From positions 9-64,008 of the forward strand of contig DATLOQ010000119.1 in the NCBI GenBank assembly GCA_035536235.1: 64,000 bases of DNA, written 5' to 3'. This stretch comes from Mycobacteriales bacterium. GTDB taxonomy: Bacteria > Actinomycetota > Actinomycetes > BP-191. The position numbers and the translations under genes were made by a program. This document shows, piece by piece, positions 1 to 64,000 of the stretch. Below the pieces are notes generated by a model. That model saw only the letters and a program-made list of their open reading frames with translations, made no database searches and was not told the origin of the DNA. Positions within the stretch are counted from its first letter, which is position 1, and every line of letters starts with the position of its first letter.

Positions 1-466
1 CGGCGGGCAGGAGGTACCAGTCGAGCGAGCGCACGAACGGGTAGACACACACGTAGCGCTTGGGATCCTCCCGCCTCACGAACGCCGGGACGTGGCTCTT
101 GTTGAACTCCGCCGGGCGGTGCAGGCCGACCACCGACCACACCGGCTCCATCGATCGACCCAGCCGGGTCTGCCTGAAGCGGGTGTCCGCCGACTGCAGC
201 GCGTCGGGGTCCGGACAGGTCCACCACACGAGCAGGTCGGCGTCCGCGCGGTAGCCGGCGACCGAGTAGGTGCCGCGGGTGTAGACGTCCTTGCGGCTCA
301 GCTCGTCGAAGAGGGCGCTGGCCTCTGCGGCGGCGCTCTCCCGACCGCCGTCGGCCAGCCGAGCGGCATCCGTGCGCGCCCGGAAGACGCAGTAGCTGGT
401 GTAGAGCAGCTCGTCGTTGAGCTCGCGGGCGGTCTTCTCGGTCGGAGTTCTCGCAGCCTCGGTCAT
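1..466 (-). CDS. hemQ: coproheme decarboxylase HemQ/ChdC (chlorite dismutase family), N-terminal 155 aa; the gene runs off the window start
   Basis: My own translation of the minus strand from ATG at 466: MTEAARTPTEKTARELNDELLYTSYCVFRA...RYVCVYPFVRSLDWYLLP, the hallmark HemQ motif. Not in the ORF track because there is no stop inside the window. Heme-gene context. Confidence 0.75.
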   Translation of the reverse strand, partial: MTEAARTPTEKTARELNDELLYTSYCVFRARTDAARLADGGRESAAAEASALFDELSRKDVYTRGTYSVAGYRADADLLVWWTCPDPDALQSADTRFRQTRLGRSMEPVWSVVGLHRPAEFNKSHVPAFVRREDPKRYVCVYPFVRSLDWYLLPA

Positions 467-626
467 CGGCCCATTGTCCCGCAGGTCGCGCGTCGGCGTA
501 CTGCCGCTGCGGTCGCCGGGAGCTCTTGACCGGGCAGATGTACCCGATCGTGACCCCCAGGGGGTCCACTTGGCCTGTTAACCGGGCAAATGTCGAGGGC
601 GGCGCGGGGGCAAGGCAGGGGCGGGC

Positions 627-2354
627 CTAGCGGACGATCACAGCGTCGGGGAGCGGGTCGGCGTACAGGCGGACACCGTCGTGCACCGGGATGGTGAACT
701 CCGTGCCGCCCTCTCCGGTGAAGATGTCGATGATCGCCCCGGCCGCGAAGGTCGGCACCTTGTCCGGGTGGGTCGACTGGATCCGCAGCTCGAGGGTGTG
801 ACCCTTGGCCAGCACGTGCGCGACAGCCTGCGAGACCAGCGGGATCGTCATCTTCTGACCCGGTACGACGGGGCTCGGCTTGTCGTTGCCGTTGCGCAGC
901 TCCGGCTGGATGGCCCAGCCGGACATCGAGATCCGGTCGCGCTCGCCGTCGGGCGCCACGTCGTACAGCGTGGCGTTGATGTGGATCCGCTCGCCGAAGA
1001 CAGCCGTGACGAGCTTCATCGTGGGGATGCCGGCGATCAGCATCTGCTTCGGCAGCGCCTTCGTCGTGAAGACCGCTGAGTCAGGGGAGAACTCACCACC
1101 GGCAGGGTTGGCCCGGAATCGCACGCTGCCGGACTCGTCCGCCAGCTCGCCGAGCGTGCCGGAGTTGGCGTGCAGGGTCAGCGCTCGCGAGGGGGTAGCC
1201 GGCCACGAGGTGGGCGTGAAGACCCGCCCGTCGTTGAGGAAGACCTCGACGGGCGGACCGGTGTCGACCTTGCGCTGCAGCAGCTGCTTGTCGAACCACG
1301 CGTGCAGGGCGAAGGTCCAATGGTGCTCGCGGGTGGTGGGGCAGCAGCCGCTGCCGTGGTCCCACTGGCCGATCCACGCCTTGTCACCCGCGCGGCCGCC
1401 CCGAGCGTGGAACCAGTCGAGGGCGGCTATCCGGGCGGCGTTGTCGTTGACGCCATGCACGGCGAACATCGGGATCTTCGACGCAGCCGCACCCTTTCGG
1501 AAGTCGCGCTCCTTGTGCCAAGCAACCTCGGCGCCGCTGAAGTACGCCTCACCGGTGACGGCGGCCGACTGCGTCATCCCACAGCCGAAGTACTGCATGT
1601 CGCGGCCGAAGTTGTCCCCGCCGGGCAGGTGCCGGTCGATCGCGATCTGCTCGTACGCGACCAACGGGCCGGCCCACTGCAGGCTGTACGGCACGCCGTT
1701 CTGGAACTCGTGGTGGTACATCGCGCCCAACCCGGCGCTGGGGACGATGGTGACCAGGCCCTTGGGGTTCTGCGCGGCGGCCATCTGCGGCGTCGAGCCG
1801 ACGTAGGAGTGTCCGGTCATGCCGACCCGGCCGTTGGACCACGGCTGCTTGGCGGCCCACTCGACGATCGCCTTGGCGTCACGCTGGTCCTTCGGGCCCA
1901 TGTGATCCAGACAGCCCTGGGACTTGCCGGTGCCGCGCAGGTCGACCATCACGACGGCATATCCGCGCGGGGCGAAGTAGCCGGTCAAGCCGATCTTGTT
2001 CTCGTCGGCATCCACCGGCTCGGGCAGGATCCGGGTGCCCTCGCGGCTGCCCGCTCCGCCGTGGTACGGCGAGAGCTCGAGGATCACGCCGAACCGACCC
2101 GCGGCCTTGGGCCGGGTCACCTCGACGTAGAGGCTCGGCCCGTCCGGCATCTTCACCATCATCGACTCCTTGACCGTCGCGAAGCGCGCAGTCGAGAGGC
2201 CGCTGATCTTGGGGTAGTCGCGGGGCGGCCCCGTCGTGACAGTGGGCCGGCCGGTGGCGCCGGACCTCGACGGCGCGGCGTCGGACGCAGCGAGGCTGCC
2301 GGCGAAGACGAGCAGGGCGCAGGCGCCGGACAGGACGAGACGGAATCGGTTCAT
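627..2354 (-). CDS. secreted CocE/NonD family hydrolase (S15 X-Pro dipeptidyl-peptidase-like)
   Basis: GHSYVG nucleophile elbow and alpha/beta-hydrolase length. The signal peptide MNRFRLVLSGACALLVFAGSLAA begins at internal ATG 2354; the longer ORF to 2483 is an N-terminal extension. Confidence 0.7.
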   Translation of the reverse strand: MNRFRLVLSGACALLVFAGSLAASDAAPSRSGATGRPTVTTGPPRDYPKISGLSTARFATVKESMMVKMPDGPSLYVEVTRPKAAGRFGVILELSPYHGGAGSREGTRILPEPVDADENKIGLTGYFAPRGYAVVMVDLRGTGKSQGCLDHMGPKDQRDAKAIVEWAAKQPWSNGRVGMTGHSYVGSTPQMAAAQNPKGLVTIVPSAGLGAMYHHEFQNGVPYSLQWAGPLVAYEQIAIDRHLPGGDNFGRDMQYFGCGMTQSAAVTGEAYFSGAEVAWHKERDFRKGAAASKIPMFAVHGVNDNAARIAALDWFHARGGRAGDKAWIGQWDHGSGCCPTTREHHWTFALHAWFDKQLLQRKVDTGPPVEVFLNDGRVFTPTSWPATPSRALTLHANSGTLGELADESGSVRFRANPAGGEFSPDSAVFTTKALPKQMLIAGIPTMKLVTAVFGERIHINATLYDVAPDGERDRISMSGWAIQPELRNGNDKPSPVVPGQKMTIPLVSQAVAHVLAKGHTLELRIQSTHPDKVPTFAAGAIIDIFTGEGGTEFTIPVHDGVRLYADPLPDAVIVR

Positions 2355-2409
2355 GAGCGGTGTTTTCGGTGTACGTCGGCCCATTCCTGCCGCGGTTACG
2401 CTGGCGAGC

Positions 2410-3453
2410 ATGACCGAGATGGTGGTGGCCGCGGAGGACACCGGACTGCTCCGCCGATGGCGGGAGGTGCTGCGGACCACCAACCCGCCGGCGCTCGGCC
2501 CGGACCAGCAGATCGACGTCGTGTCGAAGTGGCTGGTGCTGACCCGCGCAGCGGTGCTGCCGATGACGCTGACCGCGGGACTGGTGGCCGGCCTTCTCGC
2601 CGTACGCCAGGAGGGATTCCACTCCGGCTACTTCGCGCTGGCGCTGCTGGGCATCACCTTGGCGCACGTGTCGAACAACTTGATGAACGACCTCTTCGAC
2701 AGCGAGGTAGGCCTCGACACGAACAGCTATCCCCGGGCCCTCTACGCCCCGCACCCCATCCTGTCCGGGATGATCTCCCGGCGTGGGTTGGCCCTCGCGG
2801 CACTTGCGGTCAACGTCGCCGACCTGGCGATCGGGCTTGTGCTCTTCAGCGCCCGCGGCTGGCCGGTGCTCGCCTTCGCCGTCTCCGGCTTCCTGCTGAG
2901 CGCCGCTTACACGGCACCGCCGCTGCGGCTGAAGAAGCGGGGCCTCGGCGAGCCTGACGTGTTTCTCGTGTGGGGGCCGTTGATGGTCGGCGGGACCTAC
3001 TACTCAGCGGTCGGCTCCGTGCCGGAGGCGATCCTCGCCGCGTCCATTCCCTACGGCCTGCTCTGCACGGCCGTGCTGATGGGAAAGCACATCGACAAGA
3101 TCCCGTGGGACTCCCCCGCCGGGGTCCGGACCCTACCCGTGATCCTCGGTGAGGACCGCGCGCGAGTGCTCACTCGGGCGCTGATGATCGGCTTCTACGT
3201 CGCCGTCGTCGGCTGCGTGATCGGCGGTGCGCTGCCGTGGCCGGCCCTCGCAGTGATCGGCGCACTACCGGTGCTGGTCAAGACCCTGCAACCGCTGCGC
3301 GAGCCGCGACCCGACGCGCCACCGGCCGGCTTCCCGGTGTGGCCGCTGTGGTTCGCCGCCATCGCCTTCGTGCACACCCGCCGAGCCGGCGCGCTGCTCG
3401 TCCTCGGCCTCGCGGGCGCCGCGATCGCCGACATCCCCGCCCCGGCGCTCTGA
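2410..3453 (+). CDS. UbiA-family membrane prenyltransferase (MenA-like Asp-rich motif NDLFDSEVGLD)
   Basis: Multi-pass hydrophobic protein carrying an NDxxDxxxGxD motif. The start was chosen at ATG 2410 so as not to overlap the divergent hydrolase start; an earlier start remains possible. Confidence 0.55.
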   Translation: MTEMVVAAEDTGLLRRWREVLRTTNPPALGPDQQIDVVSKWLVLTRAAVLPMTLTAGLVAGLLAVRQEGFHSGYFALALLGITLAHVSNNLMNDLFDSEVGLDTNSYPRALYAPHPILSGMISRRGLALAALAVNVADLAIGLVLFSARGWPVLAFAVSGFLLSAAYTAPPLRLKKRGLGEPDVFLVWGPLMVGGTYYSAVGSVPEAILAASIPYGLLCTAVLMGKHIDKIPWDSPAGVRTLPVILGEDRARVLTRALMIGFYVAVVGCVIGGALPWPALAVIGALPVLVKTLQPLREPRPDAPPAGFPVWPLWFAAIAFVHTRRAGALLVLGLAGAAIADIPAPAL

Positions 3454-3466
3454 TGGCCCTGCGCTC

Positions 3467-3510
3467 TTCCGTGTCATAGAAGACACGGAAGAGCGCAGGG
3501 TCACCCGGGT
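3467..3510. terminator. 19-bp perfect inverted repeat (CCCTGCGCTCTTCCGTGTC / ATAGAA / GACACGGAAGAGCGCAGGG); a bidirectional hairpin between convergent genes
   Basis: Read directly from the sequence. It sits between the stop of the prenyltransferase (3453) and the stop of hemY (3501); the stem covers the hemY stop codon. There is no U-tract, as is common in high-GC actinobacteria. Confidence 0.5.
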
Positions 3511-4886
3511 CGCGCCCGAAGGTGGGCGAGGACGGTGGCCGCGGCCTTCTCCCCGGATCGGATGCAGGCGGGCACCCCCACGCCGTCGTACGCCGAGCCG
3601 GCCAGGGCCAGTCCGGGCAAAGCGGCGAGCGCGGCGTCGACCCGGGCGATTCGCTCCCGGTGCCCGACGGCGTACTGCGGCAGCGCGTCGGCCCAGCGCG
3701 AGACGCGGACCTCGAGCGGGCGCGCGGTGAGCCCGACCGCGAGCGCCAGCTCGGTGAGCAGTCGCGCCACGATCTCGTCGTCGTCGTCGGGGGCCGGCTC
3801 GCCTGCTCGCCCGACGGAGCACCGCACGATTGTCACGTCGCCCCGGTCGAGGTGCGCCCACTTCGCCGACGAGAAGGTGCACGCCTTCATCAGGCGACCT
3901 TCGGTCGCCGGCACCAGGAAGCCGCTGCCTCCCGGCGCTCCCGCCAGCGCCCCACGAGGCAGCGCCATGGTCACGACCACGACCGACGCAGTCCTGACGC
4001 CGGCGAGCTCGGTCGACACCTCGGGGGCAGCGAATCGCAGCAGGCTGCTCGCGACAGGAGCCGGCGTCGCCGCGACCACGGCATCCACCACGAGAGCGCG
4101 ACCCCCGACCAGGGTGATCCGCCACGCGTTGCCGACCCGCTCGACCAGGGCCGCCCGGGACGACAAGCGCACGGCGTCGCCGAGGGAGCGCGCGATGGCC
4201 TGGGGCAGCTGCCCGAGGCCGCCGTCGAGAGACGAGAAGACCGGCGACGTGTCGACGGGTGCGGCCGCGGTGCGGCTGCGCACCACGCGCATCACGGAAC
4301 GCTGGCCGTGCGCTGCCGCAGCCAGCTGCGGCACTGTCGACTCGAGGCTTAGCTCGTCCGCCCGACCGGCGTAGACCCCGCCGAGCAAGGGGTCAACGAG
4401 GCGGTCGACGACCTGCCGACCGAGGCGGCGCCGGACGAGCTCCCCGACACTGATGTCGCCGACGGGTGCCGACGCGGGCAGCACCAGGTCGGCCGCCGCG
4501 CGGAGCAGTCCGGCCGGCGAGAGCACCCTGCTGGATGCCAGAGATCGCCATGACCCGGGCACGCCGAGGAGAGTGCCCTCAGGAATGGGGCGTAGCCGGT
4601 CCCCGATCCACACGTAGGCCTGCCCGGTGCTTGGCGAGACCAGCAGCTCGCCGAGCCCGACCTCACGGGCCAGCCGCTCCCCCTCGGGCACCCGGGCCAG
4701 GAAGGCGTCCGCTCCCGCGTCGACCTGGAGCCCACCGATCGACGACGTGTGCAGGATGCCGCCGACCCGCGCCGACCCCTCTAGCACGATCACCTCGATG
4801 GCGGGATCAGCGGTGCGATGGAGCGCATGAGCGCAGGCCAGTCCGGAGATTCCGCCGCCGATGACGGCGACCACCCTGCGCCCCAT
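3501..4886 (-). CDS. hemY: protoporphyrinogen/coproporphyrinogen III oxidase (HemY/CgoX), FAD-dependent
   Basis: N-terminal GxGxxG (VVAVIGGGISGLACA), full-length HemY-like similarity, heme-gene context. Confidence 0.85.
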   Translation of the reverse strand: MGRRVVAVIGGGISGLACAHALHRTADPAIEVIVLEGSARVGGILHTSSIGGLQVDAGADAFLARVPEGERLAREVGLGELLVSPSTGQAYVWIGDRLRPIPEGTLLGVPGSWRSLASSRVLSPAGLLRAAADLVLPASAPVGDISVGELVRRRLGRQVVDRLVDPLLGGVYAGRADELSLESTVPQLAAAAHGQRSVMRVVRSRTAAAPVDTSPVFSSLDGGLGQLPQAIARSLGDAVRLSSRAALVERVGNAWRITLVGGRALVVDAVVAATPAPVASSLLRFAAPEVSTELAGVRTASVVVVTMALPRGALAGAPGGSGFLVPATEGRLMKACTFSSAKWAHLDRGDVTIVRCSVGRAGEPAPDDDDEIVARLLTELALAVGLTARPLEVRVSRWADALPQYAVGHRERIARVDAALAALPGLALAGSAYDGVGVPACIRSGEKAAATVLAHLRARPG

Positions 4887-4894
4887 GTCCTGGC

Positions 4895-5875
4895 TCAGCG
4901 CGGGGGGACCGGTACGGCGTCGGTCGTCGCAGCTCTCGCTGACTCGGGGACCAGCGGCCGCGGCCGCAGGCGCCCTTCAGCGAGGGCCACCGCCACGATG
5001 ACGACCGCCCCGCCGACGAAGAGGTTCCAGCCGAGCGGCTCGTCGAGGACGGCCACCCCTAGCGCCACCGCGACGAGCGGGATCAAGAAAGTGACCATCG
5101 ACGCGCTGGTCGCCCCGATGTCACGGATCAGCCCGTGGTAGAGCACGAAGGCGATGCCCGTGCCGAGCGCCCCGAGCGCGAGCATCGAGAGCACGACTCT
5201 CGGAGTGAGCGTCATCGGCTCCCGGGAAGCCAGCGGGGTGATGACCCCGAGGATGACGGCCGACGCCGTGAGCTGGCAGGCGGCCAGGACCACCGGCGAG
5301 ATGCCCGTGCCGGACAGCTTCTTGCGGGTGAGGTTGAAGCCGACGCCGTACGACACCGCTGCACCGAGTGCGGCCAGCTGACCGGTGATCAAGTTCGCTT
5401 GGTCCGATCCGCGCCACGGCCCCAGCACGACCACCACCCCGAGGAAGCCGAGCAGCAGCCCGTAGACCCGCTCCCGGCTGGGCCGCTCCTCAGGGAGGAA
5501 GAGGATGGCGATCACCAGGGTCATCAGCGGGGTGGTCGCGTTGTAGACCCCGGACACTCCGCTGGAGATGCGCTCGCCGGCCCACCCGAACGCGTAGAAC
5601 GGGATGACGTTCGCCACCAGCGAGAGCACTGCCACCCGCCCCCAGAGGCTGCGGTCGCGCGGCACCGGCAGTCGCCGTACGGCGACGATCAGCCAGACCA
5701 CTACCGCGCCGGCCAGGGTGCGGCCCAGAGCTACCTGCAGGGGCGACAGCCCCTCGAGGGCCACCTTGATGAAGAGGAAGCTGGTGCCCCAGACCGCACC
5801 GAGGAAGCCGAGTCGGAGCAGCGCAGACCGGCTCATTCGCGCAGAGGTCATGGCGGAGTTCGCGGGAGCAGACAC
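4895..5875 (-). CDS. DMT/EamA family transporter
   Basis: 10-TM hydrophobic profile and duplicated EamA-like halves. Confidence 0.65.
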   Translation of the reverse strand: MSAPANSAMTSARMSRSALLRLGFLGAVWGTSFLFIKVALEGLSPLQVALGRTLAGAVVVWLIVAVRRLPVPRDRSLWGRVAVLSLVANVIPFYAFGWAGERISSGVSGVYNATTPLMTLVIAILFLPEERPSRERVYGLLLGFLGVVVVLGPWRGSDQANLITGQLAALGAAVSYGVGFNLTRKKLSGTGISPVVLAACQLTASAVILGVITPLASREPMTLTPRVVLSMLALGALGTGIAFVLYHGLIRDIGATSASMVTFLIPLVAVALGVAVLDEPLGWNLFVGGAVVIVAVALAEGRLRPRPLVPESARAATTDAVPVPPR

Positions 5876-5884
5876 CGACCGAGC

Positions 5885-6805
5885 CTACGCGGCGCCGCTG
5901 CGCTCGTCGGCCGCTTGCCGGACCAGCTGCGCCAGTGCCGCCATCACCTCGGGATCGGCGTTGATCGACCGCGTGCGCGCGAAGGGCAGGCCCAGCTGAC
6001 GGGCCAGCCCGGCTGCCTCGATGTCGAGGTCGTAGGCCACCTCCAGGTGATCTGCCGTGAAGCCGCAGGCGCAGATCACCACTCCCGGCGACTGTGCCCC
6101 GGCGCGGTCGGTGAGGATCTGCAGCACATCCGGGCCCAGCCACGGTTCGGCGGTGCGCCCGGCGCTCTGCCAGCCGACCGACCACGTGGGCAGGGCGAGC
6201 CTCTCGGCGACTTCCTGGGCTGTCTCGGCCAGCTGCATCGGGTACGGGTCGCCCATCGTCACGACGCGCTCCGGCACCGAGTGGGCAGTGAAGACGACCT
6301 CACCGCCGGGCACTAATGCCAGCGCGTCGGTGACGGCTCGGGCGAGGAAGTCGACGTACGCCGGCAGCAGGTGCCACGACGGGACGGTCTCGACCGCGAC
6401 GCCATGGGTCTCGCCCGCCGCAGCCGCCTTCGCGGCGTACTGGCCCACCGACACCGTCGACCAGTGCGGTGCCAGGACGAGCCCGACGGCTCGGTCGAGC
6501 CCGTCAGCAGCCAGCGCGGCCACCCCCTCCTCGATCGAGGGCGCGGAGTGCTTGGTGCCCAGCACAACCGTGAAGCGATCGGGCTCGGCAGCGTCGAGGG
6601 CACTCTGGATCCCGTCGAGCTGCGACTCGGTGATCGCGCGCAGCGGGAACGTGCCGCCGAGCGCGTCGTAGCGCGCAGTGAGGTCCGCCAGCTGCTGAGG
6701 CTCCGGAGGACGGCCGCGTCGGATGTCGGTGTAGTACACCTCGATGTCGTCGCGGTCCCGGGGCGTGCCGTACGCCATCACCAGCACTCCGACCCGTTCG
6801 GTCAC
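5885..6805 (-). CDS. hemH: ferrochelatase (coproporphyrin ferrochelatase CpfC/HemH)
   Basis: MTERVGVLVMAYGTP... ferrochelatase N-terminus and family length. GTG start. Confidence 0.85.
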   Translation of the reverse strand: MTERVGVLVMAYGTPRDRDDIEVYYTDIRRGRPPEPQQLADLTARYDALGGTFPLRAITESQLDGIQSALDAAEPDRFTVVLGTKHSAPSIEEGVAALAADGLDRAVGLVLAPHWSTVSVGQYAAKAAAAGETHGVAVETVPSWHLLPAYVDFLARAVTDALALVPGGEVVFTAHSVPERVVTMGDPYPMQLAETAQEVAERLALPTWSVGWQSAGRTAEPWLGPDVLQILTDRAGAQSPGVVICACGFTADHLEVAYDLDIEAAGLARQLGLPFARTRSINADPEVMAALAQLVRQAADERSGAA

Positions 6806-6810
6806 CGCTC

Positions 6811-6907
6811 AGCCCTGGTGACAGGCACAGCAAGATCACCACGGAGGGGGCGAGCCCTGGGGCCAGGCACAGCAAGATCACCACCTAACGGGTGATCTTG
6901 CTGTGTG
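6811..6907. repeat. Array of a 15-bp motif CACAGCAAGATCACC: two direct copies inside a 32-bp direct repeat (6811-6842, 6853-6884; 30/32 identical), plus one inverted copy forming a 15-bp perfect hairpin (6868-6882 / 6891-6905, loop ACCTAACG)
   Basis: Read directly from the sequence. It lies in the 122-bp spacer between the hemE stop (6928) and the hemH start (6805); the first repeat begins 6 nt from the hemH start codon. Confidence 0.7.
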
Positions 6908-6927
6908 TGTCCACAAGCGGTCATGGG

Positions 6928-7995
6928 TCAGTGGGTCGTGGTCTCGTGGACGAGCTCGACGACGCGGCGCAGCACATCGGGGTCGGTCTCGGGGAGCACC
7001 CCGTGGCCGAGGTTGAAGACGTGCCCCTCCAACCCGCGAGCTCGGTGGAGCACCTCCCGGGTGCGCTCCTCGACGACGTCCCACGGGGCCAGCACCACCG
7101 CCGGGTCGAGGTTGCCCTGCACCGCCTTGCCCGGACCGATGCGGCGGGCTCCTTCGTCGATCGGCAGGTGGAAGTCGACGCCGACGACGTCGGCGCCCGC
7201 CGCCGCCATCAGGCCCAGGATCTCGCCGGTGCCCACGCCGAAGTGGATGCGCGGCACCCCGAGGTCCGCCAGACCCGCGAAGATTTTCTGCGACGCAGGC
7301 AGCACGTGGCGCTCGTAGTCGGCAGCCGAGAGGGCACCGGCCCACGAGTCGAAGAGCTGTACGGCGCTGACGCCCGCGGCCACCTGCGCTCGCAGGAACG
7401 TCAGGGTGAGATCGGCCAGCGCGTCGAGCAGCTGGGCCCACCCCGCCGGGTCGGCGTACATGAAGGCCTTCGTGCGGCTGTGGGTCTTCGACGGCCCGCC
7501 CTCGACGAGGTAGCTGGCCAGGGTGAACGGCGCCCCGGCGAAGCCGATGAGCGGCACCTCGAGCTCCTTGACTAGGAGTCGGACAGCCTCGCCGATGTAG
7601 GGCATGTCGCTGTCGGGGTCGAGCGGTCGCAGCCGGTCCAGGTCAGCCGGTCCGCGGAAGGGCTCGTCGACTACCGGCCCCACCCCGGGTTTGATGTCCA
7701 GCCCGACGCCGATCGCCTTGAGCGGCAGCACGATGTCGCTGAAGAGGATGGCGGCGTCGACGCCGTGGCGCCGCACCGGCTGTAGCGTGATCTCGGTGAC
7801 CAGCTCCGGTCGCGTGCAGCTCTCGAGCATCGTCGTGCCGACGCGCAGCGCGCGATACTCGGGCAGCGACCGGCCGGCCTGGCGCATGAACCAGACCGGG
7901 GTGTGCGGCACCGGCTCGCGGCGACACGCGCGCAGGAAGGGCGAGTTCGCCAGCAGGGAGGTCACGGCAAGGATCGTCCCATGCCTGTCCGGCAC
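6928..7995 (-). CDS. hemE: uroporphyrinogen decarboxylase
   Basis: [10 protein letters not shown] motif and full-length HemE similarity. Confidence 0.9.
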
Positions 7996-8028
7996 CAGCA
8001 GAGCGGGCAGCTGGCCGAAGGGGGCTGC

Positions 8029-8823
8029 TCAGCCGATCCGCAGCGCGAAGGACACCAGGCGTTCGGCCGCACCGGCGCCGGTGCTGACGAATACCGCCTC
8101 GTAGCTCGCCGCAGGGGTCTGGCCGGGATAGAAGTACAGGGCCTGGATCGAGGCGAGCCGGCCAGGGGCACCCGCGACCACCACCCCCGTGCCTCCGGAC
8201 ACTCCGCCGGTGGCGCACTGGGAGCCTGGGCGAGCCAAGCAGACGTCGTCCGCCGACACCACTCCCGCGGAGTAGGACTGCGCCGACGCGAGCACGACCA
8301 TCGACCCGAGCGTGACCGTCATCGGAATGCGGCTCACCGCTGTCGGGACTCCCATCGGCAGGGTCTGCCGCACCAGCTCACCGCGGACGTCGGCTCGACC
8401 TCGGGGCAGGAGCGTGACCGACCGCCCGAGACCTTTCGCGGGCACCCGCACCTCGCTGGGCCCGTTGGCCAGCAACGTGACGCGGTAGCGGCCCGCTGGA
8501 AGCCGGACGGCGTCGAACCCGCCGCCGAAGACCATCGGGACCTGATCGCTGTCAACGGAGAAACCAGCCGCGACCACACCCCCGACAGCGACACTGCCGT
8601 CAGCGCGGTGCACGACGAATCCGGCGAAGGTGCCGCCCATGCGTGCGCTCATCGCCCGGGCCGGCCCGAGCCCGCCGACCTCGAACGTCGTGGGCCGCCG
8701 GAGCACCAGGTTCATGCTCCTGCTGGCCACTCCCCGCAGCACCAGCACCTCAGCGGGGCTGGCCCAGGCCGCCGGCAGTCCGGTCAGACCGAGAAGCACC
8801 AGCAGCACTGCCAGTCGGCGCAT
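8029..8823 (-). CDS. secreted hypothetical protein (signal peptide MRRLAVLLVLLGLTGLPAAWASPA)
   Basis: ORF with a clear Sec signal peptide from internal ATG 8823; the ORF-track extension to 9078 is Arg-rich junk. No recognisable domain. Confidence 0.45.
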   Translation of the reverse strand: MRRLAVLLVLLGLTGLPAAWASPAEVLVLRGVASRSMNLVLRRPTTFEVGGLGPARAMSARMGGTFAGFVVHRADGSVAVGGVVAAGFSVDSDQVPMVFGGGFDAVRLPAGRYRVTLLANGPSEVRVPAKGLGRSVTLLPRGRADVRGELVRQTLPMGVPTAVSRIPMTVTLGSMVVLASAQSYSAGVVSADDVCLARPGSQCATGGVSGGTGVVVAGAPGRLASIQALYFYPGQTPAASYEAVFVSTGAGAAERLVSFALRIG

Positions 8824-8864
8824 GCCACGGACTTCGACGCCGCTGCGTCGGGCACCTCTCGGGC

Positions 8865-9713
8865 TCACCCGGCGCCGCCGCTGCCGGCGATCAGGACCAC
8901 GCCGGTGAGTGCGGCGACCACCCCCGCGACCTGTGACCGCCGCATCCGCTCGGCGAGCAGCCGACGCGCCAGCAACGCCGTGACGACGGGGTAGAGCGAG
9001 GCCAGCACCGCGACCACAGCCAGGTCGGCAGCCCCGCTGGCAGCCACGGCGTAAAGGCCGACCGCCCCGAGGTCGCACCCGCCGGCCAGTACGAGCGTCG
9101 GCACATCGGCGCGGCGGACGGTGAGGGGAGTACGACGCAGCGCGACCGTCGCAATGGTGAGGACCGCCCCGGTGGCCCGCATGACGGCGAGGACCGCCAG
9201 CGTGCTGCTGCCCTCGCCCGAAGTGGCCCGGTCGACGAGCACCAGCACGGAGCCGAAGCCCAGCGCGGCCAGGAACGCCAACCCGAACGCCGCACGGCTA
9301 GCGCCGCCATGGCGCAGGTCGAGACCGGAGGCCAGAACCACACCGGAAGCAGCGAGCAGGATCCCACCCGTGGCGAGCGCGCCCGGCCGGTCGCCCTGCG
9401 CCCAGGACACCACCACAGGCACGGCGACGCCGGTGGCGGCGATGGGCGCGACCACCCCCATCGTGCCCACCGCCAGCGCCTGGTAGAAGGCGCTGAGCGC
9501 GACGGCAATGGCTGCCCCCGCGCCGGCCGCGAGCAGCAGGTAGGGGCCGAACGGGGCGTCCCGGCGGAGCAGCAGCAGGCTGCCCGCCAGCACCAGTCCG
9601 ACCACCTGGACCACCGCCACGACGAGCAGCGCGGGGCAGCGGCGGCTGAGCACACCGCCGATGTAGTCGGCGGTCCCCCACAGCAGGCTGGAGACGAGGG
9701 CGAGGAGAGCCAC
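8865..9713 (-). CDS. DMT/EamA family transporter (start uncertain, GTG 9713 or nearby)
   Basis: The C-terminal ~280 aa of the 472-aa ORF are a typical 10-TM EamA protein; the upstream part of the ORF overlaps the divergent DUF3000 gene and is not protein-like. Confidence 0.55.
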   Translation of the reverse strand: MALLALVSSLLWGTADYIGGVLSRRCPALLVVAVVQVVGLVLAGSLLLLRRDAPFGPYLLLAAGAGAAIAVALSAFYQALAVGTMGVVAPIAATGVAVPVVVSWAQGDRPGALATGGILLAASGVVLASGLDLRHGGASRAAFGLAFLAALGFGSVLVLVDRATSGEGSSTLAVLAVMRATGAVLTIATVALRRTPLTVRRADVPTLVLAGGCDLGAVGLYAVAASGAADLAVVAVLASLYPVVTALLARRLLAERMRRSQVAGVVAALTGVVLIAGSGGAG

Positions 9714-9803
9714 GACGATGACCCTACGGGCGACACGCCCGGCGCCAACGGGACGGCCCGGGGTTACCAGTCGCTGCGGCGGGTCCCACCTAGTGTGACG
9801 GCC

Positions 9804-10379
9804 ATGACGGTGGAGCCGGACGAGGCACCCGAGGCGTTCCGGTCGGCGGTGGCCGACCTGCGCGCGACGGAGGTCGACGTGGCCGTCACCATTCGGGAGA
9901 TCCCTGCGCCGGGCCGCCTGGCGCCGTACTCCTTCGCCCTCGCCGCCGAGGTGCTGCACGGAGACGACGAGCTGGCCGGCGGGCGCTTCGTCCTGTTGCA
10001 CGACCCAGCCGGCCAGGACGCCTGGGAGGGCACCTCGCGCATCGTCGCCTTCCTGTCCGCTGAGGTCGAGGAGGACATCGGCAACGACCCGCTGCTCCCC
10101 GAGGTCGGCTGGGCCTGGCTGCTCGACGCGCTGGCCGGGCACGACGCAGGCCACGTCGCCGCGGGCGGCACCGTCACGCGGACCTCGTCGTCGCGGTTCG
10201 GCATGATGGCCGGCGAGGACGACGGCTGCGACGTCGAGCTGCGCTGCTCGTGGACGCCGACCGGACCCTCGCTGGGGGCTCACCTGGCGGCCTTCTGCGA
10301 CGTGCTCTGCTCCATGGCTGGGCTGCCGCCGGCTTCGGCCGGCGTGGCGCGCCTGCCGCTGGGCCGCAGCAGGTCCTAG
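9804..10379 (+). CDS. DUF3000 family protein (Rv2680-like)
   Basis: Acidic ~190-aa protein MTVEPDEAPEAFRSAVADL... Conserved actinobacterial neighbour of rnd and hemE (M. tuberculosis Rv2680 context). Confidence 0.65.
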   Translation: MTVEPDEAPEAFRSAVADLRATEVDVAVTIREIPAPGRLAPYSFALAAEVLHGDDELAGGRFVLLHDPAGQDAWEGTSRIVAFLSAEVEEDIGNDPLLPEVGWAWLLDALAGHDAGHVAAGGTVTRTSSSRFGMMAGEDDGCDVELRCSWTPTGPSLGAHLAAFCDVLCSMAGLPPASAGVARLPLGRSRS

Positions 10380-10385
10380 CGCCGG

Positions 10386-11501
10386 TCAGCCACCGGTGAG
10401 GGCCTCTTCCGCACGGGCCTCCTTGGTGACAGCGTCAGTGCCGGAGCTCGGTACGCCGACCGCGGGTCGGCCGCCCGTGGGGACGTGCGGGAGCCTCAGC
10501 TGGAGAACCGTGCCGGCGGCCGGCATCGAGGACACCTCCAGCGTGCCGCCAGCCAGGCGAGCCCGCTCCCGAAGCAGCCCCAGCCCGACATGGCGACCCT
10601 TCTGCGGTCGCACCAGCGCCAGGTCGAAGCCGGGACCGGCATCGAGGACGGTCGCCACGATGCCGGTCTCGTCGACGACGAGCTGGGCCTCCGCCCACTC
10701 CACGTCGGCATGCTTGACGACGTTGAGCAGCGCCTCCTGGAAGAACCGGTAGATCGTCACCGCGGTCGCCAGCGGGAGCGGGTGGGCGACGTCCGGCCAC
10801 GCCAGATCGACGCTGAGCCCGTAGCGCTGCTGCAGCTCGTCACGGAGGTCGGCGACCGCGCCGGCCAGGTCACCTTCGCGCAGGGCCGGGGGTCGCGTGC
10901 GCGCCATGACCGCACGCACCTGCTCCTCCGCGTCGTCGGCGTAGTCCGCTGCGCGCCGCACGCTCTCCGGATCCCCGTCGGAGAGGGAGGAGCGCGTGAG
11001 GGCCAGCGACTGCGCGACGGTGTCGTGCAGCTCGGCGGCCAGCTGACCGCGGGCGCCCTCCTCGGCCGCCACCAGCCCGGAGAGCAGCTCGAACATCCCG
11101 GCCGACGCCGTTTCCGCCGTACGTCGGTGCCGTTCGCCCACCTCGTCCGCCACCCGCGCCCGCAGCGCCAGCGCCTCGAAGGTGCGGGCGAGGTCGTCGA
11201 TCTCGGCACAGAACATCGAGCCGGTCGAGCGCACCCCGCTGTCGGGTTCGGCGCTGCGTTGGACAGCGATCGACCTCAGCGAGCGCAGGCGGGAGACCAG
11301 GCGCCTGGCCAGCACGGCGGCCAGGGCAGCGGCGATGACGGACACCGCGGCCCCTGCCATGAGTCCCCGCGCCAGCGAGCTCCACGGGGCCACTCCGGAG
11401 ATGACGAAGGTCAGCGCCGTCGCGGTGCCGACCGCGAGGCTGCACAGGAGCACCACCGATGCCGCGAGCACACCCAGTGGCAGCCTTGGGCCACGGCTCA
11501 T
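10386..11501 (-). CDS. sensor histidine kinase, NarL class (HisKA_3 H-box ELHDTVAQSL, HATPase_c)
   Basis: Two N-terminal TM segments, H-box, and C-terminal ATPase G-boxes (DAGPGF, GLGL). ATG 11501 overlaps the upstream stop as ATGA. Confidence 0.8.
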   Translation of the reverse strand: MSRGPRLPLGVLAASVVLLCSLAVGTATALTFVISGVAPWSSLARGLMAGAAVSVIAAALAAVLARRLVSRLRSLRSIAVQRSAEPDSGVRSTGSMFCAEIDDLARTFEALALRARVADEVGERHRRTAETASAGMFELLSGLVAAEEGARGQLAAELHDTVAQSLALTRSSLSDGDPESVRRAADYADDAEEQVRAVMARTRPPALREGDLAGAVADLRDELQQRYGLSVDLAWPDVAHPLPLATAVTIYRFFQEALLNVVKHADVEWAEAQLVVDETGIVATVLDAGPGFDLALVRPQKGRHVGLGLLRERARLAGGTLEVSSMPAAGTVLQLRLPHVPTGGRPAVGVPSSGTDAVTKEARAEEALTGG

Positions 11502-12952
11502 GCCTGGTCCGCAAGGACACCGGTGGTCGTCCACTCCGTCGCGGCGCGGCCATGAGTCGGAGCGGTCGTGGGCTCCTTGGCTGCGGTCTCGGTCGCCACG
11601 GCTGCGCCGAGGCCGGGCTCAGCGGCGAGCACGATCGCCCCGAGCAGCGACGCCACGGCACGCTCCACGGCGTGCAGCTCGTCGACGATGTTGGTGACGT
11701 CGTGCGGACCGGTGGGAGAGGTGGCCAGCCGCGCCAGCCGGCCCGCCGACTCACGGAGGACGGTGAGGCTCGGCACGGTATGCGCACCGAGGTCCCCGAG
11801 GGCGCGCGCGGCCTCGTCGGCCGCGTCGGCGCGATCCAGGGCTGCGTCGCGAGAAGCGGTGAGGTCCGCGACGGACAGCCACGCCTCGGCCTGGCCGACG
11901 AGCACGTGCGCCAACGTGACCTCACGCCGGCCGAACCCGGCGGCGCCCCTCGGGCGCTGCGCATGCAGAACAGCCAGCGGGCTGTTGCTGTCGCCGAGCA
12001 CGGCGGAGCAGTACGGCCGGCCCTCGCTCATGCCGGTCGACACGCCGCGGTGCTCGACCGCGCGCACGGCCCACGGCTCGTTCAGCGCCGAAGAAGGGAC
12101 GCGGGCCCGCGACTTCACGCCGTACTCGTCTCCGGCGTAGCGCACCGGGCCGTCCGCGCCCATGAGGAGCAGCTCGACGTCCGCGCCGCCGAAGAGACGC
12201 GCCGCTGCCGTCAGCACCACCCGAGCAGAGGTGTCGACGCTCTGCCCGGTCGCCCGCTCCTGGCCTCTCGCCAGCTCGGTGAAGAGCCGGACCTCCGCGG
12301 CCCGCTGCGTCTGCTGGTCGTAGGAGAACCACAGCAGGAACATCGGGGCCAGCAAGCCGGACAGCCCGAGCGGAGCGTGGAGGACGAGCCAGCCGCCGAG
12401 GATGCCGACCGACGTGTTGCCCGCAGTGTGCAGCGCCGACATCGGCGCGGAGTCCCAGAGCAGCTCCGCCACACGACGGTGCGAGCTCGCTGCTATCGCG
12501 GCCGCGACAAGGAGGTGGTTCAGCAGCCAGAAGACGCCCATGCCGGCCGCGGCACCGATGATCCCCTCGCCGTTCCACACTGCCATCGCCACCGCCGCAC
12601 CGGTGGCGCAGGCGAACTGGGCGAGGTTGAAGGCGACTTTCAGCCGGGGCTGCCGGCGGGTCACCTGCGCCACGAGCACCCCGAGGAGGACCGCCAGGAC
12701 GATCCAGGAGCCTGGAGCGAAGACCAAGGACGCGCCGATCGCCCCATCTGTGCACGAGAAGGAGTAACGCTGGCGACCGAAGGTCAGGTGGACGACGGCT
12801 AGCTCACTGCCAGCGATCACCAGGCCCAGAACCGGAACTGCCCACCAGGCTGGCCGACCCCAATCGGTGACGGCCACGGTTAGCGCTGCCCCCACGAAGG
12901 CGAGCCAGCCGAGTGCGGTCACGCCCTGGGGCGGCGACATCCGGGCGATCAT
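11498..12952 (-). CDS. polytopic membrane protein with cytoplasmic GAF-like sensor domain, translationally coupled to the histidine kinase
   Basis: Six or seven N-terminal TM helices, then a soluble ~250-aa domain; the stop overlaps the HK start (ATGA). No kinase or output domain of its own. Confidence 0.55.
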   Translation of the reverse strand: MIARMSPPQGVTALGWLAFVGAALTVAVTDWGRPAWWAVPVLGLVIAGSELAVVHLTFGRQRYSFSCTDGAIGASLVFAPGSWIVLAVLLGVLVAQVTRRQPRLKVAFNLAQFACATGAAVAMAVWNGEGIIGAAAGMGVFWLLNHLLVAAAIAASSHRRVAELLWDSAPMSALHTAGNTSVGILGGWLVLHAPLGLSGLLAPMFLLWFSYDQQTQRAAEVRLFTELARGQERATGQSVDTSARVVLTAAARLFGGADVELLLMGADGPVRYAGDEYGVKSRARVPSSALNEPWAVRAVEHRGVSTGMSEGRPYCSAVLGDSNSPLAVLHAQRPRGAAGFGRREVTLAHVLVGQAEAWLSVADLTASRDAALDRADAADEAARALGDLGAHTVPSLTVLRESAGRLARLATSPTGPHDVTNIVDELHAVERAVASLLGAIVLAAEPGLGAAVATETAAKEPTTAPTHGRAATEWTTTGVLADQA

Positions 12953-13297
12953 CCGACGTCACCGTCGCTGCTCGGCAACACGCTCCACGACCCCGCGCTC
13001 CAGGAGCCGGCCCTGATCGCGGCGGCGTAGTCGGAGGGGCGGCCGTAGTGGTGGGTGTTCACGGGCGACCCTTTCGGCGACATCGATGGCGGCACTGCTA
13101 CTCATCGGCACGCGGTCAAGCCGACTTTCGTGTCTGGCGGAACGACGTTGGGACGAATGTCTGCTGCCCGTTGCGCCGAATGGGTGAGAAGCAATCGCTA
13201 CAGGCGGCCCGGTGTTCCGCCGAAGCCATTTGCACACGCGAGGTTGGCATTGGGTCCGGCGCATTCGTCGTCTCCCCACGCCGAGGAGGAGGCATAC

Positions 13298-13966
13298 GTG
13301 ACGACCGCGACTGAGGCGCTCGGCAAGGTCGTGCAGACCGGCTTCACCGCAATGGTGGTCGACGATCATCCGCTCGTTCGCGAATCCATGGTGACCCGAC
13401 TGCGGGCCATGGGCGCCGTCGACGTCGTGGAGGCCGCCAGCATCGCCGAAGCTCGTGCGCGGGCCGGCACTGGTGTCCGTGATGTCTGCGTACTCGACCT
13501 CGGTCTCCCTGACGGCTCGGGCCTCGAGCTGCTCGCCGACCTGCGGTTGGCCGGCTGGACTCGGCTCATCGTGCTGTCCGCGGCCGACGACCCGTACTCG
13601 GTTCGATCAGCGTTCGTCGCAGGTGCGCAGGGCTACCTGCTCAAGTCTGCGTCGCCGCACGTCGTTGCCGACGGCGTACGCCGAGTGCTGGACGGCGGGG
13701 TCTACGCCGACCCCTCGGTTGCCTCTCTGCTCGCCCAGGGTCTCCGCTCCGGCACCTCCAGTGATGGCGTCGGGGAGCTCTCCGGACGCGAGATCGAAGT
13801 TCTGCAGCTCGTGGCAGACGGCCGGTCCAACAAGCAGGTCGGCGAGCTGCTCGGCCTCTCCGCACTGACGGTGAAGAGCCACTTGGCCCGCATCGCGCGC
13901 AAGCTCGGCACCGGCGACCGTGCCGAGATGGTCGCACTTGCCATGCGAGCAGGCGTCATCCGCTAG
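13298..13966 (+). CDS. LuxR/NarL-family response regulator (REC + HTH)
   Basis: Receiver-domain Asp pocket (VVDDHP ... VLDLGLPDGSG) and C-terminal LuxR HTH (REIEVLQLVADGRSNKQVGELLGLSALTVKSHL). GTG 13298 is preceded by a GAGGAGGAGG ribosome-binding site. Confidence 0.85.
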   Translation: MTTATEALGKVVQTGFTAMVVDDHPLVRESMVTRLRAMGAVDVVEAASIAEARARAGTGVRDVCVLDLGLPDGSGLELLADLRLAGWTRLIVLSAADDPYSVRSAFVAGAQGYLLKSASPHVVADGVRRVLDGGVYADPSVASLLAQGLRSGTSSDGVGELSGREIEVLQLVADGRSNKQVGELLGLSALTVKSHLARIARKLGTGDRAEMVALAMRAGVIR

Positions 13967-14014
13967 GGCAACAATCCGCCCGGAGACGCCTCCGCCGTAC
14001 TACGGTCAGCAGAA

Positions 14015-15280
14015 ATGACCGCTATCGAGGGCCGGACGCAACCGGTCGACGAAGCTCCGGAGCAGTCGCCTGACCCGCCGCCGCAGGTGTACCCGCTGCT
14101 CGAGCTCGCCGACGGGATCCCACCCGTCGTCTCCTCGGAACGCGGCCTGAAGCAGGCGGTCGCCATCCTCGCCGCTGGCACCGGGCCGGTGGCGATCGAC
14201 GCCGAGCGGGCGTCGGGCTACCGCTACGGACAGCGCTGCTATCTCGTCCAGCTGCGCCGGTACGGCTCCGGGTCAGTGCTCATCGACCCGATCGGCTGTC
14301 CGGACCTGTCCTCCCTCGATGCCGTCCTGGCTGACGTCGAGTGGGTGCTGCACGCGGCCAGTCAGGACCTGCCCTGCCTGGCCGAGATCGGGCTGCGCCC
14401 GCAGCTGCTCTTCGACACCGAGCTGGCCGCTCGGCTAGCGGGCCATGAGCGGGTGGGCCTCGCCACGATGGTCGAGAAGGTGCTCGGCAGGCGTCTCGAC
14501 AAGGGCAGCTCATCTGCGGACTGGTCGCAGCGCCCGCTCACCCCGGCCATGCTGCGCTACGCGGCACTCGATGTAGAGCCACTGGTGGAGCTTCGCGACC
14601 ACCTTGAGGAGGAGCTCGAGCAGCAGGGCAAGCTGTCGTGGGCGCTGGAGGAGTTCGCTGCGGTGGCCGCAGCACCGACAGCCCCCCCTCGGGTCGAGCC
14701 GTGGCGGCGTACGTCGGGGCTGCACCGGATCCGACAGGCCCGCCAGCTCGCCGGCGTGCGCGCGATGTGGGAGCTGCGCGACGACATCGCCCGGCGACGC
14801 GACATCGCGCCGGGCCGCATCCTCTCCGACGCGGCCATCGTCGACGCGGTCCTCAAAGCTCCCGCTTCGCCCGAAGAGCTGGCCACCGTTCCGCCGTTCA
14901 ACGGCAAGTCTCTCCGCCGGCAGGTGGGCATGTGGCACCGGGCGCTTGCTGAAGCAGCGGCACTGCCCGTCGATGCGCTTCCGCAAGCCCACGGCACGTC
15001 CGACGGTGGCCCACCCCCCGCACATCGCTGGCTGGAACGCGACCCCGTGGCTGCCGCCCGGTTGGCGCGGGTGCGGGGAGCCGTGGCCGCCATCGCGGCG
15101 CAGCACACCCTCCCGGTCGAGAACCTCGTCGAGCCGGCCGTCATCCGCCGGGTCGCCTGGAGTCCACCCGCGCCGCTCACGGTCGACGTCGTAGCGGCCA
15201 CCATGCACGAGCTCGGGGCGCGGACCTGGCAGATCGCCTTGACGGCCAAGGTCGTCGTCGAGGCACTTGCGGAGCCGTGA
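14015..15280 (+). CDS. rnd: ribonuclease D (DEDDy 3'-5' exonuclease + HRDC)
   Basis: Full-length RNase D similarity; adjacent to DUF3000 as in mycobacteria (Rv2681). Confidence 0.85.
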   Translation: MTAIEGRTQPVDEAPEQSPDPPPQVYPLLELADGIPPVVSSERGLKQAVAILAAGTGPVAIDAERASGYRYGQRCYLVQLRRYGSGSVLIDPIGCPDLSSLDAVLADVEWVLHAASQDLPCLAEIGLRPQLLFDTELAARLAGHERVGLATMVEKVLGRRLDKGSSSADWSQRPLTPAMLRYAALDVEPLVELRDHLEEELEQQGKLSWALEEFAAVAAAPTAPPRVEPWRRTSGLHRIRQARQLAGVRAMWELRDDIARRRDIAPGRILSDAAIVDAVLKAPASPEELATVPPFNGKSLRRQVGMWHRALAEAAALPVDALPQAHGTSDGGPPPAHRWLERDPVAAARLARVRGAVAAIAAQHTLPVENLVEPAVIRRVAWSPPAPLTVDVVAATMHELGARTWQIALTAKVVVEALAEP

Positions 15281-15813
15281 CATCCGGCGGCCCCACTGCG
15301 AGCCCGGCCGACGACGTCATCATCGAGACCGCCCGGCTGCGCCTCGTCCCGATCGACTACGCGTTGGCCGCCCGAATTCTGGTCGGGGATCTCAGTGGCC
15401 TGGTCTGTGCCCCAGGGTGGCCGACGCCGGACACGCCTGACGCGCTCGGGGCATTCGTCGAGCACGGCGACTCCGCCGCCTTTGGCGGGTGGCTGATCTG
15501 CCGAGGCGACGACCAGACGATCATCGGTGACTGCGGTTGGCGCGGCGGTCCGGACCGTTCCGGCGACGTGGAGATCGGCTACGGCTTGGCCGCCTCCGCT
15601 CGCGGGCTGGGTCTCGGGACCGAGGCGATCGGCGGACTCGTGTCGTGGATCCGCACACAGCCCGGGGTACGCCGAGTTATCGCCGAGACGCTGGCGGACA
15701 ACGTGGCCTCGCGACGCCTCCTCGAGCGCCTCGGCTTCTCGTGGACATCCGACGTCCTCCCGCACGTCTGGTATGCCCTCCCCGTCACGGCTTTGGAAGT
15801 TACCCGTCAGTAG
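15277..15813 (+). CDS. GNAT family N-acetyltransferase (RimJ/RimL-like)
   Basis: GNAT fold motifs (VIAETLADNVASRRLLERLGF); start overlaps the rnd stop. Confidence 0.7.
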   Translation: MTSGGPTASPADDVIIETARLRLVPIDYALAARILVGDLSGLVCAPGWPTPDTPDALGAFVEHGDSAAFGGWLICRGDDQTIIGDCGWRGGPDRSGDVEIGYGLAASARGLGLGTEAIGGLVSWIRTQPGVRRVIAETLADNVASRRLLERLGFSWTSDVLPHVWYALPVTALEVTRQ

Positions 15814-15856
15814 GTAGGCTGCAGCCCCTTCAGCCCGACTGCAGCAAGGAGCTTCC

Positions 15857-17086
15857 GTGGGTGGCGGCAGCAGCGCCCGGCAAGTGCGGAACGTCGTCTT
15901 CGTCGACGGGCTGCGCACGCCGTTCGGCATCGGCAAGGCGACGGGGATGTACGCCGGCACACGAGCCGACGACCTAGTGGTGCGGGTCATCCGGGAGCTG
16001 CTGCGCCGCAACCCGAACCTGCCACCCGAACGGGTGGATGACGTGGCGATCGCGGCGACCACCCAGATCGGCGACCAGGGCCTGACGATCGGCCGGATGG
16101 CCGCTCTGCTCGCCGGGCTCCCCCAGTCCGTCCCTGGCTACGCCATCGACCGGATGTGCGCCGGCGCCATGACGGCGGTGACGACCTCGGCCAGCGGGAT
16201 CGGCATCGGCATGCAGGACGTCGTCATCGCTGGCGGAGTCGAGCACATGGGCCGCCATCCCATGGGCGAGGGCGTCGACCCCAACCCGCGCATCGTGAGC
16301 GAGCGCCTCGTCGACACCTCCGCCCTGGTCATGGGGGCGACCGCTGAGAACCTGCACGACCGGCTGCCCGACGTGACGCGTGAGCGGTGTGACGCGTTCG
16401 CCCTCGCGTCTCAGCACAAGGCCGCCGCCGCCATCGAAGCCGGCGTGATCGCTGAAGACCTGGCGCCGATGGCCACGTGGAGCGCGGCCGGCTGGGGTCT
16501 TGCGACAGCCGACGAGCCGCCACGCCCGGATACGACGCTGGCGGGACTCGCTGCCCTGCGCACGCCGTTCCGCGCCCATGGCCGGGTGACGGCGGGCAAC
16601 GCCGCCGGGATCAACGACGGTGCCACCGGCTGCATCCTCGCGGCCGAGGAGGTGGCCGCGGAGCTGGGCCTCACGGCGAAGATGCGGCTGGTCGGCTTCG
16701 GCTTCGCCGGGGTGGAGCCGGAGGTCATGGGAGTCGGGCCGATCCCCTCGACGGAGAAGGCCCTGGCCCGCTGCGGCCTGCAGATCTCCGACATCGGCGC
16801 GTTCGAGCTCAACGAGGCGTTCGCCGTGCAGGTGCTGGCCTTCTTCGACCACTTCGGGATTCCGGACGACGACAGGCGGGTCAACCCCTACGGCGGTGCC
16901 ATCGCCTTCGGCCACCCGCTCGCGTCCTCCGGCGTGCGGCTCATGACACAGCTCGCTCGCACCTTCGCTGCAGACCCGACCGTGCGCTACGGCATCACCG
17001 CGATGTGCGTCGGCATCGGCATGGGCGGCACGGTCATCTGGGAGAACACCCTGTGGAACGGGTCTGAGGGAGAGGCGACGTCGTGA
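15857..17086 (+). CDS. fadA: acetyl-CoA C-acyltransferase (3-ketoacyl-CoA thiolase)
   Basis: Thiolase active-site Cys region (IDRMCAGAM) and C-terminal GHP / CxG motifs. GTG start with an AAGGAG ribosome-binding site. Confidence 0.9.
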   Translation: MGGGSSARQVRNVVFVDGLRTPFGIGKATGMYAGTRADDLVVRVIRELLRRNPNLPPERVDDVAIAATTQIGDQGLTIGRMAALLAGLPQSVPGYAIDRMCAGAMTAVTTSASGIGIGMQDVVIAGGVEHMGRHPMGEGVDPNPRIVSERLVDTSALVMGATAENLHDRLPDVTRERCDAFALASQHKAAAAIEAGVIAEDLAPMATWSAAGWGLATADEPPRPDTTLAGLAALRTPFRAHGRVTAGNAAGINDGATGCILAAEEVAAELGLTAKMRLVGFGFAGVEPEVMGVGPIPSTEKALARCGLQISDIGAFELNEAFAVQVLAFFDHFGIPDDDRRVNPYGGAIAFGHPLASSGVRLMTQLARTFAADPTVRYGITAMCVGIGMGGTVIWENTLWNGSEGEATS

Positions 17087-19185
17087 CCGCGGAGACCACA
17101 GGAGTGCAGGAGAGCGAGGTCGTCACGTCCGCCTTCGTCCGGTACGTCGACCTGCCCCGGCGCGCCGGGCGTGCTGCGCTGGTCACGCTGGACAACGGCT
17201 TCGATCACACCAAGCCCACCACGTTCGGGCCGGGTGGACTCCGCTCGATCGACGTCGCACTCGACGAGGTGCTGGGCCGCGAAGACCTCGTCGCCATCGC
17301 CGTGACCGGCAAGAAGTTCATCTTCGCGGTCGGCGCGGACCTCTCGGGAGTGCCCCAGATCACCTCGCGCGATCAGGCACGGGAGGTCGGCCGGCTGGGC
17401 CATCGGGTGTTCGCGCGACTGGCCGACTCCGCGGTGCCGACGTTTGCCCTGATCAACGGCGCGGCGATAGGCGGCGGCCTCGAGATCGCTCTCGCCTGTC
17501 ACTACCGCACCGTTTCGAGTGGCGCAGCGCCGATCGCGCTGCCGGAGTGCTTCCTCGGTCTGGTCCCCGGCTGGGGTGGTACGCAGCTCCTGCCGAACCT
17601 CATCGGCCCGGACAGCGCACTGCGGGTGATCGTGGACAACGCACTGAACTCGAACAAGACGCTGCGCGCCCCGCAAGCCCTCGATCTCGGCATCGCCGAC
17701 GTGATGTTCTCCCCCGCCGACTTCCTCGAGCGATCGCTCGAGTGGGTGGCCGACGTCGTGCACGGCGACGTCACCGTGAGCCGGCCGGCGATCGATCGGG
17801 GACCCGGGTGGGAGGAAGCCGTGGCCCGCGCCCGGGCCAGCGTCGACGCCCGCCTGCACGGTTCGGCACCCGCGCCACTGCGCGCGCTGGATCTCGTCGC
17901 ACTGGCCCGGACGGCGAGCCGCGAGGAAGGCTTCGCCGCCGAGGACGAGGCGCTGGCCGACCTGGTCATGGGCGACGAGCTCCGGGCCGGCCTCTACTCC
18001 TTCGACCTGACCCAGAAGCGGGCGCGACGTCCTGTCGGCGCCCCCCGCGAGGGCGCCCGGGCGATCACCAAGGTAGGCGTGGTCGGCGCCGGTCTGATGG
18101 CCGGCCAGCTGGCCCTGCTCTTCGCGCAGCGCCTCGAAGTGCCGGTGGTCCTCACGGACATCGACCAAGAGCGCCTCGACCGCGGCGTCGGCCACGTCCG
18201 TGACGAGATCGCCACGCTGCACACGAAAGGCCGCATCTCTGCCGACCGAGCGCGCCGGCTCCACGGCCTGGTAACGGGCTCACTGAGCTTCGACGCCTTC
18301 GCCGATGCGGACTTCGTGATCGAGGCGGTCTTCGAGGAGATGAAGGTGAAGCAGCAGGTCTTCGCCCAGGTCGAAGCAGCTGTCTCCGACTCCTGCATCC
18401 TGGCCACCAACACCTCCTCTCTGTCGATCACCGAGATGGCCTCACAGCTCTCGCACCCCGAGCGCGTTGTCGGCTTCCACTTCTTCAACCCGGTGGCCGT
18501 GCTCCCCCTGCTCGAGGTCGTCCGCGCCGAGAGAACGGACGACGCGACGCTGGCGACGGCGTTCGCCGTCGCGAAGTCACTGAAGAAGTCCGCCGTGCTG
18601 GTCAAGGACGCGCCCGCCTTCGTGGTCAACCGCCTGCTCACCCGCTTTCTGGGAGAGGTCACCCGAGCCGTCGACGAGGGCGCCCCCTTCGACGTCGCCG
18701 ACCATGCGCTCGACCCGCTCGGCCTGCCCATGTCGCCGTTCCTGCTGCTGGCCCTCGTCGGTCCAGCAGTGGGACTGCACGTCGCGAAGACCCTGCACGA
18801 GGCCTACCCCGACCGCTATTACGTCAGCGCCAACCTGGAGCGGCTCGTCGCCGCCGGCAAGCCGGGCATCTACACCTGGGGCGCCGACGGGCAGCAGGTC
18901 GACCCGGACGTGGCGGCGATGTTCGCGCCGCGGCCCGGGGCCCAGCCGCCGACGGGGGCCGAGGTACGTGACCGAGCTCTGGCGGCGCTGGCGCAGGAGA
19001 TCCGGCTCATGCTGGACGAGGGCGTCGTCGCCGAGGCACAGGACATCGACCTCTGCCTGCTGCTGGGTGCCGGCTGGCCTTTCCACAATGGCGGCATCAC
19101 CCCGTACCTCGATCGGACCGGGGTGTCCGAGAGGGTCAACGGCAGCCGATTCCTCCCGAGAGGCGTGGCCTCGCTCCCCGCCTGA
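17083..19185 (+). CDS. fadB: fatty-acid oxidation multifunctional enzyme (enoyl-CoA hydratase / 3-hydroxyacyl-CoA dehydrogenase)
   Basis: 700 aa with an N-terminal crotonase fold and a C-terminal 3HCDH NAD-binding domain (VGVVGAGLMAGQ). GTGA overlap with fadA. Confidence 0.9.
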   Translation: MTAETTGVQESEVVTSAFVRYVDLPRRAGRAALVTLDNGFDHTKPTTFGPGGLRSIDVALDEVLGREDLVAIAVTGKKFIFAVGADLSGVPQITSRDQAREVGRLGHRVFARLADSAVPTFALINGAAIGGGLEIALACHYRTVSSGAAPIALPECFLGLVPGWGGTQLLPNLIGPDSALRVIVDNALNSNKTLRAPQALDLGIADVMFSPADFLERSLEWVADVVHGDVTVSRPAIDRGPGWEEAVARARASVDARLHGSAPAPLRALDLVALARTASREEGFAAEDEALADLVMGDELRAGLYSFDLTQKRARRPVGAPREGARAITKVGVVGAGLMAGQLALLFAQRLEVPVVLTDIDQERLDRGVGHVRDEIATLHTKGRISADRARRLHGLVTGSLSFDAFADADFVIEAVFEEMKVKQQVFAQVEAAVSDSCILATNTSSLSITEMASQLSHPERVVGFHFFNPVAVLPLLEVVRAERTDDATLATAFAVAKSLKKSAVLVKDAPAFVVNRLLTRFLGEVTRAVDEGAPFDVADHALDPLGLPMSPFLLLALVGPAVGLHVAKTLHEAYPDRYYVSANLERLVAAGKPGIYTWGADGQQVDPDVAAMFAPRPGAQPPTGAEVRDRALAALAQEIRLMLDEGVVAEAQDIDLCLLLGAGWPFHNGGITPYLDRTGVSERVNGSRFLPRGVASLPA

Positions 19186-19210
19186 TCCGCCCGCCGGCGG
19201 GGAAGCCAGC

Positions 19211-20440
19211 TCAGCCGACCTGCCAGCTCGCCGTCTCGACGAGCAGCTCCGCGCGGGGATGGGTCGGCAGGACCCACGGCGTCGTGTCGGCGACCTGCAC
19301 CTCGACGGTGAACGCGCCCCGTGGTCCCGCCTCCGTGCGGAGATCGAGCTCGGTCACGTCCCGGGCGACAACGCGACCGTCGATCGACCACGTGATGCGC
19401 AGCGTGCCGACTCGTGGCGTGGTGATACGCAAGGTCGCGCCGCGCCGCGCGGCGGCAGCCGGGGAAGCAGTCAGCAAGGGTCGGGCGAGCTCGTAGAAGC
19501 CGAGGACCATCTCCTCCCGACCGACGACGTTGAACTCGCGGCCGAGCGACCGCATGATCGAATTGGCACTGGGCCGGTAGTAGACAACCGGGTTGTAGCG
19601 GCCGCCGAGGTGGCTGCCGATCGTCCCTCCGTCCGGCGTGGACTGGCCGAACCAGCGCCACCACTTCAGCTGCTGCGGCACCATGACCTGCTCCGGGTAG
19701 ACCGTGGCGTTGGCCTCCGGTGCATCGCCGACGTGTGGAATGAGGTAAGGGCTGTCGTACTCGTCGGCGAGCTTGCCGATGGAATGTCCTAGCTCGTGGA
19801 TGGCGACCTGCCCGGCCTTGGCGTGGCCGCCGGATGCGGTAGCGACCTTGCCGCCGGCCCCGCCGTACTTGGCGCTGTTGCCGAGGGCCAGGACGTGGTC
19901 GACGTCAGGCACGAGCTCTTCCGCGGCGGCCAGTGCCTTGCTCTGGTTGACACAGAGCAGACGCTCAGTGCCATTGCACCAGAACTGCATGTCCAGCACG
20001 GTGTCGCGCGAGGTGCCGGGCAACGGGTCGTTGTCGACCCCGGACTCGGCCGAGACCACCTCGACCAGCCAGACGTTGAACACACCGCGGTAGCTGCGGA
20101 ACGGCTCGATCGAGAACAGCTCGTCCACTTTCGACGATGCATGCCTGTGGAACACGGGCTGCTCCGCCGCGGTGTAGCCGTCACCGACGACCACCAGGTC
20201 GAACGTCGTCTCGGCCGGCCCGGAGACCTGCAGCGGGACGACGCCGGTCGCCGCGGCCGCGGCCCGGCTTCGCTCTGCGGCGGACGTCTCGAGAGCCACC
20301 GGCACCCGCACACGCTCGATGCGGCCATCGGGACTGAAGACCTCGCGGACCTCATACGCCGGGGCCGCTGGCGGCTGCTCGGCGGCCGCCAGAGAGGACA
20401 CGGCGATGAGCGGCAGCGCGAAGACAGCGGCCAGCCTCAT
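19211..20440 (-). CDS. secreted M64-family (IgA-peptidase-like) zinc metallopeptidase
   Basis: Signal peptide and HELGHSIGKLADEY HExxH zinc motif typical of Peptidase_M64. Confidence 0.7.
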   Translation of the reverse strand: MRLAAVFALPLIAVSSLAAAEQPPAAPAYEVREVFSPDGRIERVRVPVALETSAAERSRAAAAATGVVPLQVSGPAETTFDLVVVGDGYTAAEQPVFHRHASSKVDELFSIEPFRSYRGVFNVWLVEVVSAESGVDNDPLPGTSRDTVLDMQFWCNGTERLLCVNQSKALAAAEELVPDVDHVLALGNSAKYGGAGGKVATASGGHAKAGQVAIHELGHSIGKLADEYDSPYLIPHVGDAPEANATVYPEQVMVPQQLKWWRWFGQSTPDGGTIGSHLGGRYNPVVYYRPSANSIMRSLGREFNVVGREEMVLGFYELARPLLTASPAAAARRGATLRITTPRVGTLRITWSIDGRVVARDVTELDLRTEAGPRGAFTVEVQVADTTPWVLPTHPRAELLVETASWQVG

Positions 20441-20507
20441 CCAGGCGGCTTCGGCACGCGCCCGGCGATTCCTTGTCGGGTCTGCTGTCGGGTTGCCGAC
20501 AGCAGGC

Positions 20508-20975
20508 TCAGGCGCCTGGGCGCAGGAGCGGCAGGGCCTCCTGATGGGTGACCCGCAGGACCGACTCGGCGACGTGCAGGAACGTCTCGGCGTCGCGCAG
20601 CAGGTCGTCGGCCTCTCGAGCGCTCACCTGCCCGACCAGCCCGGCCTCCGCGGCGGCTCTCTTGCGGGCTCCGGCCGCGAAGAAGCTGGCCCATTCGGCC
20701 AGCTCAGGAGCCACCCGGCTGAGCAGCACCCACACGCTGATGGGGCGACGTCGGGAGCCCGCGCGCTGGTCAGGCTGCGCCTTGGCCGCCACCACCGCAG
20801 CCGCCGCGCGCAGCGCGGCGAGGTGGGCGGCGGCGTAGCGCTGCGCGGCGTTGGGTGCCATCGCAGCCTCGGCGACCCCGCGCCGGGACAGCCCGAGCAG
20901 GCCGGCACTGTCTGGGCCGGTCCCGGCGCGAGCAGTGATCGACGCGACGGTCACGAAGCACCTCCAGGAACGCAC
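20508..20975 (-). CDS. SAV_6107-family HEPN domain protein (start probably internal)
   Basis: Matches from memory the actinobacterial SAV_6107 HEPN signature (RRGVAEAA...AQRYAAAHLAALRAAAAVVAAK...ISVWVLLSRVAPELAEWASFFAAGARKRAAAEAG). Confidence 0.6.
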   Translation of the reverse strand: MRSWRCFVTVASITARAGTGPDSAGLLGLSRRGVAEAAMAPNAAQRYAAAHLAALRAAAAVVAAKAQPDQRAGSRRRPISVWVLLSRVAPELAEWASFFAAGARKRAAAEAGLVGQVSAREADDLLRDAETFLHVAESVLRVTHQEALPLLRPGA

Positions 20976-21227
20976 CAGCGGAGCAGCGGGCTCGAGCGGC
21001 CGCCGGCCCGGGTGACGCGCTTCCCCACGCGCCCCCGAGCCGGCAGGTCCCGGCCGGCGGCCGCCCAGGGTCGAGACTGGGCAGCCGACCGGCCAAGAAA
21101 CCTCCGCTCACCGGCGGACGCGCCCCGCGAGAGCCCGCCGTCGGTTGATCGAACAGACGTTCGACCATGCTGGAGAGTAAAGCCTGGGTGGGACAAACCG
21201 TCAACCCCGCTCCCCTACGCTGGGTCG

Positions 21228-21959
21228 ATGCCAGATTTCGCCGGGCAGCCGGCTGTCGAGAGCGCCCCGCTGGTGGTGCTCCAGGTCTGGACCGTGGCAC
21301 TGTCCTCGGTGCCCCATGCCATCGCGCGGATGGCCCTGGACCGCCGACCCTTGCGTAGGACTCCCGGGCTGAGCTTCAGCAAGCTGCTGGGCACCGGCGA
21401 CGGGCAGAGCTTCACCGTGCGCGACGCCGACGTCCGCCGGTGGGGGCTGCTGTCTGTCTGGGCCTCCGACGCGGCGTACGACGACTTCCGCAGGTTCTCG
21501 GCCGTCCCCCGACGATGGACGCGGATCGCCGTCGAGGAGTGGGCGGTGAGCCTGCGGCCCCTGTCCAGTCGCGGCGAGTGGTCCGGCCGGGCACCGTTCG
21601 GCGAGCCGATCCCACGGCGCTACGACGGTCCGGTCGCCGCGATCACCCGCGCCCGGATCCGACCCACGAAGGCAATGACCTTCTGGAAGTCTGTGCCGGC
21701 GGTATCCGCCGACCTGCGCACAGGCGCGGGACTGCGCTGGGCCCTCGGCATCGGCGAGGCCCCCATCGGTCTGCAGGGCACGTTCTCCCTCTGGGACGAC
21801 GCCGCGGCGCTGCGGGACTTCGCCTACGGGCGCGCTGCGCACACCACAGCGATCACCCGCACGGCGGAAGTCGGCTGGTACGCAGAGGAGCTCTTCGCCC
21901 GGTTCGCTGTCGAGGCGAGCTGCGGCACGGTGGACGGGCGAGATCCGGCGCGCGTCTGA
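21228..21959 (+). CDS. CrtA-like protein (spheroidene monooxygenase family)
   Basis: Recalled similarity to Rhodobacter CrtA (TPGLSFSKLLGTGDG vs VPGLGFWKLMGSGTG; GTFSLWDDAAALRDFAY). First gene of a plus-strand carotenoid-modification operon. Confidence 0.6.
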   Translation: MPDFAGQPAVESAPLVVLQVWTVALSSVPHAIARMALDRRPLRRTPGLSFSKLLGTGDGQSFTVRDADVRRWGLLSVWASDAAYDDFRRFSAVPRRWTRIAVEEWAVSLRPLSSRGEWSGRAPFGEPIPRRYDGPVAAITRARIRPTKAMTFWKSVPAVSADLRTGAGLRWALGIGEAPIGLQGTFSLWDDAAALRDFAYGRAAHTTAITRTAEVGWYAEELFARFAVEASCGTVDGRDPARV

Positions 21960-22127
21960 GGGAATCGCTCGGTCTCGACAGGAGCGACTACGGGCCCGGG
22001 CAGCGCAGCGCCGCTGCCACCGCCGCCTGGCCGAGGCTGATCCCTCCGTCGTTGGGTGGGTGGATGCCCCTGCCGTCTCAGAAGCGGAGAGTAACGAACC
22101 CTGACGGAGTCCATAGACTCGTCCGAC

Positions 22128-23720
22128 ATGCGCGACGTCGTGGTGGTCGGAGCGGGGCACAACGCCCTGGTGGCGGCGTGCTACCTCGCGCGTGAGGGGC
22201 TCGACGTCGAGGTAGTCGAGCGCAGCGATGTCGTCGGCGGGGCGGTCTCCACCGTCGAGCGCTTCCCGGGTTACCTGATGGATCGCGGCTCGAGCGCGCA
22301 CATCATGATCCGGCACACCGGCATTCTCGAAGAGCTGCGACTCGCCGAGGCGGGGTTGACGTACCAGGACCTCGACCCGTGGGGCTTCGCGCCGTACGGC
22401 GAGGAGAGCATCTACTTCTCCGTCGACCTCGACCGCACGTGCGCGTCCATCGAGAAGGTGTGCGGGAGTCAGGACGCCGACGCCTACCGCGCCTTCGTCG
22501 ACGACTGGGCCGACCGCAACGAGCGAGTGTTCAGCGCCTTCCAGGCACCGCCGACAGGCGCCAACCTCGGCCGGCACCTGTGGGGCATCGGCAAGAGCAC
22601 CGGGCTCTCCGGCATGGAGCTGTCCCGGCAGTTCCTGACCACCGCGGACCAGCTGCTCGACACCCACTTCGACGACGAGCGCCTCAAGACCGCCCTCGCC
22701 TGGATGGGCGCGCAGTCCGGCCCGCCGACCCATGAAGTGGCGACCGCTGACCTCGTCGGCTGGAACACCCTCATGCATCGTCGCCCCCCGGGGCATCCGG
22801 TCGGCGGCAGCGGCCAGCTCTCCGTCGCCCTGGCCCGCCGCCTGGCGACGTACGGCGGGGTGCTGCGACTGGGCGACGGCGCGGCGCAGATCCGCACGCA
22901 GGACGGGCGGGCGACCGGCGTACGCACCATGAGCGGAGACACGATCGAGGCCGGCATCGTGGTAGCCGGATGCCACGTGCTGACCACCGTTGGCCTGGTG
23001 GGAGACGACGCCTCGGCCGGTCCGCGATGGCAGGAGCTGGCGCAGCGCGCGCGCCGTACGGTGCGCACCGGCAACGGCATCGGCATGGTCGTGCGGCTCG
23101 GGACAACCGACCTGCCCCGATACACCGCGGCGGATCCGGCACAGGACGGCGCGGAGCACCGGGCCATGCAGCTCATCGCACCGGACCGGGTGGCGTTGCG
23201 ACGAGCCCACGGCGAGTTCAGTGCGGGCCTCCCGCCGACCCGCCCGGCGGCGTTGGCGATGACCTTCTCCGCATTCGACGACACCATCGCGCCGCCCGGA
23301 AAACATAACGTGACCGTCTGGGGGCAGTGGCATCCCTACGAGCTCTCCAACGGTGAGAGCTGGGACGGCATCCGCGAGCGGGAGGGGCAGAAGCTCGTCG
23401 ACGCCGTCGACGCCGTCGCGCCTGGCTTCGCCAGCTCGGTGGAGCACATGCACGTCCAGACCCCGCTCGACCTGGAGCGCGAGCTCGGGCTGGTGCGTGG
23501 GCAGGTGATGCACGTCGAGATGGCGCTGGACCAGATGTTCGGGTGGCGCCCGCTCCCGGAGCTCGCCGGCTACCGCACCCCGCTCGGCGGGCTCTACCTC
23601 ACCGGTGCGTCCACTCACCCCGGCGGCGGGGTCTTCGGCGCCAGCGGTCGCTCCGCGGCCCGCATCGTCCTCGCCGACCGCTCCCCCAGCCTCCTCACCC
23701 GCTTGCGCCCCCGCCGCTGA
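22128..23720 (+). CDS. crtO: CrtO-type carotenoid 4-ketolase (CrtI-family FAD oxidoreductase)
   Basis: N-terminal VVVVGAGHNALVAACYLA and C-terminal MHVEMALDQMFGWRPLPELAGYRTPLGGLYLTGASTHPGGGV closely match, from memory, Synechocystis/Rhodococcus CrtO. Confidence 0.7.
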   Translation: MRDVVVVGAGHNALVAACYLAREGLDVEVVERSDVVGGAVSTVERFPGYLMDRGSSAHIMIRHTGILEELRLAEAGLTYQDLDPWGFAPYGEESIYFSVDLDRTCASIEKVCGSQDADAYRAFVDDWADRNERVFSAFQAPPTGANLGRHLWGIGKSTGLSGMELSRQFLTTADQLLDTHFDDERLKTALAWMGAQSGPPTHEVATADLVGWNTLMHRRPPGHPVGGSGQLSVALARRLATYGGVLRLGDGAAQIRTQDGRATGVRTMSGDTIEAGIVVAGCHVLTTVGLVGDDASAGPRWQELAQRARRTVRTGNGIGMVVRLGTTDLPRYTAADPAQDGAEHRAMQLIAPDRVALRRAHGEFSAGLPPTRPAALAMTFSAFDDTIAPPGKHNVTVWGQWHPYELSNGESWDGIREREGQKLVDAVDAVAPGFASSVEHMHVQTPLDLERELGLVRGQVMHVEMALDQMFGWRPLPELAGYRTPLGGLYLTGASTHPGGGVFGASGRSAARIVLADRSPSLLTRLRPRR

Positions 23721-23874
23721 TCGAGCCGCAGCAGCGACCAGCCAGACACGCAACCGGCGGCTCGGAGTCCTGCGTGGTGCTGAGGTGGCGGGTCGGTGGC
23801 GGGTGCCGGCTCCGGTTGTGTGGGGCTGTGGTCGCTCCCGTCTCGGGAGAGGCGCCTTGCGTATCGTGCCTGCC

Positions 23875-24645
23875 ATGTCTCGAACGACCGGGTTGCGTGG
23901 TACCTGGCTGCTCGCCGGACTCACCGTGCTGGCTCAGATCGGCTATCCGCTGACCTCCGGTACGGCGCGCGACCGGCTCACCGTCGCGACGGTGGCCTTG
24001 TTCTTCGCCACCTCGGTGACCCACGCGCTGATCACTCGGGGGGCCCGCTTCACGGCGGCCCTCGTCGGGGTGACGACGGGCGGCGGCCTGCTCGTCGAGG
24101 CGATCGGAGTGCGCACGGGCATCCCGTTCGGCGACTACGCCTACGCCGACTCCCTCGGCGCGAAGGTCCTCGGCGTGCCGGTCGTCATCCCGCTGGCGTG
24201 GACGATGATGGCCTACCCGGCGCTGCTGGTGGCTCATCGCGTGACGACCCGGCCGCTGCTCGAGGCCGTGCTTGCCGGGGCCGCCCTGGCCAGCTGGGAT
24301 CTCTTCCTCGACCCGCAGATGGTTGCCGCCGGGCACTGGATCTGGTCCGCGAGCGGCCCGTCGATCACCGGGATCCCCGTCAGCAACTACCTCGGCTGGC
24401 TGGTGGTCGCCACCGTCATGATGGGCTTGCTCCAGCAGCTCGTCAGGGACCGTGACGGCGGCGACGTCGCAGTCCCTTATGCGCTGTACCTCTGGACGTA
24501 CGCCTCGAGCGTGCTGGCCAACCTGGCCTTCTTCGGCCGGCCGCTGGTCGCCCTCGTCGGCGGGTTGGGCATGGGAGCTGTAGTGGCAATCTTCCTGCGG
24601 TCGACGCTGCACGCACCAGCTCGAGCTCGACTCGCCACTCCATGA
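23875..24645 (+). CDS. cruF: carotenoid biosynthesis membrane protein, CruF-like (carotenoid 1',2'-hydratase family)
   Basis: ~256-aa polytopic membrane protein in the carotenoid operon. CruF-family context, followed by a glycosyltransferase. Confidence 0.6.
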   Translation: MSRTTGLRGTWLLAGLTVLAQIGYPLTSGTARDRLTVATVALFFATSVTHALITRGARFTAALVGVTTGGGLLVEAIGVRTGIPFGDYAYADSLGAKVLGVPVVIPLAWTMMAYPALLVAHRVTTRPLLEAVLAGAALASWDLFLDPQMVAAGHWIWSASGPSITGIPVSNYLGWLVVATVMMGLLQQLVRDRDGGDVAVPYALYLWTYASSVLANLAFFGRPLVALVGGLGMGAVVAIFLRSTLHAPARARLATP

Positions 24646-25787
24646 GTCTTGCCGTGCGCGCCGCCTCCATTGGCGCCGCCGCCTTCGCCGTGCACGCCGC
24701 GGTCAACAGCCGCGCACTTCGCCGGCCACCGACGCCTTCCGACTCGGTAGGAGAGCGAGTCAGCGTGCTGCTGCCGGCGCGTGACGAGGCGACCCGCATC
24801 GGTCCGACGCTGCGGGCGCTGCTCGCCCAGACCGGTGTCCCTCGGCTGGAGATCCTCGTGCTCGACGACGGCTCCACCGACGCGACCGCGGACGTGGTGC
24901 GCGCCACGGCCGGCGACGACCCCCGGGTGCGCCTCATCGAAGGCGGCACCGAAGTCCCGGCCGGCTGGCTGGGCAAGCCGTGGGCTTGCGCGCGGCTGGC
25001 TGACGCGGCAGGTCCTGCCGCGACGGTGCTGGTGTTCCTCGACGCCGACGTCACCGTCGCGCCCGACGGACTGGCCCGCACCGTGGCCCTGCTCCGTGAC
25101 GCGCGGCTGCAGCTCGTCTCGCCCTATCCGCGCCAGCTCGCCGACGGGATCGGCCCGCGGCTGGTGCAGCCCCTGCTGCAGTGGTCCTGGCTGAGCTTCC
25201 TCCCGCTGCGCGCGGCCGAGCACTCGGCACGCGAGTCGCTCGCCGTAGCCAACGGACAGCTGCTCGCGGTCGACGCCGACGCGTACCGCACCTGGGGCGG
25301 GCACGCCGCCGTACGGTCCGACGTCATCGAAGACGTCGCGCTCGCCCGGGCGGCGAAGCGTCACGGCTACCGCGCCACCGTTGCTGACGGCACCGACATC
25401 GCCACCTGTCGGATGTACGACGACTGGCCCGCTTTGTGCGAGGGCTACACGAAGAGCCTGTGGGCTGCCTTCGGCTCCCCCGCCGGCGCGACCGCGGTGA
25501 TGTCGTCCCTCCTGGCCCTCTACGTGCTTCCCCCCGCCGCAGCAGTCAGCTCGCTGCTGCGCGGTCGGCCGCGCGCCGCCGTCGTACCGCTGCTCGGCTA
25601 CGCCGCCGGCGTGGCCGGGCGGCTGGTCAGCGCCCGCCGTACCGGGGGGCGTTCGCGCGATGCTCTCGCTCATCCGGCCTCGATCGCCGTGCTCGCCGGG
25701 CTGACCGCGCGGAGCTGGCACGCGCGACGCACCGGCACCTTGACCTGGCGCGGCCGATCCCTCGACGCCGCCAGCACTGCTCGCTGA
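24642..25787 (+). CDS. family-2 glycosyltransferase (carotenoid glycosyltransferase, CruC/CrtX-like)
   Basis: GT-A DxD region (LVLDDGSTD ... FLDADV); ATGA-coupled to cruF; a paralog sits at 41867-42976. Confidence 0.7.
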   Translation: MSLAVRAASIGAAAFAVHAAVNSRALRRPPTPSDSVGERVSVLLPARDEATRIGPTLRALLAQTGVPRLEILVLDDGSTDATADVVRATAGDDPRVRLIEGGTEVPAGWLGKPWACARLADAAGPAATVLVFLDADVTVAPDGLARTVALLRDARLQLVSPYPRQLADGIGPRLVQPLLQWSWLSFLPLRAAEHSARESLAVANGQLLAVDADAYRTWGGHAAVRSDVIEDVALARAAKRHGYRATVADGTDIATCRMYDDWPALCEGYTKSLWAAFGSPAGATAVMSSLLALYVLPPAAAVSSLLRGRPRAAVVPLLGYAAGVAGRLVSARRTGGRSRDALAHPASIAVLAGLTARSWHARRTGTLTWRGRSLDAASTAR

Positions 25788-27283
25788 TGGCGCGCATCGT
25801 CGTGATCGGTGCCGGTGTCGGCGGGCTCTCCGCCGCCGCCCGCCTCGCGGCGCTCGGACACCAGGTCACCGTGTGCGAGCAGGCCCCCGAGGTCGGCGGC
25901 AAGCTCGGTCTGCATGAGCGCGACGGATTCCGCTTCGACACCGGACCGTCGCTGCTGACGATGCCGCACCTGCTGCGCGAGCTCTTCGACGACACCGGGA
26001 GCACCCTCGACGAGGCCGTCACGCTGCGTCCGGTGGTGCCCATCGCGCACTACCGCTTCGCCGACGGCGCCGAGCTCGACTCAACCGGCGACCTCGACGC
26101 GTTCGCGGCCACCCTCGACGACGTGCTGGCTCCCGGCAGCGGCGCGGACTGGCGCCGGATTATGGCCCGCGCCGAGCAGATCTGGGCGGCCACCCACGAG
26201 GACTTCCTCGAGAGCGCGCTGGAGGGTTCACGCACTCTGCTGCGCCAAGCGACGCGAGTAGGGGACCTGCGGACGGTCGCGCCGTGGACCACGCTGCGCG
26301 GGCTCGGTCGCCGCTACCTGCGTGACCCCCGGCTGCGGATGCTCCTCGACCGCTACGCGACCTACACCGGCTCGGACCCGCGCCGCGCGCCGGCCGCGCT
26401 GGCCGTCGTGCCGTGGGTCGAGCAGACCTTCGGCGGGTGGTACGTCGAAGGCGGGCTCTCCCGCATCGGCGAGGCGATCCGCGACCGGGTGCTCGAGCGC
26501 GGCGCCGTCGTCCGGACCGGCGCAGACGTCGTCGAGGTGCGCATCGAGGGCGGCCGGGTGCGTGGGGTGCGCCTCGCCGACGGAGAGCTGCTGCCGGCCG
26601 ACCTGGTGGTCGCCAACGCCGACGCGACGCACCTCTATCGCGACCTCGTCTCCGACCCGCGCACGGCCGCCGTACGGCGACGCCTCGCCCGGGCCACGCC
26701 GAGCCTGTCCGGGTTCGTGCTGCTGCTCGGCCTGCGTGGGCGCACCCCCGACCTCGCCCACCACACCGTGCTGTTCCCGCGGAACTACGACGCGGAGTTC
26801 GACTCGCTCTTCGGCGCGACGCCGCGGCCGGTGCTGGACCCGACGATCTACCTGTCCGTGCCGACTGACGCGGCCATCGCGCCGCCTGGACACGAGGCGT
26901 GGTTCGTCCTGGTCAACGCGCCTCGACAAGGCCAGGCCGGTCGCGACGGGCCAGTCGTCGACTGGGGCGCTCCCGGCGTCGCCGACGCGTATGCCGAGCA
27001 CCTGCTCGACCTGCTGCGCGACCGCGGCCACGACGTGCGCGAGCGGATCGTGAGCCGCACCCTCATCAGCCCGGTCGACCTCGAGCGCCGTACCCGAGCG
27101 GTCGGCGGTGCCATCTACGGCACCAGCTCGAACGGCGTGCGCGCTGCCTTCCTGCGCCCGGCCAACCGCTCACCGGTGCCCGGGATGTACCTCGTCGGCG
27201 GCTCGGCTCACCCCGGCGGCGGGCTCCCGTTGGTGCTGCTCTCCGCCCGCATCGTGGCCGGACTCGTCGGCCCGGCCGGCTGA
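25787..27283 (+). CDS. phytoene-desaturase-family oxidoreductase (CrtD-like carotenoid 3,4-desaturase candidate)
   Basis: MARIVVIGAGVGGLSAAARLA FAD fold and C-terminal CrtI-family motif GMYLVGGSAHPGGGLP; TGATG overlap with the GT2 gene. Confidence 0.7.
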   Translation: MARIVVIGAGVGGLSAAARLAALGHQVTVCEQAPEVGGKLGLHERDGFRFDTGPSLLTMPHLLRELFDDTGSTLDEAVTLRPVVPIAHYRFADGAELDSTGDLDAFAATLDDVLAPGSGADWRRIMARAEQIWAATHEDFLESALEGSRTLLRQATRVGDLRTVAPWTTLRGLGRRYLRDPRLRMLLDRYATYTGSDPRRAPAALAVVPWVEQTFGGWYVEGGLSRIGEAIRDRVLERGAVVRTGADVVEVRIEGGRVRGVRLADGELLPADLVVANADATHLYRDLVSDPRTAAVRRRLARATPSLSGFVLLLGLRGRTPDLAHHTVLFPRNYDAEFDSLFGATPRPVLDPTIYLSVPTDAAIAPPGHEAWFVLVNAPRQGQAGRDGPVVDWGAPGVADAYAEHLLDLLRDRGHDVRERIVSRTLISPVDLERRTRAVGGAIYGTSSNGVRAAFLRPANRSPVPGMYLVGGSAHPGGGLPLVLLSARIVAGLVGPAG

Positions 27284-28020
27284 CCGAGCAGGGCCCGGCG
27301 AACGGCGATCGCCAGCTGGACGACCGAGAACGCGCACAGCCCCCCGACTGCGGCCAGCCCGAGGGTCGGGAGCACCGGTGCCGCGGCGGGAAAGATGCCG
27401 GTGAAGTGGATGGTCGGGGAGCACAGCGCCACCCGGGTCGGCCGCTCCCCCGGCGTCACGACGCCGATGTCGCCCGCTCCAGCGTTGCCGGCGCGTGCCC
27501 GTAGGTACTCCAGCAGGAACAACGCCAGCCCGGTCAGGACGGCCAGCTCCAGCGGCCCGCCGAGCGCGACGATCGCGGCCAGGTAGAGAACGTCGCAGAT
27601 CCGGTCGGTGAGGCTGTCGAGGACGTAACCCCACTGCGATGTGCGCCGGGTGAGCACCGCGACGCAGCCATCCAGCGCGTCAAGCAGGCCACTGCCCACC
27701 ACCAGCCAACCGGCCAGGATCGGCCACCGACCGCCGGCCTCCGCGCCGACGTAGACGGCGAAGGCCAGCCACACCCCCCAGATGGTGAGCAGGTCAGGAA
27801 GCACGCCGCGACGAGCCAGCGGGCGGGCGATCGTGTAGGCGATTGTCAGCCAGCCGTGGGTGAAGGCATTGCCACGCGGGTCGTAGCCCTCGTGCAGCGT
27901 GCTCCACCGGGTGAAGTAGCCGTCCAGGTCCGGCACCGCCTCGTCCGGCGGGCGCGCGGTGGCCAGGCTCAGCACGACCAGCAGGGCGGCGAGGCCGAGC
28001 AGCACTAGGGGCTGGGTCAC
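27208..28020 (-). CDS. CDP-alcohol phosphatidyltransferase family protein
   Basis: Membrane protein with a D-x2-DG-x2-AR-x8-G-x3-D-x3-D type region (DALDGCVAVLTRRTSQWGYVLDSLTDRICD). Its 3' end overlaps the crtD-like 3' end by 76 nt (convergent). Confidence 0.6.
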   Translation of the reverse strand: MTQPLVLLGLAALLVVLSLATARPPDEAVPDLDGYFTRWSTLHEGYDPRGNAFTHGWLTIAYTIARPLARRGVLPDLLTIWGVWLAFAVYVGAEAGGRWPILAGWLVVGSGLLDALDGCVAVLTRRTSQWGYVLDSLTDRICDVLYLAAIVALGGPLELAVLTGLALFLLEYLRARAGNAGAGDIGVVTPGERPTRVALCSPTIHFTGIFPAAAPVLPTLGLAAVGGLCAFSVVQLAIAVRRALLGQPAGPTSPATMRAESSTNGSPPPG

Positions 28021-28182
28021 CAGCGCACCCTACGGTCATCACCAGCAGCGGCGTACGGCGCGGCGGCGCCCTGCGAGAACGGTCTTGCCGCACGGCCGTT
28101 CGACGTAGGACGGTGCCCTCATGAGATCACGCGTGCATCACGTCCCCGCCGGCTTTGCGGGCCCCGATGCCCTCGGCACCTG

Positions 28183-28716
28183 GTGGGCGCACCGCCGGCA
28201 AGGCTGCCGGCCATGAACCGGCCGATGCCTCCGGTGTGCACGGCCGGCGAGCGACCGATGCTCGAGGCGATGCTCGACTGGTACCGCGCGGGGGTGCTGA
28301 GCAAGGTCGCCGGGATGAGCCAGGCCGACGCGACCTCGACGCCGCTGCCGTCGCCGACCACCGCGGCGGGGCTCGTGAAGCACCTGGCGCTGGTGGAGGA
28401 CTTCTGGTTCACGGTCGGCATCGGCAAGGCGGCCATCCCCGAGCCCTGGGCCGGCGTGGACTTCACGGTCGACCCGGACTGGGAGTTCCGCACGGCCACC
28501 GAGGCACCGCTCGCGGAGTCCGTGGCGCTCTACGTGCAGGCGTGCGAGCGGTCGCGGGCCGTCAACGCCAATCACTCGCTCGACGACATCGGCACCGACC
28601 GCCGTGGCGATTTCACGCTGCGCTGGGTGCTGGTGCACATGCTCGAGGAGACGGCCCGACATCTCGGCCACCTCGACATCCTCCGCGAGCTCGCCGACGG
28701 CACTACCGGCGAATAG
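28183..28716 (+). CDS. DinB_2/DUF664 family protein (mycothiol-dependent-enzyme-like four-helix bundle)
   Basis: Sequence pattern WYRAGVLSKVAGMS...LVKHLALVEDFWF typical of DUF664. The start could be an internal Met. Confidence 0.55.
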   Translation: MGAPPARLPAMNRPMPPVCTAGERPMLEAMLDWYRAGVLSKVAGMSQADATSTPLPSPTTAAGLVKHLALVEDFWFTVGIGKAAIPEPWAGVDFTVDPDWEFRTATEAPLAESVALYVQACERSRAVNANHSLDDIGTDRRGDFTLRWVLVHMLEETARHLGHLDILRELADGTTGE

Positions 28717-28729
28717 CGCTAGAGGATCG

Positions 28730-30745
28730 CTAGGCGGCCGAGCGGGCCAGCCGACGGCGGACTAGCAAGGCGGCCGGAAGCAGCATCGCGGCCAGGCCGA
28801 GCAGCGCGAAGTCGGCACCCGTTGCCGGCAGCGGCGCGGGGCGCGGAGCCGGACGGGGGGCCGGCCGCGGTGCCGGGCGTGGCGCAGGAGCCGAGCCGGG
28901 CGCACCGGCCGCCTCGATCTTGTTGGTGGGACCGGTCCACGTGAAGACGTCCATCCCACGGGCTACGTCGTTGGACACGAAGGAGTAGGTCCGGGTCCCG
29001 TCGGCGTTGTCGACGATCTTGAAGGGCTCGCCCGTCCAGATGTCGTTGGGCAGCAGGGTGTAGCTGGCTGTCTCGGTGAAGGAGAAGCGACCCTCTGCGT
29101 CGATCTCGTAGTCGATGACCTTGATCCCCTGGCTGTACCACGCGGCGAAGATCCGCTGCTCGTCCGGGACGTGCTCGATGACGTGGATTGTGCAGAACGT
29201 GGGGCTGACGAGCGTGCTGGGCGAGATGTACACCGCCTTCTCGCCGTCGGTGTTCAGCGCGTAGGTGAATCGGCCCTTCGCGTCCCGCTTCTTCGTGTCG
29301 AACACGTGCATGCCGCCGTTGCCGTACGGGTTGTCGAGCGACGGTGCGCAGGTCGCGCCGGGCGGGATGATGCCGCCGCCGCGCTCGTCGGTGACGAAGA
29401 GGTAGCGCCCGTCGGGCGATGGGTCCGACTCGTGGCCGATCGCCACGCCCTCAGAGGACCGCGTGGTCAGGTTGGTGTTGCAGTTGTAGGTGCCGTCGCG
29501 GCGGCAGTCACGGCCGACGTTGTTGAAGTGTCCGGCGTACTTCCAGCCGGTCGCTGCGGGCCGCTTGAGGTCGTTGTAAGCGTTGACCGCTCGCACTGCC
29601 CTCGACGTCTGGTCCGCCGGGTTGGCGAGTGGGGTCTCGAAGACGCAGTCGGTGACCTTCGCGCCGCTCACGGCACCGACCGCGGGCGCTGCGTCGCCGA
29701 GCTTGCAGGGCAGGGGCGTGCCCTTGATGTCCCCGCGCGGGTCGTTCGGTGCAGGGATCGCTGGACCCTGCGCGGAAGTCAGGCCGGACACGTCGAGGAC
29801 AATGGTCGCGGTCGGTGCAGCGCAGTAGATCTTGCCGGGCCGGGCCGTGATGTCGTGACAGCCGGACGGCTGCTTCCTCGAGCCGTCGGCGCCCTCCTGC
29901 ACTGCCCACTCGTACTCGAAGGGGATGCGGAAGACCTTCGGTGCACACTGCGCGCGCTGGGTCTCCAAAGCCTTGCCGGCGTTGTTCAGGCAGGTGCGGA
30001 TGTCCAGCACGTCGATCCACGCCATGCCGACACCGAGCGGGTTCACATCGTCGCCCGCAGCGGGGTCGACGCCGAACTCGGAGTTGCTGTTGTAGATGAT
30101 CCAGGGTCGGGTGGCGTCGGCCGTCACCGTGTGCGAGGTGCCGTTGTGCCGCGTCAGGTGCACCTCACGGGGCTCGAAGCCCTCCGTGCCGAGCCCACTG
30201 ATGTCCACCAGCTCCAAGCCGCCATTGGTCTTGTCGTGGCAGCGGCCGACGGCGTCGACGGCGTCGAGGAGCAGCGTGCCCTGCGGCTTCTTACCAGGCT
30301 TGAAGAACTCGCCGTGCGGCGCCTTCGGCACGATCACCTGGTCGTGCTGGATGCCTGTGGTGGCGCTGACGTTGGTGATGTCACCGCAGTACGACGAGCC
30401 GTGGTCTGCCACGAACTCCGGGTTGACCGTGCCGTCCGGGTCAGTGAGCTTGATGAGGCGCTGGCCCACGATCGATGGCTCGGCCTGGCCGAGCTGGCCG
30501 CCGGCAGCGTAGATCTGGCCGTTGCGGTGGAAGAACTTCACGTCCGTGCCGGTAGTGCCGCCGAAATTCTTGATGTGCTCCCACGTGCCTTCGCCGGCGC
30601 TGCGTGACTCCGCCCCTCCGAGGTCCACAATCGGCGCCAGCGGGCGGTTGGGGTCAGTGTGGTCCGCTGCTGCCGGTGAGGCGGCCAAGGCCGCGAGCAC
30701 GGCGATGGCTGCGGCGGCATGGGTACGGCGGAGGGCGAAGCGCAT
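28730..30745 (-). CDS. secreted surface protein with C-terminal LPATG sortase sorting signal and (PAPR)n linker; N-terminal domain unassigned (beta-propeller-like)
   Basis: Signal peptide MRFALRRTHAAAAIAVLAALAASPAAA from ATG 30745 (GGAGG ribosome-binding site). C-terminus PAPRPAPRPAPRPAPRPAPLPATGADFALLGLAAMLLPAALLVRRRLARS is the classical LPXTG-hydrophobic-basic architecture. Confidence 0.7.
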   Translation of the reverse strand: MRFALRRTHAAAAIAVLAALAASPAAADHTDPNRPLAPIVDLGGAESRSAGEGTWEHIKNFGGTTGTDVKFFHRNGQIYAAGGQLGQAEPSIVGQRLIKLTDPDGTVNPEFVADHGSSYCGDITNVSATTGIQHDQVIVPKAPHGEFFKPGKKPQGTLLLDAVDAVGRCHDKTNGGLELVDISGLGTEGFEPREVHLTRHNGTSHTVTADATRPWIIYNSNSEFGVDPAAGDDVNPLGVGMAWIDVLDIRTCLNNAGKALETQRAQCAPKVFRIPFEYEWAVQEGADGSRKQPSGCHDITARPGKIYCAAPTATIVLDVSGLTSAQGPAIPAPNDPRGDIKGTPLPCKLGDAAPAVGAVSGAKVTDCVFETPLANPADQTSRAVRAVNAYNDLKRPAATGWKYAGHFNNVGRDCRRDGTYNCNTNLTTRSSEGVAIGHESDPSPDGRYLFVTDERGGGIIPPGATCAPSLDNPYGNGGMHVFDTKKRDAKGRFTYALNTDGEKAVYISPSTLVSPTFCTIHVIEHVPDEQRIFAAWYSQGIKVIDYEIDAEGRFSFTETASYTLLPNDIWTGEPFKIVDNADGTRTYSFVSNDVARGMDVFTWTGPTNKIEAAGAPGSAPAPRPAPRPAPRPAPRPAPLPATGADFALLGLAAMLLPAALLVRRRLARSAA

Positions 30746-30833
30746 CGTGGTGCCTCCAGGCGGGGTCATCACAGCATTGGGGTACGACCTGGCGATTTCG
30801 CCACGTCTCGGGACATTCCTGCTCAGCCAGCCG

Positions 30834-31718
30834 TCACGGATGGGCAACGACCCCCAGCGCGGCGTAGATCTCCCTCGTGGCCGTCGACCGGTTGAGCGTG
30901 TAGAAGTGCAGCCCGGGCGCCCCCCCGTCGAGCAGGTCGCGGCACATCCGGGTGGCCACCTCGACGCCGACCCGCCGTACCGCGATCGGGTCGTCGGCCA
31001 CCCCTCGCAGCCGCTCCGCCAGCTCCGGCGGGAACGCCGCCCCCGACATCAGGGCCATCCGCTCGATCTGGGCGACGTTGGTGACCGGCATGATCCCCGG
31101 GATGATCGGCACATCGCAGCCGCGGGCGCGGACCCGGTCGACGAGGGCGAAGTAGTCCGCCGGGTCGAAGAAGAACTGGGTGATGGCGAAGTCGGCGCCC
31201 GCCGCGCACTTCTGGGCCAGATACTTCGCGTCGGTGTCGCGGTCGGCCGACTCACGGTGCGCCTCGGGGAACGCCGCGACCCCGACGCAGAAGTCACCGA
31301 GCTCACGCAGCAGCCGGACCAGGTCCTCGGCGTATGTCAGCCCCTCAGGATGCGGCTCCCACTCCTGGTCCACTCCCCCGGGCGGGTCGCCCCGGAGAGC
31401 CAGCACATTGCGGATGCCGGCGTCGGCGATCGCCCCGATCACGTTGCGCAGCTCGTAGCGTGAGGCGCCGACACAGGTCAGGTGCGCCACCGCGGTCAGC
31501 GTCGTTTCGGTGGCGATGCGCTCGACGATGCGCAGGGTCCGATCGCGGGTCGAGCCGCCCGCGCCGTAGGTCACCGACACGAAGGTGGGGGCCAGCGGCT
31601 CGAGCTGGCGGATCGCCTGCCAGAGCTCCACCTCGCCAGCGTCGGTCTTGGGCGGGAAGAACTCGAACGAGAAGGACCGCCCCCCGGCGGCGAGCAGGTC
31701 CCGCACTGTGATGCTCAC
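30834..31718 (-). CDS. metF: 5,10-methylenetetrahydrofolate reductase
   Basis: MTHFR fold similarity ([11 protein letters not shown]...TYGAGGSTR...). GTG 31718 gives a ~294-aa product; the ORF-track extension to 31982 is Arg/Ser-rich junk. Divergent from idsA as in M. tuberculosis Rv2172c/Rv2173. Confidence 0.8.
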
Positions 31719-31806
31719 TCCGCAGAGGTTAGAGGACGGGAGACCTCTCGACCGGGCCGACACGGGCGCGCGGCGCCGTCGGCGGCACTGCTGGCAGAAT
31801 CGCGAC

Positions 31807-32895
31807 GTGGCCGCCAGCCGGAGATCCGTGCCCAGCCCGCTCGACGTCGCCGACCTCCGCGAGCGCGTGCACAAGGCGCTGAGTGCCTTCCTCGCTGAGC
31901 AGGTCGGCGTGCTCGACCGGATCGCGGAGGAGCTCGGCCCCATCGGCACGGCGGTGTCGGACTTCCTGCTCGACGGGGGCAAGCGGCTGAGACCGGCGTT
32001 CTGCTACTGGGGTTGGCGCGGAGCCGGCGGGCCGGACAGCGACGAGATCGTGGCAGCGGCGGCGTCCCTGGAGCTGCTGCAGGCCTGTGCGCTGATACAC
32101 GACGACGTGATGGACGGCTCCGACACCCGGCGCGGGCGGCCTGCGGTGCACCGGGGGTTCGCCGCACTTCACCGCGGCGAGGGGTGGCTGGGCGACCCGG
32201 AGACCTTCGGCACGTCCGCGGCCATCCTGCTCGGCGACCTGTGCCTGATCTGGGCCGACCAGCTGCTGAACACCTGCGGGCTGCCCGACGTGATGCTGCG
32301 CCGTGGCGCGCCGACGTACGACGAGATGCGGGTCGAGCTGATGGCCGGGCAGTACCTCGACCTGCTCGAGCAGGCACTCGGCGGCCGGGACATCGATCGG
32401 GCGCTGCGGGTGGCGCGCTACAAGAGCGCCAAGTACACGATCGAGCGCCCGCTGCACCTGGGCGGCGTGCTGGCGGGAGCGCCGACCGAGCTGCTGGCGA
32501 CCTACACCGGCTACGGGCTGCCGCTGGGCGAGGCGTTCCAGCTCCGCGACGACGTGCTGGGCGTCTTCGGCGACCCGTCGGAGACCGGCAAGCCGGCGGG
32601 CGACGACCTGCGCGAGGGCAAGCGCACCGCGCTGGTCGCAATCGCGCTGGACCGCGCCACTCCTGACCAGGCTGCCGTCGTGCGCCGGCACCTCGGCGAC
32701 CCCCACCTCGACGAGAGGGGGGTGGCCCTGCTGCGCGACGTGATCGACGGCACGGGCGCGCTGGCGGAGGTGGAGGCGCTGATCGCCCGCCGCACGGACG
32801 AGGCGCACAGTGCCCTGGGCGCTGGGGTGCTGGAGCCGGCGGCGCGAGAGGTGCTCGGCAACCTCGTCAGCGCAGCGACGTCCCGCCGCGTCTAG
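31807..32895 (+). CDS. idsA: geranylgeranyl diphosphate synthase (polyprenyl synthetase; CrtE/IdsA2-like)
   Basis: FARM ([15 protein letters not shown]) and SARM (FQLRDDVLG) motifs. Start chosen at GTG 31807 to avoid overlapping the divergent metF start. Confidence 0.8.
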
Positions 32896-35624
32896 ACGTG
32901 CCGGGCTCGGCGGCGGAGCGCCGCCCCGGCCAGGACGACGAGGAGCCCGAGGTGCGGCGCGACCGCGCCAGTCGCCGGCATTGGCCGCGGCGTGCGCACC
33001 GGGGGCACGGGAGCCGCGCGGACCGGCGCGGCGAGCGCTATCACGTGCACCCAACCGCCTCGGTCCTCGTACGGCATCGTCAAGCACGGCCCGATGACGC
33101 CGTCGGTGAGCGAGCAGACCTCGGACCGGGGGTGAGGGCGCCGAGCGTCGGTGAGATCGGGCCCAGAAATCTCCCGCACTGATGCGATCGCCGAGCGCAG
33201 CGCCGCCGCCACCACGGCCTGCGGAGCCCGGCCGCCGGTGTAGTCCCGCGAGGGGACCAGGCCGGAGAAGCCCGGCCGGAGGATTCGCGTCGCGAGGTTG
33301 TCCAGCGGTGGCGCGTCATAGACGTGGCTGCCCACGCCGGTCTGCCGATCGAGGATGGCATCGGATCCGTCATCCGGCAGCAGACCGGCGAAGAGCTCCC
33401 GGCGTACCGCGAGGACGAAGGCGTCGTAGAGCGTTGGCGCCGGGCCGTCGGTGGCCGGCTCACCCATCGTGTCAGCACCGGGTCCGTAGTGGCTGCCGTC
33501 CCAGGCCAGGAGCAGGTCGATCGCGGTGCGCTCGTCGGACGTCAGGTCGTCGCGACGGGCGAGCTCGGCCAGCAGGGGTCGATAGAGCGTCAGCCTGACG
33601 TCACGGCTGCCCGCCAGTCGGTCCACGGCCATCAACGCCTTGAGGTCCAAGTCCTTGCGGCCGCGCAGCAGGTCGTGCAGGAGCGTCACTCTCTGGACGG
33701 GGCCGGCAGGGCGAGAGAACGGTGCTCGCCCTTCGCCGTCCAACCAGCCGCGCGCGGGCTTGTTGTTCCAGTTGACGAGATAGCCCTCGGGCGGGTCGAC
33801 GGAGTGCGGCATCTCCTCGAAGGTCAGCAGCCCGTCCGGATCGTGCTCGCCAGTGCCAGGAGCGGGCAGCCGCATATCCACCGAGCGCTTGCGGCGCAGC
33901 TCCAGCCCCGGGTGCCAGTAGGCGATGCGCCCGTCTGCATCGGCATAGAGCACGTTCTCGTTCCAGGTGACCGCGCGGACACCGGCCTCGAACTCGGCGA
34001 AGGTGTCGGCGCTGTTCCACGCCAACGTGCCCTTGATGGTCTCGAGCTCTCGTCCCCACATGGCGTACTGCACGGACCGGGACTTAGTGCCGTCCGCGGT
34101 TGTCGCGACGATCGGCCCATGGACGGTACGGCAGGCGCGGACGTCCTGGCTGAGCAGGGCAGGGCCGACCGGCACGCCCTCGGGCGCGGCGCGGTAGCGC
34201 ACTGTCTCGGTCCGGCAGTCCGCGTCCTTCCACTTGCCGTCGTGCAGGTACTGCGGTGGATCGCCGGCGCTGGCACCCGGTCTGGTCGTCTCGATGTAGG
34301 AGTCGATGGACTTGCTATAGCCCGACGTCAGCGCCCACGCGACCCGCTTGCCGTACCCGATGCCGATCGTCGGCAGCCCTGGCACGGCCGCGCCGCGAGC
34401 GTCGTACCCGCCGCCGTGCACCTCGAGCTCCCAGAGCATGCTCGGGTAGCTGTAGCCGAGCTGCGGACCGCTGAGCAGCAGAGCCTTGCCGTCCCTAGTG
34501 TTCTTCGGCGCGACCGCTGCTGCGATGGACCCGCCGCGCAGGTTCGTCAGGTACTCGTGTACGGCGGTGACAGCGCGCGCCACGGCCGCCTGCGGGACGC
34601 CGAGCGGGTTGGCGGCCGGCGCGGCCACGGGGGCCCGTGGTGGCAGCGTCGGCTCCGGGCTGCCGCCAGTGCCGGGACCCGTGGCGAGCTCCAGCGGGAT
34701 GGTTGCGGCGAAGTCCGCCATGGACGTGAAGGTGCGAGCGCGATCAGCTGCGCTGCCCGGGATGTTGCTGAAGGAGCGACCCTGCACGGTGGTCACCGCC
34801 TTGGGGTCCTCTTGCCAGACCAGGTCCTCGAAGACTCCGCGGCCGGCGGTCTTGCCGAGCTTCGACTCCAGGGTCCGCAGCGCCGCGACGTTCTCCATCT
34901 CGTTGCCGCCCTCGGCGGCGACGAAGCGGGTGATCAGCACGCCTGCGGCGAGGACATCCCGTCGCTCCCACCGCCTCGGCGTAGTCGTCAGAAGGACGTA
35001 CTCCGCCGGCAGCAGTCGGGGATTCGCAGCCACCTCGTCGAGACGCGCGTTGACCCCGTCGACGTACCCGTCGACGGCGTCCTTGCCGGCCTGCGGCAGC
35101 GCGACGAAGAACTGCTCGTACTCCTCCGCGGAGTAGGTCAGGACGCGGGTCTTGATGTCGGCCGGGACGGACCCGCTGCCGGCCAGCTCGGCCAGCGTGC
35201 CGAGCCCCGTGCGCCGCAGGCCGTCCATGAAGAACAGCCGGTCCACCGCGGCAGAGTAGCCCGCCCCGAACCACACGTCTCGCCCGGTGTCGGCGTACAC
35301 CGCAGGCACGCCGAAGCCATCACGGTAGATGCGCACTCCCGGCTTGGGCTCCACCGGTTCGCCTTGAGCGTGGAATTTGCCGGGCTTGTATCCGAAGCCC
35401 CAGTAGAGCTCGCGTTGGTCGTCGATGTGCTCGCCGAACTCCGACGGCTTCCCTGATGCTTCTCCACGCAGCTGGCCCTCGACGGAGAAGAAGCCGCTGT
35501 TGCCGGGCGGCAGCACTGTGAACGCGGTGAGCTCCTGCCTGGGTGGGCTCTCCTGCGCCAGGGCCGGCGCGACCGGGAGGAAGCCAAGCAGGGCAACGAG
35601 GAGCGCTGCGGGGGCGATGCGCAT
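32892..35624 (-). CDS. penicillin amidase / acylase family protein (Ntn-hydrolase S45), secreted, with C-terminal MPATG sorting-signal-like tail
   Basis: Signal peptide, ~880-aa penicillin-acylase-family length and motifs. C-terminus [44 protein letters not shown]. Confidence 0.75.
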   Translation of the reverse strand: MRIAPAALLVALLGFLPVAPALAQESPPRQELTAFTVLPPGNSGFFSVEGQLRGEASGKPSEFGEHIDDQRELYWGFGYKPGKFHAQGEPVEPKPGVRIYRDGFGVPAVYADTGRDVWFGAGYSAAVDRLFFMDGLRRTGLGTLAELAGSGSVPADIKTRVLTYSAEEYEQFFVALPQAGKDAVDGYVDGVNARLDEVAANPRLLPAEYVLLTTTPRRWERRDVLAAGVLITRFVAAEGGNEMENVAALRTLESKLGKTAGRGVFEDLVWQEDPKAVTTVQGRSFSNIPGSAADRARTFTSMADFAATIPLELATGPGTGGSPEPTLPPRAPVAAPAANPLGVPQAAVARAVTAVHEYLTNLRGGSIAAAVAPKNTRDGKALLLSGPQLGYSYPSMLWELEVHGGGYDARGAAVPGLPTIGIGYGKRVAWALTSGYSKSIDSYIETTRPGASAGDPPQYLHDGKWKDADCRTETVRYRAAPEGVPVGPALLSQDVRACRTVHGPIVATTADGTKSRSVQYAMWGRELETIKGTLAWNSADTFAEFEAGVRAVTWNENVLYADADGRIAYWHPGLELRRKRSVDMRLPAPGTGEHDPDGLLTFEEMPHSVDPPEGYLVNWNNKPARGWLDGEGRAPFSRPAGPVQRVTLLHDLLRGRKDLDLKALMAVDRLAGSRDVRLTLYRPLLAELARRDDLTSDERTAIDLLLAWDGSHYGPGADTMGEPATDGPAPTLYDAFVLAVRRELFAGLLPDDGSDAILDRQTGVGSHVYDAPPLDNLATRILRPGFSGLVPSRDYTGGRAPQAVVAAALRSAIASVREISGPDLTDARRPHPRSEVCSLTDGVIGPCLTMPYEDRGGWVHVIALAAPVRAAPVPPVRTPRPMPATGAVAPHLGLLVVLAGAALRRRARHV

Positions 35625-35647
35625 CCTCCGGTTATACCGTCCTGGAC

Positions 35648-37138
35648 ATGCGCACCGTCAGTGGTCCCAGCGATCGGGTCGTCATCGTCGGCGCCGGGCT
35701 GGCCGGGCTGTCCGCGGCGCTGCGCCTCGCCGGAGCTGGTCGCGAGGTCACTGTGCTGGAGCGCGAGTCCGTCCCCGGCGGTCGAGCAGGGCGACTCTCC
35801 GACAGCGGCTTCGAGTTCGACACCGGACCGACCGTGCTGACTATGCCGGACCTGATCCGCGACGCATTCGCGTGCGTCGGGGAGGAGATGGACGACTGGC
35901 TGACCCTGCGGCCGCTGTCCCCGCTCTACCGCGCCTACTACCCGGACGGCTCCACCCTGGACGTGCACAGCGACACCGACGCGATGGCCGAGGAGGTCGC
36001 GCGCGTCTGTGGTCCCGCCGAGGCGGCGGGCTACCGGCGCTACGTCGACTTCGTGTCGGAGCTCTACCGGCTGGAGATGGCCGACTTCATCGACCGCAAC
36101 ATCGACTCGCCCTTCTCGCTGCTGCGGCCGTCGCTGGCCCGGCTGGCGGCGATCGGCGGCTTCCGGCGGCTGGCACCCAAGGTGGGTGAGTACCTCAAGG
36201 ACCCGCGGACGCAGCGGGTGCTCTCCTTCCAGTCGATGTACGCCGGGCTGTCGCCGTACGACGCGCTCGCGATCTACGCGGTCATCGCCTACATGGACTC
36301 CGTCGCCGGCGTCTACTTCCCCGAGGGCGGCATGCACGCGGTGCCGGTCGCGCTCGCCGGCGCGGCGGTCAAGCACGGCGTCGACATCCGCTACTCCACG
36401 ACGGTGACGCAGGTCGAGGTCGTCAACGGTCGGGCCGTCGGCGTGCTCACGGCTGCCGGCGAGCGAATCCCGGCCGATGTGGTGGTGCTCAACCCGGACC
36501 TCCCGGTGGCCTATCGCGAGCTGCTGCCGCCGACCGCGGTGCCGGCGCGGGTGAAGTCGCTCACCTACTCGCCGTCGTGCTTCCTGCTGCTGGCCGGGTC
36601 GACGGCGTCGTACTCCCAGATCGCGCACCACAACATCCACTTCGGCAAGTCGTGGCGCGGCGTCTTCGACGAGCTCATCGACCAGCAGTCGCTGATGAGC
36701 GACCCCTCGGTGCTGGTGACCGCGCCCACGCACACCGACCCGTCGCTGGCACCGGAGGGCCGTCACATCTACTACGTGCTCTTTCCGACGCCCAACCTCG
36801 ACGCTGCTCTCGACTGGTCGGTCATCGGCCCGCGCTACCGCAATGAAGTCATCGGGCACCTGGAGCGCCTCGGCTACGTCGGATTCGGCGACGCGATCGA
36901 GGTCGAGCACGTGACGACGCCGGCCGACTGGAGGGCCCGCGGGATGGAGCGAGGCGCGCCGTTCGCGGCGGCGCACACCTTCTTCCAGACGGGTCCGTTT
37001 CGGCCCGCCAACCTCGCGCCCAAGGTGGACGGCGTGGTCTTCTGCGGCTCGGGCACCCAGCCGGGCGTCGGCGTACCGATGGTGCTCATCAGCGGCCGCC
37101 TCGCCGCTGAGCGCATCCTCGGCCCCAGCACGTCCTAA
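35648..37138 (+). CDS. crtI: phytoene desaturase
   Basis: VVIVGAGLAGLSAALRLA dinucleotide fold and full-length CrtI similarity including the C-terminal FCGSGTQPGVGVPMV motif. Confidence 0.85.
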   Translation: MRTVSGPSDRVVIVGAGLAGLSAALRLAGAGREVTVLERESVPGGRAGRLSDSGFEFDTGPTVLTMPDLIRDAFACVGEEMDDWLTLRPLSPLYRAYYPDGSTLDVHSDTDAMAEEVARVCGPAEAAGYRRYVDFVSELYRLEMADFIDRNIDSPFSLLRPSLARLAAIGGFRRLAPKVGEYLKDPRTQRVLSFQSMYAGLSPYDALAIYAVIAYMDSVAGVYFPEGGMHAVPVALAGAAVKHGVDIRYSTTVTQVEVVNGRAVGVLTAAGERIPADVVVLNPDLPVAYRELLPPTAVPARVKSLTYSPSCFLLLAGSTASYSQIAHHNIHFGKSWRGVFDELIDQQSLMSDPSVLVTAPTHTDPSLAPEGRHIYYVLFPTPNLDAALDWSVIGPRYRNEVIGHLERLGYVGFGDAIEVEHVTTPADWRARGMERGAPFAAAHTFFQTGPFRPANLAPKVDGVVFCGSGTQPGVGVPMVLISGRLAAERILGPSTS

Positions 37139-37192
37139 ACCCTCCTCGCCTCCCGGTCCAGGCGCCGTGGCCCGCGACCGAATTCCCCATCT

Positions 37193-37276
37193 CCGCACAC
37201 AAAGTGATCGCCATGCCGCCGGACTGAGCACGAGTCTGCAGCGAGCCGTGTGGATAGAGGACCACTTTGTGTGCGG
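37193..37276. repeat. inverted-repeat element copy 1: CCGCACACAAAGTG (37193-37206) ... CACTTTGTGTGCGG (37263-37276), 14-bp perfect arms with a 56-bp spacer
   Basis: Read directly. It lies between the crtI stop and the stop of the AbiEi/DUF559 gene. Confidence 0.65.
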
Positions 37277-37280
37277 TCAG

Positions 37281-38183
37281 TCAGGGCCGGAGCATCTCCG
37301 CCAGGGTCGCAAGCACGTAGTCGGGCTCGTGGACGACGTGCTGCCAGCAGAAGCGGAGCAGCTGCAGCCCGAGGATCTCGAGCTCGTTGGCGCGCCACTC
37401 GTCAACTGCAAGCCGCTCCAGGCCGTGGAACAGGTCACCCTCGGTCTCCACAACGAGCCGGGGTGGGTACCAGAAGTCGACCCGACCGAGGCGGCGTCCG
37501 TTGGCGCGCCGAAGGAGTCGCTGAGTCTGGCCCGGCGGCATACCGGCCAAGACGACCAGGACGCGGAAGAGCGACTCCAACACCGATCCAGCCCGGGGGT
37601 TGACGAGTCCCAGCACGGTCGATACCCGCGACGCATCTCGTCCCCACAGCGCACGGCGCTCACCGATGACCGCCAGCATCCGCAACAGCCCCAATCGCAT
37701 GAGCGAGTCGATGGCCGCGACCGCGGTGCTCTGCGGCTCGGCACGAGCGAGGTCGACAGCCAGCCGGGCAGGTGCGGTCACTTTGAGCACGATCACGTCG
37801 TCGCCAACCCGCAGGCGCAGCGGTCCGACGTCCGCCGGGCCGAGATCGGATCGATGCACCTCGTACGGCGAGCTCACTCGCGACCGGTTGCGCTCTACAG
37901 TGAGGTGAGTAGCGCCGTCCCAGCCGAGTATTGGCACGCCTTGCAGCACGGCCGCGGCGGCATGGCTGACCGCAGCGCGCCGCCCAGCCGCCTCCTCGGC
38001 CACCTCGTGCACCCAGTCCGGGGAGGAGGGGATGAGCCAGGTCTTCGCGCGTACTAGCAGTACGTCGCCCCTACGCCGACGCTGGGCCAATTCGGCCGCC
38101 TCGACCCCGTGCCCGCGGGCGAACGGCGTGGAGACCAGCCGACCCGTCGCACCAGCGGCTGCCGCCAGGCTCTCGAATGACAT
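37281..38183 (-). CDS. AbiEi_4 N-terminal domain / DUF559 (Vsr-like PD-(D/E)XK endonuclease) protein
   Basis: The C-terminal VDFWYPPRLVVETEGDLFHG...DEWRANELEILGLQLLRF is the DUF559 signature; the N-terminus is AbiEi-like. ATG 38183 is preferred, because the GTG 38294 extension would translate the left arm of the flanking repeat. Confidence 0.6.
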   Translation of the reverse strand: MSFESLAAAAGATGRLVSTPFARGHGVEAAELAQRRRRGDVLLVRAKTWLIPSSPDWVHEVAEEAAGRRAAVSHAAAAVLQGVPILGWDGATHLTVERNRSRVSSPYEVHRSDLGPADVGPLRLRVGDDVIVLKVTAPARLAVDLARAEPQSTAVAAIDSLMRLGLLRMLAVIGERRALWGRDASRVSTVLGLVNPRAGSVLESLFRVLVVLAGMPPGQTQRLLRRANGRRLGRVDFWYPPRLVVETEGDLFHGLERLAVDEWRANELEILGLQLLRFCWQHVVHEPDYVLATLAEMLRP

Positions 38184-38267
38184 CCACCCAGCGTGCGCAC
38201 TCGCACCGTCGTACCGGGGTCGTGACGTGAATCTGTGAATAAGCCGGATCGGCGGCCGCACCCGATC

Positions 38268-38349
38268 CCGCACACAAAGGGGGCCGTCGTCCACAGGCCG
38301 AGCGGCGTCGCGTGCTCGCGGCGACGAGGGCGCGATCGCTTTGTGTGCG
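38268..38349. repeat. inverted-repeat element copy 2: CCGCACACAAAG (38268-38279) ... CTTTGTGTGCG (38339-38349), 59-bp spacer containing an internal GC hairpin
   Basis: Read directly. It lies in the divergent spacer between the AbiEi/DUF559 start and the crtB start. Confidence 0.65.
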
Positions 38350-38399
38350 AGCAGCTCTGATCTGGGGCCTCGCGAACCAACAGTGGGAGACTCAGGCGC

Positions 38400-39338
38400 A
38401 TGGGGTTGGTGCAGGAAGCGCTGTCACGGGGTGAGCTGCGCCGGGTCGCCGACCCGACCCTGCGGGCGTCGTACCTCGCCTGCAAGGACCTCAACGCTCG
38501 CCATGGCCGCACCTACTTCCTCGCGACGCTGCTGCTGCCGGCGTGGAAGCGCCCGTACGTGCACGCCCTCTACGGCTTTGCGCGGTACGCCGACGAGATC
38601 GTCGACGACCTCGGCTCGACCGCCAGCGACGCCGAGAAGGCGGCCCACCTCACCACCTGGGGCGAGCAGTTCCTCGCCGACGTACGCCGGGGCGAGAGCA
38701 CGGACCCGGTCTGCCGCGCGGTCGTCGACACCGTGCGCCGGTGGGACATCCCCATCGCGCACTTCGAGGCGTTCCTGCAGTCGATGCAGATGGACCTGAC
38801 CGTCACCGACTACAAGACCTACGAAGACCTGATGGTCTACGTCTACGGGTCCGCCGCAGTGATCGGGCTGCAGATGGTGCCGATCCTCGAGCCGCTGGAC
38901 GACTCGGCGTCTGCCTACGCGGCGGACCTCGGCATCGCCTTCCAGCTGGCCAACTTCATCCGCGACGTCGGCGAGGACCTGCAGCGCGGCCGCATCTACC
39001 TCCCGTTGGAGGACCTGCAAGCGTTCGGCGTCGACCGCGAGCACCTCGCGCGCGGTGTCGTAGACGGCCCGATACGACGGCTGCTGGCCTTCGAGATATC
39101 CCGCACCCGCGAGATCTTCCGGGCCGCCCGCCCCGGCGTCCGCCTGCTGCACTCGACCAGCCGCGACTGCATCGAGACGGCGCTCACCCTCTACGGCGGC
39201 ATCCTGGACGAGGTGGAGGCCGCCGACTACCAGGTGCTCGACCGGCGGGTCTCCGTCGGCCTGCCCCGGCGGGCGGCCGTCGCCGGCCGGGGAATCGTCC
39301 GGGCCCGGCGGGCGCGCCGCCGTGGCCCCTGGGCGTAG
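38400..39338 (+). CDS. crtB: phytoene synthase
   Basis: Squalene/phytoene synthase Asp-rich motifs (YARYADEIVDD; FIRDVGEDLQRGRIYLP). Confidence 0.9.
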   Translation: MGLVQEALSRGELRRVADPTLRASYLACKDLNARHGRTYFLATLLLPAWKRPYVHALYGFARYADEIVDDLGSTASDAEKAAHLTTWGEQFLADVRRGESTDPVCRAVVDTVRRWDIPIAHFEAFLQSMQMDLTVTDYKTYEDLMVYVYGSAAVIGLQMVPILEPLDDSASAYAADLGIAFQLANFIRDVGEDLQRGRIYLPLEDLQAFGVDREHLARGVVDGPIRRLLAFEISRTREIFRAARPGVRLLHSTSRDCIETALTLYGGILDEVEAADYQVLDRRVSVGLPRRAAVAGRGIVRARRARRRGPWA

Positions 39339-39416
39339 CCTCTCAGGAGGCAGGCCTCGGCCGCCGTACGGCGAAGTTCAGCGAAGCTGCACTACTTCCG
39401 GCCCTCAGGAGCTCCC

Positions 39417-41048
39417 ATGCGCACGCGCCCCAGTCGGCTCTCTCGGACCCTGGCGCTCGGCGGCCTTGCGGCGGTCGCGATCGGCGGGGCGACCCTGTCC
39501 TCGCCCGCCACGGCCGCCACCCCCTGCACGCCTCCGCCGCGAGCGATGACCTTCGACGAGCCGGGCTATGTCGACACGACTCGAGCCGGCGGTGAGCCCA
39601 TCATCTTCACCCACCCCGACGGCACGCTGCTCTACGGCTCGCACGCCGGCACGACGCACTTCTTCGCCCCCGAATCCGCGGACGAGCAGATCGCCGCTTT
39701 CGCCGGCAACTACCGCGGCCAGACCTACTACTACCACTCCAAGGACAACGGGAAGAGCTGGACCTACGTCGACCGCACCTTCCCACCCGACTCGACGCTG
39801 GCCTCCGGCTTCTCCGACCCGGAGTTCGCCTACGACAAGGCGGGCAACGTCTACGTCTCGGAGATCAACCTGGCCAACATCTCGATGTCGAAGTCGACCG
39901 ACTCGGGCCAGTCCTACAAGGAGCAGAACTTCTTCGCCCAGACGGTCACCGACCGGCAGTGGACCGAGGGGGACGAAGAGGACGTCGTCTACATCATCGC
40001 CAACTCCTTCGGCGGCGGTACCTTCCCCAGCCGACCCGTCGGCAACAGCGGGCACTACCTCTACAAGAGCGTCGACGGCGGCAAGACCTTCACGCCAGGC
40101 ATCCCCGACGATGCCGGCCTCGGCGACATCCGGGTGGACAAGAGTGACGGCACGCTCTACGAGGCGCAGTACGCCGGCGCTGGTGGCGATCTGATCATGC
40201 GAGCCTTCCGCGGTGCGCGCGCGGACGACATGACCCCCGAGGACAACGTCGTCGCCGAGGGTGTCAGCATGCTGGCGCACTGGCCGACCTTCGACCTCGA
40301 CCCCGCTGGCAACCTCTACATCACCTGGGACGAGTCTGGCCAGGGCGATCGCCCGGCCGGCATCTACTACGCCTACTCCACCGACCGCGGCAAGAAGTGG
40401 TCCGCGCCGGTCCGCCTCGACAAGGACGAGAAGACTGACATCTGGCCCTGGCTCGCCGTCGGTGACGAGGGCCGGGTCGGAGTCGCCTGGTTCCAGGCCG
40501 ACGTGCAGCTGCCGGAGGAGGACGCCCAGACTCCCGGTGACCATGGCTGGACGGTGCAGGCCGCGCAGAGCCTCAACGGGCTCGGCTGCCTCTCCTCCCC
40601 GGTCCCCGCCTTCCGCAACGCCACGGCCGTCGCCGACCCCGTCCACGCCGGGACGATCTGCCAGGGCGGCACCGTGTGCCAGGCGCAGGCCATCGACCGC
40701 CGTCTCGGCGACTACTTCAGCGTCGAGATCGCCGGGGACGGTAAGTTCGTGCTCGCGTACTCCGACACTCGGATGGGCGGCCCGGTGGCGCTGCCCGGCT
40801 TCACCCGGCAGACCGACGGGCCGTCGTTCTTCGGCAAGCCGGAGCCGCGGTTCGGCAGCAAGGGTGCGGTCCGGCCGGCACCCGCGCGACCGCAGCCACA
40901 GCCCCAGCCGGCGCCCCGACCCGCTCCCAAGCCGGCGCCGCTGCCGGCCACCGGTGGGTCGCTGGCCGGCATAGGTCTGGCGCTGCTCGCCGGCGCGGCC
41001 GGTGTCGCCGCCGTACGCCGGCACCGGCAGCGTGCTGTCACCGGGTGA
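39417..41048 (+). CDS. secreted BNR/Asp-box (sialidase-like glycoside hydrolase) protein with C-terminal LPATG sorting signal
   Basis: Signal peptide; four SxDxGxxW/F Asp-boxes (SKDNGKSW, STDSGQSY, SVDGGKTF, STDRGKKW). C-terminus PQPQPQPAPRPAPKPAPLPATGGSLAGIGLALLAGAAGVAAVRRHRQR. Confidence 0.75.
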   Translation: MRTRPSRLSRTLALGGLAAVAIGGATLSSPATAATPCTPPPRAMTFDEPGYVDTTRAGGEPIIFTHPDGTLLYGSHAGTTHFFAPESADEQIAAFAGNYRGQTYYYHSKDNGKSWTYVDRTFPPDSTLASGFSDPEFAYDKAGNVYVSEINLANISMSKSTDSGQSYKEQNFFAQTVTDRQWTEGDEEDVVYIIANSFGGGTFPSRPVGNSGHYLYKSVDGGKTFTPGIPDDAGLGDIRVDKSDGTLYEAQYAGAGGDLIMRAFRGARADDMTPEDNVVAEGVSMLAHWPTFDLDPAGNLYITWDESGQGDRPAGIYYAYSTDRGKKWSAPVRLDKDEKTDIWPWLAVGDEGRVGVAWFQADVQLPEEDAQTPGDHGWTVQAAQSLNGLGCLSSPVPAFRNATAVADPVHAGTICQGGTVCQAQAIDRRLGDYFSVEIAGDGKFVLAYSDTRMGGPVALPGFTRQTDGPSFFGKPEPRFGSKGAVRPAPARPQPQPQPAPRPAPKPAPLPATGGSLAGIGLALLAGAAGVAAVRRHRQRAVTG

Positions 41049-41060
41049 CCTCCAGCACCG

Positions 41061-41870
41061 GTGCCACGCAGCGCTAGCACCTGGGTCCGTCGTGCGCTCG
41101 GCGTCCTGGTCACGGTCTCCCTCGGCCTGGGCACGTTCGTCCTCTACGGCGCTCGAGTGGCCCACCCGGTCAGCGCCGCGGAGGCGCTCCGCGGCTTCAC
41201 CGAGCGGCCGTCGTACGCCGGACGTCCCGGTCTCGACGCGGCCTTAGACGGAGTCCGACCGGCGGCCGGCGTCTACCGGTACGCGACCACCGGGTCGGCG
41301 CGGGTGGACCTGCTGGGCATCGAGCGGCACTACCCCTCGACAACGGCACGGGTGGTCCGGCTCGGTCCCGGCTGCCAGTGGGAGGAACAGGTGCCGCTCT
41401 TCGACGAGCATGTCGAGACCTACTCCGCCTGTGCGGCAGCTGGCGACCAGATCGAGACCGGCTACGCCACCCGGCTGACTTACTTCTTCGTGCCCGATAT
41501 CAGTGACGCGGGATGCGCCCCGGGCGGGAGCCGGACAGGACACCGCCTGGCGCCAGGCAGCACGCAGAGGTTTCGCTGCCTCGACCGAGCCCGTCAGGTC
41601 CGCACGGACGGCAGCATCACGTTCCTTGGCGCGTCGACCGTCCACGTGGACGGGCGGGAGCAGCCATGTCGGCAGGTGCGGATGCTCACGGTGCTCCGTG
41701 GTCGCACCAGCGGCGCCGCGCTGCGCGAGCTGTGCACCGAGGCGAGCACGGGCCTGGTGCTGCGGGAGACCCGCACCGTCGGGCTCACCGTGGAGAGCGC
41801 GTTCGTCGGAGTCGTCCGCTACGTCGAGTCCGCCGAGTTCACGCTGAAGTCGATGACGCCACGGCGCTAG
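41061..41870 (+). CDS. hypothetical N-terminally membrane-anchored Cys-containing extracytoplasmic protein
   Basis: Starts 13 nt after the LPATG sialidase-like gene; one TM then ~230-aa soluble domain with six Cys; no domain recognised. Confidence 0.45.
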   Translation: MPRSASTWVRRALGVLVTVSLGLGTFVLYGARVAHPVSAAEALRGFTERPSYAGRPGLDAALDGVRPAAGVYRYATTGSARVDLLGIERHYPSTTARVVRLGPGCQWEEQVPLFDEHVETYSACAAAGDQIETGYATRLTYFFVPDISDAGCAPGGSRTGHRLAPGSTQRFRCLDRARQVRTDGSITFLGASTVHVDGREQPCRQVRMLTVLRGRTSGAALRELCTEASTGLVLRETRTVGLTVESAFVGVVRYVESAEFTLKSMTPRR

Positions 41871-42976
41871 CCAACCGGCACCGGGCGCCCACGCCAGCCG
41901 ACCGGCCGGCCGCGGTGACGCAGCCACCTGGCCTGCGCGTGGTGCACAGCCAGCAGCAGATCGGTGAGGGGGGAGAGTGCGGCTGGCCAGACCGGCTGCC
42001 GGGCGCGCGCTCGGGCCGCGCCGTCGGTCACCACCTGCGCCGCGACCGCGACAGCGGCGAGCCGGCGGGTCGACGTCGAGCGGGACTGCAGGAGCGCGAC
42101 CGGCGCGAACCCCAGGGCTGCCGCGGCCGCGCCCGCTGGCCACGGGCCGGACCGGACCGCGGAAGTGTTCTTCAGCAGCCCCACCCAGCAAGCGCGGGCG
42201 TCGTCATACATCTGCGCGGAGTAGCCGTCGAGAGTTGTCGCGAGCACCACCTGCCCACCGTGTGCTTTCACCAGCCGGGCGAGCGCGACGTCCTCGACGA
42301 CCTGGTCAGCGACGGCGAGGTGCCCGCCGACGGCGTTGTAGACGCTACGGCGGATCAGCAGGCAGGGGCCCGCGGCGAAAGCTGCCGACGACGTCGGGTC
42401 GGCGATGAGATCCGGGTCGTGCCGCCGCGCGACGGCCAGGCCGACGGCCGGCAGCAGCCACCCGCTGAGGGGGTCCACGGTGACCAGCCGACCGACGGCG
42501 CTGACCAGGTCGGCGTCGCGCTCGTCGGCGGCGCGCAGCAGTCGGTTCAGCAGGTCCGGCGCCACCCGTACATCAGCATCGACGAACCACAGCCACTCCC
42601 CCCGCGCCGTCGCAGCACCCGCCGCGCAGGCCACCGGCTTGCCGAGCTGTCCCACCTGCGGGCCGGGGGAAGGCAGGACCCGGACTGAGGGGCCGGCTCG
42701 GCTCGCCGCCAGCGCGGTGCCGTCGCGCGAGGCGTCGTCCACCACCACGACCTCGGTGAGGTCGGGTCCGGAGAGGCACAGAGCCTCCAGGCACTCGGCG
42801 ATGTGGCGAGCCTCGTCTCGGGCCGGCACGACGGCGCTCACCGTGGTGATCCGGGGGCGGTCGGGGGGCGCCACCAGTCGATGCCGGGCTGCGCCGAACC
42901 GAGCCAGCCGACGAACGCGGTACGCCGTGAACCCGATCGAGGCGGCGGTCACCACGGCTCGCGGGTCGGCGAGCAT
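41867..42976 (-). CDS. family-2 glycosyltransferase (carotenoid glycosyltransferase paralog)
   Basis: Parallels the 24642 GT2 (VVPARDEARHIAECLEAL; QVVEDVALARLVKAHGGQV...QMYDD). Start chosen at ATG 42976. Confidence 0.65.
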   Translation of the reverse strand: MLADPRAVVTAASIGFTAYRVRRLARFGAARHRLVAPPDRPRITTVSAVVPARDEARHIAECLEALCLSGPDLTEVVVVDDASRDGTALAASRAGPSVRVLPSPGPQVGQLGKPVACAAGAATARGEWLWFVDADVRVAPDLLNRLLRAADERDADLVSAVGRLVTVDPLSGWLLPAVGLAVARRHDPDLIADPTSSAAFAAGPCLLIRRSVYNAVGGHLAVADQVVEDVALARLVKAHGGQVVLATTLDGYSAQMYDDARACWVGLLKNTSAVRSGPWPAGAAAAALGFAPVALLQSRSTSTRRLAAVAVAAQVVTDGAARARARQPVWPAALSPLTDLLLAVHHAQARWLRHRGRPVGWRGRPVPVG

Positions 42977-43296
42977 CACCCCCGCGGGCGTCCGGCACGT
43001 GCCGCTTCGCGGCGGCCCAGCCACACCCACCACAGCAGCGTCTGCACGACCAGCGCGAAGCCGAAGAGCAGGTCCTCGACGGGTGCGTAGACGATGCGCA
43101 CTCCGAGGATGGCGTCATCGTCGTAGGTCACGATGTCGCGGCCGGTGAGGACTCCGTTGGTGATCAGCTGGAAGAAGATGACGATGGCGTAGGACACCCA
43201 GAAGATGCGCCGGCGGAGCAGACCGGTGCGCAGCACCAAGACCTCGAGCAGCAGCGTCAGGACGACGCCGAGCGAAGCGGCGGCGGTGTAGGTCAC
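42976..43296 (-). CDS. crtYd: lycopene cyclase domain protein (heterodimeric cyclase subunit CrtYd-like)
   Basis: ~105-aa three-TM protein of the lycopene-cyclase-domain family; GTGA overlap with the upstream subunit gene. Confidence 0.7.
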   Translation of the reverse strand: MTYTAAASLGVVLTLLLEVLVLRTGLLRRRIFWVSYAIVIFFQLITNGVLTGRDIVTYDDDAILGVRIVYAPVEDLLFGFALVVQTLLWWVWLGRREAARAGRPRG

Positions 43297-43637
43297 CCGC
43301 TCGCCCCTTCGTCGCCGCCGCGCCAACCGGTGGCCGCGCGCACCGCTTCGAAGGTGAGGATGGCGCAGGTAGGGATCACCAGGAAGAAGAGCAGCTCCTC
43401 GAGCGGCAGGTTGCCGGGCAGGGTGATCCCGCTGGTCTGCTCCGGGTCATAGCTCCAGTGGCCGCGGGCAATCGCCCAGACGTCCCAGAGGACGAAGACG
43501 GTGACGACGGGGAGGAGGGCGAGCAGCCAACGCCGAGGTCGGCGGTAGACCCGCGTGTGGTAGTAGAACTCCAGCGGCAACGTGCCCAAGGCGCACGCCG
43601 CGAGCACCAGGAGGTAGGCCGCCTTCACGGCCAACAT
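43293..43637 (-). CDS. crtYc: lycopene cyclase domain protein (CrtYc-like subunit)
   Basis: ~114-aa three-TM protein; the pair of small lycopene-cyclase-domain genes is typical of actinobacterial CrtYc/CrtYd. Confidence 0.7.
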   Translation of the reverse strand: MLAVKAAYLLVLAACALGTLPLEFYYHTRVYRRPRRWLLALLPVVTVFVLWDVWAIARGHWSYDPEQTSGITLPGNLPLEELLFFLVIPTCAILTFEAVRAATGWRGGDEGASG

Positions 43638-43726
43638 CCTCGCCTACGACGGCGCTCCCTGCGGAACCGACGTACCGGTGCGCCTCGTTAGACTGAAGAC
43701 CTACTGCTTCAGACCTCAGGAGATCC

Positions 43727-44617
43727 GTGGACCGTCGGCAGTTCCTCCTGCTCAGCGCCATCGGGGCTGGCGCCCCCATCCTGGCGGGCTGCTCGAGCGA
43801 CGACGATCCCGCTGAGCCCGCGAAGGAGAGCAAAGGGGGCGCCAGCCTCCAGGACATCGCCCCCGACGCGGCCAAGGGTCTCCAGCTGCTCGACGCACAG
43901 CCCGAGCTGGTCGTCGGCACATCCCGCTACTCGTTCGGCCTGCTGGACCCCGACGGCAAGCCGCTGACCGACGCTGACGTCACCCTCTACGCGGGCCCGG
44001 ACCCGGCTGGGCGGGCGCAGGCGACGGTGCCGGCCACCTGGCTGCAGGGCGGCGTCGCGGACAAGGCCATCTACGTCGCGCAAGTGCCCTTCACCAAGGC
44101 GGGCCCGTACTTCCTCGCGGCCGTCGCGAAGACCAAGGAAGGCGCGCGCATCAAGGGCGGTGTGCAGGTGCAAGTCGCCGCGACGTCGGCGTCACCGCTG
44201 CCCGGGCAGCCCGCCATCTCGGTGCCGACGCCGGTCGCCAGCCGCCTCGACGGCGCCGACCCGCTGTGCAGCCGTAAGCCGGTGTGCACGATGCACGAGG
44301 TTTCCCTCGATGCCGCCCTGGCCGGGGGGAAGCCGGTGGTCGTCACGTTCTCCGCGCCGGCCTTCTGCGCCACCGAGACCTGCGGTCCCGTGGTCGACAT
44401 CGTCGAGGCGCAGAAGCAGCGCGGCGACACGTCGGTGACCTACGTGCATGTGGAGGCCTACCGCAAGAAGGGCGCGGAGCTCGCACCGGCGCTGAAGGCC
44501 TGGAAGTTCGCCACCGAGCCGTGGACCTACATCGTCGACGCCAAGGGCGTGGTGGTCGATCGGCTGGCCGGCGCCATTGGCGCCGAGGAGCTCACCGCAG
44601 CCGTCGCCAAGCTCTGA
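43727..44617 (+). CDS. Tat-signal lipoprotein of unknown function (possible thioredoxin-like fold)
   Basis: RRQFLLLSAIGAGAPILAGCSS is a twin-arginine motif plus lipobox. GTG start with an AGGAG ribosome-binding site. Confidence 0.5.
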   Translation: MDRRQFLLLSAIGAGAPILAGCSSDDDPAEPAKESKGGASLQDIAPDAAKGLQLLDAQPELVVGTSRYSFGLLDPDGKPLTDADVTLYAGPDPAGRAQATVPATWLQGGVADKAIYVAQVPFTKAGPYFLAAVAKTKEGARIKGGVQVQVAATSASPLPGQPAISVPTPVASRLDGADPLCSRKPVCTMHEVSLDAALAGGKPVVVTFSAPAFCATETCGPVVDIVEAQKQRGDTSVTYVHVEAYRKKGAELAPALKAWKFATEPWTYIVDAKGVVVDRLAGAIGAEELTAAVAKL

Positions 44618-44619
44618 CG

Positions 44620-45312
44620 TCAGGGTCGGTCGCGAAGCCGGGCGGCTAGGTCCCGGGTGGCTGCCGCAGGGTCAGCCGCTTCGGTGATCGCGCGTACGAC
44701 GACGACCCGTCGTGCGCCGTGCGCCAGCACTTCATCGATCGTGGTGAGGTCGATGCCGCCGATGGCGAACCACGGCCGGGTCGCCGGATCGTCCGGCGGC
44801 CAGCGTCGTACCGCATGGTCGAGCAGCGCGAGCCCAGCCGCAGGTCGGCCCGGCTTGGTCGGGGTCGCCCACGTGGGCCCCACGCAGAAGTAGTCGACAC
44901 CCGACGCGACGGCAGCCGCATCGACCTCTGCCGGCGAGTGGCTGGACAAGCCGAGGAGCACGTCCGCACCAAGCACGTCCCGGGCGAGCGACACCGGCAG
45001 GTCGCCCTGTCCCAGGTGCAGGATGTCGGGCCGCGCGCCGAGCGCCACGTCAGCTCGGTCGTTGACGCTCCACAGCCGCCCGTGCCGCTCAGCGGCTGCC
45101 GCGACGACCCGACACAGCTCGAGCTCCTGCCCCGCCTCCATCCCCTTCTCCCGCAGCTGTACGACGTCGACACCGGCCGCGAGCACGCTGTCGAGGAACG
45201 CGGCCAGGTCCCCCTGCTCCCGGCGGGCTCCGGTGCACAGGTAGAGCCGGGCGTCAGCCAGCAGGGCGAGCCGCTCCGACCTCGAGTGCGACGGCAGCTC
45301 AGCCACCGGCAA
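44620..45312 (-). CDS. thiE: thiamine-phosphate synthase
   Basis: ThiE family similarity (VQLREKG...IGGI). Confidence 0.85.
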
Positions 45313-45502
45313 CCGCTCGGATGACCTCGATCACGTCGCCGTCCGCGAGACGCACCGTGTCGATCTCACTGCGCAGGAGCGCCTCGCCGTTGCGCTCGAC
45401 GACGACCCAGCCGGCGCCCAGGCCCATGGCCCGGACCAGATCTCCGGCCGACGACCCAGGAGCGAGCTCTCTCGGCTCGCCATTGACCACGGCAGTCATC
45501 AC
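45299..45502 (-). CDS. thiS: sulfur carrier protein ThiS
   Basis: 67 aa ending in GG; ubiquitin-like ThiS. Confidence 0.8.
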
Positions 45503-45507
45503 GAGAG

Positions 45508-45879
45508 TCAGAACCCGAGAGCCTGAGCGCGGCGCTTGACCTCGGTGCCGCGGTTCTCGACCAGCGCCTGCACCGGGGAGCCGGGCAGCGAGTCATCTTC
45601 CGTGTAGAGCCACCGCAGCATCTCCAGCTCGGTGTAGCGCGCGTCGCGCAGCAGGTTGAGGACGCTGGGCAGGCTCTTGAGCACCTGCCCGCCGCCGACG
45701 AAGTCGGCAGGGATCGACAGCGGCTCGCCCTCGCCACGACGTATCGCGATCAGCGATCCGTCGCGCACGAGCTGACGTACCCGGGTGACCTCGAGGTTCA
45801 TGGCTTCGGCGACGTCCGGCAGGGTCACCCAGCTGCCGACCAGCTCCCACAGCTCATCGACTGTCGGCTCGCCTGTCAC
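45508..45879 (-). CDS. Rv2175c-family DNA-binding protein
   Basis: Recalled similarity to M. tuberculosis Rv2175c (VLKSLPSVLNLL, EMLRWLYTED, KRRAQALGF). Confidence 0.7.
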   Translation of the reverse strand: MTGEPTVDELWELVGSWVTLPDVAEAMNLEVTRVRQLVRDGSLIAIRRGEGEPLSIPADFVGGGQVLKSLPSVLNLLRDARYTELEMLRWLYTEDDSLPGSPVQALVENRGTEVKRRAQALGF

Positions 45880-45907
45880 GTCGGTCCTCCTCGTTGCTGC
45901 TCAGCTG

Positions 45908-47050
45908 TCAGGGAAGCGCGGGCTCGGCGCGCAGCGGGAACGCGTCCTTCCACACCGGCTCGTAGCCCGCGGCGACGAGCATCGCAGCGACCTGCGCGGG
46001 GGTGCGGTCGTCGGCGATGCTGAACTGCTCCTGGCTCTCTCCCGGGTGCGCGTAGCCGCCCGGCTCGGTGGAGCTGCCGGCGCTCATCGAGGTGACTGCG
46101 ATGCGCACCAGGCCATCCCTCAGCGCCGCCGGCTCACGGGTGGAGAGCACGATGCCCGCGTCCGGCGCGGCGAGGCGAAGTGCGGCCATCGCCTGCACGT
46201 ATTCGGCGTCGGAGACGGCCACTACCGGCTGGAACCCGGAGGCGCTCGGCTTGATCCGGGGCAGCGCCACCGTCACCTCGGTCCGCCAGTAGCGCTGAGA
46301 CAGCCAGGCGGCGTGGCTCGCGACAGAGATGACGTCGGCGCGCCAGTCCGGCGCGAGCCCGAGGAGCGCACCCACCCCCAGACGGCGTACGCCGGACGCG
46401 GCCGCCCGCTCCACCGCGACGAGCCGGCGGTAGAAGTCGCGCTTCCACCCGGCGAGGTGCACCTCGGCGTAGCGACTCCGGTCGTAGGTCTCCTGGTAGT
46501 GCACCACGCCTTCTACGCCGGCATCGACGAGTCTCGCGTAGGTGTCGTCGCTCCACGTCTGGGTCTCGATCGACACCGACGCGACCCCCGAGTCGAGCGC
46601 CCGGACAACCTCAACCAGGTAGTCGGCGCTGACCTCGACCCGGTGCTCGCCGCTGACCAGCAGCAGGTGCCGGAAACCGCGCCCCACCAGCAGAGTGGAC
46701 TCGGCTGCGACCTCGGCCGGGGTGAGTGTCCGGCGTAGGACGTCGAGGTCCTTGGCGAAGCCGCAGTAGGTGCAGGTCGACAGGCAGGCGTTGGAGACGT
46801 ACAGCGGCGCGAAGAGGCGCACCGCCCGACCGAAGCGCTGCAACGTCAGCGCGCCAGCGGCCTGCGCCAGCTCCTCCAGACGCAGGCCGGCGGCCGGTGA
46901 GAGGAGCACTGCCAGCTCAGCTGGTCCGCGCTGCTCCACCGCGAGAGCCCTGTCCACGTCAGCATCGGTGGCGCTGCGGGAGCTGGCCGCGAGCCCAGTG
47001 GCGTCGAGCGTGGCGAGCTCCCGCGCAAAACCCCCGGCGGTCTCGCTCAC
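45908..47050 (-). CDS. thiH: radical SAM 2-iminoacetate synthase ThiH-like (tyrosine lyase)
   Basis: CxxxCxxC radical SAM motif ([10 protein letters not shown]), ~380 aa, lies between thiG and thiS. Confidence 0.65.
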
Positions 47051-47862
47051 TGGAGGAAGCCGGTCAGCGGCGACGAGGCCTCGGCGTCACGACGCGGCGC
47101 TGCCCGCCCGGCGAGATAGCCGAGGCGTCCCGCCCGTGTGGCCAGGGCGAAGCCGCGCGCCATGGCGATCGGATCACGGGCGACAGCGATCGCGGTGTTG
47201 ACGAGTACGGCGGCGGCGCCGATCTCCATCGCCTCGGCCGCGTCGCTCGGCACGCCGAGGCCGGCGTCGACAATCACCGGCACCCCCGCCTGCTCGACGA
47301 TGATCTCGACGGCGTCGCGGGTGCGCAGCCCCCGGTTGGAGCCGATCCACGAGCCGAGCGGCATGACCGTCGCGCAGCCCGCCTCCTCCAGCCGCCGGCA
47401 CAGGATCGGGTCGGCGCTGCAGTAGGGCAGCACGGTGAAGCCGTCGGCGACGAGGATCTCGGCGGCCCGGAGCGTCTCGATCGGATCGGGCGTGAGCCAC
47501 CGCGGGTCCGGGGTGACCTCGAGCTTGACCAGCTCACCCAAGTTACCGGCGCGGGCCAGCCGGGCGAGGCGCACCGCCTCCTCCGCGGTCACCGCCCCGG
47601 ACGTGTTGGGCAGCAGGGTGCAGCGGGTGAGATCGAGGAAGTCGAGGATGTCGCCCTCGCCGCTGCGGGAGGGGTCCACCCGGCGTAGCGCGACGGTGAC
47701 GAGCTCCGAGCCGGACGCGTCGAGCGCATCGCGCATGACGGCGTGGGAGGCGAACTTGCCGGTGCCGGTGAGCAGCCGGGAGGTGAAGCGGTGCCCACCG
47801 ATCACCAGCGGGTCAACGTCGTCAAGCACCGGGTCGTCGTCCATGCGGTCAGCGCTCCCCAC
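47047..47862 (-). CDS. thiG: thiazole synthase
   Basis: Full-length ThiG similarity ([12 protein letters not shown]...VMPLGS). Confidence 0.9.
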
Positions 47863-47948
47863 GCGGGCATTACCCCGATCGGGTGGCGGGTCGCCGGCGG
47901 GTCCAGCCGGCCTCTCAGCCCGATTCCTCGAGCTCCCCGGTGTACGCC
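47863..47948 (-). promoter_or_regulatory. TPP (THI-box) riboswitch in the thiG leader
   Basis: Minus-strand RNA: CCGGGGAGCUCGAGGAAUCGGGCUGAGAGGCCGGCUGGACCCGCCGGCGACCCGCCACCCGAUCGGGGUAAUGCCCGCG, directly followed by the GUG start. It contains the invariant CUGAGA and the ACC-GAUC-GGGUAAUGCC-GCG pyrimidine-sensor helix consensus. Confidence 0.7.
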
Positions 47949-48046
47949 GACAAGTCTAACCGGAAGATATTGACGCGGCCTGGGCGGAGGACTAGAACGC
48001 GGTCGATGCGGCAGGGCCGCTGCCGCCTGCCCCTGAGGAGGGTCCC

Positions 48047-48844
48047 ATGGCCGACAGCCCCGACGTGACCTTGATCCGAAAGGTTTTCCAGGCGGCCGCG
48101 GCTGGCGATGTGCGAGTGCTGCGGGAGGTGATCGCCCCCGACTGCGCCCAGCACATCCCGGGCAACTCGCCGATCGGCGGGGAGACCAAGGGCCGCGACG
48201 CAGTCCTGGAGACCCTCAACCGGCGGGCCGAGCTGACCGACGGGACGTTCCAGGCGGCGCCCGAGCTGATCCTCGAGAACGGCCGCGGACTGGTCACGGC
48301 AGTGTCACGCATCACCGCGAAGCGGGATCGCAAAAAGCTCGATGCCCGCAGCGCCCAGGTGTTCCAGATCGTCGACGGGAAGATCGAGGACATCCGTCTC
48401 CTCAGCAACGACCTGGACACCGTGAACGCCTTCTTCGGCGGCACGAAGGTCGCAGCCAGCAAGGACGTCGCAACCGTCCGCAAGGGCTACGCCGCATTCG
48501 GCAAGGGCGACCTGGGCACGCTCCGCAAGCTGTTCGCTCCCGATGTCGTCCACCGGGTTGGCGGCAACTCGACGCTCACCGGTGACTACGAGGGGCCGGA
48601 CGCCGTCCTCGAGCTGTACGGCCGGATCGCGGAGGAGTCCCACAGCACGTTCACCGCTGACCTCGAGGAGGTCTTCGAGGACCGCAACGGTCACGTGCTC
48701 AGCCTGCACCGGGAGCGCGCGGAACGAAACGGTCGGCAGCACGACCAGCGGCACATCCTGCTCTTCACTTTCCTCGGCGGGCTGATTCTCTCGCTGGAGG
48801 AGTGCGCTGAGGACCTGAAGGCCGAGGACGCGTTCTGGGCGTAG
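48047..48844 (+). CDS. tandem SnoaL-like / NTF2-fold protein (ketosteroid-isomerase-like)
   Basis: Two ~125-aa repeats with nuclear-transport-factor-2-like patterns. Confidence 0.55.
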   Translation: MADSPDVTLIRKVFQAAAAGDVRVLREVIAPDCAQHIPGNSPIGGETKGRDAVLETLNRRAELTDGTFQAAPELILENGRGLVTAVSRITAKRDRKKLDARSAQVFQIVDGKIEDIRLLSNDLDTVNAFFGGTKVAASKDVATVRKGYAAFGKGDLGTLRKLFAPDVVHRVGGNSTLTGDYEGPDAVLELYGRIAEESHSTFTADLEEVFEDRNGHVLSLHRERAERNGRQHDQRHILLFTFLGGLILSLEECAEDLKAEDAFWA

Positions 48845-48881
48845 CCGACCTGCTGACCCGGCCGCGGCCCGCGCCCGTGGG

Positions 48882-50342
48882 CTACGGGACCCGCCGCGGC
48901 CGGGCCACCAGCGCCGGTCCGCCGCGCTGGACGGAGACGAAGGTGCCCGGCTCGGCGCGGTCACCCGGGTTCGCCTCGGCGGACCAGACGACCAGCAGCC
49001 GGCCGGAGCGGTCCAGCGCCACCCCGTAGTTGTCCACCGCCCGGCCGCAGGTCAGCCCCCCTTGCAGCCCCGAGGTCGGGCCACTGCCGCACTGGCCCAT
49101 CAGGGACTGCGCGGTGCCGCCGTACGCCGGCGCCGCTCCGACGGCCCGCCGGGTGACGACCGGCTTCGCCGACAGGGCACTGGTGACGACAGCGGCATGG
49201 AGGCGCCACAGGGGCGCCGCACCCCGGGCCGCCGTGCCGTGCAGCCAGGCGAAGGCGAGCCGGCCGGGGTCGCCCGCGATGACGTGGGGAAGGATGTTGC
49301 CCGCGTCCGCGAGCGGGGCCACCGTGACGGGCGCCGACCACCGCGTGAGGTCAGCGGGGGCATGGACGTACTTCAGCGCAGCAGTGAAGTCCGACGCGCT
49401 GCGTGACTCCGGGAAGGCGACGTAGGCGTTGCCCGCCGAGTCCAGGGTCAGGGGCGCGAACTGCATGCCCACGATCTGGCCAGTGCTCACCCGGTCCACC
49501 GCGAGCGACTGCCGCCAGGAGCCCACCGCGTTCGTCGCGGCGGTCGCCACCCACACCCGCGTCGGAGTGATGATGTTGATCTGCAGAGGGCCTGGTGCGA
49601 CGGACGCTCCGCAACCTCCGGTCGGCCCGACGGCTGCACCGCGAGTCACGAACGCGACGTAGAGCTGGCCCGTCCTCGGGTGAACGCTGAGGCTCGACGG
49701 GTAGCCGTCACCGCACTGCAGGTCGGCGAAAGCCTGCTCGCCGGGCACCGTCACCGGCACCGGCGGCCCGAAGCTCATCCCGCCGTCCGTCGAGGTCTGC
49801 ACGAAGATCCCGTGGGCGCCGAGCCCGCTTAAGAGGTTGTGCCACACCAGGTGCACTGTGGGCTTCTTGGTCATCTTGTCGACCGGGCCGACCGCGATCC
49901 ACTGGCGGTCGGTGTCAGCCAGCGTCGACAAGCCGGTCGACGGCGTCCAGCTCTCTCCGCCGTCATCGCTCCAGCTGGTGCGGAAGTTGATGCCCACCAG
50001 GTCGAGCTCGGTGGCCACCAGGCGGCCACCGGGCAGCGCCACGATGTCGACATCGATCGTCGCGGAGTCCTGGCCGGCAATCGGGCCCAGGTTGGCCCAC
50101 CTGCGACCGCCGTCGCGCGAGCCGAAGACCGTGGCGTCGCCGCCGTCCGCGTTGGTGATGGCGTACGCCGTGCCGTCTGCCGCCACGGTGATGCGCGGCT
50201 CGGTGCCGCCGGCCGCGCCGTCGAGCCGAACTGTGGAGAAGCTCAGCGCGGCAGGCACACCCGGTGCGGCGAGGGTAGGCAGCACGGCTAAGGCAGCGAC
50301 CACCGGGGCGAGCGAGGCAGCGAGCCGGGTACGCCGGGTCAT
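48882..50342 (-). CDS. secreted BNR/Asp-box sialidase-like protein (no sorting signal)
   Basis: Signal peptide; Asp-boxes SRDGGRRW, SDDGGESW, STDGGMSF. Confidence 0.7.
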   Translation of the reverse strand: MTRRTRLAASLAPVVAALAVLPTLAAPGVPAALSFSTVRLDGAAGGTEPRITVAADGTAYAITNADGGDATVFGSRDGGRRWANLGPIAGQDSATIDVDIVALPGGRLVATELDLVGINFRTSWSDDGGESWTPSTGLSTLADTDRQWIAVGPVDKMTKKPTVHLVWHNLLSGLGAHGIFVQTSTDGGMSFGPPVPVTVPGEQAFADLQCGDGYPSSLSVHPRTGQLYVAFVTRGAAVGPTGGCGASVAPGPLQINIITPTRVWVATAATNAVGSWRQSLAVDRVSTGQIVGMQFAPLTLDSAGNAYVAFPESRSASDFTAALKYVHAPADLTRWSAPVTVAPLADAGNILPHVIAGDPGRLAFAWLHGTAARGAAPLWRLHAAVVTSALSAKPVVTRRAVGAAPAYGGTAQSLMGQCGSGPTSGLQGGLTCGRAVDNYGVALDRSGRLLVVWSAEANPGDRAEPGTFVSVQRGGPALVARPRRVP

Positions 50343-50389
50343 GAGCGGGACTTCGACGCGGCCTCGGGGATTCCTGTGGCTCGGACCGG

Positions 50390-50725
50390 CTAGATGCCCG
50401 GGTCGGCCAGGCGCAGCGAGTTGAGGCGGGTCTCGACGGCGTCGATCTGAGCCACCACGCTCGCCACGGACGCGGGTACGTCGACGTCGACCGCGTCGTA
50501 CAGGAAGAGGTTGAGCACCTCGTTGGAGCCCACCGCCATGCCCACCGAGAGGGCGTACTCCCCCAAGGCGAACTCCCAGGTGAAGATCCCACCGGTCTCG
50601 TCGTCGGCCACATGACAGTAGTAGGTCAGGAACCTGTTGCCCTGCAGCGAGTAGTGGCGGACGCCGCCGCGCCCCACCGACTGGAAGACGAAGCCGACCG
50701 ACTCGAGGTCGTCGGTGAAGGACAC
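50390..50725 (-). CDS. YbjN-domain (type III secretion chaperone-like fold) protein
   Basis: ~110-aa acidic protein with a YbjN-like pattern; weak call. Confidence 0.45.
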   Translation of the reverse strand: MSFTDDLESVGFVFQSVGRGGVRHYSLQGNRFLTYYCHVADDETGGIFTWEFALGEYALSVGMAVGSNEVLNLFLYDAVDVDVPASVASVVAQIDAVETRLNSLRLADPGI

Positions 50726-50753
50726 GCCGGTGCTCCGTCCGTGGCTCTCGGGG

Positions 50754-51737
50754 TCAGGCCGGGCCCCGTCGTCGTACCAGGGGCTCGATGTCGTTTACCA
50801 CATCCTGCACCGGCTCGCCGTGGACCGCGCGGCGGAGGTTGGCGGTGACCTGGCTCAGGATCCGAAGTCGGCTCTGCACGGTCCCCCCGGCGATGTGCGG
50901 CGAGAGGAAGACCTTCTCGTGCGAGCGGATCGGGTCGTCGACAGCAGGCGGCTCGACGTCGTACACGTCGAGAGCCGCGGCGGCGAGGTGCCCGTCGTCG
51001 AGCAGGCGGAGCAGCGCTGCCTCGTCCACGAGGCCACCCCGGGCCGCGTTGACCAGGACGGCTCCCCGAGGGAGCAGCGCGAGGCGCTCGGCGCCGAGGA
51101 GGCCGACCGTCTCCGGGGCACGGGCGACCACCACGACGAGGACGTCACTGGACCGCACCAGGTCGTCGAGGTCACGGTAGGTCGCTCCCGCCGTCTCGCC
51201 ATCGGGGCGACGGCGCCGCGACCAGTAGCTCACCGGGCAGTCCATCGCCGCGAAGCGCTTCGCGCAGGCCAGCCCGATCGCCCCGAAGCCGATGATGCCG
51301 ACCCGCTTGCCGGCCAGGTCGACACACCCGCGCTCGACCATCTCGAGCTGGGGCCAGCCGCCGGCGCGCACCTGCCCATCAGCCCAGACCGCGCTGCGCA
51401 GCGCACCGAGCGCGCCCAGCAGGCACCACTCCGCCACGGCGACGGCGTTGGCGCCGGCGACGTTCGCCACCGGGATGCCGGCGGCGGCGCACGCCTCCAG
51501 ATCGATGTGCTCGACGCCGACCGAGCTCTGCTGGATGAAGGCGATCCGCTGACCAGCCGCTAGCACGGACGCGTCGATGCGCATCGTCCCGGTGAAGTCG
51601 CCGAGCACCAGGTCGGCATCAGCGACTGCGGCCCGTACGCCGTCGGGCGTCCGCGGCTCGGCCACGACGATCTCCACGGGCAGGTCGGGCACGAACCCGC
51701 GCACCGCCGCCTCGGGCAGCGGTGTCAGCGACGCCAT
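50754..51737 (-). CDS. D-isomer-specific 2-hydroxyacid dehydrogenase (NAD-binding)
   Basis: GxGxxG (GIIGFGAIG) and the catalytic R/E/H triad region (SPHIAGGT). Start at ATG 51737 or GTG 51806. Confidence 0.8.
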   Translation of the reverse strand: MASLTPLPEAAVRGFVPDLPVEIVVAEPRTPDGVRAAVADADLVLGDFTGTMRIDASVLAAGQRIAFIQQSSVGVEHIDLEACAAAGIPVANVAGANAVAVAEWCLLGALGALRSAVWADGQVRAGGWPQLEMVERGCVDLAGKRVGIIGFGAIGLACAKRFAAMDCPVSYWSRRRRPDGETAGATYRDLDDLVRSSDVLVVVVARAPETVGLLGAERLALLPRGAVLVNAARGGLVDEAALLRLLDDGHLAAAALDVYDVEPPAVDDPIRSHEKVFLSPHIAGGTVQSRLRILSQVTANLRRAVHGEPVQDVVNDIEPLVRRRGPA

Positions 51738-52070
51738 CCGCCACGGTCGATCCCCCGGCCCGTACGTCGCCTCCGCCATCCCCTGATGCTCCCACCCCCG
51801 CGACAATTGCCCGGTTAACCGGCCGAGTGGACCCCCTGACAGCGCCGATCAGGTCCAATTGCCCGGTCAAGGTCGGCGCGGGGAAGCTGAGCAGCCGTCC
51901 ACCCGGCGAGCGGAAGCGCACCGTGAACACAGTCTCAGGGTTCACTAGAGGCTGATCTTGTCACTCGAGCAACACCGTTCTACCGTGCCCGGACGCGGTT
52001 GGGGAAGGCCGCACGCCCTGCCCGCGCACGGCCCGCCGTACGGCGATCGTGCCCTGCATGTGAGGCCTTG

Positions 52071-52979
52071 ATGACCCGCTTCGCCTTCCCCACCCAGCTG
52101 CCGCGCTCCCTCGCGTTGCTCTCGGCGACGGTCGCGCTCGGCGTCGTGGCCACTGCGGCGGCACCGGGCGTCATCCGCATCCAGCGGGGGGACACGCTCT
52201 CCGCGCTCGCCCGCAAGCACGGCACCTCGGTGGCGGCCCTGCGCGAGCTGAACAAGCTCGGCGGCAACAACCTCATCATCGCGGGACGGACCCTGCGCAT
52301 CGCCAGGGTGCCTGTCGTCCGCGCGACGAAGCCAGCGGCGACCCGAGCGCGCTGGGTCGAGGTCGTCCACACCGTCGTCCGCGGTGACACGCTGAGCGGC
52401 GTCGCTCAGCGCTACGGCCAGACCCCGGCCGGGATCGCGCGGCGCAACAGCCTGCCGCGAAGCAAGGTCATCCGGCTCGGCCAGCGGCTCGTGGTCGGCT
52501 CCCGCCGCGTCGCGCCGCCCGCGAGGGCCATCAACGCTCGCAAAGCGTCCGCCGTACGGCGAGGGGTGCCGCCCGCGATCCCGAGGGATCGGGTCCGCTC
52601 CCTCGTCCTCGCACAGGCGCGCAAGCACAAGGTCGACCCCCACCTTGCCCTCGCGCTGGCCTGGCAGGAATCCGGGCTGCAGCAAGACGTCGTGTCCAGT
52701 GTCGGCGCGCTCGGGGTGATGCAGGTGATGCCGACGACCGGCGAGTGGGTGAGCCGCTATTTGGCGAAGCGCCCGCTGGACCTCTACGACGTCGAGGACA
52801 ACGTCGAGGCGGGCGTCCGCTACCTCGCTCAGCTCCTGAAGGTCGCCAAGACGAAGGACCTGGCTCTCGCCGGCTACTACCAGGGGCTGCACTCGGTGGC
52901 CAAGCGCGGCATGTACGACGACACGAAGCGCTACGTCACGAACATCACCGCCATCCGGCGCCGCCTCGCCAAGAGGTAG
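52071..52979 (+). CDS. LysM-LysM-SLT lytic transglycosylase
   Basis: Signal or TM, two LysM repeats (QRGDTLSALARKHG; VVRGDTLSGVAQRYG) and an SLT catalytic region (LAWQESGLQQ...GVMQV). Confidence 0.75.
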   Translation: MTRFAFPTQLPRSLALLSATVALGVVATAAAPGVIRIQRGDTLSALARKHGTSVAALRELNKLGGNNLIIAGRTLRIARVPVVRATKPAATRARWVEVVHTVVRGDTLSGVAQRYGQTPAGIARRNSLPRSKVIRLGQRLVVGSRRVAPPARAINARKASAVRRGVPPAIPRDRVRSLVLAQARKHKVDPHLALALAWQESGLQQDVVSSVGALGVMQVMPTTGEWVSRYLAKRPLDLYDVEDNVEAGVRYLAQLLKVAKTKDLALAGYYQGLHSVAKRGMYDDTKRYVTNITAIRRRLAKR

Positions 52980-53004
52980 CGGATCCAGACGTAGACTGGC
53001 CTCC

Positions 53005-54876
53005 GTGGATACGACGACTGCTGACCCGCTCGTAGGGCAGCTGATCGACGGCCGATACCGCGTCGACGCCCGGGTGGCTCGGGGCGGGATGGCCACGGTC
53101 TACCGGGCGTTCGACACCCGACTGGACCGCATCGTGGCCCTCAAGGTGATGCACGACTCGCTGGCGCAGGACGACGCCTTCGTCGAGCGGTTCAAGCGGG
53201 AAGCCAAGAGCGCCGCCCGACTCCAGCACCCCAATGTCGTCGCGATCTTCGACCAGGGCGAGGACGCCGGTCGGGTCTACCTCGTCATGGAGCTGGTGAG
53301 CGGCCGCACCCTGCGCTCGGTGCTGCGGGAGCAGGGGCGCCTCGACGTCGGCCAGGCGCTCGGCGTCGCGGAGGGCCTGCTCACTGCTTTGGCGGCCGCC
53401 CACGACGCCGGCATCGTCCATCGCGACGTCAAGCCCGAGAACGTCCTCGTCACCGAGTCCGGCCAGGTCAAGGTGGCCGACTTCGGGCTGGCCCGGGCCA
53501 TCGAGTCCACCCACCACACCGTCGCGGACGGCACCCTCATCGGCACGGTGGCCTACCTCGCGCCGGAGCAGGTGCTCACCGGCGCTGCTGACGCGCGCAC
53601 CGACATCTACTCGGCCGGGATCGTCCTCTACGAGATGCTGACCGGCGCTGTGCCCTTCACGGGCGACATCCCGATCAACGTCGCCTACCAGCACGTCAAC
53701 GACGACGTGCCCCCGCCCTCGGCGACCGAGCGCACCCTGCCGGCAATGATCGACGCACTCGTCGTCGACGCGACCCGCCGACCCCCCGAGCAGCGCTACC
53801 CGGACGTGCAGACGATGCTGGCCGCCGTACGGCGGGCCAACGCGATGGCGGGCGCCGACACCAGCCACTACACGTCGGTGGTCTCGCTGGCCGACGCGCC
53901 GACGACGGTGCTGTCGCTGGGTCGCGCGCCCGCCGGGGCCCCGCCCCGCGACGCTGGCTCCCCGGCTCCGAAGGTGCGCCGGCGTCGACGTGCTCCCCTG
54001 GTGCTCGCGATCCTCGCCGGTCTCATCCTGGGCACCGCAGGCGCGGTGGGGTGGTGGTTCGGCTCCGGCCGCTACGAGGACGCGCCGACGTTCGAGCGGC
54101 TGACCCAGGAGGCCGCGCAGGCCCGGGCGGCCGAGCTCGACGTGGACATCGAGATCAAAGAGCCGTCGCCCTTCGACGAGGTGGTGCCCCGCGGCACGGT
54201 CATCGACCAGGACCCGGAGCCGGGTGCGCGCTTCCGGCGCGGCACTGCGATCACCCTGACGATCTCGCGCGGGCCCGACCGCGTCGCGATCCCTGACGTC
54301 CGGGGCAAGACCGAAGCGCAGGCGCGCGCCCTCCTCGTCGCGCAGCGCCTCGACGTCGTTCTCGCACCGCTGGAGTTCCACCGCGAGGTCCCGGCGGGCA
54401 CCGTCATCGACCAGAACCCGGGTCCTAGGGCAATCAAGGACGTCAAGCCCAGCACTGCCGTCACCCTCATCGTGAGCAAGGGACCCGAGCCGGCCACCGT
54501 CCCGGCGGTGGAAGGCCGCACGCGCGCTGACGCGGAGAAGCTGCTGTCCGAGGCCGGTCTGGTGGCCAAGGTGGTCGAGACGTTCGACGACAAGGTCCCG
54601 GCCGGCATCGTGATCCGCCAGGACCGTGCAGGCGGCTCGACCGCCGCTCGGGGGGACACGGTGACCCTCACCGTGTCCAAGGGGCCCGAGCTGGTGACTG
54701 TGCCCGACGTCGAGGGCCGTCGGCGCGAGGAGGCGCAGACGCTGCTGCAGGCCGCGGGCTTCCGCGTGCGGTTCGTCGAGTTCCCCGGTCGGCGCGGCAA
54801 GACCGTGATCGATCAGAACCCCGCCGGTGGCGAGCGGCGCCGGCGCGGCACCGTCGTGACCTGCTTCCTGTTCTGA
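53005..54876 (+). CDS. Ser/Thr protein kinase with four extracellular PASTA domains (PknB/PknL-like)
   Basis: Hanks kinase motifs (VALK, HRDVKPEN, DFGLA, APE), a TM, then four PASTA repeats. GTG start. Confidence 0.85.
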   Translation: MDTTTADPLVGQLIDGRYRVDARVARGGMATVYRAFDTRLDRIVALKVMHDSLAQDDAFVERFKREAKSAARLQHPNVVAIFDQGEDAGRVYLVMELVSGRTLRSVLREQGRLDVGQALGVAEGLLTALAAAHDAGIVHRDVKPENVLVTESGQVKVADFGLARAIESTHHTVADGTLIGTVAYLAPEQVLTGAADARTDIYSAGIVLYEMLTGAVPFTGDIPINVAYQHVNDDVPPPSATERTLPAMIDALVVDATRRPPEQRYPDVQTMLAAVRRANAMAGADTSHYTSVVSLADAPTTVLSLGRAPAGAPPRDAGSPAPKVRRRRRAPLVLAILAGLILGTAGAVGWWFGSGRYEDAPTFERLTQEAAQARAAELDVDIEIKEPSPFDEVVPRGTVIDQDPEPGARFRRGTAITLTISRGPDRVAIPDVRGKTEAQARALLVAQRLDVVLAPLEFHREVPAGTVIDQNPGPRAIKDVKPSTAVTLIVSKGPEPATVPAVEGRTRADAEKLLSEAGLVAKVVETFDDKVPAGIVIRQDRAGGSTAARGDTVTLTVSKGPELVTVPDVEGRRREEAQTLLQAAGFRVRFVEFPGRRGKTVIDQNPAGGERRRRGTVVTCFLF

Positions 54877-54904
54877 CCAGTCGACGACTCTGCCACCCCG
54901 CCTG

Positions 54905-55780
54905 ATGGCTCCTCGCAAGACCTCGCTGATCGGCGTGCACGTCCCGGTGGCCGGCGGCCTGGCCCGCAGCGGTCTGAGCTACGCCCGCGAGGTAGGCGCC
55001 GAAGCGGTGCAGGTCTTCGTCTCCAACCCCCGGGGGTGGGCGCAGTCCGGTGGTGACGCAGCTCAGGATGCAGCGTTCGTCGCCGGCTGTCGGTCCGCCG
55101 CACTGCCGGTCTTCGTCCACGCGCCGTACCTCGTCAACCTCGGCTCGCCGACGCCGGCCACGGTGGTGAAGTCGGTCGACGCGCTGCGGCATTCGGTCCG
55201 CCGTGGTCGCGTGCTGGGCGCCCGGGGGGTCGTGGTGCACGCCGGTTCCGAAGTTCTGGGCCACTCTTACGACGCGGCGATCCGGCAGGTCCGCGAGCAC
55301 CTGCTCCCCCTGCTCGACGAGCTCGACGACGACGACCCCGATGTGCTGATCGAGATGACCGCCGGTGCCGCGGGTTCGCTCGCCGCAAGCCCGGAGCGCC
55401 TCGGCGCCTACCTCGACGCGCTGGACCGGCACCCTCGGGTCGGCGTCTGCGTCGACACCTGCCACGCCATGGCCGCGGGCCACGACCTCGCTGCGCCTGG
55501 TGGCCTCCGGCGGTTCCTCGCCGCGATACACCGGATCGTCGGCCGCGGGCGGATCCGGCTGGTGCACGCCAACGACTCCAAGGACCCGGTCGGCTCCGCC
55601 CGCGACCGCCACGAGCGGATCGGGGCGGGCTCGATCGGCAGCGAGGCGTTCCGGGAGCTCTTCGTCCACCCGGCCACGCGTGGCGTGGCGCTGGTGATGG
55701 AGACCCCGGGCAGCGTCGACGAGCACCGCACCGACGTCGATTTGCTCAAGCGGTTTCGACACGAGGCGCTCGCCCGATGA
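54905..55780 (+). CDS. nfo: deoxyribonuclease IV (AP endonuclease family 2)
   Basis: Xylose-isomerase-like TIM barrel with Nfo metal-site motifs (HAPYLVNL, HAGS, CVDTCH). Confidence 0.85.
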   Translation: MAPRKTSLIGVHVPVAGGLARSGLSYAREVGAEAVQVFVSNPRGWAQSGGDAAQDAAFVAGCRSAALPVFVHAPYLVNLGSPTPATVVKSVDALRHSVRRGRVLGARGVVVHAGSEVLGHSYDAAIRQVREHLLPLLDELDDDDPDVLIEMTAGAAGSLAASPERLGAYLDALDRHPRVGVCVDTCHAMAAGHDLAAPGGLRRFLAAIHRIVGRGRIRLVHANDSKDPVGSARDRHERIGAGSIGSEAFRELFVHPATRGVALVMETPGSVDEHRTDVDLLKRFRHEALAR

Positions 55781-56676
55781 GCAAGGTCCAACGACGCAGC
55801 CCGTCCACCGGCGCGGTGATTGCTGCCCTTGTCGCGGTCACCGCCATCTGGGGTTCGACGTTCGTAGTCGTGAAGGACGCGATCGGGCGCATGCCGGTCA
55901 TGGACTTCCTGGCCTGGCGATTCGCGCTGGCCACCCTGGCCATGCTCATCCTTCGCCCGCGCTCACTCTCGCGGCTGTCCCCCACCGGGCGTCGGCACGG
56001 AGTGCTGCTCGGCCTGGCACTGGGCACCGGCTACATCTTCCAGACCATCGGCCTGCGTACGGCGGACGCCGCGGTGTCCGGCTTCATCACCGGGATGTTC
56101 GTGGTCTTCACGCCACTCGTCGCTGCCGTGCTGCTACGCCGCTGGCCCAGCAGGGACGCCTGGGCCGCAGTGCTGTTGGCCACCGTCGGCCTGGCGCTGC
56201 TCTCGCTCCAGGGCTTCCACATCGGCACCGGTGAGGCGTTGACCTTGATCTGCGCCGTAGCCTTCGCGCTGCACATCGTCGGGCTCGGCGAGTGGTCGTC
56301 GTCGTACGACGCCTACGCCTTGGCGGTGGTGCAGCTCGGAGTCGTCGCCATCGGCTGCGCGATCGGTGCGCTGGCGGGTGGGCTGGTGGCGCCGCCCGAT
56401 GCGGAGGTCTGGGGTGCGCTCGCTCTCACCGCACTGCTCGCCACCGCAGTGGCCTTCGTCGTGCAGACCTGGGCCCAAGCGCACCTCGCCCCCACCCGGG
56501 CCGCGGTCATCATGACGATGGAGCCGGTCTTCGCCGGGGTGTTTGCCGCCGCTGCCGGCGAAGCCTTCGGCGTGCGAAAGCTGGTCGGCTCCGCGCTCAT
56601 CCTGCTCGCCATGCTCGCCGTCGAGCTGGGCCCGCGCCGCGGCGCCGAAGGCGATGTCGCCCGCCTCGAGACCTGA
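55777..56676 (+). CDS. DMT/EamA family transporter
   Basis: 10-TM duplicated EamA architecture. Confidence 0.7.
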   Translation: MSKVQRRSPSTGAVIAALVAVTAIWGSTFVVVKDAIGRMPVMDFLAWRFALATLAMLILRPRSLSRLSPTGRRHGVLLGLALGTGYIFQTIGLRTADAAVSGFITGMFVVFTPLVAAVLLRRWPSRDAWAAVLLATVGLALLSLQGFHIGTGEALTLICAVAFALHIVGLGEWSSSYDAYALAVVQLGVVAIGCAIGALAGGLVAPPDAEVWGALALTALLATAVAFVVQTWAQAHLAPTRAAVIMTMEPVFAGVFAAAAGEAFGVRKLVGSALILLAMLAVELGPRRGAEGDVARLET

Positions 56677-56701
56677 GCGCGCTGCTACTCCAGAGCTCTG
56701 C

Positions 56702-57319
56702 CTACTCAGGGCCTTCCCCGGGAAGCTCCTGATAGGAGTAACGGTGCTCCAGCCAGGGATCGGCGACGTTGTGGTAGCCGCGCTCCTCCCAGAAGCCGCG
56801 TCGGTCGCGGGTCAGGTACTCCACGCCGCGCACCCACTTGGGCCCCTTCCAGGCGTAGAGGTGCGGCACGATCAACCGGAGCGGGTAGCCGTGCTCCACG
56901 CTGAGCGGCTCGCCGTTGCGGTGCGTCGCGAAGAGCGCCTGGGCGTCGGCGAAGTCGGCGAGCCTCATGTTGGCGCCGTACCCGTACTCCGCCCACACCA
57001 TGACGTGGGTCGCCCCCGGCGCCGGCGGCGCGAGGCGCAGCACTTCCGAGGTCGCGACCCCGGTCCAGTCGTTGTCGAGCACAGAGAACTTCGTCACGCA
57101 GTGGAAGTCGGCGTGCACATCAGTGCGGGGCAGTGCCCCGAAGTCTTCCCAGCCGAGCGACTTCTCCGCTGCCGTCGCGCCGAAGATCCTGAAGTCCCAC
57201 TTCTCCGGGTCGAACTTCGGCACCGGCCCGTAGTGCAGCACCGGCCACCCGCGCGGGATGTACTGGCCCGGCGGCAACCGCGTGTCTGCCACTGATCCCC
57301 GTCGTTCCGGTGTCATCAC
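56702..57319 (-). CDS. sulfite-oxidase-like molybdopterin oxidoreductase (MsrP/YedY-type catalytic domain)
   Basis: Oxidored_molyb-like sequence (HCVTKFSVLDNDWTGV ... GYPLRLIVPHLYAWKGPKWVRGVE). Confidence 0.65.
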   Translation of the reverse strand: MMTPERRGSVADTRLPPGQYIPRGWPVLHYGPVPKFDPEKWDFRIFGATAAEKSLGWEDFGALPRTDVHADFHCVTKFSVLDNDWTGVATSEVLRLAPPAPGATHVMVWAEYGYGANMRLADFADAQALFATHRNGEPLSVEHGYPLRLIVPHLYAWKGPKWVRGVEYLTRDRRGFWEERGYHNVADPWLEHRYSYQELPGEGPE

Positions 57320-57382
57320 TCGCGTCGCTCCGGTGTCATCAACCGCCTGCTCGAGTAGCCCTGCGCTCTGATCCTCGCACTA

Positions 57383-58456
57383 GTGGAGAATCGGCCCATG
57401 GTTGTCGTCATGAGCACCGATGCGTCGAGCGCTGACATCGACGCCGTCGTCGCGGTGGTTCAGGCCGCGGGCGGTGACGCCTTCGTATCCCGAGGGGTGT
57501 CCCGCACGATCGTCGGCCTCGTCGGCGACATCGAGCACTTCTCGAGCCTCAACCTCGCCGCTCTGCCCAACGTCGTCGACGTCCTGCGCATCTCCCGGCC
57601 CTACAAGCTCGTCTCGCGGGAGAGCCACGCCGAACCGTCCACGGTCGTCGTCGGAGGCGTGCCGATCGGTCCGCAGCACTTCACCCTGATCGCCGGTCCC
57701 TGCGCAGTGGAGACAGCTGAGCAGACACTCGAAGCAGCGCAGATGGCGAAGCGGGCGGGGGCGCAGCTGCTGCGCGGTGGGGCCTTCAAGCCGCGCACAT
57801 CGCCGTACGCTTTCCAGGGCCTCGGGGAGGCCGGCCTGAAGATCCTCGCGGACGTGCGAGCCGAGACCGGGATGCCGGTGGTCACCGAGGTCGTCGACGC
57901 CGCCGACGTGCCGCTCGTCGCGTCCTACGCCGACATGCTCCAGGTCGGCACTCGCAACATGGCTAACTTCTCCCTCCTGCAAGCCGTCGGCGAGTGCGGC
58001 AAGCCAGTGCTGCTCAAACGCGGGCTCCAGGCGACACTGGAGGAGTGGTTGATGGCCGGCGAGTACATCGCCCAGCGCGGAAACCTCTCGATCGTCTTCT
58101 GTGAGCGCGGGATCCGGACGTTCGAGACCGCCACCCGCAATACCCTGGACATCTCGGCGGTGCCGATGCTGCACATGCTGAGCCACCTGCCGGTCATCGT
58201 CGACCCGTCTCACGCCGCTGGTCGGCGCGACCTGGTCGTGCCGCTCGCCCGGGCGGCCATGGCAGCCGGCGCGGACGGGGTGATCGTCGACTGCCACCCG
58301 CACCCCGAGGCGGCACTGTGCGACGGACCGCAGGCCCTGGTGGCCAGCGACCTCGCCGAGCTCGCCGAGGCAGCCCGCACCATTCCACCGCTCGTCGGTC
58401 GCACGTCAGCGAGCGGTGGGCGATTCGAGGGTGGCGACACCGAGCTCCGGTCGTAG
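57383..58456 (+). CDS. 3-deoxy-7-phosphoheptulonate synthase, class I-beta, with N-terminal regulatory domain
   Basis: DAHPS/KDO8PS family core (GPCAVE...KPRTSPY...) preceded by a ~80-aa ACT/FL-like extension. Confidence 0.8.
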   Translation: MENRPMVVVMSTDASSADIDAVVAVVQAAGGDAFVSRGVSRTIVGLVGDIEHFSSLNLAALPNVVDVLRISRPYKLVSRESHAEPSTVVVGGVPIGPQHFTLIAGPCAVETAEQTLEAAQMAKRAGAQLLRGGAFKPRTSPYAFQGLGEAGLKILADVRAETGMPVVTEVVDAADVPLVASYADMLQVGTRNMANFSLLQAVGECGKPVLLKRGLQATLEEWLMAGEYIAQRGNLSIVFCERGIRTFETATRNTLDISAVPMLHMLSHLPVIVDPSHAAGRRDLVVPLARAAMAAGADGVIVDCHPHPEAALCDGPQALVASDLAELAEAARTIPPLVGRTSASGGRFEGGDTELRS

Positions 58457-58490
58457 GACGATGCGGCTGGACGCGTCAGGAGGACCACCC

Positions 58491-59741
58491 GTGCGCAGCT
58501 CTGGTCGGCCGCTCATCAGCGCCGAGTCGTTCGAGGCCGTGGTCAGCGGCTATGCCGACCGGGTGCACGACGACGTACGCCGACTCGGAGCAACGCAGGC
58601 CGAGGCCGCCCAGATCGTCGAGATGAGCGCCCTCGACGTCCTCGACTCCGTCCATCGTGGCGAGTGCGCGGAAGTGAGCGCTGTCGTCGGGCAGTGGTTC
58701 AACCAGGCTCGCACGCTCGCCTGCCGCCTCGTCGAGGCCGACGACCAGCAGCGGCCACCTGACCCGGATGCGTCCTCGGAGGCCCCGGAGGGCCTGATCC
58801 GCGACACCGATCTGGACCTGGCCCTGCGACGCGGGCTGGCCGCCATGTCGTCACGGGACCGGGCCGCACTGCTGCTGCGAGACGCCTACGAGCTGCCCGA
58901 AGCCGCCACCGCCACGGCACTCGAGCTCGACATCGCCGCCACCCGCGCCCTCGTCACCCAGGCGCGTCGACACTTCGCTGAGGTCGTCGAGATGCGTACG
59001 CCGGCGGAGGTGCCGCTGCACCTGCGTGGGCTCGCCATCCTCGCGCTCCCGGACGGCGAACGCGACCTCATCCTCGACCGGGTGGCGGCCGCCGCGCAGT
59101 CTCGGCTGCCCTCCGACGGCGACCTGGCCACCCTCGCAGAAGTCGAGGACGACCCGGTATACGGCCCGTCGTGGGTCCTGGTGACCGTGAGCATCATCTG
59201 CGCCCTGCTCTTCGGCGCCTTGACCGGCATCGTGACCGCACCTGCCGGCCCGGGCTCGTTGAGCTCCGGCGGCAGCTTGCCGGAGCCGGTGACCCGATTC
59301 GACGTACGCGCCATCGACCCGGCCTTCCAGACCCCGACCAGCACCCCGGCCGCCACGCCGTCGCCATCCCTTTCGCCGTCAGCGCGCCCGACCCCGAGCC
59401 CGACCCCGAGCCCGACCCCGTCAGTCGCGGAGCCCAGTGCGAGCGCTAGCACTCCGCCGGCGGGTGCGGCGACGATCGCGCTGAGCCCGCAGCGCGGGCC
59501 CGACTGCACCATCGTGCGGGTGGTCGGCCGCAACTTCCCGCCGGGAGCTGCGGCCACCGTGACCTACCTGGACCTCACCGGACGGCCGACGGCCTCTGGC
59601 GGAGAGGGCGCGGTCGGGCCTGATGGCCGCTTCGAGGTGGAGTTCGCCGCCTGCGACCCCAGCCGGCTGCCCGGACCTCACCAGGTCATCGGAGCTGCGG
59701 GTGACCGAGAGGATCGCGCCACCTTCACCGCGACGGCGTGA
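58491..59741 (+). CDS. single-chain ECF sigma factor (sigma-2 + sigma-4) fused to an anti-sigma-like TM segment, Pro/Thr/Ser-rich linker and ~90-aa extracytoplasmic beta-rich (IPT/TIG-like) domain
   Basis: Sigma-2-like FEAVVSGYADRVHDDVRRL...AEAAQIVEMSALDVL...VGQWFNQARTLACRL; sigma-4-like SSRDRAALLLRDAYELPEAATATALELDIAATRALVTQARRHF; TM helix WVLVTVSIICALLFGALTGIVTA; PT linker TPTSTPAATPSPSLSPSARPTPSPTPSPTPS. GTG 58491 with an AGGAGG ribosome-binding site. Confidence 0.5.
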   Translation: MRSSGRPLISAESFEAVVSGYADRVHDDVRRLGATQAEAAQIVEMSALDVLDSVHRGECAEVSAVVGQWFNQARTLACRLVEADDQQRPPDPDASSEAPEGLIRDTDLDLALRRGLAAMSSRDRAALLLRDAYELPEAATATALELDIAATRALVTQARRHFAEVVEMRTPAEVPLHLRGLAILALPDGERDLILDRVAAAAQSRLPSDGDLATLAEVEDDPVYGPSWVLVTVSIICALLFGALTGIVTAPAGPGSLSSGGSLPEPVTRFDVRAIDPAFQTPTSTPAATPSPSLSPSARPTPSPTPSPTPSVAEPSASASTPPAGAATIALSPQRGPDCTIVRVVGRNFPPGAAATVTYLDLTGRPTASGGEGAVGPDGRFEVEFAACDPSRLPGPHQVIGAAGDREDRATFTATA

Positions 59742-59840
59742 CCGCCGCAATGCGTCACCGCGACGGCGTGACCGCCGCACTACGTCACTGCGACGGCGTG
59801 ACCGCCGCACTACGTCACTGCGACGGCGTGACCGCCGCAC
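59731..59840. repeat. 3.7 tandem copies of a 30-bp unit CGACGGCGTGACCGCCGCACTACGTCACTG
   Basis: Read directly: copies at 59731-59760 (variant ...CAATGCGTCACCG), 59761-59790, 59791-59820, and a 20-nt partial at 59821-59840. The first copy contains the stop of the sigma-fusion gene; the last copy encodes the C-terminus and stop of aroG on the other strand. Confidence 0.8.
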
Positions 59841-61206
59841 GGCGCTGCTGCAGCATCTCGGCCACGAGGAACGCCAGCTCGAGGCTCTGGCTCGTGTTCA
59901 GCCGCGGGTCGCAGGCCGTCTCGTAGCGGCTGGCCAGCTGGTGCGGCGCCACTTCTTCTGCCCCGCCCAGGCACTCGGTGACGTCTTCTCCGGTGAGCTC
60001 GACATGGATGCCGCCAGGCCAGGTGCCCAGCGCTGCGTGCACCTCGAAGAACCCGCGGCACTCATCGAGGATCGCGTCGAAGTGCCGCGTCTTGAAGGTG
60101 CCGGAGGAATACGTGTTGCCGTGCATCGGGTCACAGGCCCACACCACCGGATGCCCGGCGTCGCGGACCGCAGTGACCAGCGGCGGCAGCAGATCCCGCA
60201 CCCGCTCGGCGCCCATCCGGGAGATGAGCGTCAGCCGACCCGGGATGCGGCTCGGGTTCAGCGCGTCGGCCAGCGCGACAGCCTCCGCGCCGGTCGCCTC
60301 CGGACCGAGCTTGACCCCCAGCGGGTTGATGACGCCGCGCAGCAGGCCGACGTGGGCGCCGTCGATCCGCCGGGTCCGCTCCCCCAACCACAGCATGTGA
60401 CCCGAGCAGTCCACCCAGTCGCCGCTGGCGTCCTCCCGCCGGACCAGCGGCGCTTCGTAGTCGAGCAGCAGCGCCTCGTGCGAGGCGTACAGCTCCACCT
60501 CGTGCGCCATCTCAAAACGATCGAGGTCGATGCCGCAGGCCCGCATGAAGTCGAGTGCCTGCTCGATCGACGATGCCAGTGCCTCATAGCGCTGGCCGGC
60601 CGGACTGCGGCGGACGAAGTCCTGGTTCCACTCGTGCACCTTGCGCAGGTCCGCGAAGCCGCCGGTGGCGAAAGCCCGGACCAGGTTGAGCGTCGCTGCT
60701 GACTGGTGGTAGCTCTGCAGCAGCCGTCTGGGATCAGGCCGGCGCGCGTCTGGAGTGGCGGCGATGTCGTTGACTGCGTCGCCGCGGTAGGAGGGCAGCG
60801 GGACGCCATCGACCGCCTCGACGTCGGAGCTGCGTGGCTTGGCGAACTGCCCAGCGATCCGCCCCACCTTCACGACCGGCACCGCGGCGCCGTACGTCAG
60901 CACGATGGCCATCTGCAGCAGCGTCTTGAGCTTGTCCCTGATGCCATCAGCGGACAGCGCAGCGAACGTCTCGGCGCAGTCGCCGCCCTGCAGCAGGAAC
61001 GCCTCACCCCGGGCCACCGCCGCGAGCCGGCTCTGCAGGGTGCGGCACTCCCCGGCGAAGACGAGGGGCGGCATCCGGCGCAGCTCCGCTGTGGCGGTGC
61101 CGAGCGCGTCGGCGTCAGGCCACTGCGGCTGCTGCGCGGCGGGCAGCGCGCGCCAGGAGTCGTCGTACGTCGCAGTCACGACACTCAGCCTATGGCGGGC
61201 CGTCAC
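59815..61206 (-). CDS. aroG: 3-deoxy-7-phosphoheptulonate synthase, class II (Rv2178c-type)
   Basis: 463-aa class II DAHPS similarity throughout (KPRSS, GHMLWLGERTR, WACDPMHGNT). Confidence 0.9.
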   Translation of the reverse strand: MTARHRLSVVTATYDDSWRALPAAQQPQWPDADALGTATAELRRMPPLVFAGECRTLQSRLAAVARGEAFLLQGGDCAETFAALSADGIRDKLKTLLQMAIVLTYGAAVPVVKVGRIAGQFAKPRSSDVEAVDGVPLPSYRGDAVNDIAATPDARRPDPRRLLQSYHQSAATLNLVRAFATGGFADLRKVHEWNQDFVRRSPAGQRYEALASSIEQALDFMRACGIDLDRFEMAHEVELYASHEALLLDYEAPLVRREDASGDWVDCSGHMLWLGERTRRIDGAHVGLLRGVINPLGVKLGPEATGAEAVALADALNPSRIPGRLTLISRMGAERVRDLLPPLVTAVRDAGHPVVWACDPMHGNTYSSGTFKTRHFDAILDECRGFFEVHAALGTWPGGIHVELTGEDVTECLGGAEEVAPHQLASRYETACDPRLNTSQSLELAFLVAEMLQQRRAAVTPSQ

Positions 61207-61244
61207 CTGTCAGGTGGGGAGCGGCGTGCCCCAACGTGCCGAGC

Positions 61245-62273
61245 TCAGCCGAAGAAGACCTGCGCCTCGGCGTAGAGCTCCGGCGGCACGGTCTTGAGCG
61301 TGCCCACCGCGTCCGCCAGGGGGACCAGCTCGATGGCCGTGCCGCGCAGCGCGGTCATCGTTCCCCACGCCTGCTGCTGCACGGCGTCGATGGCACGCAG
61401 CCCGAACCTCGTGGCCAGCACCCGGTCGTACGCCGTCGGCGTACCGCCGCGCTGGATGTGCCCCAGCACCGTCGCGCGAGCGTCCTTGCCGGTGCGTCCG
61501 CGGATCTCCTCCTCCAGCCGCTGACCGATGCCGGCGAGGCGGACGTGACCGAAGGCGTCCGTCTCGCCCTCCTTCACCGCCATGGTGCCCTCCCGGGGCA
61601 GCGCCCCCTCTGCCACGACGACTATCGGGGCGTAGCGGGTCTGGAAGCGGTGCTCGATGTGCCGGCACACCTCCTCGATGTCGAAGGGCCGTTCTGGGAT
61701 GAGGATCACGTTGGCCCCGCCGGCCAGCCCGCTGTGCAGCGCGATCCACCCCGCGTGGCGGCCCATGACCTCGACGATCAGCACCCGGTGGTGGCTCTCA
61801 GCGGTCGTGTGCAGCCGGTCGATCGCGTCGGTCGCGATCTGCACCGCGGTGTCGAAGCCGAAGGTGTAGTCCGTGGCGTTGAGGTCGTTGTCGATCGTCT
61901 TCGGCACGCCGACGACGTGCACCCCCTCAGCATGCAGCTTGTCGGCCACGCCGAGGGTGTCCTCACCGCCGATCGCGATGAGCGCGTCGATGCCAATCTC
62001 ACTGAGCGTCGTCTTGATGCGCTCGACGCCGCCCTCGACCTTGAACGGGTTGGTTCGCGAGGAGCCGAGGATGGTCCCACCGCGCGGCAGGATGCCGCGT
62101 ACGTCGGGCACGCTGAGCTCGGTGTAGTCAGACTCCAGCGGCCCGCGCCAGCCATCGCGAAAACCGATGAAGTCGTGACCGAAGTCCTGCACGCCCTTGC
62201 GCACGACGGCGCGGATCACCGCGTTGAGGCCAGGGCAATCACCCCCGCCGGTCAAGACACCGATGCGGCTCAT
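61245..62273 (-). CDS. pfkA: 6-phosphofructokinase
   Basis: GGDGS-type motif (LTGGGDCPGLN), substrate-binding MGR and other PFK motifs. Confidence 0.9.
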   Translation of the reverse strand: MSRIGVLTGGGDCPGLNAVIRAVVRKGVQDFGHDFIGFRDGWRGPLESDYTELSVPDVRGILPRGGTILGSSRTNPFKVEGGVERIKTTLSEIGIDALIAIGGEDTLGVADKLHAEGVHVVGVPKTIDNDLNATDYTFGFDTAVQIATDAIDRLHTTAESHHRVLIVEVMGRHAGWIALHSGLAGGANVILIPERPFDIEEVCRHIEHRFQTRYAPIVVVAEGALPREGTMAVKEGETDAFGHVRLAGIGQRLEEEIRGRTGKDARATVLGHIQRGGTPTAYDRVLATRFGLRAIDAVQQQAWGTMTALRGTAIELVPLADAVGTLKTVPPELYAEAQVFFG

Positions 62274-62322
62274 GACACCTCTTCCTCCGACGGCTCCGTC
62301 GTCTAGACGACGGCACCGTACG

Positions 62323-62751
62323 TCAGGAGACGGTCAGCGTGCCCTTCATCGTCGACGGGTGGATGGTGCAGACGTAGGTGAAGTCGCCGGCCTTGTCCGG
62401 AGTGAACGAGAACGACTTCGATTCGCCGTCCTTGAGCACCATCGTGTCCTCCGGCTTCACGCCGAAGTCCTGAAACTCGATGTTGTGCGGCACCGATCCG
62501 ACCTGGGTCAGCGTGCCCTCGACCTTCTCGCCGACCTTCGCGGACAGCGAGGCGGGCTCGAAGACGAGTGCCTCGGTGGCTTTGATCGCGAAGGTCGAAC
62601 TCCCCGCCGGCGCGCCGGCGCCCATGTCGTCTGGCTGGCTCGCGGAGCCCGAGCCGGTGCCTTCGGACCCAGCGTCATCCGAGCTGCCGCCACAGGCGAC
62701 AAGAGCAACGAGGGAAAGACTGACGGCGCCGAGGCGCACAAAGCGGGTCAC
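62323..62751 (-). CDS. cupredoxin (blue copper) domain lipoprotein
   Basis: Lipobox LVACGGSS; type-1 copper ligand pattern H...C-x2-H-x4-M (VPHNIEF ... YVCTIHPSTM). Confidence 0.65.
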   Translation of the reverse strand: MTRFVRLGAVSLSLVALVACGGSSDDAGSEGTGSGSASQPDDMGAGAPAGSSTFAIKATEALVFEPASLSAKVGEKVEGTLTQVGSVPHNIEFQDFGVKPEDTMVLKDGESKSFSFTPDKAGDFTYVCTIHPSTMKGTLTVS

Positions 62752-62885
62752 GGGAGAGATCTCCTAAGAGGTGTGTTGTCCGGAGGCGCAAGATGCGTCC
62801 CTCAAGGTTCGATACTGCGCCTACTGCCGGATGTGCCCCGATCGGGCCCACTCAAGCCTGCACCCGAATCCGTCGACGGGACAAG

Positions 62886-64000
62886 GTGACGTCTGTTCGC
62901 CGCCCACTGTGCTCCCTCACGGCTGCCACGGCGGTCCTGGTGCTGACCGCTGGGCTGGCTCCATCGTCCGCTGCTACCGCGGGCCCCACCAACATGGGAC
63001 GCCCGCACTCTCGGCGTACGGCGGCCGGGCTCTCGCGCGCGGCCCCCGGCGCTTCGGCCACCGCTGAGCTGACCCGGCTGCGAGCTGAGCTCGCCGCAGC
63101 AGCGGCCGAGGCCGAGCAGCTGGCAGAGGACGTCTTCGTCGCCGCTGCCCGCTCGGCGCACCTGCGCCGGGCGATGGATGACCTCGCTGAGTCTCAGGAG
63201 GCCGCGCGCGACCATCTCGACGACCGCATCCGGTCTCTCTACATGCGGGGGCGCGCGGACCCGATCGCTGCGTTCATCGGTCGCCTCAACAACCCGGACT
63301 CGAGCTACCTGGCGCGGCGCAGTGGGCTCTCCGCCCTGCGTACCGATGCTGAGCTCGTCGCCGGGGTGACGGCGGAGTCGGCAGCGGCCGCGCACCTGCG
63401 TCGGCAAGCGGAGACGGTGCGGCAGGATCTGCTGGCCCGCGCCCAACCGGTGCTCGCGGCCCAGGACAGAGCCCGGACCCTCCTCGCCGCTGCCGAGGCC
63501 GCTGCCGAGGCCGCTGCGGCTTCTGCTGCTGCCGCTGATGCAGCGGCCGCGGCGGCAGCGAAGGCAGAGCTCGCCGCTCAGCGGACCAGCTTGGACGCGG
63601 TGTCTCGCTCGCTCTCAATGGCAGTGGCGCCAGCGGTCACCGCCCGCGGCCGCCGAGCTGCGGCCGCTGAGCGCCCGGTGGTCGCGCTGATCGAGAAGCA
63701 CTGCTGCGCCGCGCCACCGCCGGGCTTCCGCAGCACCGGCCGCACCATCACCGGCATCGCGTCGTGGTACGGACCGGGCTTCGTCGGCAACCCCACGGCC
63801 ACCGGTGCGCCGTACGACCCAGAGCGGCTGACCGCCGCCATGCTCGCGGTGCCGTTAGGCACCGTCGTGCGGGTCACCACCGACGACGGCCTCGCGGTCG
63901 TCGTCCTGGTCAACGACAGAGGCCCGTACGTCGACGGCCGGGTCATAGATCTCTCCCGCGCGGGGTCGCGCCTGCTCGGCTTCACCGGCGTCAAGAAGGT
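62886..64000 (+). CDS. RlpA-like double-psi beta-barrel (DPBB) lytic transglycosylase with N-terminal signal peptide and long Ala-rich coiled-coil; 3' partial (runs off window)
   Basis: My own translation from GTG 62886: VTSVRRPLCSLTAATAVLVLTAGLAPSSAATA..., ending GIASWYGPGFVGNPTATGAPYDPERLTAAMLAVPLGTVVRVTTDDGLAVVVLVNDRGPYVDGRVIDLSRAGSRLLG (RlpA/DPBB signature). Not in the ORF track because there is no stop within the window. Confidence 0.7.
   Translation, partial: MTSVRRPLCSLTAATAVLVLTAGLAPSSAATAGPTNMGRPHSRRTAAGLSRAAPGASATAELTRLRAELAAAAAEAEQLAEDVFVAAARSAHLRRAMDDLAESQEAARDHLDDRIRSLYMRGRADPIAAFIGRLNNPDSSYLARRSGLSALRTDAELVAGVTAESAAAAHLRRQAETVRQDLLARAQPVLAAQDRARTLLAAAEAAAEAAAASAAAADAAAAAAAKAELAAQRTSLDAVSRSLSMAVAPAVTARGRRAAAAERPVVALIEKHCCAAPPPGFRSTGRTITGIASWYGPGFVGNPTATGAPYDPERLTAAMLAVPLGTVVRVTTDDGLAVVVLVNDRGPYVDGRVIDLSRAGSRLLGFTGVKK

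What the first reader, a model, noticed from the sequence alone, without database searches (positions are those of the whole stretch)
37193..38349. AbiEi/DUF559 gene flanked by two copies of an inverted-repeat element, inserted between crtI and crtB
A 14-bp perfect inverted repeat (CCGCACACAAAGTG / CACTTTGTGTGCGG, 56-bp spacer) sits immediately 3' of the gene, and a near-identical pair (CCGCACACAAAG / CTTTGTGTGCG, 59-bp spacer) sits immediately 5' of it. The two copies bracket exactly one minus-strand gene, which encodes an AbiEi_4-like N-terminus plus a DUF559 Vsr-like endonuclease domain. It interrupts the otherwise canonical crtI-crtB adjacency. DUF559 genes are multicopy in actinobacterial genomes; the paired hairpin elements suggest a small mobile cassette or a homing-endonuclease-like insertion whose ends are these inverted repeats. 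The 38294 GTG start in the ORF track would translate the left repeat arm, so it is probably spurious.
Basis: seen in the sequence. Interest (0 to 1): 0.7.

Follow-up and report, generated by a model that had tools for sequence, protein, structure and literature searches.

The report
Nuclease gene cassette with cognate palindromes
A 1.2-kb accessory cassette sits between two carotenoid genes: it carries one gene for a DNA-binding nuclease of unknown function, bracketed by two copies of an ~80-bp split palindrome that changes in step with the nuclease across genomes, which points to a previously undescribed kind of selfish DNA element.

Summary
Two inverted-repeat elements (37193-37276 and 38268-38349) bracket one minus-strand gene (37281-38183) between crtI and crtB.

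Comparative data show this is an insertion unit:
- A relative with 94% identical CrtI has crtI and crtB 40 nt apart, with no gene and no element.
- A relative with 96% identical CrtI carries, at the same site, a different allele (37% identity) with different arms (CCACACAAC).
- At least 15 further loci show the same gene flanked by the same type of element, and the arm sequence tracks protein similarity.

The element has arms of 12-27 nt with a GCACAC core. A conserved centre, yTGAGCryG, lies 18-19 nt from one arm, and the rest of the interior evolves neutrally. Element lengths fall in classes of 48, 58, 68, 79 and 91 nt.

The protein models confidently as an AbiEi-type winged-helix module joined to a Vsr/DUF559 nuclease, the fold of homing endonuclease I-Bth0305I.

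In two Frankiaceae MAGs (metagenome-assembled genomes) the same element also occurs as 8-9 solo copies behind housekeeping genes. The only paired copies there bracket the DUF559 gene, which resembles a REPIN-RAYT system.

The most likely reading is that the arms are the protein's own binding sites and the unit is a selfish, laterally exchanged cassette. Cleavage and the mobility mechanism are inferred, not shown.

The parts
35648..37138 (+). crtI (phytoene desaturase), left host flank of the insertion
   Evidence: Pfam Amino_oxidase E 1.7e-45. It is 96% identical to CrtI of L105 and 94% to that of L106, with alignments starting at residue 36 of the long ORF.
37139..38375 (.). Approximate extent of the inserted cassette. 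This sequence has no counterpart in the empty crtI-crtB junction of L106/L107.
   Evidence: In alignments of the window, L105, L106 and L076, homology ends at the crtI stop codon and resumes about 25 nt before the crtB ATG. The exact ends are not defined and no target-site duplication was seen.
37193..37276 (+). Element A: split palindrome with 14-nt perfect arms (37193-37206 and 37263-37276) and a 56-nt interior
   Evidence: I4. Covariance model R1 gives 30.8 bits, E 1.8e-5 on the + strand. It is orthologous to element A' of L076, with 62% interior identity, z 4.4.
37224..37232 (+). Centre motif of element A, CTGAGCACG, lying 19 nt inside the 12-nt left arm core
   Evidence: Read from the sequence. 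The same motif, yTGAGCryG, sits at the same offset in elements of other genomes.
37281..38183 (-). Gene for a 300-aa protein: an AbiEi-type winged-helix plus AbiEi middle domain (about residues 1-195) fused to a Vsr/DUF559 nuclease domain (about residues 196-300)
   Evidence: Identical to P0001, annotated as a DUF559 domain-containing protein from a Mycobacteriales bacterium MAG. GC3 is 0.81. The AlphaFold2 model has pLDDT 91.4 and pTM 0.89. Foldseek hits are 6y8q, 1zel, 3r3p and 3hrl. The PADLOC AbiEi model matches residues 4-167. Pfam DUF559 matches. D241, E251, G254, H258 and D266 (numbering of the 305-aa query 37281-38198 used; subtract 5 for the 300-aa protein) are invariant in six homologues.
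38268..38349 (-). Element B: split palindrome with arms at 38268-38279 and 38339-38349 and a 59-nt interior. It lies between the start of the nuclease gene and crtB.
   Evidence: I22. R1 gives 23.0 bits on the - strand and 21.9 on the + strand. An element at the equivalent position in L076 also has both arms, but interior identity is at background (48%, z -0.8).
38298..38319 (.). Two centre-like motifs in element B. CCGAGCGGC (38298-38306, + strand) lies 18 nt from the left arm. CGTGCTCGC (38311-38319), which reads GCGAGCACG on the - strand, lies 19 nt from the right arm.
   Evidence: Read from the sequence. The alignment of A with the reverse complement of B places GCGAGCACG under CTGAGCACG.
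38400..39338 (+). crtB (phytoene synthase), right host flank. It is the constant neighbour of all crt-linked cassettes.
   Evidence: Pfam SQS_PSY E 2.9e-70. The cassette lies immediately 5' of crtB and divergent from it wherever that flank is on the contig: L076, L077, L080-L082, L085/L086, L090, L105 and L110. In L112 the partial divergent ORF at that position was not identified.

Best explanation
The segment from about 37139 to 38375 is an accessory, laterally exchanged cassette made of one nuclease gene and two copies of its own recognition element.

Shown:
- The gene plus both elements are present or absent as a unit among close relatives.
- Different alleles occupy the same site in different genomes.
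- The arm sequence changes together with the protein allele.
- The element has a fixed plan: an arm of 12-27 nt with a GCACAC core, 18-19 nt of spacer, a centre yTGAGCryG, a spacer of variable length, then the arm in reverse complement. Total lengths fall in steps of about 10.5 bp.
- The protein has an AbiEi-type winged-helix module fused to a Vsr/EDxHD-like nuclease with its conserved acidic and histidine residues intact.

Inferred:
- Two protein monomers bind the two inverted arms through the AbiEi module, as AbiEi and Rv2827c bind 23-bp inverted repeats. They sit on the same face of the double helix.
- The nuclease domains then lie over the centre. This resembles the homodimeric homing endonuclease I-Bth0305I, which footprints about 60 bp and cuts in the middle.
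- Binding at the upstream copy probably also autoregulates the gene.
- Nicking or cutting at the flanking copies, and at solo copies in genomes that have them, would promote recombination. That recombination would move, exchange or delete the cassette and leave or use solo copies. This would be a REPIN-RAYT-like relationship built on a different enzyme.
For: Insertion unit:
- Empty junction in L106 and L107, and also in L109.
- Decayed arm relics without a gene in L111.
- Occupied sites in the window, L105, L110 and L112.

Allele replacement and incongruence with the host genes:
- CrtI is 96% identical between the window and L105, but the nuclease is only 37% identical.
- The window allele is 67% identical to that of L076, whose CrtI is 78% identical.

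Arms covary with the protein:
- L084/L087: 85% identical, near-identical arms.
- L083/L086: 71% identical, the same AGCACACAGTCG arms.
- L077/L081: 71% identical, GCACACATC[C/G]C arms.
- L024/L070: 73% identical, identical arms.
- Window/L076: AAAG changed to ATTG in all four arms.
- A host factor could not differ this much between genomes with 96% identical CrtI.

Element-to-gene association:
- Covariance model R1 was run over 254 kb (the window plus 32 loci). Every hit with E below 0.1 flanks a homologue.
- In the genome scan, the only two loci with paired elements (L024, L070) bracket the homologue.

Constraint on the element:
- In orthologous solos L058 and L066 the arms and centre are 100% identical, while the interiors (about 52% ungapped) are no better conserved than the adjacent non-coding DNA.
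- Element lengths are 48, 58, 67-70, 77-80 and 91 nt, with nothing in between.
- No internal consensus pairing and no Rfam match.

Protein:
-.

Precedents:
- AbiEi and Rv2827c monomers bind 23-bp inverted repeats (PMC7319586).
- I-Bth0305I (PMC3239194).
Against: - No experiment shows binding or cleavage.
- The empty crtI-crtB junctions contain neither arm nor centre. If the arms are the recognition site, the enzyme cannot home into the empty allele in the classical way.
- No target-site duplication or sharp element ends were found.
- No solo copy occurs in the window or in about 250 kb from crt-lineage genomes, so dispersal is documented only in other lineages.
- The centre is not palindromic, and its orientation relative to the gene is not fixed.
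- Solo copies kept at orthologous positions, with arms intact while neutral sites are saturated, could mean a host function rather than selfish spread.
- All crt-linked copies sit just 5' of crtB, which is also compatible with a local regulatory role.
- Interior similarity between the two flanking copies is clearly above background only in L070.
Confidence: 0.6

Rival explanations
1. The gene is an immobile accessory gene, for example a defence or repair nuclease in a variable hotspot. The palindromes are only its regulatory sites: the upstream copy is an AbiEi-style autorepression operator and the downstream copy a second operator or roadblock. Presence/absence would then reflect ordinary gene gain and loss by recombination in the flanking crt genes.
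For: - AbiEi and Rv2827c autoregulate through inverted repeats in their own promoters.
- Every homologue with sequence available upstream has a copy 58-105 nt before its start.
- DUF559-like domains occur in defence proteins, with weak PADLOC matches to Hhe, PDC-S37 and DpdF.
- Variable alleles at one site are typical of defence hotspots.
Against: - A full second copy lies downstream of the stop codon in at least 8 lineages.
- In two MAGs, 8-9 solo copies each with identical arms lie behind unrelated housekeeping genes or between convergent genes, where an operator for this gene makes no sense.
- The spacing between arms is 46-60 bp with a conserved centre, against 3-13 bp for AbiEi operators.
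- No AbiEii toxin partner is present.
Confidence: 0.2
2. The palindromes are generic host REP-like or terminator elements at gene ends, unrelated to the nuclease. The gene merely tends to land next to them or between them.
For: - In the Frankiaceae MAGs most copies are solos that sit 0-25 nt after stop codons or between convergent genes. In 9 cases across 8 loci the arm supplies the TAG stop.
- The arms there contain GTAG, as classical REPs do.
- Folding as single-stranded DNA gives z -2.2 to -2.7.
Against: - The empty site has no element, so both copies arrived with the gene.
- The arms differ between genomes with 96% identical CrtI, in parallel with the allele.
- All 15 significant hits in 254 kb of crt-lineage DNA flank the gene.
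- There is no run of T and no terminator-like site.
Confidence: 0.06
3. The elements act as RNA: a structured 3'-UTR, 5'-UTR or small RNA whose long outer stem and conserved loop motif are bound or processed.
For: - The outer stem is kept through two-sided changes in 9 of 18 pairs.
- The centre motif is co-oriented with the gene reading into the solo in about 12 independent cases against 2.
Against: - No Rfam family matches.
- There is no conserved inner structure.
- Length steps of about 10.5 nt fit a DNA helix, not an RNA loop.
- A perfect palindrome folds equally on both strands.
- Motif orientation is mixed at the crt sites.
Confidence: 0.04
4. The protein is a dedicated transcription regulator of the carotenoid genes, divergent from crtB, with operator sites on either side.
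For: All crt-linked copies lie immediately 5' of crtB and divergent from it. Element B ends 24-55 nt before the crtB start codon.
Against: - The gene is absent from relatives with otherwise identical clusters (L106, L107, L109).
- It is replaced by a 37%-identical allele in L105.
- The same system sits between thrB and rho in Frankiaceae MAGs.
- The nuclease residues are conserved.
Confidence: 0.05

Closest known systems
REPIN-RAYT systems (REP-associated tyrosine transposases flanked by their REP sequences)
   Same: A single gene is bracketed by copies of a short palindromic element. In some genomes the element is also scattered in intergenic regions behind genes. The element sequence is specific to the resident gene lineage, and the gene sits at a stable chromosomal position.
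   Different: The enzyme is an AbiEi winged-helix plus PD-(D/E)xK Vsr-like nuclease, not an IS200/IS605-type HUH tyrosine transposase. The unit is a long split palindrome (arms 46-60 bp apart, a conserved centre, a neutral interior) rather than a compact hairpin or REP doublet. Copy numbers seen are about ten, not hundreds. No solo copy was found in the window lineage.
EDxHD homing endonucleases (I-Bth0305I, PDB 3r3p) and free-standing homing endonuclease genes
   Same: A Vsr-like catalytic domain (TM 0.74, rmsd 2.3 A) follows an N-terminal DNA-binding region. The predicted footprint of about 60-80 bp with a central site matches the geometry of I-Bth0305I. The gene shows patchy presence and absence, and allele turnover, at one conserved intergenic site.
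   Different: The gene is not in an intron or intein. The DNA-binding module is AbiEi-type, not NUMOD. The candidate recognition sequences flank the gene itself and are missing from the empty allele, which is the opposite of a classical homing site.
AbiEi / Rv2827c antitoxin-repressors of type IV AbiE toxin-antitoxin systems
   Same: The N-terminal roughly 190 residues have the same fold (Foldseek probability 1.00; PADLOC AbiEi E 7.8e-10). There are inverted repeats of about 20-27 bp upstream of the gene, matching the 23-bp repeats each bound by one AbiEi monomer.
   Different: There is no AbiEii (DUF1814) toxin gene. A nuclease domain is fused at the C-terminus. The repeats are 46-60 bp apart instead of 3-13 bp, and they also occur downstream of the gene and elsewhere in some genomes.
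MITEs and small IS elements with terminal inverted repeats (for example Correia elements)
   Same: Short intergenic elements with conserved inverted ends sit near gene ends. The cassette as a whole is bounded by repeats.
   Different: The interior is not conserved between copies. No target-site duplication was found and no recognisable transposase is present. Each end of the cassette is itself a complete palindrome.

Membership tests
REPIN-RAYT system | The flanked gene encodes an IS200/IS605-like HUH Y1 transposase (RAYT) | tested here: not met
   Pfam, PADLOC, PDB and fold searches give AbiEi plus DUF559/Vsr and no Y1_Tnp match.
REPIN-RAYT system | The gene is flanked on both sides by its cognate repeat | tested here: met
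   Seen in the window, L076, L085/L086, L090, L105, L110, L112, L024 and L070.
REPIN-RAYT system | Many dispersed copies of the same repeat occur in the same genome | tested here: inconclusive
   8 and 9 solo loci with identical arms were found in MAGs JAICMG01 and CAZEAM01. None was found in the 64-kb window or in 254 kb of related loci. The genome of the window organism could not be scanned.
EDxHD / Vsr-like homing endonuclease | Vsr-like catalytic fold with conserved acidic and histidine residues | tested here: met
   3r3p_B aligns with TM 0.74 and rmsd 2.3 A; 3hrl with TM 0.69. Profile hits 3hrl E 1.6e-5 and 3r3p E 0.0098. D241, E251, H258 and D266 are invariant.
EDxHD / Vsr-like homing endonuclease | The enzyme cleaves the allele that lacks the gene, at or near the insertion site | not testable with these tools
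   This needs an enzyme assay. Indirectly unfavourable: the empty junctions of L106 and L109 contain no arm or centre motif.
EDxHD / Vsr-like homing endonuclease | Sporadic presence at one conserved site among close relatives | tested here: met
   Occupied: window, L105, L110, L112. Empty: L106, L107, L109. Relic: L111.
AbiE type IV toxin-antitoxin system | AbiEi-fold antitoxin with an N-terminal winged helix | tested here: met
   Foldseek hits 6y8q (E 4.4e-6) and 1zel (E 1.1e-4). PADLOC AbiEi matches residues 4-167.
AbiE type IV toxin-antitoxin system | Adjacent AbiEii (DUF1814 nucleotidyltransferase) toxin gene | tested here: not met
   The neighbours are crtI and crtB. No such gene is called in any related locus.
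AbiE type IV toxin-antitoxin system | Closely spaced (3-13 bp) 23-bp inverted repeats overlapping the promoter | tested here: not met
   Inverted repeats are present upstream but lie 46-60 bp apart. The literature spacing is given in PMC7319586.
MITE / IS element | Target-site duplication and a conserved interior between copies | tested here: not met
   The flanks show no duplication. The interiors are unrelated apart from the 9-nt centre.
Rfam RNA families | Match to a curated covariance model | tested here: not met
   No relevant hit even at E up to 10 in the window region, or E up to 1 in eight element-bearing loci.

The most novel reading that the evidence does not exclude
AbiEi-DUF559 proteins of this subfamily are the enzymes of a previously unrecognised class of bacterial selfish element. 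A winged-helix/Vsr nuclease dimer recognises a 50-90-bp split palindrome (two arms plus a central cut site). These palindromes bracket its own gene and, in some genomes, have colonised the 3' ends of host genes. Cutting them drives cassette exchange, loss and spread. This would be a functional analogue of REPIN-RAYT built on a PD-(D/E)xK nuclease, and it would give a first function to part of a family with thousands of uncharacterised members.
Probability: 0.3. Interest if true: 0.85.

Novelty: new variant of a known kind. Interest (0 to 1): 0.7.

Why it matters
AbiEi_4-DUF559 fusion proteins are abundant and have no assigned function. A profile of three subfamily members finds 22,588 cluster representatives at E up to 0.001 and 135 at E up to 1e-30. 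Full-text searches turned up no paper that links them to a DNA element.

This work pairs one subfamily with a defined DNA partner whose sequence covaries with the protein. That turns an unknown function into direct experiments: binding, nicking at the centre, and excision. If the arms are the specificity determinant, the natural series of arm and protein pairs (AAAG, ATTG, ATCGC, AGTCG, CCACACAAC, GCGACACGCC) is a ready-made data set for the recognition code of AbiEi-type winged helices.

It also documents a recurrent insertion site inside actinobacterial carotenoid clusters. Finally, it shows that a REP-like repeat family can be tied to a nuclease rather than to a tyrosine transposase.

Tried and rejected
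- **RNA motif.** Rfam at permissive thresholds found nothing. RNAalifold found only the outer stem.
- **Promoter or terminator.** Consensus scans of 37100-38450 found none.
- **Operator of a carotenoid regulator (LitR/CarH/CrtR type).** Rejected because the unit is absent or replaced in close relatives, and lies between thrB and rho in Frankiaceae.
- **The two window copies as terminal inverted repeats.** The interior of A resembles the reverse complement of B (z 5.2), but solo-solo controls reach z 4.3 because of the shared centre. This is only weak evidence. Only L070 shows a clear duplicate (z 8.5).
- **Hypervariable interiors.** Interiors of orthologous solos (about 52% ungapped) are no better conserved than the adjacent non-coding DNA (about 50% over 12 nt), so they look neutral, not hypervariable.
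- **Target-site duplication at the cassette ends.** A GCGACC-like string occurs on both sides, but the surrounding sequence does not fit a clean duplication.
- **The Streptomyces branch of the family (P0004-like, about 31% identity).** It has conserved synteny of its own and no such flanking palindromes. L078 has a different 18-nt inverted repeat upstream. The finding should not be generalised to all AbiEi-DUF559 proteins.
- **First metagenome search.** The attempt with the six-sequence alignment failed for lack of a conserved stretch. It worked with three sequences.
- **Non-actinobacterial hits of the genome scan.** These are an unrelated repeat that shares the 10-mer.
- **The marginal R1 hit at window 53699-53768.** It lies inside a coding region and was discarded.
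Full report
**Observation.**
Element A has 14-nt perfect arms at 37193-37206 and 37263-37276, with a 56-nt spacer. Element B has 11-12-nt arms at 38268-38279 and 38339-38349, with a 59-nt spacer.

The 11-mer CGCACACAAAG occurs four times in the 64-kb window, and all four copies are these arms. The spacers of A and B do not align.

One gene lies between the elements. Its true start is ATG 38183, giving 300 aa. This equals the NCBI protein P0001 (a Mycobacteriales bacterium MAG, i.e. a metagenome-assembled genome) and aligns with the N-termini of homologues. The GTG at 38294 is therefore spurious. GC3 of the gene is 0.81, against 0.87-0.93 in its neighbours. The flanking genes are crtI (35648-37138) and crtB (38400-39338).

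**The element is a family.**
I scanned one genome per species for GCACACAAAG-N45-75-CTTTGTGTGC. This gave 75 loci, of which about 30 are actinobacterial. Most come from two Frankiaceae MAGs, with 9 and 10 loci each.

In those MAGs the element reads TCGAAGTAGCACACAAAGT, then N18, then CTGAGCGTG, then N19, then the reverse complement of the arm. The arms are identical in every copy and the interiors are otherwise unrelated. RNAalifold finds only the outer stem, and Rfam has no match.

Most copies are solos that lie 0-25 nt behind housekeeping genes (gltD, fumC, an MFS transporter and others) or between convergent genes. The only two loci with two copies, L024 and L070, bracket a homologue of the window protein. 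That homologue sits between thrB and rho.

**Relatives of the gene.**
- The closest homologue (P0002, 67%) lies in L076, again between crtI and crtB. It is again flanked by two elements, but all four arms read CCGCACACATTG/CAATGTGTGCGG. The centres are CTGAGCGTG and CTGAGCACG.
- P0003 (42%) lies next to crtB, with one element whose arms are GCACACATCCC.
- A metagenome search gave 25 loci. Homologues above about 35% identity are almost all between crtB and crtI, or next to one of them. They carry GCACAC...GTGTGC elements on every side that the contig covers.
- A further representative, L112, has 27-nt arms on both sides: CCGGACC-N6-GCACACATCGTGATC.
- Arm sequence follows protein similarity.
- A covariance model of the element was run over the window plus 32 loci (254 kb). 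It gives no hit with E below 0.1 that is not beside such a gene.

**It is an insertion unit.**
I sampled crt clusters through CrtB, independently of the nuclease gene.
- L105 has CrtI 96% and CrtB 91% identical to the window. At the same site it carries an allele only 37% identical, with CCACACAAC/GTTGTGTGG arms.
- L106 and L107 are two independent assemblies with CrtI 94% identical. In both, the crtI stop codon and the crtB ATG are 40 nt apart, with no gene and no element.
- Alignments place the loss of homology at the crtI stop codon and its return about 25 nt before the crtB ATG.
- At about 75% CrtB identity, L109 is empty. L110 is occupied, with arms GCGACACGCCG and a 48-nt element on both sides. 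L111 has a 249-nt gap with decayed arm-like relics.

So the gene and both elements come and go together. Alleles are exchanged at one site, and the window allele is closer to that of a distant host (L076) than to that of its nearest relative (L105).

**Constraint and geometry.**
Orthologous solos L058 and L066 lie in flanks that are 87% identical. Their arms (20-21 nt) and centres are 100% identical, while their interiors (about 52% ungapped) are no better conserved than the adjacent non-coding DNA. The arms and centre are therefore under selection and the rest is neutral.

Across about 50 distinct elements, the distance from GCACAC to GTGTGC is 58, 67-70, 77-80 or 91 nt. L110's element measures 48 nt on a different landmark (GCGACAC...GTGTCGC), since its core is shifted, so it is only approximately comparable. 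Nothing falls in between. Steps of about 10.5 nt fit two sites held on one face of double-stranded DNA, not an RNA loop.

**The protein.**
AlphaFold2 gives a confident model, with pLDDT 91.4 and pTM 0.89. Foldseek matches the first 190 or so residues to AbiEi (6y8q) and Rv2827c (1zel). It matches the last 95 or so residues to the I-Bth0305I catalytic domain (3r3p, TM 0.74, rmsd 2.3 A) and to the DUF559 protein 3hrl.

Sequence searches agree. D241, E251, G254, H258 and D266 (numbering of the 305-aa query used) are invariant. No AbiEii toxin gene is nearby.

Two published systems are relevant:
- AbiEi and Rv2827c monomers bind 23-bp inverted repeats in their own promoters (PMC7319586).
- I-Bth0305I is a homodimer that footprints about 60 bp and cuts at the centre (PMC3239194).

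**Interpretation.**
The arms differ between genomes whose CrtI is 96% identical, and they differ in parallel with the cassette's protein. The only plausible reader of the arms is therefore that protein.

I conclude, by inference, that two monomers bind the inverted arms through the AbiEi module and that their nuclease domains reach the centre 18-19 bp inward. The unit behaves as a selfish, laterally exchanged cassette. The Frankiaceae data show that the same kind of element can also populate intergenic regions, as REP sequences do around RAYT genes.

Several things are not shown:
- binding of the protein to the element;
- cleavage;
- how the cassette reaches a site that lacks any element;
- whether the solos are landing pads, footprints or host-useful sites.

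Classical homing is disfavoured because the empty junction lacks the motif. Pure autoregulation explains the upstream copy but not the downstream copy or the solos.

**Scope.**
The broader family is large: 22,588 representatives at E up to 0.001. The Streptomyces branch lacks these palindromes, so the claim holds only for the GCACAC subfamily, which has about 135 representatives at E up to 1e-30. Full-text searches found no description of this association.

Noticed in passing
window 32892-35624 (-): A 910-aa penicillin amidase gene (Pfam PF01804, E 1.6e-113) lies between crtE and crtI. It is absent from that position in the close relatives L105 and L106. This is a second variable insertion in the same carotenoid cluster.
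   Followed up: partly
L004 1665-1732, L007 472-548, L027 2409-2476, L035 1252-1319, L041 599-666, L062 7756-7823, L075 5508-5574: A second class of solo elements has the same arms but lacks the CTGAGCGTG centre. Most (L007, L027, L035, L062, L075) carry the palindrome GTCCGA(A/T)TCGG near one arm; L004 and L041 carry degenerate versions (GTCCGGTTCGG, GTCCGTATCG).
   Followed up: no
L038 151-350; L023 1845-1960; L055 7464-7580; L060 3367-3470: In one Actinomycetota MAG the elements form a tandem array. In a Frankiales MAG, extra arm-like copies lie 16-17 nt outside each arm and form additional short-spaced palindromes.
   Followed up: no
L004 1740-6238 versus L027 2017-2402: A 4.5-kb insertion/deletion (DUF2231 membrane protein, GT2 glycosyltransferase) begins directly next to an orthologous solo element that overlaps the stop codon of a nitronate monooxygenase gene.
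   Followed up: partly
L004, L014, L025, L027, L035, L041, L072, L073 (solo elements): In nine cases across eight loci (both sides in L041), the ORF reading into a solo ends at the TAG inside the arm (GAAGTAGCAC). The element therefore abuts or replaces the natural 3' end of the gene.
   Followed up: partly
solo elements: The asymmetric centre motif is co-oriented with the gene that reads into the solo in about 12 independent cases against 2. At the crt sites, and relative to the nuclease gene, the orientation is mixed. This is unexplained.
   Followed up: partly
L111 3290-3470: A crt cluster has no nuclease gene but keeps a 249-nt gap before crtB. The gap holds decayed arm-like strings (CTGCACACGCCCTGATCCAC, GACAACGTGATCC), which look like the remains of a lost cassette.
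   Followed up: partly
L076 8888-9804 and 7375-8705: crtB and the BNR-repeat gene of this relative are split over several reading frames. They are either pseudogenes or frameshift errors of a long-read assembly.
   Followed up: no
L001-L075, non-actinobacterial loci (for example L002, L010, L012, L017, L040): Bacteroidota, Planctomycetota, Abditibacteriaceae and other genomes carry a different palindromic repeat built of reiterated CACAAAG units with CAAAGCACACAAAG ends. It shares the 10-mer by chance or convergence.
   Followed up: no
L076 1599-2948: A DUF222 plus HNH (REP13E12-like) gene lies 7 kb from the cassette in the relative's crt region.
   Followed up: no
L078 4803-4917: A more distant homologue (31% identity) has a different perfect 18-nt inverted repeat upstream, TTGGCAGATTTGGGCCA, with 37 nt between the arms. 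More distant homologues in L092, L093 and L099 have wide-spaced repeats of the GCTTAGCCGGTG type. Other branches may therefore have their own cognate sites.
   Followed up: partly

What the first reader, a model, noticed from the sequence alone, without database searches (positions are those of the whole stretch)
59720..59840. 30-bp tandem repeat array supplying the stop codons and C-termini of two convergent genes
Between the sigma-fusion gene (+) and class II aroG (-) lie 3.7 perfect or near-perfect tandem copies of CGACGGCGTGACCGCCGCACTACGTCACTG. Each unit carries TGA in the plus frame and TCA (TGA on the minus strand) in the minus frame, and a small palindrome (CGGCG TGAC CGCCG). The plus gene ends TATA-stop inside the first copy. 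AroG ends AAVTPSQ-stop inside the last copy. Duplication of a terminator-like unit has therefore created translatable repeat proteins on both strands (track ORFs 59738-59926 and 59421-59840). This is not a CRISPR array: there are no unique spacers.
Basis: seen in the sequence. Interest (0 to 1): 0.5.

Follow-up and report, generated by a model that had tools for sequence, protein, structure and literature searches.

The report
Tandem-duplicated overlap of two gene ends
A short stretch where two facing genes once overlapped tail-to-tail has been copied four times in a row, which pushed the genes apart without changing either protein; it is a real but ordinary variable-number tandem repeat, with an unusual origin.

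Summary
The repeat is real: four head-to-tail 30-bp units at 59725-59844 (TRF score 204), found nowhere else in the window. The + gene stops in the first unit and class II aroG stops in the last. Every unit carries both stops in frame.

The causal reading is reversed. In five single-copy relatives the same sequence occurs once, and the two convergent genes overlap by 17 bp (11 bp in one). Their C-termini, FTAT[SAG]* and ..VTPS/VSSSR*, are already present. The array is therefore a tandem duplication of the overlapped gene ends. It is not a terminator that donated C-termini.

Copy number varies among close relatives: 4x30 bp here, and 3x29 versus 2x29 bp in two contigs whose aroG is 99.8% identical. 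Other lineages carry separate, older duplications of the same junction (2x20 bp, and probably 2x18 bp).

Each unit contains both stop codons, so gain or loss of copies is silent for both proteins.

The unit is a G·U-dependent hairpin on the aroG-sense RNA only (z -4.7, against +0.9 on the other strand). This structure is inherited from the ancestral sequence, and later substitutions weakened it.

The two "repeat protein" ORFs lack coding signatures. The unit is not a dispersed element and not CRISPR.

The parts
59725..59844 (.). Tandem array of four 30-bp units (59725-59754, 59755-59784, 59785-59814, 59815-59844). On the aroG-sense strand the unit is CGCCGTGCGGCGGTCACGCCGTCGCGGTGA and variants of it.
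   Evidence: TRF score 204, period 30, 96% identity. Copies shown in register. No other copy in the window.
58416..59741 (+). Convergent neighbour gene. It has a weak ECF-sigma-like N-terminal part (region 4), one transmembrane segment, a Pro/Thr/Ser linker and a conserved C-terminal domain ending ..TFTATA*. Its real stop, TGA at 59739-59741, lies in unit 1.
   Evidence: ORF list. Pfam Sigma70_r4_2 scores 24.2 bits, below the cut-off. NCBIfam sigma models score far below their cut-offs. The C-terminus FTAT[SAG]* is conserved in all 10 related loci.
59815..61179 (-). Class II 3-deoxy-7-phosphoheptulonate (DAHP) synthase, aroG. Its real stop (TCA on the + strand, 59815-59817) lies in unit 4. The longest ORF runs up to 61206, but the deposited protein starts at GTG 61179.
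   Evidence: Pfam PF01474, 670 bits. TIGR01358 equivalog, 708 bits against a cut-off of 615, with the model ending 7 residues before the stop. P0121 (HVE64079.1) is identical from V10 onward.
59742..59814 (.). 73-bp untranslated spacer between the two real stop codons. It is made entirely of repeat copies, which are pseudo-copies of both gene ends. The single-copy ancestral state was a 17-bp overlap.
   Evidence: Stop-to-stop distance table across 11 loci: -17, -17, -17, -17, -11, +12, +12, +12, +13, +44, +73.
59769..59831 (+). Redundant in-frame TGA copies of the + gene's stop, at 59769-71, 59799-801 and 59829-31.
   Evidence: Frame translation of the array.
59725..59787 (-). Redundant in-frame copies of aroG's stop (TCA on the + strand), at 59785-87, 59755-57 and 59725-27. 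The last of these is the position of the ancestral aroG stop.
   Evidence: Frame translation. Alignment with single-copy orthologs.
59725..59844 (-). Long imperfect hairpin, dependent on G·U pairs, predicted only for the aroG-sense transcript.
   Evidence: MFE -80.6 kcal/mol, z = -4.66 on the minus strand, against -49.7, z = +0.88 on the plus strand. The same asymmetry is seen in L001 (z -5.94 against +0.42).
59738..59926 (+). Mechanical 62-aa ORF starting in the repeat and running antisense into aroG. Judged not to be a gene.
   Evidence: ORF list. GC1 is 0.62 overall and 0.37 outside the repeat, against about 0.72 in real genes. Its start lies in copies that single-copy relatives lack.
59421..59840 (-). 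Mechanical 139-aa Arg-rich ORF starting in the repeat and running antisense through the + gene. Judged not to be a gene.
   Evidence: ORF list. GC1/2/3 = 0.81/0.69/0.71, against about 0.72/0.50/0.88 for real genes.

Best explanation
The array is a locus-specific variable-number tandem repeat (minisatellite). It arose by tandem duplication of the short segment in which two convergent genes overlapped tail-to-tail.

Ancestral state (shown). aroG and the membrane-anchored sigma-like gene shared 17 bp, TCA-N11-TGA. AroG's last residues were simply the antisense reading of the neighbour's conserved C-terminus FTATx*.

Duplication (shown). In the lineage of this window, a 30-bp segment containing both stop codons was duplicated, and is now present in 4 copies. 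Each gene still ends at the first stop it meets: the + gene in unit 1 and aroG in unit 4. The inner copies are untranslated pseudo-ends. The 17-bp overlap has become a 73-bp spacer.

Why copy number drifts (inferred). Because every unit carries both stops, adding or removing units changes neither protein. This kind of duplication therefore escapes purifying selection, and copy number is free to drift. Two, three and four copies are seen in close relatives.

How it formed (inferred). The ancestral 30-nt unit is almost exactly one stem-loop. Hairpin-assisted replication slippage or unequal recombination is the likely mechanism of duplication and of later expansion and contraction.

Function (inferred). 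No selected function is required. The strand-specific RNA hairpin and the separation of the two genes are by-products that may nevertheless affect aroG 3'-end formation.
For: The array is real and unique in the window.

Orthologous loci were recovered through AroG homologs. L003, L004, L005 and L006 have a single copy with a 17-bp overlap. L002 has a single copy with an 11-bp overlap. The junction GGTCAsCyCGTCGCGGTGAAsGT aligns base for base with one unit of the array. The neighbour's C-terminus FTAT[SAG]* is conserved in all 11 loci, and AroG tails are homologous (VTPSx*, VSSSR*).

Copy-number variation. The window has 4x30 bp. L001 has 3x29 bp. L109 has 2x29 bp, although its aroG is 99.8% identical at nucleotide level to L001's. 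These come from three different assemblies and sources (a TPA MAG, ENA and JGI).

Independent events. L110 and L191, two independent assemblies, carry an older 2x20-bp duplication of the same junction. All 5 substitutions in the second copy are synonymous for the neighbour gene. L192 has an 18-nt insertion consistent with a diverged 18-bp duplication. It groups with the overlapping loci L004 and L005 at 89% bootstrap.

A related case elsewhere. An unrelated locus, L117 (AroG 66% identical), has a 26-bp x ~4 array duplicating the aroG end with its TGA. That is 1 of 76 background loci.

Hairpin. The ancestral unit folds as one hairpin (-22.6 kcal/mol; 29 of 30 nt). A perfect 4x ancestral array would be more stable (-93.3) than the real one (-80.6), so later substitutions weakened the structure rather than strengthening it.

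Literature. [quoted passage not shown] Gene overlaps are gained and lost repeatedly (bioRxiv 10.64898/2026.09.10.750558).
Against: Neutrality is inferred, not shown. The junction was de-overlapped two or three times independently in a small clade, which could reflect selection for separating the genes. The aroG-sense RNA hairpin is far more stable than shuffles (z -4.7 and -5.9), so an RNA-level role cannot be excluded. The unit is 30 bp here and 29 bp in L001 and L109, with different junction bases (CGTAG or CGCAT, against TCAG). A single origin therefore requires an indel followed by homogenisation; otherwise two origins are needed. The source genome is not in the searched collections, so I could not check the rest of that genome for other copies, and I could not inspect reads. 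The L192 duplication is weakly supported statistically (12 of 18 matches between its copies).
Confidence: 0.75

Rival explanations
1. A selected RNA element. The array was retained because, in the aroG transcript, it folds into a long G·U-rich hairpin. This hairpin would end or stabilise the aroG mRNA 3' end and insulate the two convergent transcription units. Copy number would tune the effect.
For: There is strong strand asymmetry. The aroG-sense RNA has z = -4.66 (window) and -5.94 (L001), while the opposite strand has +0.88 and +0.42. Single-copy overlapping relatives have no unusual structure there (z 0.1 to 1.7). The overlap was lost repeatedly in this clade.
Against: There is no T/U-run after the hairpin on either strand, and no terminator call inside the array. 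No Rfam family matches: the only hit is a miRNA model at E = 0.29, 22 bits against a gathering score of 90. The hairpin is already present in the inferred single ancestral unit. The substitutions that followed duplication lowered stability, from -93.3 to -80.6 kcal/mol. There are no compensatory pair changes between the window and L001. The L109 two-copy allele is not significantly structured (z -1.5).
Confidence: 0.14
2. A terminator-like unit was duplicated between the genes and now supplies new C-termini and stop codons to both. It also created translated repeat proteins on both strands.
For: Both genes do terminate inside the outer copies, and every unit has both stops in frame. ORFs that start in the array exist mechanically.
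Against: Single-copy relatives already have the same C-termini and stops in the homologous sequence, with the genes overlapping. No terminator signature is present. The ORFs have non-coding codon-position GC, and their starts are absent from relatives. The 29-bp unit in L001 and L109 is not a multiple of 3, so no protein-repeat constraint acts on the period.
Confidence: 0.02
3. Insertion of a dispersed or mobile intergenic repeat (MIRU-, REP- or MITE-like) between the two genes.
For: The host is a Mycobacteriales MAG, a group known for MIRUs. The unit is palindromic and sits at gene 3' ends, as REP elements do.
Against: There is no other copy in 64 kb. The 19-nt core gave only 102 single hits in 185,579 species genomes. 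These are in unrelated taxa, none lies beside aroG and none is tandem, which is consistent with my own rough estimate of the chance expectation. The unit is homologous, base for base, to the resident single-copy gene junction of relatives.
Confidence: 0.03
4. An assembly artefact of a short-read metagenome assembly. The true copy number would be 1.
For: The source is a MAG, and short tandem repeats can be mis-assembled. No reads were available to check.
Against: Arrays occur at the same junction in three independent assemblies from different projects, with internally consistent variants. The units are not identical: units 1 to 3 differ at 3 positions and carry distinct junction bases. The 2x20 structure is reproduced exactly in ENA and JGI assemblies. 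The whole array (120 bp) is shorter than typical read or k-mer spans (inference).
Confidence: 0.03
5. An iteron-like array of binding sites for a DNA-binding protein. The candidate site is the inverted GTGAC..GTCAC motif in each unit.
For: Each unit contains GTGAC and GTCAC in inverted orientation at regular 30-bp spacing.
Against: These pentamers are just the two stop codons with their flanking bases, inherited from the coding overlap. No regulator, promoter or replication gene is associated with the array. The site lies at the 3' ends of both genes.
Confidence: 0.03

Closest known systems
Locus-specific bacterial VNTRs (minisatellites) that overlap a gene's stop codon, for example the 10 of 88 Yersinia pestis MLVA loci described in PMC3689786. 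From my own knowledge, the ETR, QUB and Mtub loci of Mycobacterium tuberculosis are similar.
   Same: Head-to-tail units of tens of bp at one locus. Copy number differs between near-identical strains. The stop codon lies inside the unit, so copy-number change leaves the protein essentially unchanged.
   Different: Here one unit carries the stop codons of two convergent genes, because it was copied from a tail-to-tail coding overlap. Expansion converts an overlap into a spacer. I found no paper describing this.
MIRUs (mycobacterial interspersed repetitive units)
   Same: They occur in Mycobacteriales and form tandem arrays with variable copy number. Their units' small ORFs mesh with the ends of flanking genes.
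   Different: As described in PMC12548453, MIRUs appear mobile, occur in many mycobacteria, and insert at start codons so that their ORF couples to the downstream gene at -4 nt. The unit here is single-locus, derived from resident sequence, lies between convergent genes and is 30 bp long.
REP/BIME-type intergenic palindromes at gene 3' ends (own knowledge)
   Same: Hairpin-forming repeats, often between convergent genes, that can protect the upstream mRNA 3' end.
   Different: REPs are dispersed in tens to hundreds of copies per genome and are linked to RAYT transposases. This unit is not dispersed in any searched genome and is homologous to coding sequence.
Gain and loss of short gene overlaps in prokaryotes (bioRxiv 10.64898/2026.09.10.750558; PMC4161906)
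   Same: Overlap is an evolutionarily labile state. Convergent overlaps are a minority class, 6.2% of short overlaps.
   Different: From my own knowledge, the mechanisms usually described are point mutations or indels that move a stop or start codon. Here the overlap was lost by tandem duplication of the overlapped segment, which keeps both protein ends intact.

Membership tests
VNTR / minisatellite overlapping a stop codon | Head-to-tail repeats of a 10-100-bp unit at a single locus | tested here: met
   4 x 30 bp, 96% identity, TRF score 204. Unique in the window.
VNTR / minisatellite overlapping a stop codon | Copy number differs between closely related genomes | tested here: met
   4 copies in the window, 3 in L001 and 2 in L109. 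L001 and L109 aroG are 99.8% identical.
VNTR / minisatellite overlapping a stop codon | The stop codon lies inside the unit, so the protein is unaffected by copy number | tested here: met
   Both genes' stops recur in frame in every unit. The C-termini equal those of single-copy orthologs.
MIRU | A dispersed family: the same unit at many loci of a genome and in many mycobacteria | tested here: not met
   No other copy in 64 kb. Only single, chance-level hits in 185,579 genomes, none tandem. The full source genome was not available.
MIRU | Inserted between co-directional genes at a start codon, with an internal ORF coupled at -4 nt | tested here: not met
   The flanking genes are convergent, and the array lies at two stop codons. 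MIRU definition taken from PMC12548453.
REP/BIME-type palindromic elements | Tens to hundreds of dispersed copies per genome | tested here: not met
REP/BIME-type palindromic elements | An imperfect palindrome able to form a stem-loop in the transcript at a gene's 3' end | tested here: met
   The unit folds at -22.6 kcal/mol and the array at -80.6 kcal/mol, z -4.66, on the aroG-sense strand only.
CRISPR array | Direct repeats separated by unique spacers of similar length | tested here: not met
   The units are contiguous with a 30-bp start-to-start spacing equal to the unit length.
Intrinsic (Rho-independent) terminator, uni- or bidirectional | A GC-rich hairpin followed by a U-run (and preceded by an A-run for bidirectional action) | tested here: not met
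   The consensus scan finds no terminator in the array. The only hit in 58000-61500 is at 59939-59951, inside aroG. No T-run flanks the array.
Known structured RNA family (Rfam) | A match reaching the family's gathering score | tested here: not met
   The only hit is MIR439, 22 bits against a gathering score of 90, E = 0.29.

The most novel reading that the evidence does not exclude
Tandem duplication of a segment that contains both stop codons may be a general route by which tail-to-tail (convergent) gene overlaps are dissolved without touching either protein. At this locus it happened two or three times independently. In the window's lineage the product has become an active VNTR. Its aroG-strand-specific G·U hairpin array might now tune aroG 3'-end formation or insulate convergent transcription in a copy-number-dependent way.
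Probability: 0.15. Interest if true: 0.5.

Novelty: new variant of a known kind. Interest (0 to 1): 0.28.

Why it matters
The finding corrects an attractive but wrong reading, that a repeat created gene ends. It shows instead a clear example of how a coding overlap between two facing genes can be undone. Copying the overlapped piece, stops included, gives each gene its own private end and leaves silent pseudo-ends in between. After the split, each copy evolves under one gene's constraint only. This is visible in L110, where all five changes in the second copy are synonymous for the neighbour gene. If it proves general, this is a neutral and reversible mechanism for losing convergent overlaps. 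It is also a source of strain-typing VNTRs located exactly at such junctions. In practical terms, the array is a strain marker for an uncultured Mycobacteriales lineage, and it warns annotators not to call the repeat-initiated ORFs.

Tried and rejected
- Exact look-ups of the window's AroG, both the longest ORF and the deposited form P0121, found no indexed contig. The source contig and its reads could not be examined.
- The genome-contig scan with the 19-nt core returned 102 single hits in unrelated taxa. None was tandem and none lay beside aroG. This rejects a dispersed family, and it also means the source genome is not among the species representatives.
- The metagenome scan for a tandem pattern returned 0. 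It failed even to return the JGI contig L109, which matches the pattern, so that collection is incomplete for short contigs.
- The metagenome protein scan returned only relatives at 78% identity or less. These were useful only as a background set.
- Rfam gave no credible hit.
- The promoter and terminator scan found nothing in the array.
- I looked for compensatory base-pair changes between the window and L001 arrays. There are only one-sided changes (C-G to U-G), and too few sequences for a covariation test.
- I tested whether substitutions after duplication strengthened the hairpin. They weakened it.
- Literature searches for de-overlap by tandem duplication found nothing specific.
- CRISPR, iteron and translated-ORF readings were considered and rejected, for the reasons given under the rival explanations.

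Full report
**Observation**

The sequence at 59720-59845 contains a tandem array. Tandem Repeats Finder reports 59725-59840, period 30, 3.9 copies, 96% matches, no indels and score 204. This is the strongest array in the window. The 17-nt core occurs four times, only here. If the diverged last 5 nt are counted, the array is exactly four units, 59725-59844.

The + ORF 58416-59741 has only weak ECF-sigma-like similarity. By eye it also has a transmembrane segment and a Pro/Thr/Ser linker. It ends ..TFTATA-TGA at 59739-59741, in unit 1. The minus-strand gene is a class II DAHP synthase (PF01474, 670 bits; TIGR01358, 708 bits against a cut-off of 615). It ends ..AAVTPSQ with its stop at 59815-59817, in unit 4.

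In the + gene's frame the array reads TATA*PPQCV TATA*PPHYV TATA*PPHYV TATA*PPHG. In aroG's frame it reads RRAAVTPSQ* RSAAVTPSQ* RSAAVTPSR* RIAAVTPSR*.

**Source organism**

The closest AroG cluster contains HVE64079.1, annotated as 'MAG TPA: Mycobacteriales bacterium'. It is identical to the window's AroG from the GTG at 61179. The window thus comes from an uncultured Mycobacteriales MAG. That genome is not indexed in the contig look-up. It is also not among the GTDB species representatives, since no genome returned the four expected matches.

**Orthologous loci**

I fetched the DNA around AroG homologs. All of them keep the same neighbourhood: PFK, aroG, then the convergent sigma-like gene.

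In L003, L004, L005 and L006 the junction sequence occurs once, and the two genes overlap by 17 bp (TCA...TGA). In L002 it occurs once with an 11-bp overlap. That single copy, GGTCAsCyCGTCGCGGTGAAsGT, aligns base for base with one unit of the window's array.

The neighbour's C-terminus is FTAT[S/A/G]* in all 11 loci (FTQTA* in L006). AroG's tail is VSSSR*, VTPSA*, VTP* or VTPSx*. That tail lies beyond the family model and is simply the antisense reading of the neighbour's conserved last codons.

Both C-termini and both stops therefore pre-date the repeat. The repeat is a duplication of the overlapped gene ends, not a donor of them. Only AroG's last residue (R to Q) differs because of the array.

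**Copy-number variation and recurrence**

L001 (ENA; AroG 94% identical) carries three units of a 29-bp version. L109 (JGI) carries two units, and it equals L001 minus its first unit. Yet the aroG genes of L001 and L109 are 99.8% identical. Together with the window's four units, this is genuine VNTR behaviour within a clade supported at 100% bootstrap.

L110 (ENA) and L191 (JGI) are independent assemblies that agree exactly. They carry an older 2x20-bp duplication of the same junction, CCGGTCAGCTAGTCGCAGTG / CCGGTTAACTGGTAGCTGTG. aroG stops in the first copy and the neighbour stops in the second. All five substitutions in the second copy are synonymous for the neighbour gene. This is the pattern expected once each copy serves only one gene.

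L192 has an 18-nt insertion relative to its closest relatives, L004 and L005, which still overlap (89% bootstrap for the grouping). The insertion looks like a diverged 18-bp duplication (12 of 18 matches, weak on its own).

Stop-to-stop distances across the 11 loci are -17 (four loci), -11, +12 (three loci), +13, +44 and +73. The overlap was therefore dissolved at least twice, and probably three times, each time by duplication.

I also examined 76 more distant aroG loci as a background set. One of them, L117, has an independent 26-bp x ~4 array that duplicates the aroG end with its TGA. So stop-containing 3'-end duplications recur elsewhere.

**Why such arrays are tolerated (inference)**

A tandem duplication inside either coding region would alter a protein. 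A duplication that includes both stops leaves each gene ending at the first stop it meets. The extra copies are untranslated, so expansion and contraction are silent.

The literature already notes this for single genes. [quoted passage not shown] Gene overlaps are known to be gained and lost repeatedly, and convergent ones make up 6.2% of short overlaps (bioRxiv 10.64898/2026.09.10.750558). I found no paper describing loss of an overlap by tandem duplication.

**Structure**

As RNA, the array is far more stable than shuffles on the aroG-sense strand only. The window gives -80.6 kcal/mol, z -4.66, against z +0.88 on the other strand. L001 gives z -5.94 against +0.42. The asymmetry comes from G·U pairs, which become C·A mismatches on the complement.

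Single-copy overlapping relatives show no unusual structure (z 0.1-1.7). However, the inferred single ancestral unit of this lineage is itself one hairpin: 29 of 30 nt, -22.6 kcal/mol. A perfect 4x ancestral array would be more stable (-93.3) than the real one (-80.6).

The structure is therefore inherited and has decayed since duplication. This does not point to selection for it. The near-coincidence of the unit's ends with the base of the hairpin suggests hairpin-assisted slippage as the duplication mechanism (inference).

There is no U-run, no terminator call in the array and no Rfam family.

**Rejected readings**

- CRISPR: there are no spacers.
- Dispersed MIRU- or REP-like element: there is no second copy in the window. 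Across 185,579 genomes there were only 102 single hits in unrelated taxa, none tandem and none beside aroG.
- Translated repeat proteins: the ORFs 59738-59926 (+) and 59421-59840 (-) start in copies that relatives lack. Their codon-position GC is non-coding-like.
- Assembly artefact: unlikely, given arrays at the same junction in independent assemblies with internally consistent variants. It is untested at the read level.

**Verdict**

This is a real, locus-specific VNTR in an uncultured Mycobacteriales genome. It was created by tandem duplication of a 30-bp hairpin-forming segment that contained the 17-bp tail-to-tail overlap of aroG and its convergent neighbour. It belongs to a known kind, VNTRs that overlap a stop codon. 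The twist is that one unit holds the stops of both genes, and that expansion turns an overlap into a spacer.

A selected RNA or insulator role remains possible (about 0.15) but has no positive support beyond thermodynamic stability. Interest is modest.

Noticed in passing
window 57383-58456 (+) and 59815-61179 (-): Two DAHP synthases of different classes sit within 4 kb and flank the sigma-like gene. One is class I-beta with an N-terminal ferredoxin-like (FXD) domain; the other is class II. The same pairing is kept in relatives L002 and L003.
   Followed up: partly
window 58416-58456; L002 7694-8740: In relatives (L002, L003, L005, L110, L191, L192) a Beta_elim_lyase-family gene lies just beyond the sigma-like gene; in L002, the only locus whose flank reaches that far, the class I DAHP synthase follows it. 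In the window that gene is absent, with no tblastn hit anywhere in the 64 kb. The sigma-like ORF's predicted start overlaps the end of the DAHP-I gene by 41 nt.
   Followed up: partly
window 59386-59420: A perfect 12-bp x 2.9 in-frame repeat, GCCCGACCCCGA, encodes PTPSPTPSPTPS in the Pro/Thr/Ser linker of the sigma-like gene. This is a second, coding tandem repeat 300 bp from the array.
   Followed up: no
L117 3300-3400: An independent 26-bp x ~4 tandem array duplicates the 3' end of aroG, including its TGA (..AELLRNG*), in a distant relative (AroG 66% identical). The downstream gene there is co-directional.
   Followed up: partly
L182, about 50-170 nt after the aroG stop: A 51-bp x 2.3 tandem repeat (95% matches, score 217) lies downstream of aroG in another distant relative.
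   Followed up: no
window 59815-59845; all related loci: AroG's C-terminal tail beyond the family model (VSSSR*, VTPSx*) is the antisense translation of the neighbour gene's conserved C-terminus FTATx*. More distant AroG homologs end at ..EMLQxR with no tail. The overlap itself therefore arose by extension of AroG into the neighbour gene.
   Followed up: partly
window 61179-61206: The longest aroG ORF starts at GTG 61206. The deposited protein (HVE64079.1) and all homologs start 9 codons downstream, at GTG 61179.
   Followed up: yes
L109 (JGI 3300012680, Ga0136612_10053360): This JGI contig contains a sequence matching the tandem pattern searched, yet the metagenome-contig scan returned nothing. 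That collection evidently does not hold every JGI contig, so its negative results are weak.
   Followed up: no

What the first reader, a model, noticed from the sequence alone, without database searches (positions are those of the whole stretch)
58491..59741. Single-polypeptide ECF sigma / anti-sigma-like transmembrane fusion with an extracytoplasmic IPT-like domain
The N-terminal ~190 aa carry recognisable sigma-2 and sigma-4 regions. The same chain continues into a hydrophobic TM helix, a Pro/Thr/Ser-rich linker and a ~90-aa beta-rich C-terminal domain. A membrane-tethered sigma factor with its own sensor domain would be a one-component transmembrane signalling device. The gene sits between two DAHP synthases of different classes and ends inside the 30-bp repeat array.
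Basis: inference. Interest (0 to 1): 0.55.

Follow-up and report, generated by a model that had tools for sequence, protein, structure and literature searches.

The report
Membrane-anchored sigma-like protein lacking its zinc anti-sigma module
This gene encodes a real single protein: a very divergent ECF-sigma-factor-like domain joined to a membrane helix and an outside-facing Ig-like domain, from an uncultured-actinobacterial family of a known general kind (sigma/anti-sigma fusions), and unusual in having deleted the zinc-binding anti-sigma segment its relatives carry.

Summary
Gene 58491-59741 encodes a 416-aa protein with five parts. They are a sigma2/sigma4-fold N-terminal domain, one TM helix (aa 226-248), a Pro/Ser/Ala/Thr linker, and a C-terminal Ig-like beta-sandwich. 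It lies between a class-I and a class-II DAHP synthase gene and ends in a 30-bp tandem array.

It is not a frameshift artefact. At least 235 protein clusters, all from Frankiales/Mycobacteriales metagenome bins, share the full-length architecture. 57 genome loci share the same synteny.

Most relatives (60/68) carry a canonical zinc anti-sigma motif, H-x25-H-x3-C-x2-C, between sigma4 and the TM helix. The window protein and its closest relatives lack it through an in-frame deletion of about 43-52 aa at nt 59003/59004. A second lineage lost it independently.

Sigma/anti-sigma/TM fusions are already known (ECF48/52/53, IutY). I rate this a new variant of a known kind, of moderate interest.

The parts
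58478..58483 (+). Shine-Dalgarno AGGAGG, 7 nt upstream of the GTG start
   Evidence: Sequence. The same SD-plus-GTG arrangement is present in the closest relatives L001, L006 and L007.
58491..59741 (+). CDS of 416 aa plus stop: sigma-like / ASD-remnant / TM / linker / Ig-like fusion protein
   Evidence: ORF list. Full-length homologs of 404-455 aa. At least 235 clusters.
58518..58739 (+). Sigma2-like domain (aa 10-83): three helices with conserved YADRVHDDVRRLG (region 2.1-like) and VGxWFxxAR (region 2.3/2.4-like)
58740..58805 (+). Acidic, Pro-rich sigma2-sigma4 linker (aa 84-105)
   Evidence: pLDDT 66-81. Low conservation, 0.56.
58806..58985 (+). Sigma4-like domain (aa 106-165): conserved RxALLLRDAYxLP (4.1-like) and an HTH whose recognition helix (aa 148-157) is variable
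   Evidence: Pfam Sigma70_r4_2 at 24.4 bits. 33 of 39 family members hit it. Conservation profile.
59001..59147 (+). Remnant of a class-I anti-sigma domain (aa 171-219): the C-terminal end of helix III (LRGLAILALPD) and helix IV (ERDLILDRVAAAA). The in-frame deletion junction relative to ZAS-bearing homologs lies between aa 171 and 172 (nt 59003/59004).
   Evidence: Alignments. Up to 52 alignment columns of insertion in relatives, carrying H-x25-H-x3-C-x2-C. pLDDT 93-98.
59166..59234 (+). Single transmembrane helix (aa 226-248) with a conserved A238-x3-G242 motif
   Evidence: Hydropathy. AF2 helix 228-249. A238 is invariant and G242 is at least 90% conserved.
59235..59468 (+). Pro/Ser/Ala/Thr-rich disordered linker (aa 249-326), including a CCCGAC-type 6/12-bp repeat at 59386-59420
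   Evidence: Composition. pLDDT 45-64. Tandem Repeats Finder.
59469..59738 (+). Extracytoplasmic Ig-like beta-sandwich (aa 327-416), of IPT/TIG - MG - neocarzinostatin type, with a co-varying Cys339/Cys388 pair
59725..59840 (.). 30-bp tandem array (3.9 copies) covering the 3' ends of both convergent genes
   Evidence: Tandem Repeats Finder. Four exact 20-mers against 0.01 expected by chance. Absent in relatives, where the two 3' ends abut or overlap. No RNA structure signal, z +1.31.
57383..58456 (+). Upstream gene: type-I DAHP synthase (ferredoxin-like domain plus DAHP_synth_1), 34 nt from the sigma-like gene and probably co-transcribed with it
   Evidence: Pfam. No promoter-like site found in the region. 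The conserved -10-like element of relatives is reduced to gTAGGACGATG, overlapping the TAG stop.
59815..61206 (-). Convergent downstream gene: class-II DAHP synthase
   Evidence: Pfam E 1.9e-201. Conserved convergent partner in the related loci that extend far enough downstream.

Best explanation
The gene encodes a bitopic membrane protein, N-terminus in and C-terminus out. It is a lineage-specific derivative of a sigma / anti-sigma / TM / sensor fusion family found in uncultured Frankiales-Mycobacteriales actinobacteria.

Shown:
- A cytoplasmic domain with the ECF sigma2+sigma4 fold.
- One TM helix.
- A disordered P/S/T-rich stalk.
- An Ig-like (IPT/MG-type) ectodomain.
- The ancestral and majority form has a zinc-binding class-I anti-sigma domain (ZAS) fused between sigma4 and the TM helix.
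- In the window's clade an in-frame deletion removed ASD helices I-II and most of helix III, including all zinc ligands. The end of helix III and helix IV were kept.

Inferred mechanism: the sigma-like domain is made constitutively. In relatives it is expressed from a sigmaA-type, often leaderless promoter; here it is probably read through from the DAHP synthase I gene. It is kept inactive by being tethered to the membrane and by the retained helix IV covering regions 2.1/2.2, which form the RNAP-clamp-binding face. A cue at the Ig-like ectodomain (ligand unknown) would trigger regulated proteolysis at or near the TM helix. That would release the sigma-like domain to bind RNAP core, as proposed for ECF52/ECF48/ECF53 and demonstrated for IutY.

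Loss of the ZAS module means that any redox or zinc input, and the sigma4-masking part of the inhibition, are gone in this clade.
For: Architecture and conservation. Synteny is the same across the 57 related genome loci.

Sigma fold:
- Foldseek gives probability 1.00 to several ECF sigma structures.
- The family profile matches Mtb SigE over both domains at E 1e-4.
- 33 of 39 members hit Sigma70_r4_2, and 27 of 39 hit TIGR02983.

ZAS in relatives:
- H...C..C is present in 60 of 68 homologs.
- There are Pfam zf-HC2, TIGR03988 RsrA and NF052375 anti-sigma hits in ZAS-bearing members.
- The deletion boundaries are shown.

Helix roles in class-I ASDs (helices 1-3 bind sigma4, helix 4 binds sigma regions 2.1/2.2) come from PMC7406223. 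Region 2.1 is the best-conserved helix of sigma2 (0.82). The remnant helices are modelled at pLDDT 93-98.

Topology: there is a single TM segment. 'PRR' precedes the TM helix in most relatives. The Cys339/Cys388 pair in the ectodomain co-varies.

Precedent for release by proteolysis: PMC8999054 and PMC5826349.

Purifying selection after ZAS loss: within the ZAS-less clade, sigma4 is 82% identical and sigma2 70% identical, against 48% for the linker.
Against: No curated sigma model reaches its cut-off. TIGR02937 scores 11.7 bits against a cut-off of 42.9. There is no Sigma70_r2 hit. Sigma70_r4_2 scores 24.4 against 25.7.

The region-2.2 'D-x-x-Q-E-x-F' core-binding motif is replaced: the family consensus reads E-V-V-E-T-S-A.

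The N-terminal half of the sigma4 recognition helix is the least conserved part of the domain (0.46). It carries on average 0.6 basic residues, with Glu common at the position equivalent to E. coli sigmaE S172 (residue equivalence from my own alignment to sigmaE, so a lead rather than a test).

No ECF-type autoregulatory promoter is seen. The upstream element in relatives is a TAnnnT -10 of housekeeping type.

Proteolytic release, the signal and any regulon are all untested.
Confidence: 0.5

Rival explanations
1. Pseudo-sigma (sigma mimic). The N-terminal domain keeps the sigma2/sigma4 fold but no longer binds RNAP or promoter DNA. It would serve as a protein-interaction module at the membrane, as the sigma-like domain of PhyR does. 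In ZAS-bearing relatives it might occupy or release the fused anti-sigma domain in an intramolecular partner switch that controls a separate, genuine ECF sigma. In the ZAS-less window clade it would interact with another partner.
Confidence: 0.3
2. A membrane-tethered sigma that works without being released, analogous in logic to ToxR/CadC-type one-component membrane activators. With the ZAS module gone, the tethered domain would recruit RNAP to promoters at the membrane.
For: Most of the cis-inhibitory domain has been lost while the TM helix and ectodomain are retained. The conserved AxxxG motif in the TM helix suggests TM-TM interaction rather than a passive anchor.
Against: I found no precedent for a sigma factor working this way in the papers read. 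Only about 55 residues separate sigma4 from the membrane, and they are mostly helical and confidently packed, which leaves little reach for holoenzyme assembly. It shares the same doubts about DNA binding as the main explanation.
Confidence: 0.07
3. A decaying relic. After deletion of the ZAS core the gene would be non-functional and drifting towards a pseudogene.
For: A large internal deletion removed a conserved functional motif. The native -10-like element upstream is disrupted in the window.
Against: The deleted form is intact and full-length in at least 5 independent genomes or assemblies at 57-73% identity. The folded domains are much better conserved than the linker. The SD sequence and start codon are conserved. 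A second lineage (L057/L060) made a similar in-frame deletion and also kept the rest of the protein.
Confidence: 0.05
4. A sequencing or assembly frameshift has merged separate sigma and anti-sigma genes.
For: None was found.
Against: More than 235 homologous clusters from many independent assemblies encode the same single polypeptide of 404-469 aa. The alignment is collinear through the junction. No two-gene version was seen among the 57 genome loci.
Confidence: 0.01

Closest known systems
ECF52 sigma factors (SCO4117 of Streptomyces coelicolor), with the related actinobacterial groups ECF48 and ECF53
   Same: One polypeptide in an actinobacterium, built as N-terminal ECF-type sigma domain, then a zinc-finger (ZAS) anti-sigma domain, then TM helix or helices, then a proline-rich extracytoplasmic stretch, then a C-terminal beta-rich binding domain. 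The proposed activation is proteolytic release (PMC5826349, PMC8999054). The ZAS-bearing majority of the present family has exactly this logic.
   Different: The window protein lacks the zinc finger. Its ectodomain is an Ig-like IPT/MG/neocarzinostatin-type sandwich, not the NPCBM-type carbohydrate-binding module reported for SCO4117. SCO4117's sigma domain is reported to match TIGR02937, whereas here that model scores 11.7 bits against a cut-off of 42.9. No sequence link to ECF52 appeared in any search, though this was not tested directly because no ECF52 sequence or HMM was available. The family is known only from metagenome bins.
IutY of Pseudomonas putida (ECF243), a sigma / anti-sigma hybrid
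   Same: The anti-sigma factor is fused C-terminally to the sigma factor. It has a single TM helix. Activation by regulated intramembrane proteolysis (Prc, RseP) has been shown experimentally, and the truncated sigma part is constitutively active (PMC8999054).
   Different: IutY is proteobacterial and uses a FecR-like anti-sigma module within a TonB-dependent cell-surface signalling system. Here there is no FecR-like domain and no transducer gene nearby.
Canonical two-protein ECF sigma / ZAS anti-sigma pairs (SigW-RsiW, SigR-RsrA, SigE-ChrR, SigL-RslA)
   Different: Here the two functions sit on one chain, and in the window protein ASD helices I-III are largely deleted.
CnrH-CnrY (class II, two-helix minimal anti-sigma)
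   Different: There is no sequence similarity to CnrY. The resemblance is an inference from helix count and model confidence. Inter-helix contacts could not be inspected because the tools do not return model coordinates.
PhyR sigma-like domain (an anti-anti-sigma mimic)
   Different: There is no receiver domain. The protein is membrane-anchored with an ectodomain. The nearest structural neighbours are genuine ECF sigmas.

Membership tests
ECF (group 4) sigma-70 factors | Sigma2 domain recognised by curated models (Pfam PF04542 Sigma70_r2; TIGR02937 at or above 42.9 bits) | tested here: not met
   No Sigma70_r2 hit at E<=1. TIGR02937 scores 11.7 bits. Only 12 of 39 relatives hit TIGR02937 at E<=0.01, with best E 3.2e-7.
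ECF (group 4) sigma-70 factors | Sigma4 domain recognised (Pfam PF08281 at or above 25.7 bits) | tested here: inconclusive
   The window protein scores 24.4 bits, E 2.3e-5, which is 1.3 bits below the cut-off. 33 of 39 relatives hit the model with best E 1.1e-10, and P0103 scores 27.0 bits, above the cut-off.
ECF (group 4) sigma-70 factors | Two-domain sigma2+sigma4 fold without sigma3 or sigma1 | tested here: met
ECF (group 4) sigma-70 factors | Conserved promoter-contacting residues (region 4.2 recognition helix; region 2.2 core-binding motif) | tested here: not met
   Recognition helix aa 148-154 has conservation 0.46, the lowest in the domain. Positions 147-157 carry a mean of 0.6 basic residues. 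The region 2.2 consensus is EVVETSA in place of D-L-x-Q-E-x-F.
ECF (group 4) sigma-70 factors | Binds RNAP core and directs promoter-specific initiation | not testable with these tools
   This needs biochemistry or genetics.
Class I anti-sigma domain, zinc-binding (ZAS) subtype | H/C-x23-26-H-x3-C-x2-C zinc motif | tested here: not met
   The motif is absent from the window protein and from P0001-P0007. It is present in 60 of 68 homologs, for example H-x25-H-x3-C-x2-C in P0014. This is the ancestral state of the family, lost here.
Class I anti-sigma domain, zinc-binding (ZAS) subtype | Four-helix ASD: helices 1-3 bind sigma4, helix 4 binds sigma2 | tested here: not met
   Only the end of helix III and helix IV are retained (aa 171-219). 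Up to 52 alignment columns are missing relative to homologs. Helix roles are taken from PMC7406223.
ECF52 (SCO4117 type) | ECF sigma domain, zinc finger, TM helix or helices, proline-rich extension and a carbohydrate-binding module (smart00776/NPCBM), as described in PMC5826349 | tested here: not met
   The TM helix and Pro-rich linker are present. The zinc finger is absent. No NPCBM or other CBM hit was found, and the ectodomain is Ig-like.
ECF52 (SCO4117 type) | Sigma core clusters with ECF52 in the ECF classification (ECF Hub HMMs) | not tested
The NAR supplement is not held. No ECF52-like named protein appeared among the hits.
IPT/TIG domain (Pfam PF01833), E-set Ig-like | Pfam TIG hit at or above the gathering score (20.9 bits) | tested here: not met
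   The window protein has no TIG hit at E<=1. 4 of 39 relatives hit at best E 0.017, and P0103 scores 18.7 bits.
IPT/TIG domain (Pfam PF01833), E-set Ig-like | Ig-like beta-sandwich fold, and homology to TIG/MG2 repeats through intermediate sequences | tested here: met
PhyR-type sigma mimic | Sigma-like domain fused to a receiver domain, and binding of a NepR-type anti-sigma | tested here: not met
   No Response_reg domain. PhyR-related hits are weak and cover only the sigma4 part.

The most novel reading that the evidence does not exclude
The sigma-fold domain is not a transcription-initiating sigma. It would be a membrane-anchored sigma mimic that originally formed an intramolecular 'sigma-mimic : ZAS anti-sigma' pair. 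This would be a single-chain partner-switch device: an extracytoplasmic cue, or a redox cue acting on the zinc site, frees the fused anti-sigma domain to capture a separate ECF sigma, or the reverse. The two independent deletions of the ZAS core would then mark lineages that rewired the device. In those lineages a membrane-tethered sigma mimic would be left acting on a different partner.
Probability: 0.15. Interest if true: 0.7.

Novelty: new variant of a known kind. Interest (0 to 1): 0.4.

Why it matters
Sigma factors fused to their own anti-sigma, membrane and sensor modules are regarded as the 'one-component systems' of the sigma world. Only IutY, and in part SCO4117, have been studied experimentally.

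This locus reveals a large, previously undescribed family of this kind. It has at least 235 sequence clusters, is known only from metagenome bins, and sits at a fixed position in the core genome. Its sigma core is so divergent that standard models miss it.

The family also offers a natural experiment. The zinc-binding anti-sigma core was deleted in frame twice, while the sigma-like domain, helix IV, the TM helix and the Ig-like ectodomain stayed under constraint. Comparing ZAS-bearing and ZAS-less forms could show which parts of a fused anti-sigma are needed for inhibition and which for signalling. It could also show whether such divergent sigma-fold domains still act as sigmas at all.

The practical significance is modest. 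The concept is already known, the organisms are uncultured, and no regulon or ligand can be named.

Tried and rejected
- Frameshift or merger artefact: rejected. Orthologs are single ORFs, collinear through the junction.
- Autoregulatory ECF-type promoter: not found. The consensus scan found nothing in 57300-60000. Relatives have a TAnnnT -10 of housekeeping type, often in a leaderless arrangement.
- The 30-bp array as a structured RNA or terminator: rejected. Fold z-score is +1.31, and 183 of 200 shuffles fold at least as well. The one terminator-like hit, at 59939-59951, lies inside the DAHP synthase II coding region.
- Rfam scan of the whole window: no RNA family reached its gathering score, so no rRNA was available to identify the organism.
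- AlphaFold-database fold search (afdb50): the library was not available.
- ECF group assignment from the Casas-Pastor supplement: the supplement is not held, and the main text has no ECF48/52/53 detail.
- Search for cultured-organism homologs: the GTDB species scan returned only MAGs. It used two peptide patterns, so very divergent homologs could have been missed. The profile search with the N-terminal half (A2) also returned only family members from MAGs and metagenomes.
- Link to ECF52: no evidence was obtained either way.
- Net charge of sigma4 as a discriminator: considered and dropped as uninformative.
- Contacts between the ASD remnant and sigma2 in the model: could not be inspected, because the tools do not return coordinates.
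Full report
**1. The observation**

The + strand ORF runs 58416..59741. The GTG at 58491 is preceded by AGGAGG at 58478-58483. It corresponds to the N-terminus of the closest homologs, giving a 416-aa product.

Pfam finds only Sigma70_r4_2, at aa 111-161 with 24.4 bits and E 2.3e-5, against a gathering score of 25.7. It finds no Sigma70_r2. NCBIfam gives only weak, far sub-threshold ECF matches. One of them spans both domains: TIGR02983, aa 11-167, E 5e-5. TIGR02937 scores 11.7 bits against a cut-off of 42.9.

Hydropathy shows a single TM segment at aa ~226-248. The next 78 residues are 24% Pro, 19% Ser, 15% Ala and 13% Thr.

The flanking genes are a type-I DAHP synthase (57383-58456) and a convergent class-II DAHP synthase (59815-61206). 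A 30-bp tandem array of 3.9 copies spans 59725-59840 and contains the stop codon. Every descriptive element of the finding is therefore present. The only over-statement is 'recognisable sigma-2', which curated profiles do not see.

**2. Not an artefact: a conserved family**

A search of 5.8 billion proteins found 68 homologs. Almost all cover 94-100% of the query and are 404-455 aa long. A profile built from the N-terminal half found 235 clusters. A profile search of 1.84 billion cluster representatives found many further full-length representatives.

All come from metagenomes or MAGs labelled Mycobacteriales, Frankiales or Frankiaceae. A scan of one genome per GTDB species returned 57 loci, none from a cultured organism. 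That scan used two peptide patterns, so very divergent homologs could have been missed.

Gene order is the same across these loci: PASTA kinase, endonuclease IV, (EamA), (Mo-oxidoreductase), DAHP synthase I, (divergent threonine aldolase), this gene, convergent DAHP synthase II, phosphofructokinase. The gene is therefore a vertically inherited positional ortholog in a housekeeping region. The frameshift scenario is excluded.

**3. Anatomy from structure**

An AlphaFold2 model built with the 39-sequence alignment has mean pLDDT 84.9. Values are 94-98 over aa 11-80 and 111-210, and 96-98 over aa 331-416. They are low only in the sigma2-sigma4 linker and the P/S/T stalk.

Foldseek agrees. A family profile matches M. 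tuberculosis SigE across both domains at E 1e-4, and SigJ over sigma4. The sigma2+sigma4 fold and remote homology to ECF sigmas are therefore well supported.

The C-terminal 90 residues form an eight-strand Ig-like sandwich. Its matches are:
- Foldseek top hit macromomycin, then neocarzinostatin.
- Seven of 39 members hit Pfam Neocarzinostat, 4 hit TIG and 14 hit the NCBIfam chromoprotein model, all weakly.
- The family profile strongly matches giant proteins that carry up to 39 tandem copies of this domain. Pfam calls the repeats in two of these proteins TIG and MG2, above threshold.

'IPT-like' is thus a fair label at superfamily level.

**4. The unexpected part: relatives carry a ZAS anti-sigma domain that is deleted here**

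In the alignment, homologs with 40% identity or less have about 43-52 extra residues between sigma4 and the conserved LRGLAILALPD motif. This insert contains H-x25-H-x3-C-x2-C, the signature of zinc-binding class-I anti-sigma domains. It is found in 60 of 68 homologs. Some members hit Pfam zf-HC2, TIGR03988 (RsrA) and other anti-sigma models.

The family is therefore, ancestrally, a sigma - ZAS - TM - stalk - Ig fusion. The window protein and its seven closest homologs (57-73% identity, from independent assemblies) share one in-frame deletion. Its junction lies between aa 171 and 172, at nt 59003/59004. It removes ASD helices I, II and most of III, including all zinc ligands. The end of helix III and helix IV are kept.

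A neighbour-joining tree built on the sigma and Ig columns shows a second ZAS-less pair, L057/L060. It is nested in a different, ZAS-bearing clade and has different deletion boundaries. The zinc module was therefore lost twice.

After the loss the remaining domains stayed constrained. Within the window clade sigma4 is 82% identical, sigma2 70%, the ASD remnant 63% and the Ig domain 64%, against 48% for the stalk.

In class-I anti-sigma domains, helices 1-3 bind sigma4. Helix 4 binds sigma regions 2.1/2.2, which form the RNAP clamp-helix-binding surface (PMC7406223). Region 2.1 is the best-conserved sigma2 helix in this family (0.82). The retained helices are modelled at pLDDT 93-98. From this I infer, but could not verify from coordinates, that helix IV still packs on sigma2.

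**5. Is the sigma-like domain a working sigma?**

This stays open.

Evidence for:
- The fold matches genuine ECF sigmas.
- Region 2.1 is strongly conserved, as is the V62-D64-V66-G67-W69-F70-A73-R74 segment. That segment corresponds to the -10-reading loop and region 2.3.
- Region 4.1 (ALLLRDAYDLP) is strongly conserved.

Evidence against:
- No curated model passes its cut-off.
- The region 2.2 D-L-x-Q-E-x-F motif reads E-V-V-E-T-S-A.
- The N-terminal half of the sigma4 recognition helix is the least conserved part of the domain (0.46). It has on average 0.6 basic residues, and Glu is frequent at the position I align with E. coli sigmaE S172. That equivalence comes from my own alignment.

In the window clade this helix is somewhat more basic (R152, R160, H161). 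Position 160 is Leu in 55 ZAS-bearing members and Arg in 9 sequences including the window clade. This is compatible with loss of a hydrophobic contact to ASD helix 1, the type of contact described for SigK L177 and RskA L18 in PMC7406223. This is inference.

**6. Expression**

In most relatives a conserved TAnnnT element (cTAAGGTagt or TAGGCT) lies 6-8 nt before the GTG start. That is the arrangement of a leaderless mRNA transcribed from a housekeeping-type promoter. In two clades, including the window's, an SD-containing leader of 25-30 nt follows the element.

In the window, the threonine aldolase gene that usually lies upstream is absent. DAHP synthase I ends 34 nt before the start codon. 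The element is reduced to gTAGGACGATG, which overlaps the TAG stop, and no promoter-like site is detected. Co-transcription with DAHP synthase I is therefore likely. Nothing suggests the positive autoregulation typical of many ECFs.

**7. Mechanism**

Best-supported model (confidence about 0.5): the protein is N-in, C-out. The supporting points are as follows.
- The sigma and ZAS modules must be cytoplasmic.
- 'PRR' precedes the TM helix in relatives.
- A Cys pair in the ectodomain co-varies.

In this model the sigma-like domain is restrained by the membrane tether plus the residual helix IV. A cue at the Ig-like domain would trigger regulated proteolysis and release. This mechanism is proposed for ECF48/52/53 and has been shown for IutY (PMC8999054, PMC5826349).

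Rivals:
- A pseudo-sigma or sigma mimic: 0.3.
- A tethered sigma acting without release: 0.07.
- A decaying relic: 0.05.
- An artefact: 0.01.

**8. Comparison with what is known, and novelty**

[quoted passage not shown] Fused ZAS-TM extensions define the actinobacterial groups ECF48, ECF52 and ECF53. The kind is therefore known.

This family differs in four ways:
- It has a sigma core too divergent for standard models.
- Its ectodomain is IPT/MG-type Ig-like rather than a carbohydrate-binding module.
- It occupies a fixed core-genome position in an uncultured lineage.
- In the window clade the zinc anti-sigma core has been lost.

Membership of ECF52 fails on the zinc finger and the CBM. Membership of 'ECF sigma' is met by fold but not by sequence thresholds. 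I rate this a new variant of a known kind, with interest 0.4.

**9. Side observations**

The 30-bp array is a quadruplication of the segment where the two convergent genes' 3' ends meet. Copy 1 encodes ...FTATA* of this gene, and copy 4 encodes ...AAVTPSQ* of DAHP synthase II. Relatives have no array, and their gene ends abut or overlap by 8-11 nt. The array shows no RNA-structure signal and occurs only at this site in the window.

In many relatives the divergent threonine aldolase gene starts about 20 nt away. The near-palindromic CTAAGGTAG can supply back-to-back -10 hexamers, TAAGGT on one strand and TACCTT on the other, for two leaderless genes.

Noticed in passing
window 59725-59840: The 30-bp tandem array is a roughly four-fold duplication of the segment where the two convergent genes' 3' ends meet. 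Copy 1 encodes the sigma-like protein's C-terminus (FTATA*). Copy 4 encodes the class-II DAHP synthase C-terminus (AAVTPSQ*) on the other strand. Relatives (L001, L003, L006) have no array, and their gene ends abut or overlap by 8-11 nt. There is no RNA-structure signal (z +1.31), and the core 20-mer occurs only here in the window.
   Followed up: yes
L011, L014, L016, L021-L025, L031, L032, L034 and others, about 20 nt upstream of the family gene (for example L011 around 5985-6003): A conserved TAnnnT element (cTAAGGTagt or TAGGCT) sits 6-8 nt before the GTG start, implying a leaderless mRNA. The divergent threonine aldolase gene starts about 20 nt away on the other strand. The near-palindromic CTAAGGTAG offers back-to-back -10 hexamers, TAAGGT and TACCTT, which suggests a compact bidirectional leaderless promoter.
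   Followed up: partly
window 58440-58490: In the window the usual upstream threonine aldolase gene is missing from this position. The conserved upstream element is reduced to gTAGGACGATG, overlapping the TAG stop (58454-58456) of DAHP synthase I. The sigma-like gene is therefore probably read through from the DAHP synthase I gene.
   Followed up: partly
L057 about 3866-5071 and L060 about 5050-6258 (family gene): A second, independent in-frame loss of the ZAS zinc-binding helices has occurred. It has different boundaries and lies in a lineage nested among ZAS-bearing homologs.
   Followed up: yes
window 59505-59507 (Cys339) and 59652-59654 (Cys388): These two cysteines in the Ig-like ectodomain are present or absent together across 68 homologs. 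This suggests a clade-specific disulfide and supports an extracytoplasmic location.
   Followed up: partly
window 59202-59216 (aa 238-242): The single TM helix carries an invariant Ala238 and a nearly invariant Gly242, forming an AxxxG small-residue motif. This is unusual conservation for a passive anchor. It might mediate TM-TM contacts or recognition by an intramembrane protease.
   Followed up: no
proteins P0069 (3262 aa), P0073 (3523 aa) and P0143 (6156 aa): The C-terminal Ig-like domain of this family recurs as 32-39 tandem copies in giant proteins, which are presumably surface adhesins. Two smaller examples, P0142 and P0171, are called TIG/MG2 repeats by Pfam.
   Followed up: partly
window 53005-62273: The block PASTA Ser/Thr kinase - endonuclease IV - EamA - Mo-oxidoreductase - DAHP synthase I - sigma-like gene - DAHP synthase II - phosphofructokinase is conserved in gene order across the 57 related MAG loci, as far as each contig extends. 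The genome thus keeps two DAHP synthases of different classes within 4 kb.
   Followed up: partly
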